Notes: generated by a model not told the origin, from the letters alone. Positions 1 to 62,021 are shown, counted from the whole stretch's first letter. The stretch is DNA of 62,021 bases, filler included, from Globobulimina sp. (GCA_003354225.1; 12 parts of 12 records of this genome joined end to end with filler, not necessarily neighbours in it); one strand, 5' to 3'. Numbers and translations are program-made.

Positions 1-230
1 TCAATTACCTCAAAAACTTCGAACCGCATCATGGGAGGCTTGTTTTCTTCAGCAAAAAGATCTTTAAATCCATGGTCCATGTGTAGCCTTTGTGCACGTC
101 GCCATAATGATTTGAGTTGAGCCTCTTCCGTAGCCACACCCACTAAAACCGGCCTCATTTGTTGTTGTGGTACTTTGTCAACTACGATTTTAATTTTTTC
201 ACGTTTTCCTGAAGAAAGCAAGCCTCCCAT
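1..230 (-). CDS. Possible partial ORF with N-myristoylation-like start (MGGLLS...), running off the contig end
   Basis: Manual translation from ATG at 230 gives 76 open codons (MGGLLSSGKREKIKIVVDK...RFEVFEVI). No recognisable domain. Confidence 0.35.
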   Translation of the reverse strand, partial: MGGLLSSGKREKIKIVVDKVPQQQMRPVLVGVATEEAQLKSLWRRAQRLHMDHGFKDLFAEENKPPMMRFEVFEVI

Positions 231-260
231 GATGCGGTTCGAAGTTTTTGAGGTAATTGA
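1..260. repeat. 52-bp inverted repeat (1-52 / 209-260, one mismatch)
   Basis: 1-52 TCAATTACCTC...TTTCTTCAG is the reverse complement of 209-260 apart from one base. Confidence 0.9.
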
Positions 261-647
261 CTAAGCTGTTTTTTGTCTTGTCAGTTTTATATTGCATTTC
301 AAAACAAATTCATGAACAATTTGGTCGGACATTATCTTACACTCTAAGTTATCAAAAAGTTGCTGCATTTACATGTAAACCGGAATTGCACGCAAATACC
401 TGCAATGTTTGCAACTGTAATGCTACCTATGATGTGGTGCAAACATTTTAAATGCAAAGCTGTTGACGAATACAAAGAAGTAAATATTTTGATTGATTCA
501 TATATGTATTCGATAGAAGAGTATGCTCAAAATGCCATTATATTCCTAAAGAATGAAACATGTACAATGAAAAACCTAAATATTATTGAGCATACATAAC
601 AATATACAAAATAGAGAAAATGTTTACTAGTACAGAATAAAATAAAT

Positions 648-3132
648 TCATTTATATTGTGTTGGAATCTTCACTATGTTGAGTCCAAGCTGCTGATTCA
701 AAGCTGTATGTCTTGATTTGTTGCCGTTGTATGAATTCAAGGCATATCCAATCTGTCCGGGAGTGGCATGGGCGCCAGGAATTAATTTGGGTGTTGCATA
801 CATACTTTCATACGACGGGCTCATCATTTTACTCTCATCATCTTCATCCATATCACTTCCATCATTATCCTCCACATTAACACTCAAATATGCATTATTC
901 GCACCATTCATATCCATATTATTTTTTATGTCAATGGAAGAATTACTATTGACAGCCATTGCTAATTCAATGCAGTTTTCTTCTTCTTCTCCGTATACAT
1001 CATTTTCGCCATCCTGTTCTGCAGTAAATCCCCAATGGAAACTCCTCTTTTTTTGATGAATTTGAACAGCGGGCGGTTGAGCTTGGACACTCATTCCATT
1101 TGATTTAGATTTTAAACTCCTTTTCGTCAACTTTTTTGATGTTGCTTTTTGTTGAAATAACTTGCCTAATACAGATTTATTGTACTTATCAATCCCATCC
1201 GTTTTGTCAGATTCACTTTCATTGTCACTCGATAAATATCCATTTTTCATCTCTTTTACATTCAGAAACAACGGGTTATATTTTGCTTTGTCATCTTCCT
1301 GTAATGGGCCATCCGTATCATTGCCATCTAATTCGTTCTCACTTCTTCGGCGCCACACTGTCACTGCATTGTCTATCTGTATTCCTTCTTTTTGATCAAC
1401 ATTTTTATCCGCATCTTTGCAACATTTTATGTAACAATATCTCAAAATACATACTGCTGCCATCAAACACAAAGCAGCCACTGCTCCAAACACTATCTTT
1501 AGAATGGTGTACAGATCAAATATAAAAACATCATTTCTATTTTCATTTGTTTCTAATGTGATGGTTGAATGGATATTTGTGCTGTTTTTAACAGTCACAG
1601 ACTTTGTAAAATTTCTTCTTTCGACTTGAATCAAAATACCTTGAAAAGTATCGGAAAACCCAAATGAATGCAATTTATTGTTGGTATTGGTTGTGAATAT
1701 TGATAGAAATGTGTGCGACGTAAACGTATTCACCACAAACTCTTCGTATTTCTCAATCAATGTTTCAGCAATGATACCAAACGCACCATACGCTATATAC
1801 TGAGCGCTATAAACATATTAAATAAACATTTGTAAAATAAAAAAAATATAATATCCTAACTATTTAACGGCGGGATTCTATATACATTGTACGGAGAGTA
1901 TAACAGACGAAGGAAAAGCACATATTATTTGCACTAAACAATTAAGTAGTTTTCATCACGGAATGTTTGACAAAATGGTGATTCAAAAGGATTCAATTCA
2001 TAGTTAAAAATAGCACAAAATGTCATATTGAGAATACCACCCATTTTCCAGACGGTATTATCATCAAACATTCTATATTTATATTTGCTGGATTTCCCAG
2101 TAATATCCTCATACGTTTTCAATAGTTGCTCGCCAATGTATTTCCCAAAAATCATGTTGATTCCGTTGCTGCTTTCATTGAAATACACATAAATCTCCAA
2201 ACGTTTTTCGTTATCATTATAAACTTGTACTGGTGCAGTTGTTGGGGCTGTCGTAGGGCTGCGGGTTGGTGTATGCGTTGGCGGCCTGGTGGCTGGATTT
2301 CGTGTGGGTCCGTTGCTAGGTTCGTCTGTTGGAGTGGCAGTGGTTGGAAACGTAGTTGCTGGCAATAATGTAGGTGGTATTGTTGGTGCTGTTGTTGATG
2401 CAGTGGGCGATGCTGTTGGTGACATAGTTGGTCTGTACATAAATATATCAAACCAGAAACACGAAAACAAGAAAAAACAAGAAAAAAATTAACACACTCC
2501 GTTGTCGGCGCAATTGTCAGATCGTTACATAAGTCGTTACTATTGGCACATGACCAGGCATCTGGTGCGAAATCGCAGGTTGCAGAGTAATTTGATGCAC
2601 AATGCATAATTCCCGCGTGATATGCAAAACTGCCGCCACTTTGAATATATTGACTCGTATTCACATCACGCCAACCATACATTGCATAGATGTTTATCGG
2701 ATTTGCATATGGCTCAAATGTGCTCTTTTCCTGATTTGCTGCTGATAATGAATCGTCGCCATTTAATATGCAATTTTTGGTGCTTGTTGCTGGTGAATAT
2801 GATGGACAATATATTGTGATGCCAGTACAGCTAAAATCGCCAGTTACACAATCTGGAAGGATAAGTTTGGATGATTTCGAAGCCTGAAATATTGTTCGCT
2901 GGCAGGCATAATCGGCACTGCACGTTATTGAACATTGGAAATTTGATGGACAGCGTATTGTTGATTGTTTGCAAGATGATGTGCCAATGCATTGGACATC
3001 GCAGGTCTCATTTTCAGCGCAATTAATCACTGAATTATCACATTTGTTATTTCCACAAACGATAATATTAGCATTTGTATATGATATTAATATGAGCAAC
3101 GGCGCCATTAACTGATGTAAAAAAGAAGACAT
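648..3132 (-). CDS. Type I membrane protein (~767 aa): signal peptide, Cys-rich ectodomain, Pro/Thr stalk, TM helix, acidic cytoplasmic tail; 4 exons
   Basis: Exons 3132-2498, 2432-1940, 1877-1861 and 1806-648 join in frame through GT-AG introns of 65, 62 and 54 nt. Repeated Cys motifs, PTxxPT repeats and TM IVFGAVAALCLMAAVCIL are visible. Confidence 0.75.
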
Positions 3133-3173
3133 TCTTGAAAGTTTTTTGACAACTAATCGTGACTCCAATTGCA

Positions 3174-5083
3174 ATGGGAAAGTGTTGCTCAACTTCGTGG
3201 TACCAATCAATGACAGCAGAGTACCTTAAACATGAAACAGTGAATGAATGCGTAAGAAGTCAATGCAATTGTCAACAATTAAAAGTTGGAGATTCGCTGC
3301 AACTCACAGCATCTCATGATAACAATATTATTTTCGAAGGAAGATTATTATATATCGAAGCCATCTCATCCTATTCATGTCTTGCAGCAAATGATTGGTC
3401 CTTTGTCGACGATGCTAAGTCTAAATTCATTGGACGTAGATTGATAATAACAAGAGATATACCAAATGTTGCTGCATTATCATGTAACATAAAATATGGC
3501 GACGACACTTTTGATTTAAGCCATGTGCCTGATCAGTATCGATATAAAATTGACGAATATGTGCGTTTATCTATGCACATCAATGCGTGCAATAATGCTC
3601 AAAGAATTGGAGCATACTCTAAAAAAAACAAACATTACAGAAAAAGTGAGAATGCGTTATTATCAAAATCAATAAAATTGGAATTCATCCATTCATGTAA
3701 CAAAGCAACAAAAACGAATGGGAATATTCGGATTTATGCTAAAAACAAATTATTTTATATCAAACCATCAGTCAACACCGCAGATAACGAAGAGCTTAAA
3801 TTAATGGACGAAGAACCAATGTGTCTTAATCGTACTGTTTTGACTGAATTTTTTTATGTCAAGCCAACGAAAAACCGATTCTGTGATGGATTTTCCAATA
3901 CTGTTTTCTCACTAAAACATTGTATCCGCAAAACTGAGCATGTGCATCCAAGAATTGTCCATACTAAACGTGCGTTTATTCATTTCATTGTAAACAGTTC
4001 CATTTCCGTTGCATTCCCTCAATTTACAGATGCTATTAACAAGGAAACAACGCATAGACAATGGTTATTCAATGCATATTGGACATGTTTTCCAACACTG
4101 TACGCTCAGAATATATTTATATGTGAAACCAGATTTATATGTCAAAATATTATTAAATTTTCACCATTATATCACAATTCCAATCTTAATGACAGTATAT
4201 CCAACACAATTCCTCATCAACTCTTTTTATTCGAATGCGGAGCGATAAAAAACATTTGTAACGCATATAATATGCCATATGAGTATCCATACGAATTATG
4301 TCCATCTTATCTTAATCAGTATAAAAATTCAACACGAAGTGATCCAAAAATGTCCGTATTTATCAAAGAATGTCCATTTTATATTGCAAAATATAATGAA
4401 AAATGGGATTTAGGCATTATACCATCATTGAAACATGATTATGTCAACGATTTATGCAAAGCATGGAGTCAACTCCGAGCAGTCAATCTTTTCCGCAATG
4501 CCAAAGAATTTGACTTGAATGAGTATATAACGTATTATCAGACCAATATGTTTGACAAAGATCCATATTATAATTTTTTCAAAGAAACTGGAATGATCCA
4601 TTCACACTCAATGGTTGAAATATTTTGTTCAATCAATTATGGTGAATCGTATGCCGTATTATATCAAAAACACTTATTAGAAAATGAAAAACGAATACAG
4701 ACCGCAGCAAAGCAACGGAAGTTCGCAGCTGGAGATGCTGCAAAAGCTCGACAACAAGAAATAGAGAGAAGCACTCCACTGCAAATTGAGCAGTTCATGA
4801 ATATGGAGAGATTTACATCGCATAAAATCGCTTTGGAGTATTGTAACAAATGTTGGTTTCCTAAATTTAGGCTTTATAAAAGCAGACAAAGGACGGTAAT
4901 GGAGATCGTGGAACGCATATTTAAGGACAGAAAATCAGTGCAACGCAAAACAATGGATGACATTTGTTGTGATTTGCAGTTTGATGATCTTTATCGACCA
5001 TTTGCGTATATGTCTGTGGGTTGGAAGGTGCTGGCAAAGATTAAGGACAATGATTTTAATAAGCGGTATTTGGAAGAGTTAGC
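3174..5083 (+). CDS. Hypothetical protein with N-terminal MGKCC acylation motif, 3' truncated
   Basis: Uninterrupted ORF of more than 630 codons running into the gap. No domain recognised. Confidence 0.65.
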
Positions 5084-5184
5084 ANNNNNNNNNNNNNNNN
5101 NNNNNNNNNNNNNNNNNNNNNNNNNNNNTTAATTAATTAANNNNNNNNNNNNNNNNNNNNNNNNNNNNNNNNNNNNNNNNNNNN
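5084..5184. other. Artificial contig-join spacer (N run, TTAATTAATTAA, N run); first of 11
   Basis: Equivalent spacers at about 10268, 15450, 20631, 25812, 30992, 36170, 41347, 46519, 51688 and 56855. Contig lengths fall steadily from 5083 to 5067. Confidence 0.97.
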
Positions 5185-5449
5185 TTGAAAGCATATTGCC
5201 AATAAATAAATGGGATCACTAAATAAAGCAGGTATACACAAATTAAACTGTGTTTCAACTTGGTATTAAATTGACGGACCATCATCTGGGAACCAGAGGT
5301 GCTTTCATAAAAAGTGTAAAATATCTCATATTTTACTCAAAGGGGGGTCTGACTTTAGTCAAAGAGTAGTTTTTGTTTGTGATGATTACAAGAGTGCAAG
5401 ACTACACTGTTGAAAAGGTACAATATAATATTGGGAATTTGCGGTGTTA

Positions 5450-6761
5450 TTAACGACAATTATATTGGCAAACTCTTGTGGTTCTTTTTTTATAAACTAC
5501 ATTCATAAAACATTCCCTACATTGTACCGCATCATAAGGTCTCAACGATACAATAACCCCACATTCAGCACATATATATTGTGCCGGTTTTTGTTGTTGT
5601 TCACGTTCAATAATTAATGGCTCATTATCTTTAATCCTTAATTTAAATAAAGGTACATTTTCTTCTAACTGTCGTTCATTTGATAATAACTTATCATTTT
5701 TCATAAATGGTTTCCTTGTTATCCGTGCATATTGCTCTTGTATTTCAACAATAGTCTGATTGTCCATTACCTCAATCTCTTGGCATGCCTGGTCGTCATT
5801 CATTTGATTCATATCCATATTGGAATTGGCATTATTTATTTCAGAATCATACACTAACACTGAATATTTGCCAACATTATAATTTAAGACGCATTGATTC
5901 TCTATTTTTTCGTCATAAACCGTCGAATGTAGATCTAAAACCTCATTGTTCAACGACAAGGTGGCACTCTCATGCTTCTCTCGCCGCGATGACTGCAAAT
6001 ACACATTCAACACATCGTCAATACTCCAAAACTCGCATACTAAGATATCAGTGGATAGCTCGCAAAGTTGATCAATTATTTGCACGCAAATACGTGATAT
6101 TAATGTATGCCCATTATCGACGATCTGGTATTCCCTCAATGTTTTATCATTTTGTAATTCCAAGCCGTCTTTGCTTAATTGATCTAAACGAACATTTCTA
6201 TCCTTTTCAACCTGTTCTTTTATGCGTGCAATGGTAAAATCTTCGGCCACACGAATATCTTCACAGAAATCTGTAATGTATACAAAAGTGTATGTCAATG
6301 GTGAATGTAGTTCTTTTTTTTTACAAACCTGTCCCATCCATTATTTTAACAAAAAAACATTGCCATCGAATTAATAATTTCTTATGGTTGGCAATCATCG
6401 CATCGTCGTCTTCTTGGTATATATCCTCGGTCAAAGGGTCTACAATAAAATGTGAGGATGTTATTTCAATGGAGTTGTTTCCCTGTCCAGCGCCAATATT
6501 TTTCTCTTCTTCGCGTTGTAATAAATAACGTTTAATATCACCAAATGTCCGTATTTCATCGGTTAATGGGACACGAAATGACTGTCCTTCACATTCAATA
6601 ATGACCCAATTCTCTGACTCCACAATTTCTGCATCGGCATCGGCATCTACATTGACATCACCATCATCATCTAATACATTCTCGGTAAACCCATTATTCT
6701 CAATGTCATCATCATCATCATCTGATTCATCTGTAACTGGTGTACCACCTGCACCGTACAT
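5450..6761 (-). CDS. Tandem ubiquitin-like domain protein fused to a C-terminal RPB12/POLR2K (RPABC4)-like zinc ribbon; 2 exons, 417 aa
   Basis: A 58-nt GT-AG intron (6328-6271) joins the two ORFs in frame. UBL-like segments include TIARIKEQVEK...KDGLELQNDKTLREYQI. The C-terminus YICAECGVIVSLRPYDAVQCRECFMNVVYKKRTTRVCQYNCR has the C-x2-C-x13-C-x2-C, YKKRT and terminal Arg pattern of RPB12. Confidence 0.8.
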
Positions 6762-6910
6762 TATATATCAAGACTATTGTTCGGGAAAACTGTATAAATT
6801 AACCGGACTTAAGTTAGAATGGCTCTCAATATCACAGCCTAAAACCGAAACTATCCAAACCAAAACAGCACAAACCAAAACAGCGCAAACAGCATCACCT
6901 AGTATCCAAC

Positions 6911-9406
6911 ATGAAAAGTGTGGATTTCAAATTGCATATAGCTGTTGATTTTGGGACAGACGGATGTGGTACGTATAAATGAATAATAACTGCATCTTGC
7001 ATTTTACTACGTATACGCATTACACAATTAACTACAGCACTAGCATTTGCATACAAAGATAAAGTGACGGTTTACAATAAATGGCGCGCTCAACAGGTTC
7101 ACTCAAGTTCGAGAGCATCAACAACAACAAAGACAAAGACACAATTGATATTGAATGAAAACAATGAAGTTACATGTTTTGGAAATGCTGCCAAATTCAC
7201 GTTAATTAGTATTGACACTTATGTGCATGGCAAAATCACACAACTACAATTTGTCATTTCTATATTGTTAGATATTTCAATCTCGAACAACCTGAACAAG
7301 ACAGGAAAAAATTCTTTGAGAGATTTAAAATGGCGTTATACGGTACGTATTTTATTGTTATTCAACAAAACAAACTATTATCATCATTCTACAAAATTAA
7401 ATAGAAACACATTTAGGTCAATTCAGTGATATTATTGAAGCGGATGAAGAGAAGAAACGATCGGATGTTAATACTGCAAAATATTTATATGATTCCAAAG
7501 GCGAAGCAATCGAACCTAAAATTGTATTTATTGCAGCTTTTAGAATGTTGCAACGAAAGGCAAAAAAATATATTCCAGAAAGAATAACAAATGATGATAT
7601 TAAAGATGAAGAGATTCAGTTTTTTTATTTTATCCTTAAATTTTTCGGTGGTAAATATTTTACAAACAGAAATAAATATATTTAGATGGATCGTGACAGT
7701 CCCCGCCATTTGGAGTGAAAAGGCTAAAAATAAAATGAGAGACTGGATGATTGAGGCTACATTAATCGATCCACATGTAATTGATCAGTGTGTAATCGTC
7801 TTTGAGCCGGATTGCGCTTCGTTATCGATGCAAAAACAATATTTTAGAGATATTACTCGAAAATCGAAACCAAAGAAATCACATTCGTCTAAATCGTCAA
7901 TGAATGTTATATTCAACCCATGTGATGATATGGAGAGTGACGAAGATGAAAAAAGTTTTAAATTAGCTAAAAAAAAGATAAATTTTGAAAAAAATGATAA
8001 ATATATTTTGATTGATGCTGGAGGAGGTACTATGTCACGTCTATATATATATATATAGTATAATATATTGGATACTACATAAGGTACTGTCGACATTGCA
8101 TGTCATAAAATTATGGGAAATGGATGCGTTGAAGAGATTATATATCCAACAGGGGATAAGTGGGGTTCCTGCTATATTGATGATTTGTATATTACGTTAT
8201 TACAGGAAATATTTACTGAACAATGTATTGTTGACTATCAACATAAAGCACCTGCAGGTTTTGTTGAGGTTATGGCCAATTTTAAAACAGCCAAAGAAAC
8301 GTTTTCACAAAAAAGAGCAAAAACACATCGAGTGCACTTACCAGAAGATTTTGTTCGCTTTTTAACACAAGAATGTGAGAAGCAAAATACTGATTTGGCC
8401 ACAAAAATCGATGCATTTGGTGCATCAAAGCAATTAAAGTTTAGATACGTTTGTTTTCATAATTAAACTGCTTGCGTTGTTATGTTTGTTATGTAATAGC
8501 TATTTTCGAGATTTATTCTGGAATGAAAGAGAAAAAGAGGAAAAGAATTATGATGAATGTGATAAAAGCGTTTGTGTATTGAAACTTATAAAGGAAAGAA
8601 TGAATGAAAATGATAAGAAGGATGACTCCGACTCCGAGGAAGAACAATTAGAGAGTGACTCTGAGGAAGAAAATGTTAAATGGATAGAATATATTGAATT
8701 GGATGTGAGAATTTGGAAATGTTTGTTTGATTCAAAGATAAATCCAATAATAGCACATGTCGAGAAATTGTTGGAAGTGGAAGCATTGAGAGACTGTAGA
8801 TTCTTAGGATTAGTTGGCGGCTTTTCATGTTCAAAATATTTTCAATACAGAATGCAAAAAACGTTTGGAGAATATGGTTTTTATCAAATGACAGTTGTTA
8901 TTCCCCGCAATCCAATGTTGACTGTGGTTGAAGGAGCTGCTTTGATGGCAATCACACAATTTACTTATATTCGAGCACGAAAATTAAAATATACATATGG
9001 CATCAAATGTGCTCGTAGCAAGGAACAAGCCGAAAAAAAAGGCATATCAAATGATTATATCAATAATCAGGATAATATAGCTACTGATGGATTGGTTGAA
9101 GGGTGTTTTGACATCGTTGCAATTAAAAATGAGCGTGTTTCCATTGGAACGGTAAAAAAATCCATTCTTTATAGAAGAGCTATGACAACAAAGACCTCCT
9201 CTATTCCCATATTAAAAAGCGATGAACAGAATCCAAAAGTTGCGAGTGAAGGAGAAGAATTAGCAGTTTTACATGTATCTCATACCAATTCAAAAAGAGA
9301 AACTGTGACAGAGTTTCATTTTTATGACACAATATTCAAAGTATATTCATATCCGAAATCAAATCCAAATGAAAAGCAACAAGTTCATATCAAATACGTA
9401 GAATGA
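6911..9406 (+). CDS. HSPA12-like atypical Hsp70 (multi-exon; start approximate)
   Basis: Motifs spread over exons: IAVDFGTDG, WIVTVPAIWSEKAKNKMRDW, FEPDCASL, YILIDAGGGT(V)DIACH, GDKWGSCYIDD, LVGGFSCSKYFQ, PRNPMLTVVEGA. Confidence 0.85.
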
Positions 9407-9505
9407 TATGTTTGCGTGTACTTTTTTGTTATTTTAAACTACTATTTTTCCATATATAATAACCTAGAAATAAAAAAACTGAATTTAAAAATCATCCATT
9501 CTGCC

Positions 9506-10267
9506 ATGGGAAACGTCGTTGATCCTAGCAATTTCAAAGCTGAAAACAAATTAATCCAAACCAATCTTTCTCATGATCAGATCCCAACTCTACTACAACA
9601 ACGGTCTGTTGATTTCAAAATTCATATAGCCATTGACTTTGGAACTGATGGATGTGGTATGATGTGTCTATAATTACCAAACATGCAATAGCAAGACTTT
9701 GGAACATATATAGCAATCGCATATTATTATAACAACAAAGTAACAATATATAATAAATGGATGACCAAATCAAGACAACGTACAACCAAGGTCAAAACAC
9801 AAATATTATTAAATGGCAATGATGAATTGGCTGCATTTGGTGATAATGCTAAAATAATGTTTAGTATATCGGGACACATATTTTTTAGTATTTCTTCTGT
9901 AAATACACGTGCACAGATATTAAAATTTAAGTGGTGACGAAAAGAGAACATGGAAATTCTTTGATAGATTCAAAATGTCACTTTATGGTTTGTATCATTT
10001 CTTACATACATTTAATTGCTACACTTAGTGTCCTTATATTTTGCAGAAGTTGCCATCCCATTGCAACCAAAACAAACTGTACATAACCAAAACAAATCGA
10101 GCAAAGTTGCAAAGAAAATTAATGTGCCAAACTTTATTTGTGGTTTGTTCAATTCATATGTCATATGTTTCAAACTAAAAAATGATTGATTTTATATGTA
10201 GTCAAAGCACCAGCTGATCATCAACCAGATATTGAGAATGAGTGTAAGACAAAAACAGTTGTTGGAG
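9506..10267 (+). CDS. Second HSPA12-like Hsp70, tandem paralog, 3' truncated
   Basis: MGNVVD...VDFKIHIAIDFGTDGC, with an intron at the same position as in the upstream copy and a similar following exon (KVTIYNKW...KTQILLN). Confidence 0.8.
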
Positions 10268-10367
10268 NNNNNNNNNNNNNNNNNNNNNNNNNNNNNNNNN
10301 NNNNNNNNNNNTTAATTAATTAANNNNNNNNNNNNNNNNNNNNNNNNNNNNNNNNNNNNNNNNNNNN

Positions 10368-10933
10368 TCTTCATCAAAATTTTCAATTAATCCCTTTTCA
10401 TCTTTATGATAGTTTAAAAATGTATGAAATCCTCCTTTCAATACAAATACTTTTTGTTCTCCCAACAACGTTAATGATTTATCATTTAATTTTATACTCG
10501 ATACAATTTTATTAAATTCATCATTGTCATCTTTTTTTTCAACCGGTTTCAACAATGCTTCTCGCGCCTTATTATACAACCGATACGTTTGCGGTCCTCG
10601 TCCTTTACTCATCATACAAAGAAAAACAATCGTTTTTTTCTCTTCCAAATTTTTCTCCGTTATAATTTCGGGCAATTTATCCACCAAATCAAAGCTTGGA
10701 ATATTTACTGCCCCGCAAATATTACCACCTAAAAAATCACCGTCTGGTTTATCTGGATCGCGTACATCAATTATTAACAATTCTGATGGTTTCTTCATGA
10801 ATTCAATTAAATCTTTATCTGATATCGTATCATAATCAACTTCAATTTCTTTCGCATTTGGAACTATTCCAATTAAAGGATAATTTTGCTTTTTTTCATC
10901 ATCCTTGAACTCCTTGCTGTCATTCGCTGCCAT
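10368..10933 (-). CDS. Cdc25-like rhodanese-fold phosphatase / arsenate reductase (Acr2/Ych1 type), 3' truncated
   Basis: IIDVRD, DFLGGNICGAVNIPS, active-site CX5R (FLCMMSKGRGP) and VFVLKGGF. Confidence 0.8.
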
Positions 10934-10984
10934 ACTTATAATCTAAAAAGAAAAACACAGTTTTTTTCTTCACTTTAAAAGAAT

Positions 10985-12370
10985 ATGACAGTAAAAGAAT
11001 TATTTATGATATGGCTAATGGAAAGTCAAAATCAACAATATCTTTCTGATTTGTCTTTACGTGATACTGCAAACACAGATACAAACTCCGGTGACAACAC
11101 CACAAATCCTACCAAAACCCGAATAATATCAACAAATCGTTTACAAATTAAACCATTTTATCCGAGAAAGAGATCAGCAAAATCCATTGAAAAAGAAATA
11201 AAAAATATTACAATTAAATTTAAACGTATTTCATCCAAAAAAAACGGTTTAAATCAACAACAATTTGAAGCAGTCACAGTTGATATTTGTGGATTTTCAA
11301 GATATTGTAATTCATTGTTCTTTAATAAAATATTGTTAACCAACACAAATGACGAAAATACGGAAAACAAAGAAAACAGAGAAAATATTGTTACATTGTC
11401 AATGTTTCTGAATTTTTGGCGTCGTTATTTCTCAGAGAATGATTGTTTGGCATATCGATTCATTAAAATATTAAAAGCAGATATTGATGCACAAAATGAT
11501 AATTATCTAAATAGGTCAGATTTTATCCCCTTAATTCGTGAGATATTATTTGGTCATCGCGGTTTAGAATTTTTACGAGAATCGCCACAATTTCATGATT
11601 TTTATGTTTCAACAGTAATTTGCAGAATATTTTATTATTTGGATACGCGGAAAAATAATCATATTCAAGTTGGAGAATTACGAAGATCGAATTTTTTGGA
11701 CATATTAGAATTATTGGATGAAGAGCTGGATATAAATGAGATATTTGATTATTTCTCATATGAGCATTTTTATGTAATTTATACAAAATTCTGGGAATTA
11801 GATGAAAATAACGATAATTTATTGCGAAGAGAAGATTTAATGAAATACGGCGATTACGCATTAACTCCAAAAGTAATTGATCGAATAATGGATGGATCCT
11901 CAAACAAATTAAAGACCGCAACAAAGGGAAAAACAACCATGAATTATGAGGAATTTGTGGATTTTATAATATCTGAAGAGGATAAAACAAGTATAACAGC
12001 AATGAATTATTGGTTTCGTATCTTAGACCTCGACGACGATGGTATTTTATCCCCATACGAATTAGAAATATTTTTCCAACAACAATCTGCAAAGATTTTT
12101 AAAGTTTGTGGTGAAAAACTCGAATTTCAAAACATCTTAATATCATTAAATGATATGATTGCACCAAAAATAAATTTTCTATTTACGATGAATGATATTA
12201 AAAAATCAAAAATGGCGCATGTTTTTTTTGATACATTAATCAATATAAATAAGTTTGCATTAAACGAACAAAAGGATGTTGAATTAATAAATAGAATTAG
12301 GAACTCGCCACATATGAGCGATTGGGATAGATTTGCATCGAAAGAATATTTTGTGTTATCAAACTCATAA
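10985..12370 (+). CDS. PP2A regulatory subunit B'' (PPP2R3 family, EF-hand)
   Basis: HRGLEFL, TVICRIFY, FSYEHFYVIYTKFWELD, EEDKTS...YWFRILDLDDDGILS. Confidence 0.92.
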   Translation: MTVKELFMIWLMESQNQQYLSDLSLRDTANTDTNSGDNTTNPTKTRIISTNRLQIKPFYPRKRSAKSIEKEIKNITIKFKRISSKKNGLNQQQFEAVTVDICGFSRYCNSLFFNKILLTNTNDENTENKENRENIVTLSMFLNFWRRYFSENDCLAYRFIKILKADIDAQNDNYLNRSDFIPLIREILFGHRGLEFLRESPQFHDFYVSTVICRIFYYLDTRKNNHIQVGELRRSNFLDILELLDEELDINEIFDYFSYEHFYVIYTKFWELDENNDNLLRREDLMKYGDYALTPKVIDRIMDGSSNKLKTATKGKTTMNYEEFVDFIISEEDKTSITAMNYWFRILDLDDDGILSPYELEIFFQQQSAKIFKVCGEKLEFQNILISLNDMIAPKINFLFTMNDIKKSKMAHVFFDTLININKFALNEQKDVELINRIRNSPHMSDWDRFASKEYFVLSNS

Positions 12371-12496
12371 AATAAAACAATATTTTACTGATTTTGACAT
12401 GTTTTGTTTTACAGTTTGCTTTCTATTATATATATATGCGTGACGTTTATTTTTAATTTAATAATTTTTTGTTGCTTTACTCAAATATAAAGAAAC

Positions 12497-13381
12497 ATGG
12501 GAACTTGTTGTAGGCTCAACAAAATCAACAAATCTCAGTTGAAACAAAACATTCTGCAAAATCAAGATGAAAGCAAAAATATAGCGCATTGCTATGGGAG
12601 CATGCAATCCAAAGATTCAAAACATGCCCAACAACATGAATTATGCCATGCATTGTTACAAAGAGAAAGAGTAAACAGACATTTTTATCGCAAAGATTGT
12701 ATAACTTTATCAAAGCAATTATTGGGTAAACTTCTGGTGCGTGTATTGGATGATGGCACCATTGTATCTGGTTTGATCATTGATGTTGAAGCTTATTTAG
12801 GTGGTGATGATAAAGCATCTCATTCCTACAATAACATTGAAACAGAAAAAAATAGATCAATGTTTTTGGATGCTGGGCATTGTTATATTTATAAATCATT
12901 TCGAGGAAATAATGATTGTTTTAACATCACATCTGATAAAGAAGGCGTTCCCGCTGCCACTTTAATCAGAGCTCTTTACCCATTGCGCGGTTTGCAAGTT
13001 ATGAAAAAAAGGAGAATGCAAATCGGAAATAAACAAAATCCAAAGCTACAAAATCTTTGCAGTGGACCTGCGTTGTTGTGTCAATCAATGGATTTACAAA
13101 GAGAGCAATTTGATGGAGCAGATATGGTCTGCAGTAAACATGTCTATGTTGAACAGATTATATCTGGGAAAATCAAAAATATTCATTTTGGACAGAAAAT
13201 GATTGATGAATCGCTAATTGTTGCGACTCCAAGGATTAATGTTCAATATGCTGGAAAACAATCGGCATCTAAATTGTTACGATTCTGTTTAAAAGGGTTT
13301 GATAATTATTTCAGCTGTCCATCACACAAATTTTCATCTAAAAAATATGTTATGATTTGGCCAGACGGCCCAGACCAGTGA
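12497..13381 (+). CDS. MPG: DNA-3-methyladenine glycosylase (MPG/AAG family)
   Basis: LLGKLLVR, GLIIDVEAYLGGDDKASHS, CFNITS, AATLIRAL, LCSGPALLCQ, TPRINV. Confidence 0.88.
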   Translation: MGTCCRLNKINKSQLKQNILQNQDESKNIAHCYGSMQSKDSKHAQQHELCHALLQRERVNRHFYRKDCITLSKQLLGKLLVRVLDDGTIVSGLIIDVEAYLGGDDKASHSYNNIETEKNRSMFLDAGHCYIYKSFRGNNDCFNITSDKEGVPAATLIRALYPLRGLQVMKKRRMQIGNKQNPKLQNLCSGPALLCQSMDLQREQFDGADMVCSKHVYVEQIISGKIKNIHFGQKMIDESLIVATPRINVQYAGKQSASKLLRFCLKGFDNYFSCPSHKFSSKKYVMIWPDGPDQ

Positions 13382-13501
13382 TAAATGATAATATCACAAC
13401 GGAACCAGTGATAATTCGAACGAAGTGAACTAGTGTAGTTATGATCAGATTTCTGGATAAAAAAAATGATTTAACATTTCAATTTTACAAATTTACTACA
13501 A

Positions 13502-14680
13502 TTACTTATGAGCAGGTGATCTTGATTGTGATTGCGATTTTGATTTATAACCATTTGATTTGTTCGCTGGAGATCTTGATCTTGATCTTGAAGGTGATCT
13601 TGATTTTGATTTTGATTTTGATTTTGACGGTGATCGAGACGGTGAACGATTGCTACCATTCCTATCATTTCTGTCACCTCTTTTAATTGATCTTGATCTT
13701 GATCTCGACCTTGACCGTGATCGACTTTTTGAATATGATCTGCCTTTTTTTCTTATTTCATTCCTATCCCTATCTCTTCCTCTTTCTCTGTCTCTGTCTC
13801 TTTGGCTTTCCCTTTTCATGGATCTTGACCGTGATCTTGACTTTGATCGCCGTGTGCGGTCATAACTAGATTTCTGTAGTATACACACAAATATTTCAAT
13901 CATCAAACCAAAAATCAATGCAATGCAATGGACCAAATAAACAACCAAAATGGACCAAATGTTCCATTCCATTTTATGACAATTTTAAGACACAACAATT
14001 TATAGCACTGTAAAAAGAAAAAGATAGTTTTATTTTGTTTTTTTTTTGATTTAAAATGTTTGTTACATACACTGTAAACTTTGACGCGAACACCATTCAA
14101 TCGCGCACCGTCTAATTCTTTCAATCCGTTCTCAAAATCTCTCTGATCTGAATATTCGATAATGCCTTCTAACTCATTTTTATTTTTGCCTCTGTTGTTT
14201 GAATAATCATCGTTACGAATGACCCGAACATCGGCAAAGGTCACACTTTTACCAGCTGTGCGACCAAAATCTTTTAAATCTTGCCATGAGGTCATATTAT
14301 CCAAATTGGTGATGAATACACGATAATCGTTGCTGTAATTATCACTGCGATATTTACGATCTCCGCCACGATAACAATACGGTTCTACTCTTAAACGGCG
14401 ACCCATAAAATGCATGCCGTCGAATTTGCTGATTATATTTGTTTTATTATGTTTGATGTTTGATGTTTGGTGCAAGGATGGGATGGAATGGAATGGATAA
14501 ACTAAACTGTACTGCATCTTCGACAGCGCGACTTCGTTCAAAATGAACAAATGCAAATCGATTTTTAAATTGTAATCTTTCGATTTTACCAACTTCTTCA
14601 AATAAACGGCCTAAATCTCGTTCACGAGTATCACGAGAAATGTTTGATACATACACTTTGCGGGGGTTGCGGTTAGACAT
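13502..14680 (-). CDS. SR splicing factor (two RRMs plus RS domain); 3 exons
   Basis: RRM1 KVYVSNI...FAFVHF, RRM2 with the SWQDLKD signature, and an RS/SK-rich tail. Introns 14507-14429 and 14070-13874 restore the frame. Confidence 0.92.
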
Positions 14681-14941
14681 ATTAATGTGTGGTTGCTTCA
14701 ATTATTAGATGAATACGAGATGAGTTATGAGATGAATTGGATGAATTGGATGAATTATGAGTTGCTGATAGAGAGATTTGGTTGTGAGAATGTTTGATTG
14801 TGAGTTCGCCTGAAACGGTTTTTTGTAATTTAACAGAAACCTTTAGGATAGGTCCGATAGGATAATGGCATCTTTTTTACAAAAAAAGAAATATACTGCG
14901 ATCTAGGCTGAGAAAATTAAGTTTACAATATTGAATTGAAA

Positions 14942-15397
14942 TTATTTTTTAAAAACTTTGGTGTGATCTGCAAATGCAAGAACAAATTGTTGTAACGGAT
15001 TTAAAAACCAATGAGCTCCACCTCCAATAAATATCAATTCTATTCCGTCAGGATATTGGTCTGTATACATTTTAATGCTGGCGGTACGAAATAAGTGATA
15101 CGTCTCAAATGCTGGATCTTGAGGAAATAGAACATGTCTTAAAGTTTCTTTTTCCACTACGTTTGTTACTTTCTGTGTTGTCGAAGAAATCCATTTTAAT
15201 AATTTATTTTGAGGTTCGACCTGCTTTTTATTATCTCCATTCATACTCAAATATTTTTTAAAAACAGGCCATAATTGATTGTTGTACCATTCCTCAAAGA
15301 AATCTGAAAATTCCTCGTTCTTTGGACATGTAAAATACAATATAACACCACCAGCACTCAATGCAGCAATAGATATTGTAGTTTTCACCGAAGGCAT
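14942..15397 (-). CDS. Hypothetical protein with N-terminal signal/TM anchor
   Basis: 151-aa ORF with hydrophobic ISIAALSAGGVILYF. Confidence 0.55.
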   Translation of the reverse strand: MPSVKTTISIAALSAGGVILYFTCPKNEEFSDFFEEWYNNQLWPVFKKYLSMNGDNKKQVEPQNKLLKWISSTTQKVTNVVEKETLRHVLFPQDPAFETYHLFRTASIKMYTDQYPDGIELIFIGGGAHWFLNPLQQFVLAFADHTKVFKK

Positions 15398-16085
15398 GCT
15401 TCTTCAACTTTTTCTGAGTGGAAGTATAGTTTTCAAGTTTACACACTAANNNNNNNNNNNNNNNNNNNNNNNNNNNNNNNNNNNNNNNNNNNNTTAATTA
15501 ATTAANNNNNNNNNNNNNNNNNNNNNNNNNNNNNNNNNNNNNNNNNNNNATTTTCAATATATGATCAGAATCCTAAGGGAAACTTCGCAGTCTAATATAT
15601 ATATTAGCTGTATAATATATAATATTAGTACTAATATGCGTACCTCTTATCGGGAACACTACTGTATTCACAATATTTTTGTATGACTTTTTAGATTTTA
15701 TTGCAAAATGAGTCATTAATTCGTGAGTTAACCAATAAATACAAGTTCAACATAAGAATATGTATGAACAGAGAACGTATTTTTGGTCATTTATTTGATA
15801 AGTTTCATTTAAAGATTTGATTTTTATTGTCATTTATTTGATAAGTTTCATCATCAAATATTTCATCTTTTTAGCATGGGATTAAGAGTACAAACAATGG
15901 AAAAGAAGAGGATAATAATAATAATAATAATAATTTTTTATGTATTGATAAAATATTTGAAACAAAGAGAGATTTAATTAAAAATAAACAAGAAAAATGT
16001 CGATTTGGTTCAGAAAGATTTCGTAATGAAAATAATAAATATAATTTAGCGGTTAATACGAAAAGTAATTATATAACAGGTATTT

Positions 16086-17831
16086 TTGCACACGATAAAA
16101 AACAACAAATATAATAAAATATACACAGAGACGAAGATCGACGAAGTTGTAAGTGACAATAATACATTTTTAGAAGGAATGTATGGATTAATATCATCAG
16201 AAACAGACATAAAATCAATGAAACAATATCTCTTTGATAATGAATATGATTCCGATGCAGTTGAATATGATTTGAATACTTTTCATATTACACATAAATC
16301 AGATTCAAATCTTTATAAAGATAAACTTATTCCAAATATTCAAACTATTCATTTAATTCAAAATTATATTCGAACAATTCATTTATCTCAAAAATCATTC
16401 TCAACCGGTTTGGTATTTTATTATTGGTGTTATTTTAAACAATTAACTGAAGAAGAAATTGAAGAAGAAGATGATGAGTGGCAATATACGCTCAATAATG
16501 GATATTCAATCAGAGATTTATTCGTGAGCCAATATTTTGAATCATTAAAACAAGAGATTTTACACTCTGGTTTTGTTTCTATTAAACAATGGAAGGAAAA
16601 GATAGCATTTAAAGCCAAACAATATTATAAAAGTCAAAAGGTTAAAAATATTAAAACTGATTGGTTTGCCGCAGCAAATAATAATCATGGAATAGAAGAG
16701 GGTGATTTAATGAGTGAGTATCATTTGCAGTGTGTAATAATTTATTGTGATTGGACTGATTTACAGAGTTATTTTAGTGGTACATTTAGGAAAAAAAATG
16801 AATTTGAATCTATACAAATATTAAAAAAAAGAAATTCTAAATTTTATCATCTATCCAGAGGACTTAGTGAAGCGGTCACTGATTTTGGCATTAATGGTGA
16901 AGGTGAATGGGATGGAGATAAATGGAAATCAGACTGGGAATCACCACGATCAGAGGGACCCTCATCATTTTATTGTGGTTTATCATTGGTTTTAACTCTT
17001 TGCTCATTTGCCATATTTTTAAGTGGACCCTGTTCCACAACAAAAGATATTGAGATTGCAATTAAATTTGCTAAACGCGACGGTATCATTATGCAACTAA
17101 TAAATAATGAATTTCTAGCCAAATGGCAAAATTATTTTGATTGTAGTTGGATTTCAAATTATTGTGATGAAAATGAGAGATTATTTATGTTTACAAGTGA
17201 AAGATTAAAAATTGAGTCAATAATAATAATTGAGACAGCTAAAAATTATAAAGACTTTTTCCATGCATTTTATTTATTGGATCATATCATATCTGGTGTA
17301 TTATATTCGAGTGGGAATAATATTTTGCCCTCAGATATTTTAATATTGAATGCCTTAATAAATAATAAATTAAATCTAGAAAACGAGAAACAAGATATTG
17401 ATCCATATATTCTTGATTCATTTCATTTATTTGTAAATAAAAAAACAGAATTAGTCATTCGTATGCATCAAATATTAACATATTTTAAGGAATTAAGTGA
17501 TTTACTTATTTATAGAGAGAATAATTCATATGAAAATGAAATAAATCCGAAAATATTTCCCATATTTCCAAATCTCAATAAAATTGTTATTCACACAACA
17601 GAGGGAACAACAGAATATAGATTTAATTTATTATCATTTTTATCATCAATTGCATCATGCAAATCTTCCATCAAATATATTATTGAAGCAGACATCACAA
17701 GAAAATGTAAATCTGAATCATGGTTAAGTGAGATTTTTAATGGATCAATAAAACAAAGATTTAATGAAAAAAAATGGAATATAAATTTATCAAAAGATAA
17801 TTATTCTCATCATTTGACAATTAAACAATAA
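16086..17831 (+). CDS. Large protein with divergent ADP-ribosyltransferase-like (R-S-E clade) domain; 5' exons upstream and uncertain
   Basis: Ordered motifs IIYCD, FYCG, GPCSTT..IEIAIKFA, GIIMQL, DCSWISNYCDENERLF parallel the LYRG/STS/ExE layout. A coding-like upstream exon lies at about 15830-16050. Confidence 0.55.
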   Translation: MHTIKNNKYNKIYTETKIDEVVSDNNTFLEGMYGLISSETDIKSMKQYLFDNEYDSDAVEYDLNTFHITHKSDSNLYKDKLIPNIQTIHLIQNYIRTIHLSQKSFSTGLVFYYWCYFKQLTEEEIEEEDDEWQYTLNNGYSIRDLFVSQYFESLKQEILHSGFVSIKQWKEKIAFKAKQYYKSQKVKNIKTDWFAAANNNHGIEEGDLMSEYHLQCVIIYCDWTDLQSYFSGTFRKKNEFESIQILKKRNSKFYHLSRGLSEAVTDFGINGEGEWDGDKWKSDWESPRSEGPSSFYCGLSLVLTLCSFAIFLSGPCSTTKDIEIAIKFAKRDGIIMQLINNEFLAKWQNYFDCSWISNYCDENERLFMFTSERLKIESIIIIETAKNYKDFFHAFYLLDHIISGVLYSSGNNILPSDILILNALINNKLNLENEKQDIDPYILDSFHLFVNKKTELVIRMHQILTYFKELSDLLIYRENNSYENEINPKIFPIFPNLNKIVIHTTEGTTEYRFNLLSFLSSIASCKSSIKYIIEADITRKCKSESWLSEIFNGSIKQRFNEKKWNINLSKDNYSHHLTIKQ

Positions 17832-18321
17832 TTCAATTGTTTATTATTCTTTTGCATACATATTTGTAGCAACGTTCGTCAGAGTACTAATACCTATACA
17901 CAACGACATGGACTCGTGTTCTGTGAAAACCTTTCAAGTAAGTTAAATTTCAACAGAAACCCTTGCTTGTTGCTGCGGTATTGTTTTTGTATGGACTGCT
18001 ACCTGTTTTTTTAGATATGATATGGACACGCTGGAAAAGATGCTGCTGTACGTTTGATCAATCATAAAATCCTAAAAAGAGTACCCACAACGCGCGTAAA
18101 TCACATCATTCACATGTCAATTTTTTATTATTTGTTGGTGTGTTTGTATTTTAACATTAAATTAACAATAAAAACGATCAAAAGATACAACATAAAATTA
18201 CATCCAAAGATCATTTATATTATATAAGTCCTTTGTTGATGTTGCCATAATTATAGAAAAAAAAAATGAAAAAATAATGATCAAAAACTGATGAATGAAT
18301 TTTCTGATCGAGTCTCAAACA

Positions 18322-18633
18322 TTAAACATAGATATTCTTTTGGTTAAAATTATCATTCGGCCTCTTTGGTGCTGCATAATATGAATAACATAAACATAAT
18401 AAGAATGACACCGCAATTACTGATACAATGATATAAATGGTTGTTTGTCCTATTTCAATAAGATTTAGTTGATTTTCATACTCGCCCTTAATATGATTTT
18501 TTTCATCAACACAAACTCCTTCAACACAATAATAATCATTTCCACATTCTGGTTCACATTGTCCATTGGCCATGGTCATAAGTTGAGTGACAAAATATGA
18601 AATCAATAGAAATAACATAGTGAGCGACGCCAT
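18322..18633 (-). CDS. Small type I membrane protein with a 4-Cys extracellular module
   Basis: Signal peptide from ATG 18633, CEPECGNDYYCVEGVC, then TM IYIIVSVIAVSFLLCLCY. Confidence 0.65.
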   Translation of the reverse strand: MASLTMLFLLISYFVTQLMTMANGQCEPECGNDYYCVEGVCVDEKNHIKGEYENQLNLIEIGQTTIYIIVSVIAVSFLLCLCYSYYAAPKRPNDNFNQKNIYV

Positions 18634-18820
18634 GTTGAAGTAACTACGAAAAATTCTGAGTGAAGTTTTTTTCGGCCCAAAAACTCTGACGCTGAAAACC
18701 AAAGGCTTATCATCACGCGCGCTCTAGCAATCTGTGCAAGGATATCTTATCGCCATGCATACAAAACCATATTTCACCAAACATTGAAAACAAGAACGAC
18801 AATAACAAGACCCAAAAGAA

Positions 18821-19651
18821 TTACTTTTTGGATTTTTTGGATTTATTCTTCCGTTTATTTTTCGATCCTCCTTTCCGTTTATTCCTATTATTTTTATTCT
18901 TAACTTTCCCTTTGTTTTTCCCTTTGTTTTTATTTTTATTTTTCCCTTTTTTTTTACCCTTATTATTGCCATGACTTTTATTCTTTGACTCTGACTTATT
19001 TTCAATATGTGTTTGTTTTTTTTGCTCATTCTTATCCAATGTAGTTTCATTATCTTTTGATTCAATTTGAATATCATTCGCCTGGTTATTATTATTAGCA
19101 TTAATATTTGAGATTGTATCATTTTTACTTTCTAACGTGTCCAATATCTGTTTTTTCCATACATCTTCAGGTATTTTTTGCGCCCATTTTGGAATATTAT
19201 CATCATTTAATTTGGGCATAGCCAACATAAAAGATTTTATTTTGTCAATTCCATCATCTGATAAATGTATACTGTCCTCTTCATTTACATTATTTCTTAT
19301 AATATCATCTGTTTTTATATCTTGTTGTTGCTCAACATCCTCATCCTCGGAGTCCTTATTATTATCAATCCAGTTTGGATTATATTCAATGTGTACATTG
19401 GGATCAAAATCTGGGTTTGATTTGTCTTTGGCTGCTTGCTTTTTGTATTGTTGTTTTAATCGGTTCTCTGCTTCATGCATTTTATCATATTCTATACACA
19501 TTTTGTATTTATTTTGTTATAAATATTAAATGCAAATCAATCTATAAATATATACCAGACCAGTTTGCATTGCGTTAACTTTTCTCGTCAAAATGCGTTC
19601 CATTAAAGCGTTTCTGCGCTCTTGCGATCTTGCTTGTGATGTATAAGACAT
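18821..19651 (-). CDS. MEA1 (male-enhanced antigen 1)-like domain protein with Lys-rich tail; 2 exons
   Basis: IHLSDDGIDKIKSFMLAMPK...IPKWAQKIPEDVWK resembles the MEA1 C-terminal P-x-WA-x-x-I-x-D-x-x-W motif. Exon 1 starts at ATG 19651; intron about 19560-19492. Confidence 0.55.
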
Positions 19652-19842
19652 TATATATAATATCTCTTACTAAACATTTTTTTGTTTAATAACTGAAGCA
19701 GTCACTTCATGTATTCTAGCAAACCTACACTCGATCTATAAACACACATAAGTCTCAATATATTTTGTCACAAAAACACTACGCGCAAATATGTACATAA
19801 AATAACCGGACTAACACCCTTAAGTCTATTTAATTAATATAA

Positions 19843-20630
19843 TTAGTATTTAGGTGGCTGACACGTGTCAGCCAATGTGACATTTGTCGAATTAATGGCA
19901 CTCACAACATCATCAGACAATAACTTTGATGGATTATTGCGATATTTTTGCTTCAATCCCAAATTAGTATCCTTTAATTGCAATTGTACTTTCTTGGTAA
20001 AACAATTCTGTACTCCAACATGACAGTATTTACATAAACATGCATAGATTCGTATATTGGCGGATAATGATAAAAACACGGCAATGCAGTTTGTAGTATT
20101 CTCAATTGCTCGAAAACAAAAGTTTGTCAAATACAAATCAACAGAATCAGGAATAATATACATTCTTATTAACATTTCGCAACTAAACAACTGGTTTGTG
20201 ATGATGGTAAAACTAAAGATTACGGTATGTCGAGTCATTAATAACAATAACCTTTTTGAGGAATTATACATACAACAATTTCGATCGCGTACTGTAGAAA
20301 TATCATTATTTATTAGTGTTGCTGCTAATAATTGTTTTAATTTGGACACAAACAGAATTAATAAAGACGTGTTCAATAAAACATCGATCGCAGACAATAT
20401 TATTACTGGAATGGTGTCATATTTTACAAAGTAACTGTCAAAGTACTGCGCTGTGGGTTTATTATCCCTGGGGATCATAAATACGATGATTGCAAAGAAT
20501 ATTGAGGTGATAAAAGATAATCCGATTAATGTGTAGAAAAATAGCAATGCGTAGGCATGTATGGCATAACCTGTGTCATGGAAGGAATTTTGCAAACGGT
20601 TAATGGCGATTAAATAAAATGAAATTGATT
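19843..20630 (-). CDS. Multi-pass membrane protein, GPCR-like C-terminal half, 5' truncated
   Basis: Four hydrophobic helices followed by a Cys-rich helix-8-like segment (IYACLCKYCH). Confidence 0.5.
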
Positions 20631-20730
20631 NNNNNNNNNNNNNNNNNNNNNNNNNNNNNNNNNNNNNNNNNNNNTTAATTAATTAANNNNNNNNNNNNNN
20701 NNNNNNNNNNNNNNNNNNNNNNNNNNNNNN

Positions 20731-20767
<37 letters not shown>

Positions 20768-20787
20768 AAAAAAAAAAAAATAATAAT

Positions 20788-21327
20788 TTGAAAGAATATG
20801 CAATAAATTTAAAATTAGAAGACATTATAAACAAAAAACCACATACCATTAATATTGGAAATGGAAATGAGAATAAATATATAATCGAAATAAAAGGAGG
20901 AATACCAAATGGTTATATAATAAAAGATGAATTAAATGGATATAATTGGAAAATAAATGTAAATGAATGGGATACATTGAAGCTATGGAAAAGAAGAGCC
21001 GATGGCGATTGTGACTTGTACCAGAATGTAACCATAACCATTTATGATGTTTTAATGGCAATCGATATGGATATATTAATGATTGATGGCACATCAAAAA
21101 TACTTGAAAATATGGAGCCAAAAGATTACATAAAAGGATTACAAATAAAAAATGGAGGTTTAACAAATTTTTACTCAAAACGAAAATATCCAGCCAAAGG
21201 AACCGCATATATTCAATTTGATATATTATATCCAAAATTAGACAAAAAACAAAAACAAAAATTACAAACATTTCTTAAATCAAATGGCAAAAAATGGTCT
21301 TATACTGATGAGCATAATGAATTATAA
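20788..21327 (+). CDS. DnaJ/Hsp40 C-terminal domain, 5' truncated
   Basis: RRADGDCDLYQNVTITIYDVL, MIDG, IKNGGL, KGTAYIQFDILYPKLDKKQKQKL. Confidence 0.7.
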   Translation: MKEYAINLKLEDIINKKPHTINIGNGNENKYIIEIKGGIPNGYIIKDELNGYNWKINVNEWDTLKLWKRRADGDCDLYQNVTITIYDVLMAIDMDILMIDGTSKILENMEPKDYIKGLQIKNGGLTNFYSKRKYPAKGTAYIQFDILYPKLDKKQKQKLQTFLKSNGKKWSYTDEHNEL

Positions 21328-21344
21328 TTTTTTGAGAAAACTAG

Positions 21345-23240
21345 TCACTGTATCTGAGTAGATTTGGTTTTCACAGCGAATGCATGCCGATGTGCTATAT
21401 GTTTCGTTTTCGTTTGTATCTCACTTACAGCTTTGCGAAATATTGTTTTTATTGCATCCAATGCTTCTCGCTCTTGTTTAACATTAATAAAAAAGCTTTG
21501 TTTCAAATACTTTTCATTTTGTTCACTTCTTCGCATAAATCCAAGTACAAGTCGCGCATAATCAAGAATTTGAATATAATTCTTTCTCAAAACACTGAAA
21601 CATTCAACAACAACACCCACAAATTCAATCCATTTATCATTTCCTAACATTTTCACAAATTTACTTGAAATTGCAACTGTTGCAGCATCTGATTCTGAAC
21701 TATCCACTTTTTCACCTAAAATATGTGAAAAATCAGTATGAAATAATGTTGCATCATCACGTATTAATATCTTATTATTATTAGCACCTACAATAAATGA
21801 CGAGATATAACTGGCTGCAGCGGTTGCTACTAATTTGTTTGTTAATTTATAATCCATATTAATATTATTCATTTTCTGCGTATTTTCAATAAATTCAACA
21901 CAACCAAAATTAAATGCCATTGGTACCACTTCAAATGTCATCACGTTACATTCCGTTCCATTATAAATTACATTATTTTCTTTAAACAATTGATTAAAAT
22001 ATTTGAACAGTAATATAACCCCTAAATCTTTTCGTAAATCGTATCCTTGTTTTAATAAAATTACGCTTGACAATTTATTATTTAATGTATAATTTTCTAT
22101 TAAATATTTTTTTTTATTTGCAGTCAATTTAATGATTGCAGTCAATTTAACAGACATTAAAATATTTGAATTTATTGGATCACATAAAAATTTATTGCCA
22201 TCATCAGTTTGTTTTATTGCGCCTATTCTGTGTAAATCAGTAAATAAATTCGAGAACCATTGTACGCAATTAATAGTTTCTTCTTTTTCTTCTTTTTCTT
22301 CGTTTTCGTCTTGTTTTAAATATTTGTGTCCGTGCCATGTTCTTAATATTATTGGTAAATCGCGATATGAATTTAAAAAAAATCTCCACGATTGATCTAA
22401 ATAGGCATCGCTACTAATTCTATTCGCTAAGACTACAAATAAACTTGTTTGCAATTCAAAAAAACCAAACGGTAATTCACATAAAGCGCCAACAATAACT
22501 GGTAATAATTGCTTTATCTCTTTCGAGTCACAAAATGCTAATTCTTTGTGGAAATATCCGTTACGAAATGAGTGCAATAAACTAATATCGCTCAGATTTC
22601 TTTCCCTTTCTTCATCTTTTTCTTTTTCTTTTTCCTCGTTTTCTTTCAATAATAACTCTTTTTTCAATTCTTTTTGTTGTTTTAGTAACATTTCCAATTT
22701 ATTACTTAACTTATACGTAAAATGCATGTTTCCATTATAAAAATATGCTAATATTAAACCTAATGCCGAACAAATTAATTGTGTAATATATAAAAGAAAA
22801 GTTGATTTTTGAGCAAATAACATTGTCGAAATTAACATTGCCACTGCAAACAATGCAATTGATAGCCATAAAAATGTTGTTTGCGTTTTTGGTGAAATAT
22901 TAATACATTCACAAGTATCACAACCATTTGGATGTGGTTCTTCTTCTAAACTCAAAAATTGTGCTAATTCATCAACCACTTGAATCGATTTTGCTTTTGC
23001 ATGAACAGTATTATTTGTTTGTGAATTGGAATGTTTGTCTGTTTTAAGACTCAAATATGTTCCATCAACAGTGTCTTCAATAAGTTTCAAGTGTGAGTTC
23101 TCTGCAATATGCTGTGGTAGGTGCACTACAGTGCTTTGATAACGTTTATGATCTGTTAATCATGTGTTTCGCATAATGTGTTTCGCATAATGGTATCCTA
23201 TTACTAAACCTGAGTTTGTTGATTTCTGTGCATTTGACAT
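21345..23240 (-). CDS. PI3K/PI4K-like kinase-domain protein with two TM helices and coiled coil; catalytic motifs degenerate
   Basis: Exon 1 (ATG 23240) joins via a 57-nt intron (23209-23153). LLKQGYDLRKD, GCVEFIEN, SYISSFIVGANNNKILI, LFHTDFSHILG. Confidence 0.8.
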
Positions 23241-23310
23241 CATTATCTTTTTTCCTTCAAAGTAAAAGTTAAAAACCTAAAAAAATAATAATAGAAAAAA
23301 AAGGTTTTCA

Positions 23311-23745
23311 ATGCCTCATTATTATCCGCTGTTACACAATAAACATTATGCCAAATGGATGGGAGGAGGATTGTATTATTATCCCGCTGATTTAAATACA
23401 TGGAGATTTTTCAAACGATTTGTACCATTTTTAGCATTAAATACTTTGGCAGCGACATGGTTTGGATATGTTATGGAACAACGGACAGTTTATACATGTC
23501 AGACAAAACCGGAATGGAGTGCATCATTTGTCTCTGACTTAGATTTTAATCCACCACTATGGAGACATGAAACGCCAGGACAAATACCATATATACGTAC
23601 GGTTAAAATTGAAGATACCTGGGATAGAGTTCAAAAAGTTAGAGGTAAACATTGGACGGATGATTGGAAATATACAAAACCTTGGCAGTCTGATGATGGA
23701 CAATATGCAAATAGAAGACCTGATCATCATTCATATATATCATAA
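23311..23745 (+). CDS. Small single-TM aromatic-rich protein, possibly mitochondrial inner membrane
   Basis: 144-aa ORF with TM FVPFLALNTLAATWFGYV followed by TKPEW...FNPP. Confidence 0.55.
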   Translation: MPHYYPLLHNKHYAKWMGGGLYYYPADLNTWRFFKRFVPFLALNTLAATWFGYVMEQRTVYTCQTKPEWSASFVSDLDFNPPLWRHETPGQIPYIRTVKIEDTWDRVQKVRGKHWTDDWKYTKPWQSDDGQYANRRPDHHSYIS

Positions 23746-23846
23746 AAAACAACCTTCGCATATTCGCAAAAAAAAATAGTTCTTCTTGTGCAAGGAGAGA
23801 GACAGTAAACTTATCCAAATGAAACTACTGTATATGTTACTATGAA

Positions 23847-24956
23847 ATGATCATGAAAGCACCAATCTTGTTTCAACGATTTGTAGCAAATCTTGGTTTG
23901 GGCTGCCACCTGCAGTCAATTCGTTGTTTTGCTACTAAATCATATTTTGATTGTGATGATAGAGAGGATATAATACAACGCACAAAATGCAGAAAACGTA
24001 ATGGAGAACAAACTGTATCATTGAGAGATGTAAAGATTCCTCATGCACAGATTCGGCAATTTATCAAATTGGTACATCCCGATAGATTCCAAGTGTTTAT
24101 TAACAATAATAATAATTATAATAGTGAGCAATTAAAAATGATGCAACAAGTAAATGAGACAAACTTATCAACATTCAATTCAATCTTAGAATTTTCAAGA
24201 AAACATTCAAAAATGATACACTCCCATTCGAATACAACAAATGTTATAAGTGACCGAATCCTGACACAGAATTCACCAAATCCTGCCAATTTTGAATTTT
24301 ATATTGATAAAAGTATGGACGTATACGATAATAAAGGAACATATTTCAAGCATGTTGAGGCAAAATTTGATTGTAAAGTAATAATACCATTTATCTCTGA
24401 ATTTTATAAAACATTAAACAAAACATTAAATAAATTATTTATGAGTTGTAACATAGAGATAGAGATAGATTCGGATGATAAATGTGTTACAAATATTAAA
24501 AAATTTAGTGATTTGGATATTGATAAAGCAATGAAAATGGCAAATAATGGAGATGAATATTCACAAAATATAATAAATGATGTGATTGAGAAACATTTGT
24601 CTGAAGAGAGCCAACAAAAAAACAAATCATATGGAATAAATGCAATTAAATATAAAATGGAGAATAAGAAAATATATTTTGCATCGACATTAAATAAACA
24701 ACATATTGAAGCAATAATGGACACATTGTATAGGGTTAGTAGTGAATTTGCAATTGATTTAGTTTTTGATTTATGGATTGATGTTCCAATTATTGTGTGT
24801 CAACAAGAAAGGGAATGTTTAAAATGTCCCAATTATGTTGTCGCTATTCCATGGTATTGTGATCATGAAGAATTTGTTTTATATATCCAAGATCAAATTG
24901 TTTCAATTTCACAAAATTATAATAACTATAAAAAAAATAAAACACAACCTCACTGA
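23847..24956 (+). CDS. TCAIM/DUF4460-like protein with mitochondrial presequence
   Basis: Presequence-like N-terminus ending SIRCFA. IRQFIKLVHPDRF...VNETNLSTFNS matches the DUF4460 VHPD...NE.SL pattern. Confidence 0.65.
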   Translation: MIMKAPILFQRFVANLGLGCHLQSIRCFATKSYFDCDDREDIIQRTKCRKRNGEQTVSLRDVKIPHAQIRQFIKLVHPDRFQVFINNNNNYNSEQLKMMQQVNETNLSTFNSILEFSRKHSKMIHSHSNTTNVISDRILTQNSPNPANFEFYIDKSMDVYDNKGTYFKHVEAKFDCKVIIPFISEFYKTLNKTLNKLFMSCNIEIEIDSDDKCVTNIKKFSDLDIDKAMKMANNGDEYSQNIINDVIEKHLSEESQQKNKSYGINAIKYKMENKKIYFASTLNKQHIEAIMDTLYRVSSEFAIDLVFDLWIDVPIIVCQQERECLKCPNYVVAIPWYCDHEEFVLYIQDQIVSISQNYNNYKKNKTQPH

Positions 24957-25035
24957 AATTGAATGTGCATTGTGCAAGGACAGGACACTACAGTCCAGTG
25001 ACTCTAGTCATACTATAATACGGTTTAAACCTAAG

Positions 25036-25811
25036 ATGGTGTGGCTACCACATACAGATATCTTAAATATAAATGATTTTTGTCCATCACAATTTTATTT
25101 TGTGATGGCATTGCATGCAGTATCGATTTTTATAGGTGTAATGATGGGGTATTGTAATATATAGAGAATCTATGAAAATACATAAAATATATTTTTATAG
25201 GTTTTGGATGGGATATCATGCAACATCCAAAATATTAGCAGAATCATGGGAAATGCGACCGATATTTAAATTTAATTTTTATTTGGCGTACATTGCATTT
25301 AACATAATAATGATTGCATGGCCATTGAAAATAATATTTTGTATATCATTGTCAATCTACGCCGGCTTCATCTGCCAAATGGTTTGTATACATTATCAAT
25401 ATGCGCAGGTTCCATATCATTGTCATTATCATTATCAATATTCAATATACGCAGGTTGCAATCTTAGCGAATATGTTTGTAATAATAAGTTTGGTAACAA
25501 CATGGATCGCAAGAATACGAATTGAACTGTCAGATACCAGATATTCCATATCATCCTTTTTAGACATAACAATGATAATATTGTATTCCATTGGTGTCAT
25601 ATCCGCATTAATTGGGACAATTGGTTTGACCGTATCATGGACCATCGAATCTATCCATTTATTGGATGAATCTGCCATTTTAATACTAATTGCTGCCATA
25701 ATGTATTTAATATTATCAATAATATTTTTATATGTTTTTTTTAAGACTTTACAATCAATTTCAATTCAAAAAAGAATAAATCAACAAGCAAATAATATTA
25801 ATAATATGACA
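25036..25811 (+). CDS. Multi-pass membrane protein (GPCR-like), intron-containing, 3' truncated
   Basis: Successive hydrophobic ORF segments separated by GT-AG intron-like gaps. Confidence 0.45.
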
Positions 25812-26562
25812 NNNNNNNNNNNNNNNNNNNNNNNNNNNNNNNNNNNNNNNNNNNNTTAATTAATTAANNNNNNNNNNNNNNNNNNNNNNNNNNNNNNNNN
25901 NNNNNNNNNNNAGTAAAGAATCAAAACAACACTCGATTACCTGCGCGATTCTAGATTGTCTGCATTGATCGACAGACACTCAATGCACTATTCTCATTCA
26001 TGCCATTGAGTCTTGTTGGCTTTTGCATAAAAATAAAATCTTACAAAGTGCGATTGATTTATTGTTTTTATAAACTCCCATGTGACTCTCCAAAAACAAT
26101 ATTTCATCGGAAATCAATCTTATTTTGTTCATTTGATCATTTGTAAAATAAACCCATGGGTTAAATTGACAGTGTGGCATCGCTGTTGTGAGAGGGCCAC
26201 ATTAAAAAGGATGGGATTACTGTTCGTTTGGTGCCCATAAAAAGGCGGTATGAGAAATTTTGTGAATTCAGTGTTCTAACACGGCGAGGTTAAAAGTAGA
26301 GTCTGACAGCAACAGCATTTTAGAATTAAGTCTCCCGATTTAACACAACTTTTCTGTTTGAAATTGACTAGTTCATGTCTGAAATTCAAGTTGTAATGAG
26401 ATTTTCTTTGAATTTTCAGTCTCTGATTCTTAAATCATTTTACATTTTTGACATTTTGTGACGATTTTCAGTTTGAAACTGGAAATGGCCAATTTGGGTG
26501 TGAATGAGCAGTGAATCTGCAGTTGTTTTACATTTTGAAACTGGTTATTGATTTTTTGGTAT

Positions 26563-26696
26563 TTATCTGACCCTATTATCTGACCCTATTATCTGACCCT
26601 ATTATGCTACCTTATTATACGACCCTATTATGCAACCCTATTATACGACCCTATTATACGACCCTATTATACGACCCTATTATGCGACCCTATTAT
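26563..26696. repeat. 13-bp minisatellite, 10 copies (TTATACGACCCTA variants)
   Basis: TTATCTGACCCTA x3, then TTATACGACCCTA/TTATGCGACCCTA-type units. Confidence 0.92.
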
Positions 26697-28850
26697 TGCT
26701 CTCCTCTGTGTTTTTCTGTTCTTCGATGATTGCTTCACTCACTTTGTATCCATATCATAGCCAATGTCAATGTCAATGGCACTCTCAGTCTCAGTCTCTC
26801 CGCAATTCATCCAATGCAAATTGTGTATTGTAGATTCCAATCGCCAATGATGTATGAAGGTTTTTTATCTTAAATTTCCACATATGTTTTCTTTGTTTGA
26901 CTGTGTTTCTTAAAATGGATGTAGCCAGAGTGGGATGACAAGGTAGTATAGAGTCGGAAGGCAACTGAATCTCAATACAATTCTTGTCAATATCGATTAC
27001 GGGAAGACATAGCCAACCCAACTATGAAAGCTACAGCAAATCCAACACCGAATCCAACATTGACAGCCAAGAAGACATCGTTCATTGAGAGAAACTGAAA
27101 CAAACATTCGCTATTCCGCAGAACGGTTTGCAGCTATTTTCACTGAAGAATTACATCGCCACATACGTGGACAAAACGAGAATCATATGACGAGGATTGA
27201 GTGAATTAGACACGAATGAAAGTGACGACTATAGCTCATACCACGGAATTATCTCACCAATAGAGCAGTTATACTTACAGTTATACTCACAAAGTGACGA
27301 CATGTAGCGGCACATAATTGCATATTACTTGGGACGAATTATTTGAGACCGAACAGGTCGAGAACGGTGTAGAGAGTTTAGCAGTCATTATTTGGATTTG
27401 TTTGTTTAAATATGCAATCAAATTATCAATGCAATTCATTTCAATGCAATATGATCGATAAAATGCATTGAAAATTATGACCACGCAAAAAGTTAACATT
27501 GTTCATGATTTATGGGGAAAAAATTCATTGAAAAAGCATTTAAACAGGAAATCAGATAAATATTTTATTAATGAAGATTTTAGAACAAAGAAAGCAAATG
27601 AAAACTATTAAATGTTGTCAGAAATGACAATGTATATATTATCTTAATCTATTGCAAACACTAATGGGAACATTATATATGAGGGGGGCAGAAACATATC
27701 GTTTATTCAGTGGTTTTCAACTTAACACCATGTGTTCTCACTTTTAAACTTCGAATCATTGAACAAAGAGGAGCAAATCTAAACATCGAATCATGATCAA
27801 TATACGAATCCACAATGTCGTAGAATTATTAAAAGCAGAACAGATATTTGAAGAGAAAGAAAGAGGTGCGGAAAAGTCTTGAATGAATTCGGGCCAAATC
27901 GATTGAGACATTTTGAAAATAATAATAATATGAGCAATGAAAATGAGAATGAGAGAAAAACTGAGGGAAATATGAGCTGTTAAATGGGTCATGATAAAAT
28001 CATGAAATAGACATTAATGAACCATTTTGGACCGGAAAAAAAATATGAGATATCTGTGCAGCATAGAAAACACTTTTCGCAGCATTAAATTTTTTTTAAA
28101 ATGGACAATGTTGGACGTGTTGGTTAAATCGTGTAATTGATCGGGTAATGTTGTACGGTGCGCTTCTAAACAATCTAAATTAATATCAAACGAATCAGAC
28201 ATGATTAGCAAGGCGGAATGTTTTTTAGTGAATTGTCGTTGAATTGAATGTCACCATTAATTGCATCGTGTATGTACAGTTGGTATTTACATACTATCAA
28301 AGAGATCACCATTAACGTATGTAATGGGGTGCCAATCCCATTTGGGTTCATCTTCGATATGTCGGGCAAGTTTTCACGTCACGATTGGCATTTTACGATT
28401 TGCGACATGTATTTGGAAAGCTACGGAAAGCTACCGTCATTACAACCAATCAGGATGCAAATTCATCTATTTTTCTGTTCTATTTTATCAGGAAAAGATG
28501 CGTTTACATTCAGTCTGATGAGAGCTATCGACTCAACCAGTTTTTGCATGTTGTCGAACCACAAAGGTACAGGTCCTCTCAGGCAAATATGCGGTACAAA
28601 TTGTTTTGTACACAGAAAAAAGAGGGCGAGACAGACAAGAAAAGGAAGAGAGACGGGGACGCAATGGAAGAGGAAAACGAGAGAAAAAAGAGAGACATGA
28701 GAGGGAGGACAGGAAGGAGAGGGAGGTCAGGAGACACCTAATGTTAATAAACCTGTTATTATAGAATCACGAGGTGATATCGTATCATCAAATGTTTGCC
28801 TACCCGTGTAATGTGCTAATGAGTTTACAAACCATGTGCCATGATGCACG

Positions 28851-28996
28851 TTTCAAAATATGAAAAATAACTAGAAAAAAACGGACATTTGATTCTGATT
28901 TGAATGTCAGTTTCGAAATATGAAAAATAACTAGAAAAAAACGGACATTTGAATGTCAGTTTCGAAATATGAAAAATAACTAGAAAAAACGGACAT
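28851..28996. repeat. About 47-58 bp tandem repeat, 3 copies
   Basis: AAATATGAAAAATAACTAGAAAAAAACGGACAT core occurs three times. Confidence 0.88.
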
Positions 28997-29140
28997 GTTT
29001 TTTTTCTCTTATTTGAAGGTCCTCAAGTGATGTCATACAAAAAATCAAAAACTGAAAAAAAGACAGAATTGAATGAATTATCATCAACAAAACATTTTGA
29101 AGGTTGTTATTTGCTGTCAACTGGACGGCTTAAACGCCTC

Positions 29141-29662
29141 TTAATACTCAACACATCTTGCTTCACATTCAAATTCTGGAACTTGTACTCTTGGCCCCAA
29201 ATTCCAATCTCGAAACGTACGTGCACAATTATCATGACCATCCAAATATCCACAGCCGTGAGACCAAACTTTGCGCCCGCCATCGATACCATCTGAAATG
29301 CACCTCCAAGAACACGTAAGGCCTGGGCCACAATGACGGAGATCAGACCATCTACATTTACCATGCTTTGCCACTGTGGCCCATGGGTCCATTGGGGCCA
29401 CATCAAAATTCGGCATTGCCCATGGCAAGATCGATTCTTGCATCTTACCGTTCTTGTCCTCGTACCTCGCGAGTAATTTCCTTTGTCTGTTCTCGTAAAC
29501 GATGGATACACTTCCCAAAATAACCATCAATACACTTCCCAAAATTACTAGGCAAATAATGGCTGTTTTGCGATTAAATAATGTTTTGCGATTTACAGAT
29601 AATTTGGATTCGATGCCAATAATTGTGTGTTCTGGATTGTTGCGCACAGTCTTTGTGTCCAT
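29141..29662 (-). CDS. Type II membrane protein with Cys-rich C-terminal domain
   Basis: 173-aa ORF with TM AIICLVILGSVLMVILGSVSIVY and eight Cys in the last ~70 aa. Confidence 0.55.
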   Translation of the reverse strand: MDTKTVRNNPEHTIIGIESKLSVNRKTLFNRKTAIICLVILGSVLMVILGSVSIVYENRQRKLLARYEDKNGKMQESILPWAMPNFDVAPMDPWATVAKHGKCRWSDLRHCGPGLTCSWRCISDGIDGGRKVWSHGCGYLDGHDNCARTFRDWNLGPRVQVPEFECEARCVEY

Positions 29663-30085
29663 CTTAATTTGTGTGGTGTGGTTGTACGTCTTAAATAATG
29701 TTGATCGCGATCGGAAAAAAGGTTATTTTAATTTTAGATTTGTTTAGATTATAGTCTCATAATCATAAAATTGGTATAATATATGTGATTATGAATATAT
29801 CCAATGCAATTATGAGTTTGAATCGAATTTGAGGACTGAAATCATATATGTTTGGTTCTTATCATTGCATTCATTCGTTCGCAATTGTGCTCTTTTAGAT
29901 TTTGTTGGATTTATGATATGTTTGACCAAAGCAGTGACACTTTTCAAATCATTATTGAATGATTTCTTTTGCATGTATTGAATGAGGAAATGAATGAACA
30001 TATAGTTTTCCCACTTGTTTTAAGAATCTAAAATGGAACCTTTGATTAGATTCCGTTTGCTGACGTCACAATGGGCATTTTGCTC

Positions 30086-30440
30086 TTATTACCTTTTTCG
30101 AAACGGTTTGCCTTTTTATTATTGCAAATTTCTCAAATTTTTCAAACTTGTAATTCCGAAATATTTGCAAAGTTTACAAATTGACCAAAAGTGAAAAAAT
30201 GAAAAAATCAAAATTTTGCAAAAAGCATCAAAAGTGCAATTTTATTTTTTCTGAAGTGCACATATCCATAGCAATTCTGGAATTGGATTTACCATTCTTT
30301 CAATTTTTCAAATTTTGCCACTTCATTTTTTGTGCTTTTGCTAAGTTTGCAGATTTGTCAGTATTTCGGAATTACAAGTTTGAATAATATTGAGAAATTT
30401 GGAATAATAAAAAGGCAAACCGTTTCGAAAAAGGTAATAA
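30086..30440. mobile_element. Foldback/MITE-like element with long terminal inverted repeats
   Basis: Outer 38 bp form a perfect inverted repeat (TTATTACCTTTTTCGAAACGGTTTGCCTTTTTATTATT). Imperfect symmetry continues for about 140 bp. No credible ORF. Confidence 0.7.
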
Positions 30441-31375
30441 CTGAAATCAAACAAACAAACCTTTTTCTCTGCTTAATTAGTTTTTTCACTACGACGGACA
30501 CTGGCAAGTCTCTGCAATGCGAGCGTCTACTTTTACAGTTCGGATATTAAGCTATACTTTCATTTGATTCCCAAAATCTATGGAAATGAATCAATCCAAT
30601 CACACAAACCTAACGTATTAAATTCAAAACACATTGCTATGCATATGCAGGAACTAGTTTATGATTGGTATTTGGTCATGGATCTTTGGAGCATTTAAAC
30701 TTATTATGGTCAAAGGCAATGAGCAATGGACATTCAAGGATATGATTGCGTATATTTTAATCTGCACTTTGGAATTGGATATATTTATTGAACAATACTG
30801 GATCATTGCTCGATCGGAAACATAAATTGACATGCACGGATCCATTGGTCGGAAATTACATCTGCATGTGTATACTGACTCTGAATCAATGCAGAAACAG
30901 AGAGATAATATATTGAATTGGACAATGGTTTAATTAATTAAACCGCTCTGTGATCAGTGTTATCTACAGAGTGCATTGATTAGATATATATNNNNNNNNN
31001 NNNNNNNNNNNNNNNNNNNNNNNNNNNNNNNNNNNTTAATTAATTAANNNNNNNNNNNNNNNNNNNNNNNNNNNNNNNNNNNNNNNNNNNNCTGAAAAAT
31101 TGAAAAAAACGTTTTTCATCAACGTTTTTCATCAATTTATAGATAACAATAACATGTATGCAGCAAATAATTGAATATAATACCAATATTCTCTCAGAAT
31201 AACGTTTGGAATACAAACGTGTTCGCTATTTAGACAGTGAGTTACAGGTCAAACAAGTGACCAGTAGTAACTGTTGGACTAAGCAGTGAACCAAAATGAG
31301 CCAGTAAATTGTTGGACTGAGCAAGTAAATGAATTCGTACAAAATTAAGCTCACAGTTTTTGTTTAACTACATGC

Positions 31376-32665
31376 ATGATGTGGTCCCTCCGATTATTAT
31401 ACTTTATTATGTTTATTCGATATTCAGGGTTTGGTCGATTTTTTACATTGTTTTTATTGTGGCAAGGAATGTCAAACTCGCAAATTGGTATAATATTAAG
31501 TGTTGCAATATTATCCAGAACCATTAGTATCTTCATTTTATCCATAATAACAGATTCAAGAAAATATCATAAACATAAAGTTGTAATCATACAAATTGTA
31601 ATATTTTTATCAGGTTGCACATCGTTGTTATATTTATTACCACCATATTGGTTACAATATGAGCTCAATAATATACAATTATTTATTTATTTTTTAATCG
31701 TCACTATAATTTTTTACCTATTTACATGGTCAGAATATCCTTTAATAATCGCATTGACAATGATTAAGCTCTCGGAAACAAACAATAAAATAAAGTATGG
31801 AATGTATCGGAGTTATGGTGCCATATCATGGGGAATAATGCATTTATTTATTGGGCTCTGTTTAGAGTTTAAAATTATAAGCTTAACCTCTCTGATATTT
31901 TTGTATGTGATGTTAATACCATTTAATTTGATTATAAATTATCTAACATTTGGACGAGAAAGTACTAAACCACCAACAAACGAAGATTATGGTACAATAA
32001 ATATAAAAGAATGCAATAAAGCATCAAAATGGAGCACGTTATTATATATTTTAAATAATCCAAGCATACTAAGTACAGTTTTGTTGATATTTTGTGTTGG
32101 CGGTGGCAGGAATGTATTGGAATCATTTTTATTTATTTATATTTATACACAATATGCAAACAGTTTATTTTTATATGGTTTGTTAGGACTTTCTGTATTA
32201 ATTACTATAACATTTGAATTTCCTTTATTTATATTTGAGAAACCATTGGTGAAATACTTCGGATTTCGTGTTATGATAATATTTGGTTCGATATTTTTAA
32301 TTATTCGATTTGTGGGATATACCCTGTTGAATGATAATACATTGATTTATGGATTCTTACTAATTGAATTTCTTCACGGTTTGTCCTTTGCGTTAATTGA
32401 CATGTCAATGGTTACCATTTGCAGTGATTTATTTCCATATAATATGCAAATCATTGCTCAAGGTTTATTAACTGTTATTAAATCAGGCATTGCGCCGTTT
32501 ATATTTGTGCTAATAGCTGGTGTTATATTTGATAAATTTGGCGGGATTTTGTTGTTTCGGTGTATGGCGGTCACAGAAGCAGTTGCATTGATTTTATTTG
32601 TTATCTTGACCACAAATAATAAATTAAAAAGTCAAACGGAAATGCAACTTGCAAATGGAGTGTAA
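31376..32665 (+). CDS. MFS transporter (MFS_1-like / MFSD6-like)
   Basis: About 12 hydrophobic segments, YGMYRSYGAISWG, EFLHGLSFAL, AQGLL. Confidence 0.85.
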   Translation: MMWSLRLLYFIMFIRYSGFGRFFTLFLLWQGMSNSQIGIILSVAILSRTISIFILSIITDSRKYHKHKVVIIQIVIFLSGCTSLLYLLPPYWLQYELNNIQLFIYFLIVTIIFYLFTWSEYPLIIALTMIKLSETNNKIKYGMYRSYGAISWGIMHLFIGLCLEFKIISLTSLIFLYVMLIPFNLIINYLTFGRESTKPPTNEDYGTINIKECNKASKWSTLLYILNNPSILSTVLLIFCVGGGRNVLESFLFIYIYTQYANSLFLYGLLGLSVLITITFEFPLFIFEKPLVKYFGFRVMIIFGSIFLIIRFVGYTLLNDNTLIYGFLLIEFLHGLSFALIDMSMVTICSDLFPYNMQIIAQGLLTVIKSGIAPFIFVLIAGVIFDKFGGILLFRCMAVTEAVALILFVILTTNNKLKSQTEMQLANGV

Positions 32666-32741
32666 CAGCTACATGTACAATAATCATAATTCAGACTGTT
32701 TTAATTAACTTATAATCTCCGATATTATTAACTTGTATACA

Positions 32742-33593
32742 ATGAAAACAAGCACATCGTTCCCTTTACCAACTAGATATTGTAAATATCATCTATTTGG
32801 ACGATGTAAAGCAACACTTTGCAACCATACACATGACATTGCAAAAGCAAAACTCGTTAGTTGTCGGAAAATGAATGTGCATGCATCAAATGCTGACATG
32901 GATCATATTATCAGTTTCATAAAAGATAATTCTCATATCGAACATTTAAATTTTGGAAGAAATCACATTTCCAACAAACATGCAAATGAAATAGCTCAAT
33001 TATTAGTGTGTCCACACCGTAAAATATTAAGTTTATGTTTAGATTCAACGTGTTTAGGAAGATCCGGATTTATTGCAATTATAAACGCTGCATCAAAGTC
33101 ACGACACTTAACATATTTAGATGTTTCAGATACTAATTGTATACCAACTATATCTTCAGAAATGATTGAATATCATACAAACGAGCTCGAGGTGATACAG
33201 TCTATTATAACATTATTATCATCAATAAAGTGTAATATCCAACATTTAATAATCGGACATAATAAACTACATTATGCTCAATGTAAATTCATTGCGAAAT
33301 ATGCAGCAAAACGTGGTTTAATAACATTGGATTTATTTGGAAATGAACTTAGTGCAAAGCAATTATGTGATATTCAGGATGATTTGTATTTGAATAGAAG
33401 AAGAATATTAACTGATGAGATTGATAAAATTAAAGAGATACCGATATGTATACAATTAATGATTGCTGAATATTCCATTCATAAATCACAATCTTTTTAC
33501 AGATGTTTTAAATGGGAACCGCGGCGATCACAGTCTGTTTACCGATGTTTTAAATGGGAATTGACATCTTCAAGAATCTGTTCAAGAATCTGA
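32742..33593 (+). CDS. CCCH zinc finger plus RNI-like leucine-rich repeat protein
   Basis: CKYHLFGRCKATLCNHTH; LRRs IEHLNFGRNHI, ILSLCLDSTCL, LTYLDVSDT, IQHLIIGHNKL, LITLDLFGNEL. Confidence 0.75.
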   Translation: MKTSTSFPLPTRYCKYHLFGRCKATLCNHTHDIAKAKLVSCRKMNVHASNADMDHIISFIKDNSHIEHLNFGRNHISNKHANEIAQLLVCPHRKILSLCLDSTCLGRSGFIAIINAASKSRHLTYLDVSDTNCIPTISSEMIEYHTNELEVIQSIITLLSSIKCNIQHLIIGHNKLHYAQCKFIAKYAAKRGLITLDLFGNELSAKQLCDIQDDLYLNRRRILTDEIDKIKEIPICIQLMIAEYSIHKSQSFYRCFKWEPRRSQSVYRCFKWELTSSRICSRI

Positions 33594-34789
33594 TTTTATA
33601 TATGTTCAAGAATCTGGTTTCTTTCTTGATTTAGAGAAAGAGCCATAATCAGCTTTGATGTTAATAAATTTTGTATTTGTATATCGCAGCATTATAGCTT
33701 AATTAATAATAATAAAAACTAAATTTGTACATGTTTGTCGTTTAAAATCTGATCATCGATCCGGGACGATCCCAAAACAGTTTTAAAAATAATCATTGGC
33801 CTTTTCAGGTGCCACGAAATATGATTTTATTGTTGTATTACTCAGATGAACGCATTGCGAGTATGTTAAATTCTGCAGTTTTTCACAACTGTGAGAGAAT
33901 GTACCAACGCATCACTCAGTTGTGTTGATTATAAAAATATAAACGAAGTCAAGCAATGTGTCGAAGAAGTAAATGTATTAAATATAATAATACCACCACC
34001 ACCTCCACTTAGTCCACATGAAGGTGTTTATCTGTTTATGTTTATCACTGTCCTCATAAGGGGTTGTTCTTATATTGCGCAATATAAGAACAACCCCTAA
34101 CTAATGTCACTAAAAAATCATTTAAGAGTTGGTAAGCACGTTTTTACGCACACAAAAAAGGAAATGGTTGGAAAATACTATGTACAGTTTGCAAACATAT
34201 ATATCAAACAACAAATCAATAATTAAAAAAATTAACATTATACAATATACACAGTTATTAGACAGACATCAAATGGAGATTTATCAGAGTCATCAGACTT
34301 ACCATTGAGCTCTAAATATATTAATATTATAAATAAAATCTTAGACTCTAAGCCAATTATTAGAGCCCCTAAGCCATTGATATCGTTTGTATATTATAAT
34401 ATATCACCACAACAAAAAGATAATCAACGTGATCATGATGTACATATTGAGGTTAATGATTTATTGGATGCAAAAATACCATTTAATGATAGAGTTAATA
34501 TAAATTTGAGGAAAAGAGCGGCACTTTTAAGAAAAGTTAAAGATAAAAAAGATAAAAAGAAAATACCAAAATTCAGATATTCAAAACATGGCAAATTATC
34601 ACATTTATTGCGTAATAAAAAAAGACATTCATATCATCGATGAAAATATTGATAATTATAAATATACCAACTTTTTGTGTGATCATTGGTGACAAATTAA
34701 ATATAAAATTCTTTTTGTTTTGTGTGATCATTATTACGTGTCTAACTCACACTGTGTCACTTCAGCTTTTTTCACTTCAGCTCTCCAGC

Positions 34790-36138
34790 ATGTCAGCAAG
34801 AAAAAATGAGATGAAAAATAGAATAAATGATGTACCTTGTAATTCATTGGCAAACCATGTTGAAAATAGATATGAAATTGGTGACATTAAAGAAAGTGAA
34901 GATATATTCGATGTACAATTTGCAGATATCCCACCTGCTAAATTCAAAGGATACCATGGTCGATTAGTTGGTTGTAATGGAGATTGTGGCTCTCAATTTT
35001 CACAATTTATCGATTATTGTGTTCATCAAAAAGTTAATTCACAATATATATGTCTGTTAATTATATATTTACATCTGATCATAGTCTTCGTTTCCTGTCC
35101 CAGGCATTTCCAGAACAACAAATATGGAATGAAACGATTAAAGCAGCATTGTATTCGTCTGGCGATCAATTCCCATTAAGACAACTGTTGATTGAATTGA
35201 TGCAAACAAATCAGATAAATAATAAAAACGATATTTATGACGATTTAATGAAAGAAAATTATTTCGTTAAAAACGATAACGATGTTTACAGGATCAAAGA
35301 ATTAATATTCCATTTTTTTTTAGATAATCATACTGATATTTTACAGCAATTAGCAAATTCAACGTGCTGTATTCCAAACAGATCATTGTTAGACGAAGTA
35401 TATGCATATAATCAGAGACAACCACAACATAATAATAATCACTGTATTCCAATTGATTTGGAAGCAATTCAAAACAGAATAATTCGTCTTAAATCAGGGC
35501 AGAAATATGCTGCAATGAAGGAAAAAAACTGTGCACTGTCAAATGCAGAAATATTAAGTATTTTATTATACTGCGATTATGATATATTTGCTAATCGAAT
35601 GCGAGCTTCCCATCGCGAAGAAAATCTTAATTCCTGTGAATGGAGGGCATTATTTTCCTGTTTACATTCAGGAATCAGCAAAATTCATAAAGTGTTTCAT
35701 TTTAAAAATAAGCGTTTCCATTCGAAATATGTGAAATATCGAAAGGATAACAAATTATTTCGCGGGTTACATGATGTTTCATTGAATGCTGATCAACAAA
35801 CCCAACCATTGCATACAATTACCAGTTTTTCAGAATGCTGTGCTGTTGCGAACTCATTCACGTTTGGTGATGGTCTGATAATTGTTGTACAGGATGCATT
35901 TCAGGCAATTTATAGAGGGGATGTTAAAGCGGCGGATGTTTCGTGGATTTCAGCCTTTTCAAATGAAATTGAATGGATTGTACTGCCGGTTACATTGACG
36001 TCCATCGCAAACGTAACAAATGATAGGAATTATTGCAGATATTTAAGGGGAGGACATGTTGAAATGTATAGAACTAAGTTTGAGGAAAACGAATGTAACG
36101 TCACGACACTTAACATATTTAGATGTTTCAGATACTAA
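34790..36138 (+). CDS. Putative mono-ADP-ribosyltransferase (R-S-ExE type); 2 exons
   Basis: Intron 35033-35103 joins the frames. ILSILLYCD, KLFRGL, ITSFSECCAVANSF, ADVSWISAFSNEIEWIVLP. Confidence 0.7.
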
Positions 36139-36456
36139 TTGTATACCAACTATATCTTCAGAAATGATTNNNNNNNNNNNNNNNNNNNNNNNNNNNNNNN
36201 NNNNNNNNNNNNNTTAATTAATTAANNNNNNNNNNNNNNNNNNNNNNNNNNNNNNNNNNNNNNNNNNNNCCTATCAAGTATCCAATGACAGTTGAACTAG
36301 AACTGGATCAAACACAATGTTGTTGTGTGACTTGTGCCATGTTGTGACTGTAAGTGCAATCTGCTCTGCTGTGAAATTACTATCTTCTGACTGAAATGTA
36401 TACAAATAATTAATTAATTATTACAAAAACACTGTCATGAAACGTACAATTTTAAC

Positions 36457-37707
36457 CTACAACTTATCCATTTGCAATCCAAATGACGTATATTCAATTG
36501 TATCGAAAAATTTTACATTATTTTGTCTCAACAGATAGAATGCCAAAGGAAATGTGACTGCAATGAATAAAAGTAAGAAGATAATGCAAGCTATTGATAT
36601 TTTTACAGGTCCGGATAACGCAGACAATGGTACTTTTATAATGACATAAATGCACGAACCACCGTATGCAATGAGTAAATAAAGCATGAGCTTCCAATAA
36701 TATTCATTCATTGCATGCTTTTTAATTTTATCATTGTACATTAAGATTATGTATGGAACCAATGGAATTGTGGCAAAAATAATAGTCGGCACAATGGAGA
36801 ATAATACTTTTTCACAAATGGTATATTGCACTACATCGCTATTTTGCCATTGCTTGTTCAATACATCATAAATAAAGATAAGTTTTGGAATATTAAACAT
36901 TAATAAAATAATTACTAAATCAGTCGCATCCAATTTATTATCAACATAATGAGCAAAACAAAAAGGGAAAAAATGAATAACTTCAATCAATACAATTGGA
37001 GCAAACGCAAATGAGGCAGATAAAATTATTTTTATTTTGGTGGGAATATCCAAACCACGCCGGCCATATTCAATTGCCGTTGTGGCCAGGGACAATTTGA
37101 TTGGATTCAACATGAAACTGCAGAGGGATATGATTAGCTGCGCTATGTTGAAAGTTTCAATTTGCGAATACGAACTGACTGATCCTAATAAGTACGATAA
37201 ATTAATGATATATAACGGAAAGGTCATCATTCCAGTCAATAAGGCATCGATTAGGGACAAATGAGCTAATTGCTGTCGACTGACATGACTGGATATTTTA
37301 GCGTAGGTATTGATTAATGGTATATTTAGGATTGGAATACACATTAAATAATGTAGTAAATTATAATCAACTCCATCCATGCTGACATTTATTGCATTAA
37401 ACCATGAACAGCAACAAATAGTGCATGAAACCATTGATAAAGGAAAGATAAGAAACAAACTTGAAATAACAAAGAATCCAACATTGGATGCATATGAATA
37501 TACATTAATTAACAATAACAACTCAGATATAATACCCGCGATCATTGTAAATGATAACATTATTGATATTATTTTGAATAATACTTTTATGAAAAACTTG
37601 CATGTTGAATCCTGATCGACTGTTACATGTACAACTTGTATTTCGCTGTCTCGATCATCACTTGATAATAAGCTTACGTCCAATTGTTGTAAGTTTAAGT
37701 CTGACAT
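36457..37707 (-). CDS. Hypothetical polytopic membrane protein (~10 TM)
   Basis: 416-aa ORF dominated by hydrophobic helices. Family not recognised. Confidence 0.65.
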   Translation of the reverse strand: MSDLNLQQLDVSLLSSDDRDSEIQVVHVTVDQDSTCKFFIKVLFKIISIMLSFTMIAGIISELLLLINVYSYASNVGFFVISSLFLIFPLSMVSCTICCCSWFNAINVSMDGVDYNLLHYLMCIPILNIPLINTYAKISSHVSRQQLAHLSLIDALLTGMMTFPLYIINLSYLLGSVSSYSQIETFNIAQLIISLCSFMLNPIKLSLATTAIEYGRRGLDIPTKIKIILSASFAFAPIVLIEVIHFFPFCFAHYVDNKLDATDLVIILLMFNIPKLIFIYDVLNKQWQNSDVVQYTICEKVLFSIVPTIIFATIPLVPYIILMYNDKIKKHAMNEYYWKLMLYLLIAYGGSCIYVIIKVPLSALSGPVKISIACIIFLLLFIAVTFPLAFYLLRQNNVKFFDTIEYTSFGLQMDKL

Positions 37708-37773
37708 GCTGTGAATTAATAAAAACTGTTTAGTGGAAGTGTATCTAGCTATATATATATATAGATACTAGTG

Positions 37774-38259
37774 ATGAGTCGACGTTTTATTGACATTATC
37801 AATAAAACATTGATTAACATATCAAATCGGAAAGTATTCACAATGCAACATGGTATATTAAAACCATATTATAGTTACAATAAGTATCAATTTTGTAACA
37901 GTTCAAAACCAAGATTATCAAACACCATTCCTGATCCATCAAATATCATTGGACCGTCTCATTGGAAATTATCGAAATTACATAAACCATACAAAACAAC
38001 CGAATGTTTTGAAAGCAATACAATTCCAAAACTGTTCACATCAAAACATAATACAAAGGAAGGCGTTTCTGGATTGGTTCATGTTATCAATGGGGAATTG
38101 GAAATGATAGTGTTTGCAAATAATAAAGACATTGAAACAGATCAAACATATATTGTAAAAGCAGGACAGTGTATGATTATAGAGTCACAACAATGGCATA
38201 AAGTTGCTGCAAATACTGATGATTTAAAATTTTACATTGAGTTTTGGAAAATTCCATAG
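37774..38259 (+). CDS. DUF1971 (TehB N-terminal/YeaR-like) cupin with mitochondrial presequence-like extension
   Basis: YKTTECFESNTIPKLFTSKHNTKEGVSGLVHVINGEL...QQWHKVAANTDDLKFYIEFW, preceded by a basic, nearly acid-free N-terminus (MSRRF...). Confidence 0.75.
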   Translation: MSRRFIDIINKTLINISNRKVFTMQHGILKPYYSYNKYQFCNSSKPRLSNTIPDPSNIIGPSHWKLSKLHKPYKTTECFESNTIPKLFTSKHNTKEGVSGLVHVINGELEMIVFANNKDIETDQTYIVKAGQCMIIESQQWHKVAANTDDLKFYIEFWKIP

Positions 38260-38568
38260 GAGAATACCATATGTGTGGGTTGCCCTTACTGGCTTTTGTG
38301 TGTGTTGCCTAACCTAAACTTCATAGCTATAGTAGACTGACTAGACTCAAACATATTATAATTTACAAAAAAACACCTATTTAATTTACAAAAAAACTTT
38401 TTACAAAAATCTAAACTAATGTACTGTCATTCAATATAAAGTTGCAGATATTGACCAGACAAGAATCATTTGATCCATTCCACAGAAATATTGATACGAG
38501 ATACAACACAAATTATGAGGAGGTACTACAATTATGATAAGAAATATTACTAACAATAGACCAATAAA

Positions 38569-39897
38569 ATGCTAACACTAAAAATGATGCCCCTTCCCGT
38601 CAATGAATCTCACCGGATTCAACGAAGAAACAGGAAGCAAAAATGTGTCACAAAAACGCCACAAACCCCACCAACTCCACGTAAAAGAGATAGAAACATT
38701 ATTAAGTCACCAAATACCGATATCGATAGCGATGAAACTATTAATACATGGGATACATCTCATACATATAATAAATCTCAAATAAAATTTATTAACCAAG
38801 GACTGATTGGTGAAGGTTCATTCAGTTTGGTCTATAAAGTTAAAAAAACTAAAACCAATAAAGTTTACGCATTAAAAGAATCCATCAACAAAAGCAAAAT
38901 CCGCCAGAATGGCAACTTTGACTATTCAGATATTGACGGTCTCTCTGAAGTTATGATCTGCAAAAAAATACAGTCAGCCAATGGAAATGTATCTTTTTTC
39001 CATCCAAATATCTGTAAATTTCGTTTTTTTTTCTTTTTGGATACGCGGATGTATCAAATTTACGAGTTGTATCCACATGGAACACTCCAACAATTGATTG
39101 ACTGCCAAAGCACAAAATTAAGCTCATTACAAATCTTACAAATTCTGATACAACTTGTCAACGGACTGTGTTATATACATTACAAAAATATAATTCATTG
39201 CGACCTAAAACCCGAAAACATTTTTGTCGAAAACAAAGCGTCGGGTGTTTATTTTCTGAAGATTGGGGACTTTGGAATTGCCACCGATACAAAGCGTGAA
39301 CTGCATGGTAACAAAACGGAAATAAAATTACCATCCGGCGATCCTATATATATTGCACCGGAAATACTAAATCAAATCGATAGTCGGCATACAAATGACA
39401 AACATTTAAAGAATGTGGATGTGTTTAGTTTGGGTATTATTCTCATCGAAGTATTGTTGGATGTGAAGCTCCCGTCGCAAGGCCAGATATTCACTGATTT
39501 ACGGAATATAAAATGTGAAAATAATAAACATATTGATTGGAATGTAATTTTAGGCGATTTGTATACAAATATATGTACGGAAGAAGATGAAATGATGTGT
39601 ATATTAAAAAATAAATTTATTCCTAAGATGATGTATAAAGACCCGAAAAATAGAATTTCGTCAAAAGAGTTGGCGCCATTAATCAATGAGTATTGTGACA
39701 ATAAAATGAAACAAAAATCTTTCATCGAATTTGGAAAGTTAAACCTGCCGCCAATTAATAATCAACGCAGCGCCAAACAAACGCCACCAGTTTTTTGCTG
39801 TGATAAACGCAGTCTCAATCAAATTCCGATCAAAATAGCTATGCCAAGCGCACAAAAAACACAATATGATACAATGAATAATGGATTTCTTTTATAA
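38569..39897 (+). CDS. Wee1/Myt1-like protein kinase
   Basis: IGEGSFSLVYKV, YALK, HCDLKPENIF, KIGDFGIA, Wee-type GDPIYIAPE and LPSQGQIFTDLR, and an N-terminal TPPTP cluster. Confidence 0.8.
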   Translation: MLTLKMMPLPVNESHRIQRRNRKQKCVTKTPQTPPTPRKRDRNIIKSPNTDIDSDETINTWDTSHTYNKSQIKFINQGLIGEGSFSLVYKVKKTKTNKVYALKESINKSKIRQNGNFDYSDIDGLSEVMICKKIQSANGNVSFFHPNICKFRFFFFLDTRMYQIYELYPHGTLQQLIDCQSTKLSSLQILQILIQLVNGLCYIHYKNIIHCDLKPENIFVENKASGVYFLKIGDFGIATDTKRELHGNKTEIKLPSGDPIYIAPEILNQIDSRHTNDKHLKNVDVFSLGIILIEVLLDVKLPSQGQIFTDLRNIKCENNKHIDWNVILGDLYTNICTEEDEMMCILKNKFIPKMMYKDPKNRISSKELAPLINEYCDNKMKQKSFIEFGKLNLPPINNQRSAKQTPPVFCCDKRSLNQIPIKIAMPSAQKTQYDTMNNGFLL

Positions 39898-40058
39898 ATA
39901 TATTTGTTATTACATAACTGTACAAAGTAAAATCGGGTTTCTTTTTCCCTTTTCAATTGTTAAATGTGTTCAATTTGTGATAAAATACTATTATACGCGT
40001 CCTAAAATTCAAAAAACTTTTTGACTTTAATAGTAGCTAAAAACACAGCATTTTTTAA

Positions 40059-41346
40059 ATGCATAACAATCAAAATGATGGAGACATCAAAAAGGACATT
40101 AAAAGCAGTCACCAACAGTATCACAATAACACGCAATTATTATGTATTTGCGGGGAGTTTTTATGGATCACAGTACCTCATATCTATGGACCAAATGTGA
40201 ATGTATATTGCAATGTGTGTCAACGAGCAAATCTATCAAATGAAATAATTTATCATTGCAATAAGCAAGATATTCGACATCCGAATGGATATGATTTATG
40301 TGACAACTGTTCGATGAATAATATAACTGCATCCCTCCCATTATCAGACTTTCTCAAAGCATTTGGAAACACAAAGCATAATCAAACAGTTTTACTGCCA
40401 GTCTTATACAAAAAGAGGGAATTATATTGTTCAAAAATATCAATGTTGGTCAAAGAAAAAACAAATCCGGTTAAGATATGCAACCTTTTTTTTTTGCAAA
40501 TAATACCTTTTGGTCGGAAATTATATAGAACGCAGTTTTAGAAAGTTTCCCTTTGAACAGAGAAACAGATGAAATGTTGGTGTTATATGGACAGTTATTT
40601 GGTGAGATATTTAACGATCCATCATTACTCTCAGCAATATATTATGAGCCAGAATACAAAAGCATCGATTCAATGGTTCGATTATTAACAGAATCATTGC
40701 TATCAAACCCATATAACCAGACTCACGAATTTATATTCATTCAAATAATATGCGATGTAATCGATTATGAATTCCATCAAACAAAGGATTTAAACATTTT
40801 TTTGAGACAAAACAGCGCGGCAACCAAATTATTTTCAGCTTATTTAAAAAGAGCACCAATTGAAATATTTATTAATAATATCATAAAAGAAGCATGTTCT
40901 TATTGTTTGGTGGAATATAAAGAAAACTTAGATATTAATCCAAAAACAGTTATGTTACTTTCTACATTCGACAAAAACATTCGATTGTTTTTATGAATAA
41001 TGCAACCTCAGATGTTGGGGAAAACGGTGGATGAAATTGACGAAATAAAAAGAAAATTGGCAAAATATATTGATTTTATATTATTAAAAATAATGAATGC
41101 GTCAGAATATCCAATGGGTTTAAGAATTATTTGTAGAAAATTGAATGATTTGGCAACAGCAAAGGAAGCAAATAACGGCAAGTTAAAGAATTCATTAATT
41201 GGCGGATTTATATTCTTAAGAATATTTAACCCAAACATTGTAATTTTTGCACATAAAGCAAGCAATAAAAAACCATACAAAAAAAATGCATTAAATATCC
41301 GAACAAAATTTACATTGATCTCAAAAATATTGCAAAACATTTCAAA
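40059..41346 (+). CDS. RasGAP-domain protein with N-terminal Cys/His zinc-binding module; multi-exon, 3' truncated
   Basis: Arg finger FLRQNSAATK, IGGFIFLRIFNPNIV and LISKILQNIS. N-terminal CICG...CNVC...YHC...HPNGYDLCDNC. Confidence 0.8.
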
Positions 41347-41743
41347 NNNNNNNNNNNNNNNNNNNNNNNNNNNNNNNNNNNNNNNNNNNNTTAATTAATT
41401 AANNNNNNNNNNNNNNNNNNNNNNNNNNNNNNNNNNNNNNNNNNNNTGTATTATTCTATGTACAATTTCGTTTTTCGTGATACAAAAACAGAGTTCCCAA
41501 TTTAAGGTTTGCGGGATGACTCCGAAATTTTATGTCATATAATATTTTATTTCAAGTTTGATTGAGACCCGAGATTATATTCGAGCCTAGGGACAAAAAG
41601 TTTTGCTGACACTTGTTCTTCAAAACTTTAAGAAATCAAAATAAGCAGATCAGCTACATTTCAATTGAGGATATATATTCGAGTATTTCTAGTGCAAACA
41701 ATGCAGATCCTTGCACAGATAGATGTGGTTTGTCTCTCTGTTT

Positions 41744-42859
41744 TTATGAACGAAATACTTTAAGTTTATTTGTAATTAGTGTTTGGCAAACTGGACACTT
41801 ATTGTTTGTCAACCTATTCGAACATTGCTGGCACATTAACAAATGATGACACGGTTCAAAAAATATTTCTTGCTTTCTCTCCAAACAGGTGATACACAAC
41901 ACATTATTTTTATGCTTCCTTTCGATCACCTTTTCTAACCTTGACATGCTTGTCGTAATGATCTCTTTCAATTGATACAAACCATTCAAATCCATTGCTT
42001 TTACATCCAATCCCTTCAATTTATTTATTTCTTTTTCCAATTTCGCATTCTGTCCACTCATTTCTTCCACTTTCCTCTCCAACAATGTATTCTGCGTAGC
42101 ACAAACATGAAATCGTGCTTGCAAACTTGCAAATTGTCGCTCAAAATTAAGCCCATCACTGGTGGCCATTGAATAAAAGGATATCGTTGAAAACTCAGAT
42201 ACGCGATTTTGATACGCTTGCGTCAATGCATGCGGTAAATTAAAACGAAATCCTGCTGAGTGATGAACGAAAAAATGGTCAGAATCATCTATTTCTACGA
42301 GTTTAATTGTTTTGTTTGCGAGCTGTATTCCATCCAAAAATCCAATAAGCTCTTTCGACACTGATTCGCCTGCACATTATTAGAGTCTCTATGTATATGC
42401 AAATGTGGGTGATATAATGGGGTATGGACCTGCACAAAATTCATTCTTTCCATAACCAACAATCCAACCGTTTGCCTTGCCACACAATGACATATATTTT
42501 ATATTTCCACAATGTTCATTTGCAACTTTGAGGGCACCTGAATTTGTCTCCAAATATGCAGTGCAGGAACCGTTTTTAAATGTAATTGCGTATTGATCGC
42601 GGAGGCCAAATGAGATTTGTTTGACATCGCGTTTGTTAATGATTTGCATAGTCTCCATAAAATGCTCTCCGCCAAGATACATGGAATTCTTCTTTACATT
42701 GCTATTGGCGATTACAGCAAAATAATTTGATGGGCCCAATGCCACACAAGATATGGTATGCCCCGTGGAATGATATTTTTTGACGGTATCGAGTAATGCG
42801 GTATTGTCGGATGATATGTTGTACCCGTTCTTCCCTACAATCACTGCGTAAACTGACAT
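41744..42859 (-). CDS. C-terminal RING (C3HC4) E3-ligase-like protein with coiled coil and N-terminal beta-rich repeats; 2 exons
   Basis: A 60-nt intron (42429-42370) joins the ORFs. CITC...PCHH..MCQQC...CPVC. Confidence 0.8.
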
Positions 42860-43100
42860 GTTAAAAATGGGCAGAAAAACAGTTAACCTACGTAATGCTA
42901 CATTTGCGTGTAGTATATTACCTGTTGTACCCGAGTAAATATAATTGTGTTTTTATCGTTGGTGTTAATAGTCAGAACCAAGCAACATTTAGAAACCAGG
43001 AATATACAGGGTTTTCAAATGTTGGTTGGTTACAAACCCTAGGAACTAGTATAGACTGAAAAATGAAAAAAATAATACAAGGAACTAACAATAATATTTA

Positions 43101-44771
43101 TCAAAAGAAAAATGTCTCAGTATGACAATCAATTTTTTGTTGAACTGATTTTTTTTTCACATCACAGATCATCGGCATTGGACCACATGCGAAAATAGCA
43201 CATTTCCCAAATGATTTTGCCGTAGTAATAACGTCATCCATTTTGGGTCTGTGGAATGATATACCATCACCATACAGGTTTGTAAATTTATTTATTTTGT
43301 TATTATCTGTAACTCTCGTAACAAAATAATTTGTTTTGATTTTTGTTTGTTTGATAACAATGTCTTGTTGAAAAAATGTGTGTTTATTATCAATCTGAGC
43401 CACAGATTGCCAATGAATAGCATTAAATTCTTCCATTGTCGTCAATTCAGGATTTCGTATCATCCATAAGAAATGTATACGTTTTATGGTTGTGATGTTA
43501 TTATTTTGTATATATTCAATTAAATGATTGAACATATTTTGTATCGGAGTAATACCGATACCGCCGGCAACAAAAACAATTGAATTATATTTTTCCATCG
43601 GAAGCTTTGTTTTGCCGTAAGGTCCCTCCATAAAAACTGTTAAAGAATTCCAATTTACTATCATCTGACTATTATGGTTCAAATCTGTTAATTGTTTTAA
43701 TTTTTTTGTCCAATCTCCTAAGACTTTAATATGAAATTCAACAATGACCTGATTTTTTGCATTTGTATAATAGTTTGAAATACTGAATGGATGCCATTCT
43801 GTTATATTTATAGCAGGGATGCAAACAAAACAATATTGACCTTCTACAGCGCGGAATGTATTTTTTTGTAAAGTCAGTTTAATTATATCATCGCTCAATA
43901 ATTCTACGGCTAAAACTTTTAAATGACAATTTGGAAAAATTAAAGGTGCCAATAATGAAATATAACAACGATATAAAACATCAAATAACCAACAAAATAT
44001 TGCTATTTTCATCCAATATGAATCAAACCAAAAATGTGAATCATGTTTCATTCCAAAATAGAAAAATCCCAACAAAAACACCCAATGTGTTTTCAAAAAA
44101 AATTCCCAATGATTTCTTCGAAAAAATGATAAACTGCATACAAATAAGAAGCTGCAACAAATGAATGCTATTAAGCCAGATACATTTGTTGATATTGATA
44201 AATTTTCATTTATCATTGCTGTATCATTCCAATAGAATAATAAACATGAAAAATGAGCGTAAATTAAAAATACAGCATAACGGCCAAACCAGATATGGTA
44301 AAATAGCGCTCTTTCAAACGGAATACCAATTAAAAAATACCAAAATGTATTGCGTGTCGCTAAGGTCCAGGTGAGAGAGTAAATTATTACACTTTGATGA
44401 CCGCAAACTAACCCAAATATTCTGAAAGAATCTTTTATATCGGTTGCATTCGACAATTCTTTTTCATGTAATTCTATGGAAAACGATATTATTTCAAATA
44501 TTATAAAGCAAAACAAAATCAAAATATCAATTACAGGAATAAATTTGTTTTTTAGTATTGGCAATGTAAACGTATGTAATACAAATGTATTGGCTGTAAT
44601 CTTCCATCGTAATTGTTCGTAAAATTGAACAAGTTTTGATAAACATGAAACCCCACACGTTTTTTCTAAGCATAATACAGAATGTGATAAAAGTGGCGGA
44701 TTCTCATTACCTTGGTACATGTCATTATCACAATCAATCTCAACAGCAGAACTGCTTTGATGTTGTGACAT
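43101..44771 (-). CDS. NADPH oxidase / ferric reductase (NOX/FRE) family protein
   Basis: Two H-x13-H heme pairs (YHIWFGRYAVFLIYAH, THWVFLLGFFYFGMKH), FAD motif EWHPFSIS, NADPH motifs EGPYG, VAGGIGITP and FACGP, and C-terminal HTETF. Confidence 0.92.
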   Translation of the reverse strand: MSQHQSSSAVEIDCDNDMYQGNENPPLLSHSVLCLEKTCGVSCLSKLVQFYEQLRWKITANTFVLHTFTLPILKNKFIPVIDILILFCFIIFEIISFSIELHEKELSNATDIKDSFRIFGLVCGHQSVIIYSLTWTLATRNTFWYFLIGIPFERALFYHIWFGRYAVFLIYAHFSCLLFYWNDTAMINENLSISTNVSGLIAFICCSFLFVCSLSFFRRNHWEFFLKTHWVFLLGFFYFGMKHDSHFWFDSYWMKIAIFCWLFDVLYRCYISLLAPLIFPNCHLKVLAVELLSDDIIKLTLQKNTFRAVEGQYCFVCIPAINITEWHPFSISNYYTNAKNQVIVEFHIKVLGDWTKKLKQLTDLNHNSQMIVNWNSLTVFMEGPYGKTKLPMEKYNSIVFVAGGIGITPIQNMFNHLIEYIQNNNITTIKRIHFLWMIRNPELTTMEEFNAIHWQSVAQIDNKHTFFQQDIVIKQTKIKTNYFVTRVTDNNKINKFTNLYGDGISFHRPKMDDVITTAKSFGKCAIFACGPMPMICDVKKKSVQQKIDCHTETFFF

Positions 44772-44814
44772 TATGACTAAAGAAGTGAGAAAGTTTTAAG
44801 TCATTAAATGGTCA

Positions 44815-46518
44815 ATGTCGTTAATCACTGTATTCCTTGTTTGCAATTGTTTAATCAGCCGCATCATGCATGTAACGGCTGAATGGGGTTTTTCAGGAGT
44901 CGGTGGCCCATCTGGGCAAATTGAATATTCTGTAAATATCCAAGAAGCTACCACCTATATTGATATTATTTATCATGGAACTGATGTTTGGGTCGGGATG
45001 GCATTTGGTATGTATTAGCTATACATATATGACCGCAACATACACATATTTTTACTGTTAATTTAAGGGGGATTAACAATGAGAGATACTTATTCAATGA
45101 TATTTGGTACCCCCTCTGAAAAGAGCAACAATCCCACAATGATGGATTATTGGTTGGTGGGACATGATAAAGGCCTAAAAAAGAACGAATGTGCTGGCTC
45201 GTGTTCTCAATTAATATCATATTCAATGGCAAATGGCGTGACTATTATCAATGCCTCGTTAGATAATGATGCCGGAAGTGTGTACACATACAATTTTGAT
45301 CCGACCGGTGCAACGCCTGTGGAGTTAATGAGTGCGTGGGGCAAAGAAAAACTATTTTATGCTGGTGAACATTGCGGCGGATGTTGGGGAACCGGGACCT
45401 TTACTTATTCAACAAATTCAGACACAGCGGTTAAAATTCTATCAAAAACACAATTAGGTCCTTCTCCAGTGTCATTGGCCTTGTTTCTACGTAAAAATGA
45501 TAGTTTAATGGATCTGACTATATACGGTCCCACTGACAGATGGTTTGGCATTGGTTGGGGCTCACATTCCAGCGGTGATTCATTAATATATGATTCAACC
45601 GGAACTTATGATTATTATTTAGGCGGACAAAACGCGAATAATATTGTAAAAGATACAACAAATAATTTTAATGTTTTGTCAGATTCTGTTATTGCCTCAG
45701 AACGCGTGGTTCGTGTAACGCGTACCTTTGATACCGGCGATAGTTTACATGATTTAATTTTCGATATGACATTAGATACAGTTACGTTTTTGGTGGCAAT
45801 GGGCCAATCAGCAGAATATGCGGTTTCTTATCACGGTCGCTCCAATCGATGGAGCATTGTTGTAACCTATGATGGTTCGAATGTAACTTTGCCAGAAACG
45901 ACAACTACAACAAGCACAATAAGACCGACTGTAGTGATTGATCCAAATGCAACGACAAAAATATTTCCAAGAATGGAAATTGGATATAATTCAGGTATTG
46001 ACATTGCAATTAAATTGGATAAAACCACAGAAATATTTGAGGTTGAATTGTATGGCCCCATTGGAGCATGGTATGGCGTTTTATTTAGTTCACATGATGG
46101 AGGAGACGCATTTCTTTATACCACAGGTTATGACGGAGTGCATATTGCAGGTATGGCATAATTCTAAAATATCAGAAACATTTACCTTTTTGACATGCAG
46201 TATTATATAAAAAACAGGAGAAACACCGGATTATTCGGTTCAAGGTATAATGGCAAGCGACATAACAAATGATTTCACACAGAATTGGAATGTGACTGAA
46301 ATATCACAAGTTGGTGGCAAACAGAAAATTGTTGGATGGAGAAAATTTAACACCGGAGATATTGCAAATGATTATATCATTAACTATGATGTTAACACAT
46401 TGGTTTTATATGTTGCTCATTCATCAGCTGATACATTGCAGTTTGATTATCATGGAATGGATTCAAGATGGAAAGTAACCATTGACTTAGAGTCCGGCGG
46501 CAGTGTCGACCCTAAAAC
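44815..46518 (+). CDS. Secreted multi-DOMON protein (at least 3 domains); 3 exons, 3' truncated
   Basis: Signal peptide; introns 45008-45067 and 46151-46217 are frame-consistent. WVGMAFG / WFGIGWG / WYGVLFS, RTFDTGD / RKFNTGD, and distal His in GEH, SYHG and DYHG. Confidence 0.8.
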
Positions 46519-46798
46519 NNNNNNNNNNNNNNNNNNNNNNNNNNNNNNNNNNNNNNNNNNNNTTAATTAATTAANNNNNNNNNNNNNNNNNNNNNNNNNN
46601 NNNNNNNNNNNNNNNNNNTAATAATAAACGTAGAGCAATTATTCTGCTTATAATGACTTTGTGTATGTGTGTGTTTGTGTTTGTTGTTGAAGTGAAGTTT
46701 TTTATCTTTGAACTGAACTTCAACAAACTTTTTACCCGCCCGCCGTCCCGGGATTATATATACTAAAATTGTCTCCATATAAATTAATTTAATTTAAT

Positions 46799-47842
46799 TC
46801 AATTCTTTCTCCCGTTTGCTCGAAATATAATAATAAAGAAAGACCTAAAGAAACAACAGTTATTATGAAAATAATAATAATTCAACGCAGTTACCCATTC
46901 ACTCAGCGTTTTCTCATCATTTAATGAATAAATTGGTCGGAAATTCAATTTTTTATTTGTACTTTTTGTATCCCATATAATTCCATTACTAATTGGAATT
47001 TTATAACGTTTTTGAAAATTTGTTTTAATCACATCGCCATATTTCAAGTATTTATGCTGTGCCAATTTCATTAAAACATCGGTTACATTAAATGTTTCAT
47101 TACCAATTAAATAAAAATTATTTTTCGTTCCATATTTAATAATTTGACGATATGCAAAAGCACAGTCTCGCACATCAATCCATGATGTAACTATATTTCG
47201 CATCGAATTAAACTGTGAATTTTGATTATTAATCAAATCCGTAACTACCGTGTCCCAAACACCACCTCTGTTAATCGGAGAGGGCCCATACACTGAACAC
47301 ACATACACATTAATCACATTATAGCCGGCATTAATATAATTATTTTGTACATAATTATCCATGTACACCTGAGCTGAGATTGTCTTTAAGTTCGAAAACA
47401 TTGAATTCTTGTATTTATGGAATGGAATTGGTGTATTTGAAGCATTTGGTGAAATCGTTACATTTTTCATATCTTCTGTCCATAATGAAAAATTCCCACT
47501 GGTTGTAACTACCAACATATTTGGATTATATTCGTACGACGCAGTTACTAAATTATCGCAATATTTTTCATTTTGTTGGTTATTTGAGAATCTTGAAACT
47601 AAACTCACAACACAAGTCACTTTATATTTAGATAAAATGGAGCTGATATCACGTTTTGTAATCTGTTTTGAATCGCAAACTATAACATTACTACAAATTC
47701 GTTTTAACGATGAAATATATTGACTTGTTGGCCGAACTAACGCATAACATTGAAAACCTGGTGTTTCAGTTAATAGGTTGACTAATGTCCCACCAATGTA
47801 TCCTGTTCCACCAATTATCAATACTCTATGCTCTTTTGTCAT
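46799..47842 (-). CDS. NAD-dependent epimerase/dehydratase-like extended SDR (3' end uncertain)
   Basis: RVLIIGGTGYIG, ALVR, SVYGP, SWIDVRDCA. Confidence 0.8.
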   Translation of the reverse strand: MTKEHRVLIIGGTGYIGGTLVNLLTETPGFQCYALVRPTSQYISSLKRICSNVIVCDSKQITKRDISSILSKYKVTCVVSLVSRFSNNQQNEKYCDNLVTASYEYNPNMLVVTTSGNFSLWTEDMKNVTISPNASNTPIPFHKYKNSMFSNLKTISAQVYMDNYVQNNYINAGYNVINVYVCSVYGPSPINRGGVWDTVVTDLINNQNSQFNSMRNIVTSWIDVRDCAFAYRQIIKYGTKNNFYLIGNETFNVTDVLMKLAQHKYLKYGDVIKTNFQKRYKIPISNGIIWDTKSTNKKLNFRPIYSLNDEKTLSEWVTALNYYYFHNNCCFFRSFFIIIFRANGRKN

Positions 47843-47916
47843 ATCTGTTTTGCCATTGATGTTTTCAGATGTAAGTGAGTATTTTTTACTAAATAAGTAT
47901 TTTTGCACCTTGAATC

Positions 47917-49733
47917 ATGGCTGCGTTTTCTTGGCTACTTGTTACATCCACTCTATCTCAATTATCACTCAGCCAAAAATACATATTTGTGGACATAGTT
48001 TTGACTATTGACGAAGCAGAAGCATATTGTCAGACCACATATGGTACTGTATATTTTAACCAATTTTCCTACATTCATCTCTGTCATCACAAGGAACTAC
48101 ATTGGCATCAATCCACAGTTCGATAGACCAGAATGACGCAGTCGCTCTCTGCCAACCACAACCTGGCGATAGTCACCAATCCTGCGCCATAGGCCTCAAT
48201 GACAGAAACAATGAACGCTACACTGATCCAACCCTTTGGAGTTGGACTGACGGCGCTCCCTTTGATTATTCCAATTGGCTGGCAGGTGAACCAAATGATT
48301 ATACTGCCAATGGTTTTCCTGGAGAAGATTGCGTTGTGATACAGATGGATACAGATGGAACATGGAATGATTGTCCTTGTGCTGGCCCAGTAGGCCATGA
48401 ATCTGCATATTATGTACGCTTTTTATGTAATTATGGAACATATTTCCCAACATCCAGTCCAACGCTACCTACTGCAAACCCAACACCTCCCTCTGGTATA
48501 TCACTCTATGTTCTATATCTGGTAATTATGTTATACAGCATGTTCTATATAGGAGCACCAACTAAAAATCCGACGCAAAATCCCACTAAAAATCCGACGC
48601 AAAATCCCACTAAAAATCCGACATTAAATCCAAGTACAAATCCAACTCAAAATCACATTGTCACTCCAAATCCATCTCGAAATCCAACCAGAAATCCAAG
48701 CAAAAATCCAACTGAAAATCCCACACAAAGTCCAAGCAAATACCCAACACTTTACCCAACTATAAATCCATCACTTTATCCGTTTGCTGCACCAACTGTT
48801 CGACCAAATGCGTTACCAACCTCAGCTCCTATTGATGCACCGACAGATATTACCGGTACCACACAAAATGGCGGCGGGGGCGATTTAAATAACAGCCAGG
48901 AAAAGGCGTCATTCCTGCCATGGGCCGATGATTTGATGTTATTGTTAGGTTCATCTATATTTGTATTGATAGTCTGTATATTTTGCATGGGTTGTTATTA
49001 TTTTATATCTGGGAGAAAACACGCGAAACAAATGGAAGCTATGGATGGTACGGATTGTATGGATGAAGGCATTGGTGAGTTAGAAACGGGGGCACCGCTG
49101 CCGCCTGAAATAGAAATAGCGTCAGTCAAATCATACAGTGTGACTGATGATAATATGGTACTTATTCGTGCGAAATCAGAGATGAATGCAGTGAATAATA
49201 ATAATTTTGCGTCAAATCAAATGATGAATATGCCAAATATTATGAATCCGATGAATATGAATATGAATAACATGAATATGAATAACATGAATATGAATAT
49301 AAATATGGACAATATGAATAATATGAACAATATGAATAATATGCATGCTATGAATAATAATTATAATATGAATCCAATGATGAACATGTATGGAATGAAT
49401 ATGAATATGATTCAGCAGAATTTTGGAGTACAACCAAATATGGCGCAGTTTTATATGAATCAAATGAACACAGAACAGATTGGAGTAAGTGGCGAAGAGC
49501 CTGGTCATGATGCTGACCATGGACAATTACAAGTAAATGATGCAAATGTTGCAAATAATAACATGCCAAATCTTCCGCCGGTGCCAGATGCCCCAGATAC
49601 TCTAAATGATGATGATGATGATGATGATGAGGAATATGATGAGAATAACAATAAAACTCCCTATGGCATGCCAAGCCTTCCAGCGGTACCACTTTATCCC
49701 AGTGCTGAGACTGATGAATCTTATGATGATTAA
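47917..49733 (+). CDS. C-type lectin type I membrane protein with PTxN stalk and Asn/Met-rich tail; 3 exons
   Basis: AEAYC, LASIHS, IGLND, WSWTDG, GEPND, EDCV, WNDCPC; TM LLLGSSIFVLIVCIFCMGCYYF. Introns 48044-48093 and 48496-48552. Confidence 0.88.
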
Positions 49734-50175
49734 TTGCCAAAAAAACATATTTGTATAGTATTGTTTATTATTTTTCAGATATTTTTTTGAATCACGATTT
49801 TTCAGAGTTTTCACTTTTCAAATGTTGGTTGGTTTATCGTGACTTTTTTCTTTATCATAACGTTTTGCTTTATCATGACGGTTTTTTTTTGTCATGACTT
49901 TTTTTCTTATCATGACTTTTTTTTCCGGATCATGAACTAGTTTAGAATTTAGAAACTGTTCTAAAGTAAACAAATGAATATATCGCACTTATACTGTATA
50001 CCGAACATTTATCTTCGTTTCCAAACCGGGAAGAAATAATGGTTGCTCACCATGGAACTGGCTGGACTCAGGAAGTTCTAGTTACTATTTGTGTATTATG
50101 TGTAATTTCTGGCTGCATTACCACTGCTGGAACGATTAAATTTTCATTTGGTCTGTGTCATCATGGAAAAGAGAC

Positions 50176-50338
50176 ACACTAACTACACACTAACTACACA
50201 CTAACTACACACTAACTACATGGCAGCGTCATTATAAAGTGCCATTCTCGGACCCTAACCAACGTCAACTAGGCGTGGTAGAGATTTGTGTCATTTCTCG
50301 GACCCTAACCAGCGTCATCAGGCGTGGCAGAGATTTGT
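50176..50338. repeat. 11-bp tandem repeat x4 followed by a ~47-bp direct repeat x2
   Basis: ACACTAACTAC x4 (50176-50219), then TTCTCGGACCCTAACCA.CGTCA...AGGCGTGG.AGAGATTTGT twice. Confidence 0.85.
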
Positions 50339-50377
50339 TTGTTGTGGATTGTTATCGGTTTAGTATTTGAAAATCAT

Positions 50378-51404
50378 GACAACTTTTTATGGATTTAATT
50401 ATAATAATATGCGAAACATTGGCATAAATGATACATTTTATCCTCAACAATCTACGGTTGATACAAAAAAATGTGCCAAAGCTGAAGAAATAATTAATTG
50501 TATCAATGGAAATTTTGAGAAATTACTACAAATAGTCATAGGTAGCAATGATTTGTATAAGAAAGAATCGGAAAAAAATAATAAGAATATGATGAATATC
50601 AATAGTAATTTTGATTTTATTTTTAAGTCATTGAAAACATTGAGTTCAAACTTCAATGATCGGAATTTGAGAATGAATGAATTAAAAGAAAAATATCAAT
50701 TAAATATGCTTGAAAAAGTAAAAGAATACATTGGTGAGCAAGTAAATTTATTACGTTTCGATCTATCACTTATTTATGGCGATATTCTAAAATTATTTGA
50801 TGAATTTGCAAATAAAAATAAAAATACAATTTTACAGCCACAACATGACATTAACTCTTTTGAATTGCATGACGATGCTAAACATGAAAGCGAATTGCAG
50901 TTTGAATATGATGTTATGCAAAATTCGCTTATTAGTGGACCTAAAATTGATTTGGAAAACAATAACAGCGGTAATAGCATATCAGTACCACAACAGAATA
51001 AAATTAAAAATAGTAAACAAGAGAGTAAAAATAAGAGGAAAAGAAAAGAAAAGACATCAAAAGATGTCAAAGCAAAGCCACCGGACAAAATTATTGAAAA
51101 ATTTGTGTGTAGCAACGCTTATATTACACCACAATTTAAAAGAACCAGAGCGTCTGAGGATGACCGAGCAGCACAAGAAATATTAGATATTGTTCAAAAT
51201 AATTATAATGGACTTAAAATAACCTGTAAGCGATTTGGAGACTTATCAAGAAAAATCAGCCAATCACTTTTATTAACTTCGTCTGGGAGCATTGGTATTA
51301 AATGGTTAGAGCGAAAAATTAGAACAGTTGCAGGGCAGAGAGTTTATTGGGCGATGTTTGAGAACAATGCACCTAAGAAAAAAAAGTTGAAACAGAAAAA
51401 TTAA
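50378..51404 (+). CDS. Hypothetical intronless coiled-coil/basic protein
   Basis: Open frame of about 340 codons with NLS-like KRKRK and PKKKK. No domain recognised. Confidence 0.5.
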
Positions 51405-51924
51405 CTTTAATATTTTATATATTATTTTCTCTACAATTAAGAGCCTACACAAGCTCTGATTAGTTTGAGTTTTATTATAAGTTTGATGTTGTTTGTTTTT
51501 ATTTGTGTGTATGGGTCAACTTAAGACTATAGATCGTCCTATATTGCTTTTTAGCAATTTATCAACGTGAAAAGGATGTATATAGTTGTTGATTGATGCA
51601 CAAGTGTTTCCAAGTATTATTTAAATTAAAAAAGATTGTCTCCCCCCCTGTCCAAAAAAAAACAACAAAACTATATCTTTGTTGTCANNNNNNNNNNNNN
51701 NNNNNNNNNNNNNNNNNNNNNNNNNNNNNNNTTAATTAATTAANNNNNNNNNNNNNNNNNNNNNNNNNNNNNNNNNNNNNNNNNNNNTTTGAGTTCACTC
51801 TCAGAAAATAGTTAGTTAGCAGTAGTCTAATGGTTTGGATTGGGTCAAGCAAGATTGTGTAAGGTAAACCGTAGATTGCTTATTGTTACACTCACAAGCA
51901 CTCATTTGATTTATTGTAGACTAC

Positions 51925-52190
51925 TTATAGTAGTATCGACCTGATCTTATTTGTATTTCTTACATATTTTATCAATGTCAGCCAAATTAAATGACTCTTT
52001 CTTTCGTCTTCGTCTTTGTTTTTGTAGGGAAATATAACGTGTTTAATGTTCATAAAATAATTATTTACTGTGAATCTCCGATCAATTTTTGTCAGTTTGT
52101 TTCGCATAATTGTTCGTTGTGCTGTAAATGACTCACATTTGAAAATAAAATGTTTGATGTCCTCAATTTCTCCCATTGTACATGTGGTTC
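51925..52190 (-). mobile_element. Relic of a non-LTR retrotransposon ORF2 C-terminus
   Basis: CTMGEIEDIKHFIFKCESFTAQR resembles the C-x-x-x-G-x-x-E-[TD]-x-x-H-x-x-x-x-C-x-x-x-x-x-x-R zinc-binding tail of LINE-type RTs. No RT core seen. Confidence 0.5.
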
Positions 52191-53016
52191 TGTCTCTGTC
52201 TCTGTGTGGTTCTGTCTCTGGAATGTGTTGGTATTTCCATGGTTCAGTGGATTGTTGGGTAAGTCATTGGTGTGTTGCTCGGCTAAATCGGTGCTGAAAT
52301 AATCTGATAAATCGTTGGTTGAATTGGTGGTTTCTTTGTTGGTAAAATAGTTGGATAATTGGTTGGGTAAATCGATGGATTTATTGTTGGTAGAATTGTT
52401 GGGTAGATTGGTGGGTGCATTATTGGTGAAATTGTTGGATAAATTGGTGGGTTCATTGTCAGTGTTGGATAAATCGTTGGATAAATCGGTTCTGTATTTT
52501 CTGCTCAGTGTGGTGCTGGTTCTGTCGTTGGATCGTATTTGTATTGCCATGTGACAGTAATCGATTCTGGTCTGATGTTGGGATGAGTGTTGGGATAAAT
52601 GTTGGAAATGTTGTGTAATCTATCGTTAAAATTGTCAGGATAAATGTTGGAATAAATATTGAATTGAATGTTGGAACAGATGTCGGAACTGGTGTAGAAA
52701 TGTGTGTTGGATCCTCTGCCATAAATGGTATGGAATTTGTCGACAAGGGTAAGATTAAGCTCCTTGGTACAGTCACCATCCATTCCATATATTTCAAACA
52801 TAATCCATTCTGGCCCGTGCGAGAGACAGGATCTAATGGTACCTCCTCTCTGAGGGACGTAGGATCCAATACTGACACATATTTCATGGGAATTGGCTTG
52901 TGATTAATCACCAAGTACGCCTGAGCATCGAACCAATCGAACCAATTCTGATTTATGACTGAGCCGTTCCCCAATAGCAACAGTCCCTGCCTCTTCGCAT
53001 CGATAAAATCTTTCAT
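52190..53016 (-). pseudogene. Decayed Pro/Thr-repeat coding sequence
   Basis: PTxxPT repeats (PIYPTIYPT, TFPTFIPTLIPT) switch frame and are interrupted by stop codons. Confidence 0.45.
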
Positions 53017-55129
53017 TTTTTGTTCGCGATTCGCTCATTGTTCAGTCTATTCCGTATAATATATATTTCAGGACTCCATAGTGCGGGACTTAAAACATCA
53101 CAAAATGGTTCTTAGGTCTGTTCAATAGATTCGATTCGTTTTGTATTAATATCTCTTTCAGTCCCTGTGGGATTTCCACACTCTCCGTACTCTCATCGAC
53201 ATTTGCTGAATCAAAAACCATCAAAAAAATGCGTTTCTCATCGGCGTCTGTAGGTACTCTGTTTCTGATTCATTGTATTTGTTTAATATTAACCATCTGT
53301 CTTTGGATCCCTGAGCGAGTCTAAGACTCTCATCCTTTGTTCCTCAATACTTTGTAGTTTCAAATGTGTGGGTGTGTGTTCTTTTTTGGAAGTCATTCGG
53401 GATTTGGAATTCATTCTCGTGTGCTGAAACAGTGTCATTGAGTAATAAAACTTTGTTCGTCCAATACTCACTCGGTACCGGAGCTGAGTAATCCCATTTA
53501 TTATCAAATATGCGCTCCAATTCCTCGATCGCGTCCTCCAAATCCCTCGGAGGCTCATAGCTCTGATGATTGTCGGGCTTTGAATGTTTATTCGTCTGTT
53601 CTTGCAGGTTCAGAAATGACACCTAACGTGAGGATGGTTTTTGGGTTGTGTCTTTGCCATTGGGGTCTATCTCATTTCGTTTGGAATTGTCGGCTTTGTT
53701 CGGACTTTTATTTTTATTTTTCGTTTTTCGTTTGTTTCTATCGGTCCCTTTGGGTAAACAGCCCAATATTTTCAGCAGGGCATCCTTCGAATATCTCTTC
53801 TTTAATTCAATGATCGTCTGTTCGGTGTTGGTTATCTCAATATTGAGTGCAGCCACTTCCCTTCCGGTCTTATCATCATATTTCAGTATCGATTTCTGTG
53901 GATAGTGTCAGTCTAGCTTTTGATGACATTTCAAATTCTTGATCGAAGTGTTTCTGTGGGTATGATTCTTTCTGACAATTGGGTATTTCTGACAATGAAT
54001 TCATGGTTTCATTGTATTGTTTATTCCATTAATGCCCACTCTTTCTGTCATCAGGGGTTTCAGAGTAATAGCACCAATAATAATAACTCAAATTTTAGCT
54101 GGGAAACTCTTTGAATAATTCGGACAATAATGGATGTAAATATTTCTTCCATTGCAATTTTGATTCATATTTTTTTATGCCATCCAAGCAATGATGAACA
54201 ATGAACTGTCCAAAAATGTCAATCTTTGGACACAGCAGAAATCGCCAATTGGTTACATACATTCCCTCATTCACGCAACAGTGCATTGATGGCAGTATTT
54301 TATTGAATGATATCGCGTATGACAATCTCATTCCCTCTTTCTCACCGCAGACAATTGAGTTCTTTTCTAACCAGATTAGATCCTTATTTTTACGATATTC
54401 ATTGTTTATAATGAGAGATTTTGTCCGTTTGTGATTTATATAGGTTTTGGACATTGGATGGTAGTCATCGCTGTGGTATATGCGCGCCAATTGCCGTAGA
54501 ATTAGATAATTATATCGTATTTCCATTGGTTCAATGTACGCAAACATTTGAGTTTGATCCATTGGGGCATCCAATCGTGATGGTATAATTAGGCGTAGGA
54601 ATTTATTTTGTGCCTTACATTGTACACTTATGAGCGTCAAATGACTGAGACTGAAAGGACTGATGAGATTCGCAATGCAATTACAAACCACACTGAACAA
54701 GAGATAATCAAGAAACAAATCGGAAAATGGAATGAAATTACTCAGAGATATCCATATTTTGGTATTGACTATGAGGACGGATTTGAGAATGAATATCAAA
54801 GGATGCTACGTAAGTGTCACAAAACTTAGTCGCAAAGATAACCATAATTTACATATACAGTAGTTTGCATTGCTGATGCCATGCAAAACGAAAAAGTTTT
54901 TTGAATTGTCCATGTCTGCCCTTTCCGATGTTTAAACCGGAATTTCATCTCAAAATTTAACTTTATAATATAATGACAGATTAATTCAAACAAAATTTAT
55001 AATTAAATCAAGGTTTCCAAAAGATGATGCTCTAAAGCCATTGATTGCACAATGCTTATTTCTCGAAATTAACATTAATTCGTCAATCAGATATAGCTTG
55101 ATTCCAGTTGTTGTTTAATCTGCACCTAA

Positions 55130-55371
55130 TAGAGATTGTGTTTTTAACTGCATTGAAAGGAAATTCAGTAAATCACCAAGAATTCTTTCGTATGCACTTC
55201 GAAATGTTGGTTTTTCTTTAGTCTACCACTCTCCTGGCAACAGTTTGGAATTCGTTTGCCCACATTTCACAGTGGTAGACTAAAGAAAAACCAACATTTC
55301 GAAGTGTAGACGAAAGAATTCTTGGTGATTTACTGAATTTCCTTCCAATGCAGTTAAATGCACAATCTCTA
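55130..55371. repeat. Long inverted repeat: 101-bp arms, 40-nt loop
   Basis: 55130-55230 is the reverse complement of 55271-55371 with about 5 mismatches. Both outer ends are TA. Confidence 0.92.
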
Positions 55372-56026
55372 ATCCCACGTCGTGTATGCCAGCTAGGTTC
55401 ACCAATTCCGTAGTTTCCATCAGAAACATTTGCTAATCTTGAATATATGGTTGATATAAATGTGACTGATAATACACCAATAACAAATACCTTGAAATAA
55501 CTGCAAAATGGATAACATATTAATTTCATTGTTGTTGAGCATTATCAACACTGCAAAGTTTTACTCACTAGGAAGGTTTCCGGTGCGGATATTTTATCAC
55601 TCTAAATTTTTGAGCAGATTTGGAATTCGACAGACGACATTCACTGGGAAAAAGGTAAGATTAAATTTAAATTTGATTCATTGATCAAACACTGTAGAAA
55701 TATCATATCACGATTGCCACATATAAAAATTAAACAGGGATGGTTTGATACTGGCGTTTTTCAGCAACATTGATGGGTGCAAAAGCCTCAGATAAAATCC
55801 ATAGATTCCACGAAGACCAAATGACGAACTGTCCACAATAGTACAATCCGTCAGGCACACTCGCTTTGAGATTCCAATACACAACACAGGCAAATTAATA
55901 ATCCACCACGAATATAATGGCGAATATCTATTCAAAAGTGTGTATGTTTGTGACTTTCAATGTATTTCCGACATTCCAAAAAGAGAAATATACCTTTTAT
56001 GTGTCCCGATTTGTATGGTTTGATTA

Positions 56027-56683
56027 TCATTGGTATACGCAATAAATAATGAGATGAGAATAGAGGCCAATGCCATGAATACAGACATAATAAAACATTC
56101 GATATGCCTTACTTTCACTGTCGTAATAGAAATGAACGTGCAAAATCTGAGAAATAATGGCCAAAGTATTGCAAAATATCAAATAAAATAAACGAAAACG
56201 ATCTGATTCGAACCACGATTTGATTTTGACTCGCCATTGCATCTGTTGATAAATATCAGTGGAATTGAGTATAAAATCATGAAGAAATTGGGTCAGATTT
56301 AATATGAAATTGCTGTACCAACACTCGTGAAATAAACTTTTCGATTGCTCGTAATCTGAGCAATCTGTGTCAATATTGATCATAAAAAATGCCAAATCAC
56401 CAATACAGATCATGAAAATGCACACAAAATACGCTCTGTCATATTTTCTTGAGTCAGTCTCGTTCAATGAGGCTGTGAATAATGTCAAATGAATAATACA
56501 GCCAATCAGAAACACGGGGAACATTAACACTAACGCCAACATCAATGTCAGACTTATAAATACGTCCATATCCTTGCCAAACATAAATTCTATTAAAAAC
56601 GACATTGTTTCAGTGAAGTAAGTTTTTTTTTTCCACTTGCAAACATTAAAAGATGTATTTGACATTTCGGTTTGAATACTCAA
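56027..56683 (-). CDS. Hypothetical multi-TM protein or fragment
   Basis: About 200-aa ORF with four hydrophobic segments. Confidence 0.4.
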   Translation of the reverse strand: MSIQTEMSNTSFNVCKWKKKTYFTETMSFLIEFMFGKDMDVFISLTLMLALVLMFPVFLIGCIIHLTLFTASLNETDSRKYDRAYFVCIFMICIGDLAFFMINIDTDCSDYEQSKSLFHECWYSNFILNLTQFLHDFILNSTDIYQQMQWRVKIKSWFESDRFRLFYLIFCNTLAIISQILHVHFYYDSESKAYRMFYYVCIHGIGLYSHLIIYCVYQ

Positions 56684-56954
56684 GTGTCATTATATTCATT
56701 TTTCTCTAGGCACTTCTAATCTAATCTGCAAATTACGGGCTAATAAATCGATAAATGCACAAAAGTCATTTTAGGATGACTTGTTGCTATCCCGATGCAC
56801 TTTTATAGGAAAAGTGCAAACTACGGGTCAAAACTGCAATTTGCAGATTATAGANNNNNNNNNNNNNNNNNNNNNNNNNNNNNNNNNNNNNNNNNNNNTT
56901 AATTAATTAANNNNNNNNNNNNNNNNNNNNNNNNNNNNNNNNNNNNNNNNNNNN

Positions 56955-57073
56955 CATTTTTTTCAATTGTTTGATTTGATAAATATTTATCATATATGCT
57001 CTGTGCAAATATTATTGATTTCTTATATATTTCACCAAAGAACATATTCTCATATGTACAATACACATTTATT
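56955..57073. repeat. 119-bp terminal direct repeat of the last contig (identical to 61903-62021)
   Basis: CATTTTTTTCAATTG...ATACACATTTATT occurs at both ends of the contig. Confidence 0.95.
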
Positions 57074-57342
57074 TCTGGCAATATAATAATTTTATTTGTA
57101 TCATATAAAGATAACAAAATCAATTTATTTCCATTTTTATTCATAGTGAAATTTTTAATGAAATCTGAACTTAATAAAAAATCTTTTGGCTGGTCATATT
57201 TTGATATAATTGATAGAAAAATGATAGAATTCATAACGTAACTCTAGTGACGTTACGAAAATATCTTTGGTGACGTTATCGACTAGTCTACCACGTTGCG
57301 AGGGAAGCCCTACTCGGAGCTAGCAAAAAACTTAGTTTGCTG

Positions 57343-58359
57343 ATGACTTATTACAACTACGTTTTGTTGGTTTTGATGATTATTATATGTTTTCTCGTCA
57401 TAAATATCACACATCGAGATCATACACGTCCATATACATCAACACTAAAACATTATAGGCATGACACAAAGACAGATTTATTAATTTCTTGGATGCGACA
57501 GAATTTTTTGGATGATCCATTTCATCGAATATATATAAGTGACAAATGTAAATATATATATTTTACCACTTATAAAACTGCTTCGTACACAACCCGGAAA
57601 ATGATAGATATCAAACAATGTGGTTTCGGTAAAAACATTGTTCAGAATCCTAAATATTGGAAATCGTGCGGCGATCATGAATGTACAGAGACAGATTACG
57701 TAAAAATATTATCTTCACAATATTTTAAGATGATATTTACAAGAAATCCAATCGATCGCTTTGAATCAGTGTATAATTACATGTATCATAAAAACATTAA
57801 AAATATTTTGTTGGATAACTTAAAAAACGAAATAAAACTGAACATGTACAATATATCAGATGAGGAATTAAAATATTTTCAGTTTATTGAATATTATTAT
57901 AATTGCACCGTCACTTACACCTTAAACAAACTTTGGTTGATGTTGCGAAGACATTTGCAACCGATTATAAACTATTCGTGTCTCAAATATGTAACAAATG
58001 AAAGTGATATTACGTGCGTAATGCCATCATTTGTTGGGAAAATGGAGCAGTTACGGCATGAAATGGAATGGATTGCTACAAATAATAAACTGGGCAATGA
58101 TGTTATTAATGTAAGCATTGATGAATCCATATATAATTCAAGTCATCCCACAGCAACAATCATTAAACACGGAGTGACGTTTAAACATAAAAATGCAGTG
58201 CTGATTCTTTGTAAATTATATTGGATTGATTTCCATTGTGGTGATTATGAACTGCCATTAGTCTGTAAACAGGAGAATGACAACACATGGCATTTTCAGG
58301 AAAGTTGTATGGATTTGAATGGAAAAATGCAACAATGGCCCAACAAACACTCAAATTAA
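57343..58359 (+). CDS. Golgi-type sulfotransferase (Sulfotransfer_2 / CHST-like)
   Basis: N-terminal TM, 5'-PSB-like YFTTYKTASYT, 3'-PB FTRNPIDRFESVY, FVGKME and LYWIDF. Confidence 0.85.
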   Translation: MTYYNYVLLVLMIIICFLVINITHRDHTRPYTSTLKHYRHDTKTDLLISWMRQNFLDDPFHRIYISDKCKYIYFTTYKTASYTTRKMIDIKQCGFGKNIVQNPKYWKSCGDHECTETDYVKILSSQYFKMIFTRNPIDRFESVYNYMYHKNIKNILLDNLKNEIKLNMYNISDEELKYFQFIEYYYNCTVTYTLNKLWLMLRRHLQPIINYSCLKYVTNESDITCVMPSFVGKMEQLRHEMEWIATNNKLGNDVINVSIDESIYNSSHPTATIIKHGVTFKHKNAVLILCKLYWIDFHCGDYELPLVCKQENDNTWHFQESCMDLNGKMQQWPNKHSN

Positions 58360-58497
58360 CATCAATATTTATAGTATGCGCAGAAACTAACGTACCCATC
58401 TCCTTTGGTAAATATTTTCCAAATTAAGAATGTTTTGCTAAATAAAAAAACTCCACTAAATCAACTCATGCAGTCCACAAGTCAATGTCACCAATAA

Positions 58498-60621
58498 ATG
58501 GCAGACTTCGCATTCCCATTTTATGAGTCAGTGTATTGGGCGTTAATTTTCGTAGCCTATGTTATATGGCCGGTAATAAACAATTATTGCTGTGCTCGAA
58601 GGATAAGCATTGAAGCCAGAAAATGCGCACAATATGAGGTGAAACAAGAAAATGAATTTGAACAAGATAGCAATATCGAATTCGATCCACAATACAACAT
58701 AAATGGTATAGATTGGAATGAATTATATGTAATTATTTGCGATGAAGCAAAATCAATGAAAGTTCAGAGAATAATTAATGAAAAGCTCGATTTAACAAAC
58801 ATTGAAAAATATAATTTTCCATCCAACATTTTAAAATTCATTGCTTTGGTTCAAAAACAAGTGGACAGAGCAATGGCTGTTCATAATGCCTGCAATGACG
58901 ATTCTGGCTGGATCCTACAGACAGATTCGGATAATATTTGCATTAAATACAAAAAAGAAGAAGGGACTCCACTTCATGCCATACGGTCAGATTTTATCTG
59001 CCAATGCAATGTCGTTGATTTCATTGCTGTGCTAAATGAGTTTGACTTATTTGGCGAACTCATGAAATTCATGAAAATTGAAACAGAAATGATTGCGGAG
59101 TTCACCAACAGCGACAAGGTACATTTTAAATTGATACATATACATATTTGAGACAACTTTGTTGTGCTTTGTTAGGTGGTTTACATGCATGTGAATATGT
59201 GGTGGCCGCTAAAAAACCGTGACTATGTTTTGCATGTCGGAGCTTGCGACGCCTCCGCTGAAATGGACGAAGTTATTGTATGGGCCAACTCGCCCAAAAA
59301 TGACCAAATTAGCGGGCATCCACAGGTTCATATTAAGTCTGAGGCAGAATGCAAAACAGTGCGCGTTGATATTACTCGATTGGAGATTTGCTGCAAACCC
59401 ATTCAGTTTGGAATAAAAAATGAAAAAGATATCTCTCGATTTGTTATGATTTCAGTGATTGATTTTAAAAGTTTCGTGCCGCTCAAAATTATAAATTGGT
59501 TCACGCGAACATTTCAATATTCGCTGGTTAAGTTTTTAAGAGCGCGTTGTGAGAATTTACAAGGGACCAAACACGAAACACGCATTAAAACAAAAGCAAT
59601 TTACAGGAAATGGACCGCGACAATGTTTGAATGGCAAAAGAAAAAACTATCACAGAAAAATAAAACTAAATCATGCAATAAAGTATCGTTTGAAGAACAG
59701 CTGGAAATGATTGATGCGGCGGTTTTGTTTCCGCATATTGGCTGTACATATTTTGAAAGTGAGAATTATTTAAAATTGATTCCAATGAATGATCCGCTAT
59801 GGATTGAAAGCGAATTGTTGGACATTGATGATGTCAAAGAATATGATTGTACGCATTTGGATGCATTCGAACCACCTGAGTTTGGCGCAGATATTCCATA
59901 TTTAAATACGATAATTGATGCATTGGATTTATTTAAAAAATGGAGGAATATGCAATGGAAACCGTTACGGCAAAAAAATGTGAATGCATATTATATGTCG
60001 ATAGCAAATGAAGCGATATCGGCAGTAAAAAGTGAAATGAGTTTACCATATTCTGTACCGATTATTTGTGGCATAGTTATGAATGATGCTCATTTACCTC
60101 AATACAATGTAACTTATAAAGGTGGCACAATCAAACAAATCCAGAATTTAACTACATTTGCTTCCATTGTTTATCTGTATTTAGTGGCTCCGATTCCATT
60201 CATATCAGCCAGGGATATGTTGGTTGTTCGCTTTATTTATATATTGCCACATTGCGAAGTTATTTTTTGTGAGAAAAGTATGGCGAAACCAGTCCATCCA
60301 AAAGATACAGCATTAAATAATAAAAAAATTGTTCGCGGCGATGTAACATTGAATCTCTGGCACATTCGACCTGATTATAATTCAAGTGATAAACATAAAA
60401 ATTCATTGGTGACCGTTTATTCCCATGGGAGAGCCAATGGATCTCTTCCTGGCTGGCTCATTGATCAAAAGGTTGGCGATCAGGCACAAACCTTATATAA
60501 AATGAAAAAATATATTCAAAGCATACAGAATACATTGCATAAACCGGGGGTATTACATATTCCATTTCCTTTGTTACAATCAATGAAAATATTTAATAAT
60601 GCAACGAATGAAAAGATTTAA
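58498..60621 (+). CDS. Membrane-anchored protein with two START (lipid-transfer) domains; 2 exons
   Basis: 57-nt intron 59119-59175; N-terminal TM; WWPLKNRDYV and PLKIINW (START1); PIPFISARDML and GSLPGWLID (START2). Confidence 0.82.
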
Positions 60622-60798
60622 TAATTTGTTTTGGATATTTTTTTTTATTTGAAATAATAAACAGAATATTCAGATGTTTATAGATACTTCGCAAATATTA
60701 GGACTTTTAAAGAAAAGGGTGATGTTGTTACTGTGTCTTGTGACTGTTCTGATGTTTGACTAAGTTTAAAGTGAAAACATAAAACAATTTTGCTTACC

Positions 60799-61488
60799 AT
60801 GTACCTTTTTGCTAAAACAATTTTGCTGACTGGAGTGTTATGTATGTTCATTCATGAAATCGGTGGAATGCGTAGAACAATTTCGTCTCCATCATTAGCG
60901 CAAAGGACACGACCATGCGTCCGTAAACTATTGCTTCCTCCACTAAATCCACAGGATCAGCCAAGAGATTATAATCGAATGGTACAAGGATGTGATTGTG
61001 TTGTTTTCAAAAATTCAGCGAATGGCACAATTCAATTTTCAAAAATCGGAACAATCCGAACTGGCCCAACAGGACAAATCGATGACACAATCCAAACCAT
61101 TGAGTTTGACACATTGGATATAAACAGTAACATGTTGGATGTGCATAATTTTATGTTGCAAAATAATTATCGATTGCTAATAGGGACAGACGATGGTTTC
61201 GTTTATGGATCAGCAAAATGTGAATTTCTATCTGTTTCCGTGAATTCAGATTTTTTGTTGTCCGGATATTCAGGCGGTTATAAAATATTTTGTGTTCCTC
61301 TGGATTTTATATTATCGCACTTTCCTGGAAACAAAACGCAATTGGAAATCAGCGAATTTTTGACACAATTTATTGGCAAAGATTATCAATTTACAACGAC
61401 GAGTAAAAAGCTAGTGTTACCTGCTAAAGCCACCGAATATCATTTCGGACTCAAACAAAAGCTCTTACGTTTCCATCATTATTATTAA
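60799..61488 (+). CDS. Hypothetical protein with signal peptide
   Basis: About 229-aa ORF with hydrophobic N-terminus. Confidence 0.5.
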   Translation: MYLFAKTILLTGVLCMFIHEIGGMRRTISSPSLAQRTRPCVRKLLLPPLNPQDQPRDYNRMVQGCDCVVFKNSANGTIQFSKIGTIRTGPTGQIDDTIQTIEFDTLDINSNMLDVHNFMLQNNYRLLIGTDDGFVYGSAKCEFLSVSVNSDFLLSGYSGGYKIFCVPLDFILSHFPGNKTQLEISEFLTQFIGKDYQFTTTSKKLVLPAKATEYHFGLKQKLLRFHHYY

Positions 61489-61747
61489 TCTGTCTTTTTT
61501 TTTGTTCATTATTCGATGCCTCATCAATTCATTTGTTTTACATTTTGGATTATGGATATCATTATTTTGCATCTTTCCATTTTAATTCAATGTAAAAAAT
61601 ACATCATAAAACACCGTTAGCACAGAAACTATTTATAAAACATTTCCTCATTTCGGAGCTACAGTAACCTTTGGAAGGATTTATTTTTTGATGTGATGGA
61701 ATAACGCAACCAAACAGAAAGATGTCATCAAAAAAAACATTTATTTT

Positions 61748-62021
61748 TCAACTGGATTTCAACCACTTAGTTCGGATATATTTTATTGTTTTTACAATTT
61801 TATCAAAACTCAAATTATCAAATAACTTGCTTGAACAATCCGATTGACTCTGCCATCCTTTATCTGTCATGTAATCAATTTTATAGTTCCAATCATTGAG
61901 TCCATTTTTTTCAATTGTTTGATTTGATAAATATTTATCATATATGCTCTGTGCAAATATTATTGATTTCTTATATATTTCACCAAAGAACATATTCTCA
62001 TATGTACAATACACATTTATT
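61748..62021 (-). CDS. 3' part of a 144-aa ORF that starts at 57234 and continues across the contig's terminal repeat
   Basis: 57234-56955 joined to 61902-61748 gives 435 nt in one open frame ending in TGA. Confidence 0.5.
   Translation of the reverse strand, partial: INVYCTYENMFFGEIYKKSIIFAQSIYDKYLSNQTIEKNGLNDWNYKIDYMTDKGWQSQSDCSSKLFDNLSFDKIVKTIKYIRTKWLKSS

Follow-up and report, generated by a model that had tools for sequence, protein, structure and literature searches.

RNA polymerases I, II and III share five subunits. One of these, RPB12 (also RPABC4, POLR2K or Rpc10, and RpoP or Rpo12 in archaea), is to our knowledge a free peptide of 5–8 kDa wherever it has been studied. Ub-eL40 (UBA52), Ub-eS31 (RPS27A) and FUBI-eS30 are known examples of a ubiquitin fold translated together with a tiny, basic subunit that binds zinc and comes from a large nucleic-acid machine; each has a single, almost invariant ubiquitin or FUBI, which is removed by cleavage after Gly-Gly. 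Consecutive beta-grasp domains are found in linear polyubiquitin, ISG15 and FAT10, in the tandem ubiquitin-like (UBL) domains of OASL and in the C-terminal UBLs of USP7. Lineage-specific changes in the structure of ubiquitin-family genes are also seen in Rhizaria, the supergroup for whose unity a ubiquitin-gene oddity supplied the first argument. Insertions between the monomers of polyubiquitin are treated as a character uniting Rhizaria (PMC12930898), and the ubiquitin fusions of Bigelowiella have been catalogued (PMC6332867). In chlorarachniophytes ubiquitin is fused to actin, ribosomal P1 and other proteins; the first two of these fusions were mentioned in an earlier, sequence-only reading of the present locus, and that mention is consistent with the catalogue.

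The gene of Globobulimina sp. described here has features of all these systems. Its product resembles canonical RPB12 in the zinc ribbon, the YKKRT motif and the terminal Arg, which extend over the whole conserved length of solved chains. Unlike the free subunits of about 45–76 residues, it is not small and free-standing: it has 417 residues, of which approximately 370 are extra at the N-terminus and are predicted to form four UBL domains, and the ribbon starts only at residue 378. Its tail (CQYNCR) has extra cysteines that are absent from all 24 free forms compared. With the ubiquitin-ribosomal protein fusions it shares an N-terminal ubiquitin fold in one chain with a very small zinc-binding subunit, but the UBLs are four and divergent, no Gly-Gly is present at the junction, and the partner belongs to the polymerase rather than to the ribosome. 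The tandem arrays listed above likewise consist of consecutive beta-grasp domains, whereas their domain arrangement differs (rmsd 13–18 Å over the whole array in homologue models), the fusion lacks a conjugatable C-terminus, and none of those arrays sits on a polymerase subunit. The chlorarachniophyte fusions and the polyubiquitin insertions come from the same supergroup; in contrast to the divergent domains found here, they involve true ubiquitin. We found no description of a UBL-RPB12 fusion in the openly accessible full-text papers searched. The main text of the Bigelowiella catalogue (PMC6332867), the supplements of which could list the gene, contains neither the word "polymerase" nor 68195, the number of the Bigelowiella gene model discussed below.

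Gene structure and domain composition in Globobulimina

The window, which is the whole 62-kb stretch of DNA analysed (62,021 nucleotides including filler), is made of contigs of about 5.08 kb that are chained by N44-TTAATTAATTAA-N44 spacers. The fusion gene lies wholly within one of these contigs (5185-10267). It is encoded on the minus strand by two exons with a coding sequence of 1254 nt, translated into 417 amino acids (Table 1), and an in-frame TGA (6770-6768) is located three codons 5' of the ATG. The splice junction (...KIMDGT-D-FCEDIRV) can be aligned without a gap to the transcript-derived homologues IMDGTDFKEDIRV and IMDGMDFREDIRV, while reading through the intron leads to a stop after ...MDGTGL. 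Exon 2 is an open stretch of 272 codons in DNA with a G+C content of approximately 32%; this length and the database and Pfam matches set it apart from a chance reading frame. The intron and the single transcript of the Globobulimina gene are assigned on the basis of homologous transcripts. Because UBL2 to RPB12 share one exon and full-length fusions are present among the transcriptome-derived proteins of relatives, the fusion is read as one molecule. No second RPB12-like sequence was found in the 62-kb window, where the best other tblastn match had an E value of 2.4, and Pfam searches of the neighbouring open reading frames returned no family for any of the four pieces.

Table 1. Features of the tetra-UBL-RPB12 gene, in positions of the window
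Feature	Residues	Position	Strand	Basis or remark
Whole coding region, tetra-UBL-RPB12 fusion (2 exons + intron)	1-417	5450..6761	-	homologues at E 1.6e-141
Exon 1, 433 nt, ending in phase 1		6329..6761	-	ATG 6761-6759; N-terminus alignable to homologues
Intron, 58 nt, GT..AG (GTTTGT...TTACAG), inside UBL2		6328-6271	-	gap-free junction alignment to transcript-derived homologues
Exon 2, 821 nt including TAA 5452-5450		5450..6270	-	single open exon: remainder of UBL2, UBL3, UBL4, RPB12
Acidic, predicted-disordered N-terminus	1-51	6609..6761	-	conserved motifs MYG..TPVTDESDD and GFTEN.LDD; equivalent homologue residues 1-75 with pLDDT <50
UBL1 (predicted)	52-133	6363..6608	-	beta-grasp in homologue models; without a Pfam match of its own
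UBL2 (predicted), split by intron	136-202	6098..6356	-	best Pfam ubiquitin stretch, exon-2 residues 5-56; homologue model
UBL3 (predicted)	205-276	5876..6091	-	Rad60-SLD match, exon-2 residues 83-125; helix with family-wide conserved Y235 and R241
UBL4 (predicted)	280-366	5606..5866	-	homologue models; low-complexity loop between strands 1 and 2
QQQKP linker + complete RPB12/RPABC4 domain	367-417	5453..5605	-	PF03604, 8hil_L, free RPB12 alignment
RPB12 domain proper	374-417
Zinc ribbon	378-398	5572-5510		C378-C398

Judged from sequence comparisons, the C-terminus is a complete RPB12-type ribbon domain. The exon-2 protein matches the Pfam family Zn_ribbon_RPAB4 (PF03604) with 38.2 bits against a cut-off of 24, over profile positions 1-32 of 32. 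The zinc ligands are present as CAEC-x13-CREC (C-x2-C-x13-C-x2-C), and in 54 rows of the family alignment each of the four Cys columns shows a conservation of 85% or more. They are followed by YKKRT...CQYNCR, so that the chain ends in YKKRTTRVCQYNCR-COOH with the terminal Arg. When the last ~50 residues were compared with the sequences in the PDB, 12 distinct RPB12 sequences (chain L) were matched with E values from 1.3e-11 to 1.9e-4, including those of plant, human, yeast and other polymerases. The best match is plant NRPB12 (8hil_L, E 1.3e-11, residues 2-51 of 51), with 24 of 50 columns identical as counted from the printed alignment. The QQQKP "linker" also aligns, to the N-terminal residues of plant RPB12, and at the C-terminus the alignment runs through to the last residue of 8hil_L, 28jc_L and 1i3q_L. 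Against 24 free RPB12 proteins the domain is gap-free and keeps the pattern Y.C..CG..L..C..C..K.R...R; the terminal Arg is found in 62 of 67 fusions and in 23 of the 24 free proteins.

The exon-2 protein is also recognized by two profiles of the ubiquitin clan: ubiquitin (PF00240) with 33.3 bits against a cut-off of 25.4, in two stretches, and Rad60-SLD (PF11976) with 24.6 bits against 23.8. Exon 1 alone, which holds UBL1, gave no Pfam match. The fold was assessed in AlphaFold models of two homologues, from which the domains were mapped back onto the Globobulimina protein. One of them (P0003) is a Bolivina argentea transcriptome protein 84% identical to the exon-2 protein, and the other (P0037) is a distant member about 30% identical to the exon-2 protein and to foraminiferan sequences. 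In the model of P0003 (mean pLDDT 76.2, pTM 0.61) residues 1-75 are disordered; four beta-grasp units then span 80-154, 157-223, 226-297 and 301-386, and the ribbon comes last. The model of P0037 (mean pLDDT 87.5, pTM 0.69) shows the same plan of four UBLs and a ribbon. In these models each segment is a beta-beta-alpha-beta-beta unit at high pLDDT, and the linkers between the UBLs are 2–3 residues long. In the Globobulimina protein, the predicted final strand of UBL4 (LIIERE) continues into the RPB12 linker. The best PDB match of P0003 in Foldseek is linear tetra-ubiquitin (7yui_A, E 1.3e-20, 329 columns, 15% identity), and the next matches are di-ubiquitin, ISG15, FAT10, OASL and USP7. In a search independent of Foldseek, UBL3 and UBL4 of P0037 matched ubiquitin-like domains with Z of 12.6–13.8 and rmsd of 1.3–1.8 Å over 72–79 residues. 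The domains are not near-identical to ubiquitin, as the identity in structural alignments is 15–20%. At the level of predicted structure, these models confirm that the part upstream of the ribbon consists of four consecutive beta-grasp/UBL domains.

These results bear out the sequence-only observation in every element and at the coordinates given for it, and they uphold its interpretation in part. The single spliced frame of 417 residues is borne out by the two exons, the GT..AG intron and the transcript-matched junction; the acidic N-terminus, QQQKP, the cysteine pattern, YKKRT and the terminal Arg can all be read directly in the translation. The "about four" UBL segments became four beta-grasp units in the homologue models, and the two profile searches that had been suggested as checks, for a complete RPB12-like C-terminus and for the ubiquitin clan, both gave scores above their cut-offs.

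That reading had also noted that no Gly-Gly stands ahead of the zinc ribbon, and this holds: the sole Gly-Gly of the Globobulimina protein is at residues 5-6, and none is present at the junction with the ribbon or at any domain boundary. Among the 53 family rows with the ribbon motif, 52 have no Gly-Gly in the 25 residues preceding the ribbon. Since Gly-Gly is missing near the ribbon, processing of the fusion by the ubiquitin route is unlikely. The nearest in-frame Met 5' of the ribbon in Globobulimina is approximately 45 residues away and is not conserved in distant members; an internal start upstream of the ribbon, or a different protease, may operate in this organism.

A fusion family in Foraminifera and Cercozoa

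The sequence-only reading knew of no such architecture elsewhere. In this respect it has to be revised, because the Globobulimina gene is not a one-off. A first protein search returned 16 proteins with E values reaching 1.6e-141, full-length fusions among them. When 1.84 billion cluster representatives were searched with a profile, 754 matched at E ≤ 1e-3, 124 of them at E ≤ 1e-10 and 42 at E ≤ 1e-30. Among the 150 matches listed, 61 have the fusion architecture, defined as a C-terminal ribbon preceded by 150 residues or more. Fewer than 150 residues precede the ribbon in another 34 of these 150, of which 24 are free RPB12 proteins of no more than 120 residues; 11 have the ribbon motif with a long tail after it, and 44 lack the strict motif, including N-terminal fragments and giant poly-UBL proteins. 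Of 21 diverse members compared with Pfam, 20 contain PF03604 and 17 contain PF00240. P0058, P0100, P0103, P0106 and P0150 (1100–2500 residues with 12–25 ubiquitin stretches) are without a ribbon and were set aside as generic poly-UBL proteins rather than relatives of the fusion.

Thirty clusters were looked up for their source, and the nine that carry an organism name are all from Rhizaria, some of them from poly-A transcriptomes. The foraminiferan sources are Bolivina argentea, Nonionella stella, Ammonia sp. and Rosalina sp., and the cercozoan sources are Bigelowiella natans and Paulinella micropora; lineages were looked up for four of these six species. The fusion occurs in related transcriptomes: Ammonia, Bolivina and Nonionella have full-length versions among their transcriptome-derived proteins, and the Rosalina sequence is an N-terminal fragment. 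In Bigelowiella, a full-length fusion is encoded by a genome model with a transcript (model number 68195). The fourth zinc ligand of this member is degenerate and PF03604 was not reached at E 0.01, a state that would be unexpected in an essential subunit without a second copy. Three metagenome proteins of the family bear automatic labels such as "RPABC4" or "RPC12/RpoP". A profile search of a word-indexed database with a diverse alignment yielded seven matches and no new organism names. Together, these searches show that the fusion architecture defines a large family conserved across Foraminifera and Cercozoa, and the nine organism-named clusters of the 30 suggest that it is exclusive to Rhizaria. 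No free RPB12 was found among the foraminiferan matches of a shared-word search, which could easily miss a free form. All three short database proteins among these matches are 5'-truncated pieces of the fusion, and they begin at internal Met residues within UBL4.

We built a quick maximum-likelihood tree of 53 near-full-length sequences. Rows in which the ribbon is preceded by fewer than 230 residues were left out, and Bigelowiella and a trimmed Paulinella model were put into the set by hand. The tree consists of two groups, each with an SH-aLRT support of 96. One group (17 rows) contains all named foraminiferan sequences of the A type (Globobulimina-like) and the B type; the other (36 rows) contains Bigelowiella, Paulinella, a third divergent Nonionella sequence and many other sequences. 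The A and B types, each of which is present in the Bolivina and Nonionella data sets, form sister groups (support 92). This suggests a duplication within foraminifera, though the data sets are field-derived transcriptomes in which mixed organisms are possible. At least two paralogous fusion classes are thus suggested for both data sets, and at least some of the copies may have a specialised and not a general role. We are unsure of the deep placements, as many branches are long.

RPB12 is the most conserved region of the fusion. Identity to the Globobulimina protein in this region is 91.7% within the closest clade (6 rows) and 55.6% over all 53 rows. The corresponding values are 76–80% and 30–32% for UBL2-4, and for UBL1 they are 66% within the closest clade and 23.6% over 39 rows. 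Five UBL positions (G180, D211, Y235, R241 and D314) are at least 85% conserved throughout the family, indicating that the array is not just a spacer.

A proposed permanent arm and its alternatives

With moderate confidence, we interpret the gene as encoding a rhizarian RPB12 that carries a permanent tetra-UBL appendage on the polymerase. The ribbon and the basic tail would insert into the polymerase core as those of canonical RPB12 do, and the UBL arm of ~40 kDa would remain in place, protruding from the surface of the enzyme. Such an attachment is compatible with what is described for the N-terminus of RPB12, which is variable in length and dispensable elsewhere. Solved RPB12 chains have from 1 to 31 residues before the matched stretch. 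Yeast Rpb12 can do without the 28 N-terminal residues that are specific to eukaryotes, and it is the C-terminal part that is essential; archaeal RpoP, without the eukaryotic N-terminal extension, substitutes for yeast Rpb12, and a chimaera with a foreign N-terminal part complements yeast rpb12 (PMC2680338). We favour a role of the arm as a fixed docking or assembly module, which could recruit UBL-binding factors. The link to proteasome or p97-type factors that the sequence-only reading had proposed, for a specialised paralogue, is a conjecture that the present results neither strengthen nor weaken. Alternatively, by analogy with ubiquitin in the eL40 and eS31 fusions, the arm might help to fold or deliver the tiny zinc ribbon, remaining uncut. 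It is a more tentative proposal, and one that we hold to be slightly more doubtful than credible, that the tetra-UBL-RPB12 is the only RPB12 in Rhizaria.

If a free RPB12 is present as well, the fusion would instead be a specialised paralogue serving as a UBL scaffold on a subset of polymerases, or off the polymerase altogether. We regard this as unlikely, though several observations fit it. These are the sister fusion classes, at least two in both Bolivina and Nonionella, the third divergent Nonionella sequence, and the degenerate ribbon of Bigelowiella. A Cys is found at position -6 of the tail in 38 of 67 fusions and at position -2 in 34 of 67, compared with none of the 24 free RPB12 proteins at either position, so the tail of the fusions differs systematically from that of free RPB12. 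A paralogue is harder to reconcile with the RPB12 part being the region under the strongest conservation, with its full length, its gap-free alignment to free RPB12 and the retention of the terminal Arg in most fusions; nor did the foraminiferan matches include a free form, within the reach of a search that could easily overlook one. A further alternative is an artefact, in which a chimaeric gene model or assembly has linked two separate genes, one for UBLs and, downstream of it, one for RPB12. The window does contain joins, since its contigs are linked by N spacers, but the gene is wholly inside one contig, UBL2 to RPB12 is one uninterrupted exon, the only intron is GT..AG with a junction that agrees with independent transcripts, and the same architecture is found in the 61 fusions among the 150 matches listed, from many sources. 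The single exon, the transcript-matched junction and these 61 matches effectively rule out such an artefact.

The array could also be a cis chaperone that is removed by a Gly-Gly-independent protease to release a free RPB12. The architecture lends itself to this comparison, being analogous to Ub-eL40 and Ub-eS31, in which the UBL(s) stand ahead of a small subunit that binds zinc and belongs to a large machine. In a protein atlas, the nearest look-alikes of exon 2 are in fact the Ub-eL40 and Ub-eS31 clusters, at scores of 0.77–0.82 that are below the trust level and are taken as a lead only, and the ribbon region has a weak L40e match (E 0.42). Nevertheless, we consider a cleaved precursor decidedly improbable, in view of the missing Gly-Gly at the junction and in nearly all family rows, the linkers of merely 2–3 residues between the UBLs, and the conservation of four domains and surface residues across Foraminifera and Cercozoa, which seems to go beyond what a disposable chaperone would need.

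On the reading that the UBL arm is permanent, a four-UBL RPB12 that cannot be cut at Gly-Gly would equip all nuclear polymerases of these organisms with a large module for protein interactions. The fusion may also serve as a rare genomic character of Rhizaria. If it is the sole rhizarian RPB12, all three nuclear polymerases of a whole supergroup would bear a permanent four-UBL arm, and the duplicated foraminiferan versions would give different polymerases, or polymerase states, different arms. In that case Foraminifera and Cercozoa would also be united by a second signature from the ubiquitin family, beside the polyubiquitin insertion. A permanent arm would represent a new way of coupling the transcription machinery to assembly, quality-control or turnover factors.

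Composition of the window and the frames around the fusion gene

The window is made up of 12 pieces of ~5.08 kb each and is not one continuous locus. Because the pieces are joined by spacers, gene context is meaningful only inside 5185-10267. Within this piece, a multi-exon series of open frames is oriented divergently to the fusion gene, with a second copy after it. Both copies open with a KxHIAxDFGTDGCG-like stretch, which may resemble the start of an actin/Hsp70-fold ATPase. Four ORF pieces near the fusion gene matched no Pfam family; three of them belong to the divergent series and the fourth to the preceding contig. The 645-codon frame of that contig matched no family at E 0.01.

Features of the window and of the fusion protein
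Feature	Position	Strand	Remarks
Spacers	5085-5184, 10268-10367, onward every ~5181 nt		N44 + TTAATTAATTAA + N44
645-codon open frame	3150-5084	+	preceding contig, reaches contig end
Tail stretch CQYNCR	5453-5470		RPB12 tail of the fusion protein
Disordered acidic head	6609-6761		aa 1-51
Motif MYG..TPVTDESDD	extreme start of acidic head		conserved in foraminiferan-type homologues
Motif GFTE[NT].LD	acidic head		conserved in foraminiferan-type homologues
Multi-exon ORF series	6909-9406	+	divergent from fusion gene
Second copy of ORF series	from near 9600 (9600-10267)	+

Fusion classes, cercozoan members and other profile matches

Both the Bolivina and the Nonionella data sets contain the foraminiferan class to which the window protein belongs (A) and its sister class in the tree (B), and the Nonionella set also holds a third fusion class, which is divergent; the database homologues behind these classes are P0003/P0022, P0024/P0170 and P0036. 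The classes represent either paralogues of one organism or a mixture of organisms in the samples.

Among the cercozoan members, P0067 from Bigelowiella natans (433 aa) retains the array of ubiquitin-like domains (UBLs) and the RPB12 tail. Its fourth zinc-ribbon cysteine is missing (...CC.NGH...), and it gave no match to PF03604, the Pfam family of the ribbon, at E 0.01. The Paulinella micropora model P0096 (497 aa) extends ~100 residues beyond the expected end of the RPB12 tail, with unrelated sequence after ...QQFD; the overrun looks like an overlooked terminal intron in the gene model. The UBL part of the profile also drew in giant proteins (P0058, P0100, P0103, P0106 and P0150) of 1128-2495 aa, which are made of 12-25 ubiquitin-family stretches each and from which the ribbon is absent.

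Features at the two ends of the fusion protein

The two short motifs in the acidic head, kept among foraminiferan-type homologues, may serve as linear binding or phosphorylation motifs. At the opposite end, the fusions have additional cysteines in their RPB12 tail. Of 67 fusions, 38 have cysteine at tail position -6 and 34 have it at position -2, compared with none at either position in the 24 free RPB12 proteins (unfused, at most 120 aa) among the matches listed. These tail cysteines may constitute a second metal or disulphide site peculiar to the fused form.
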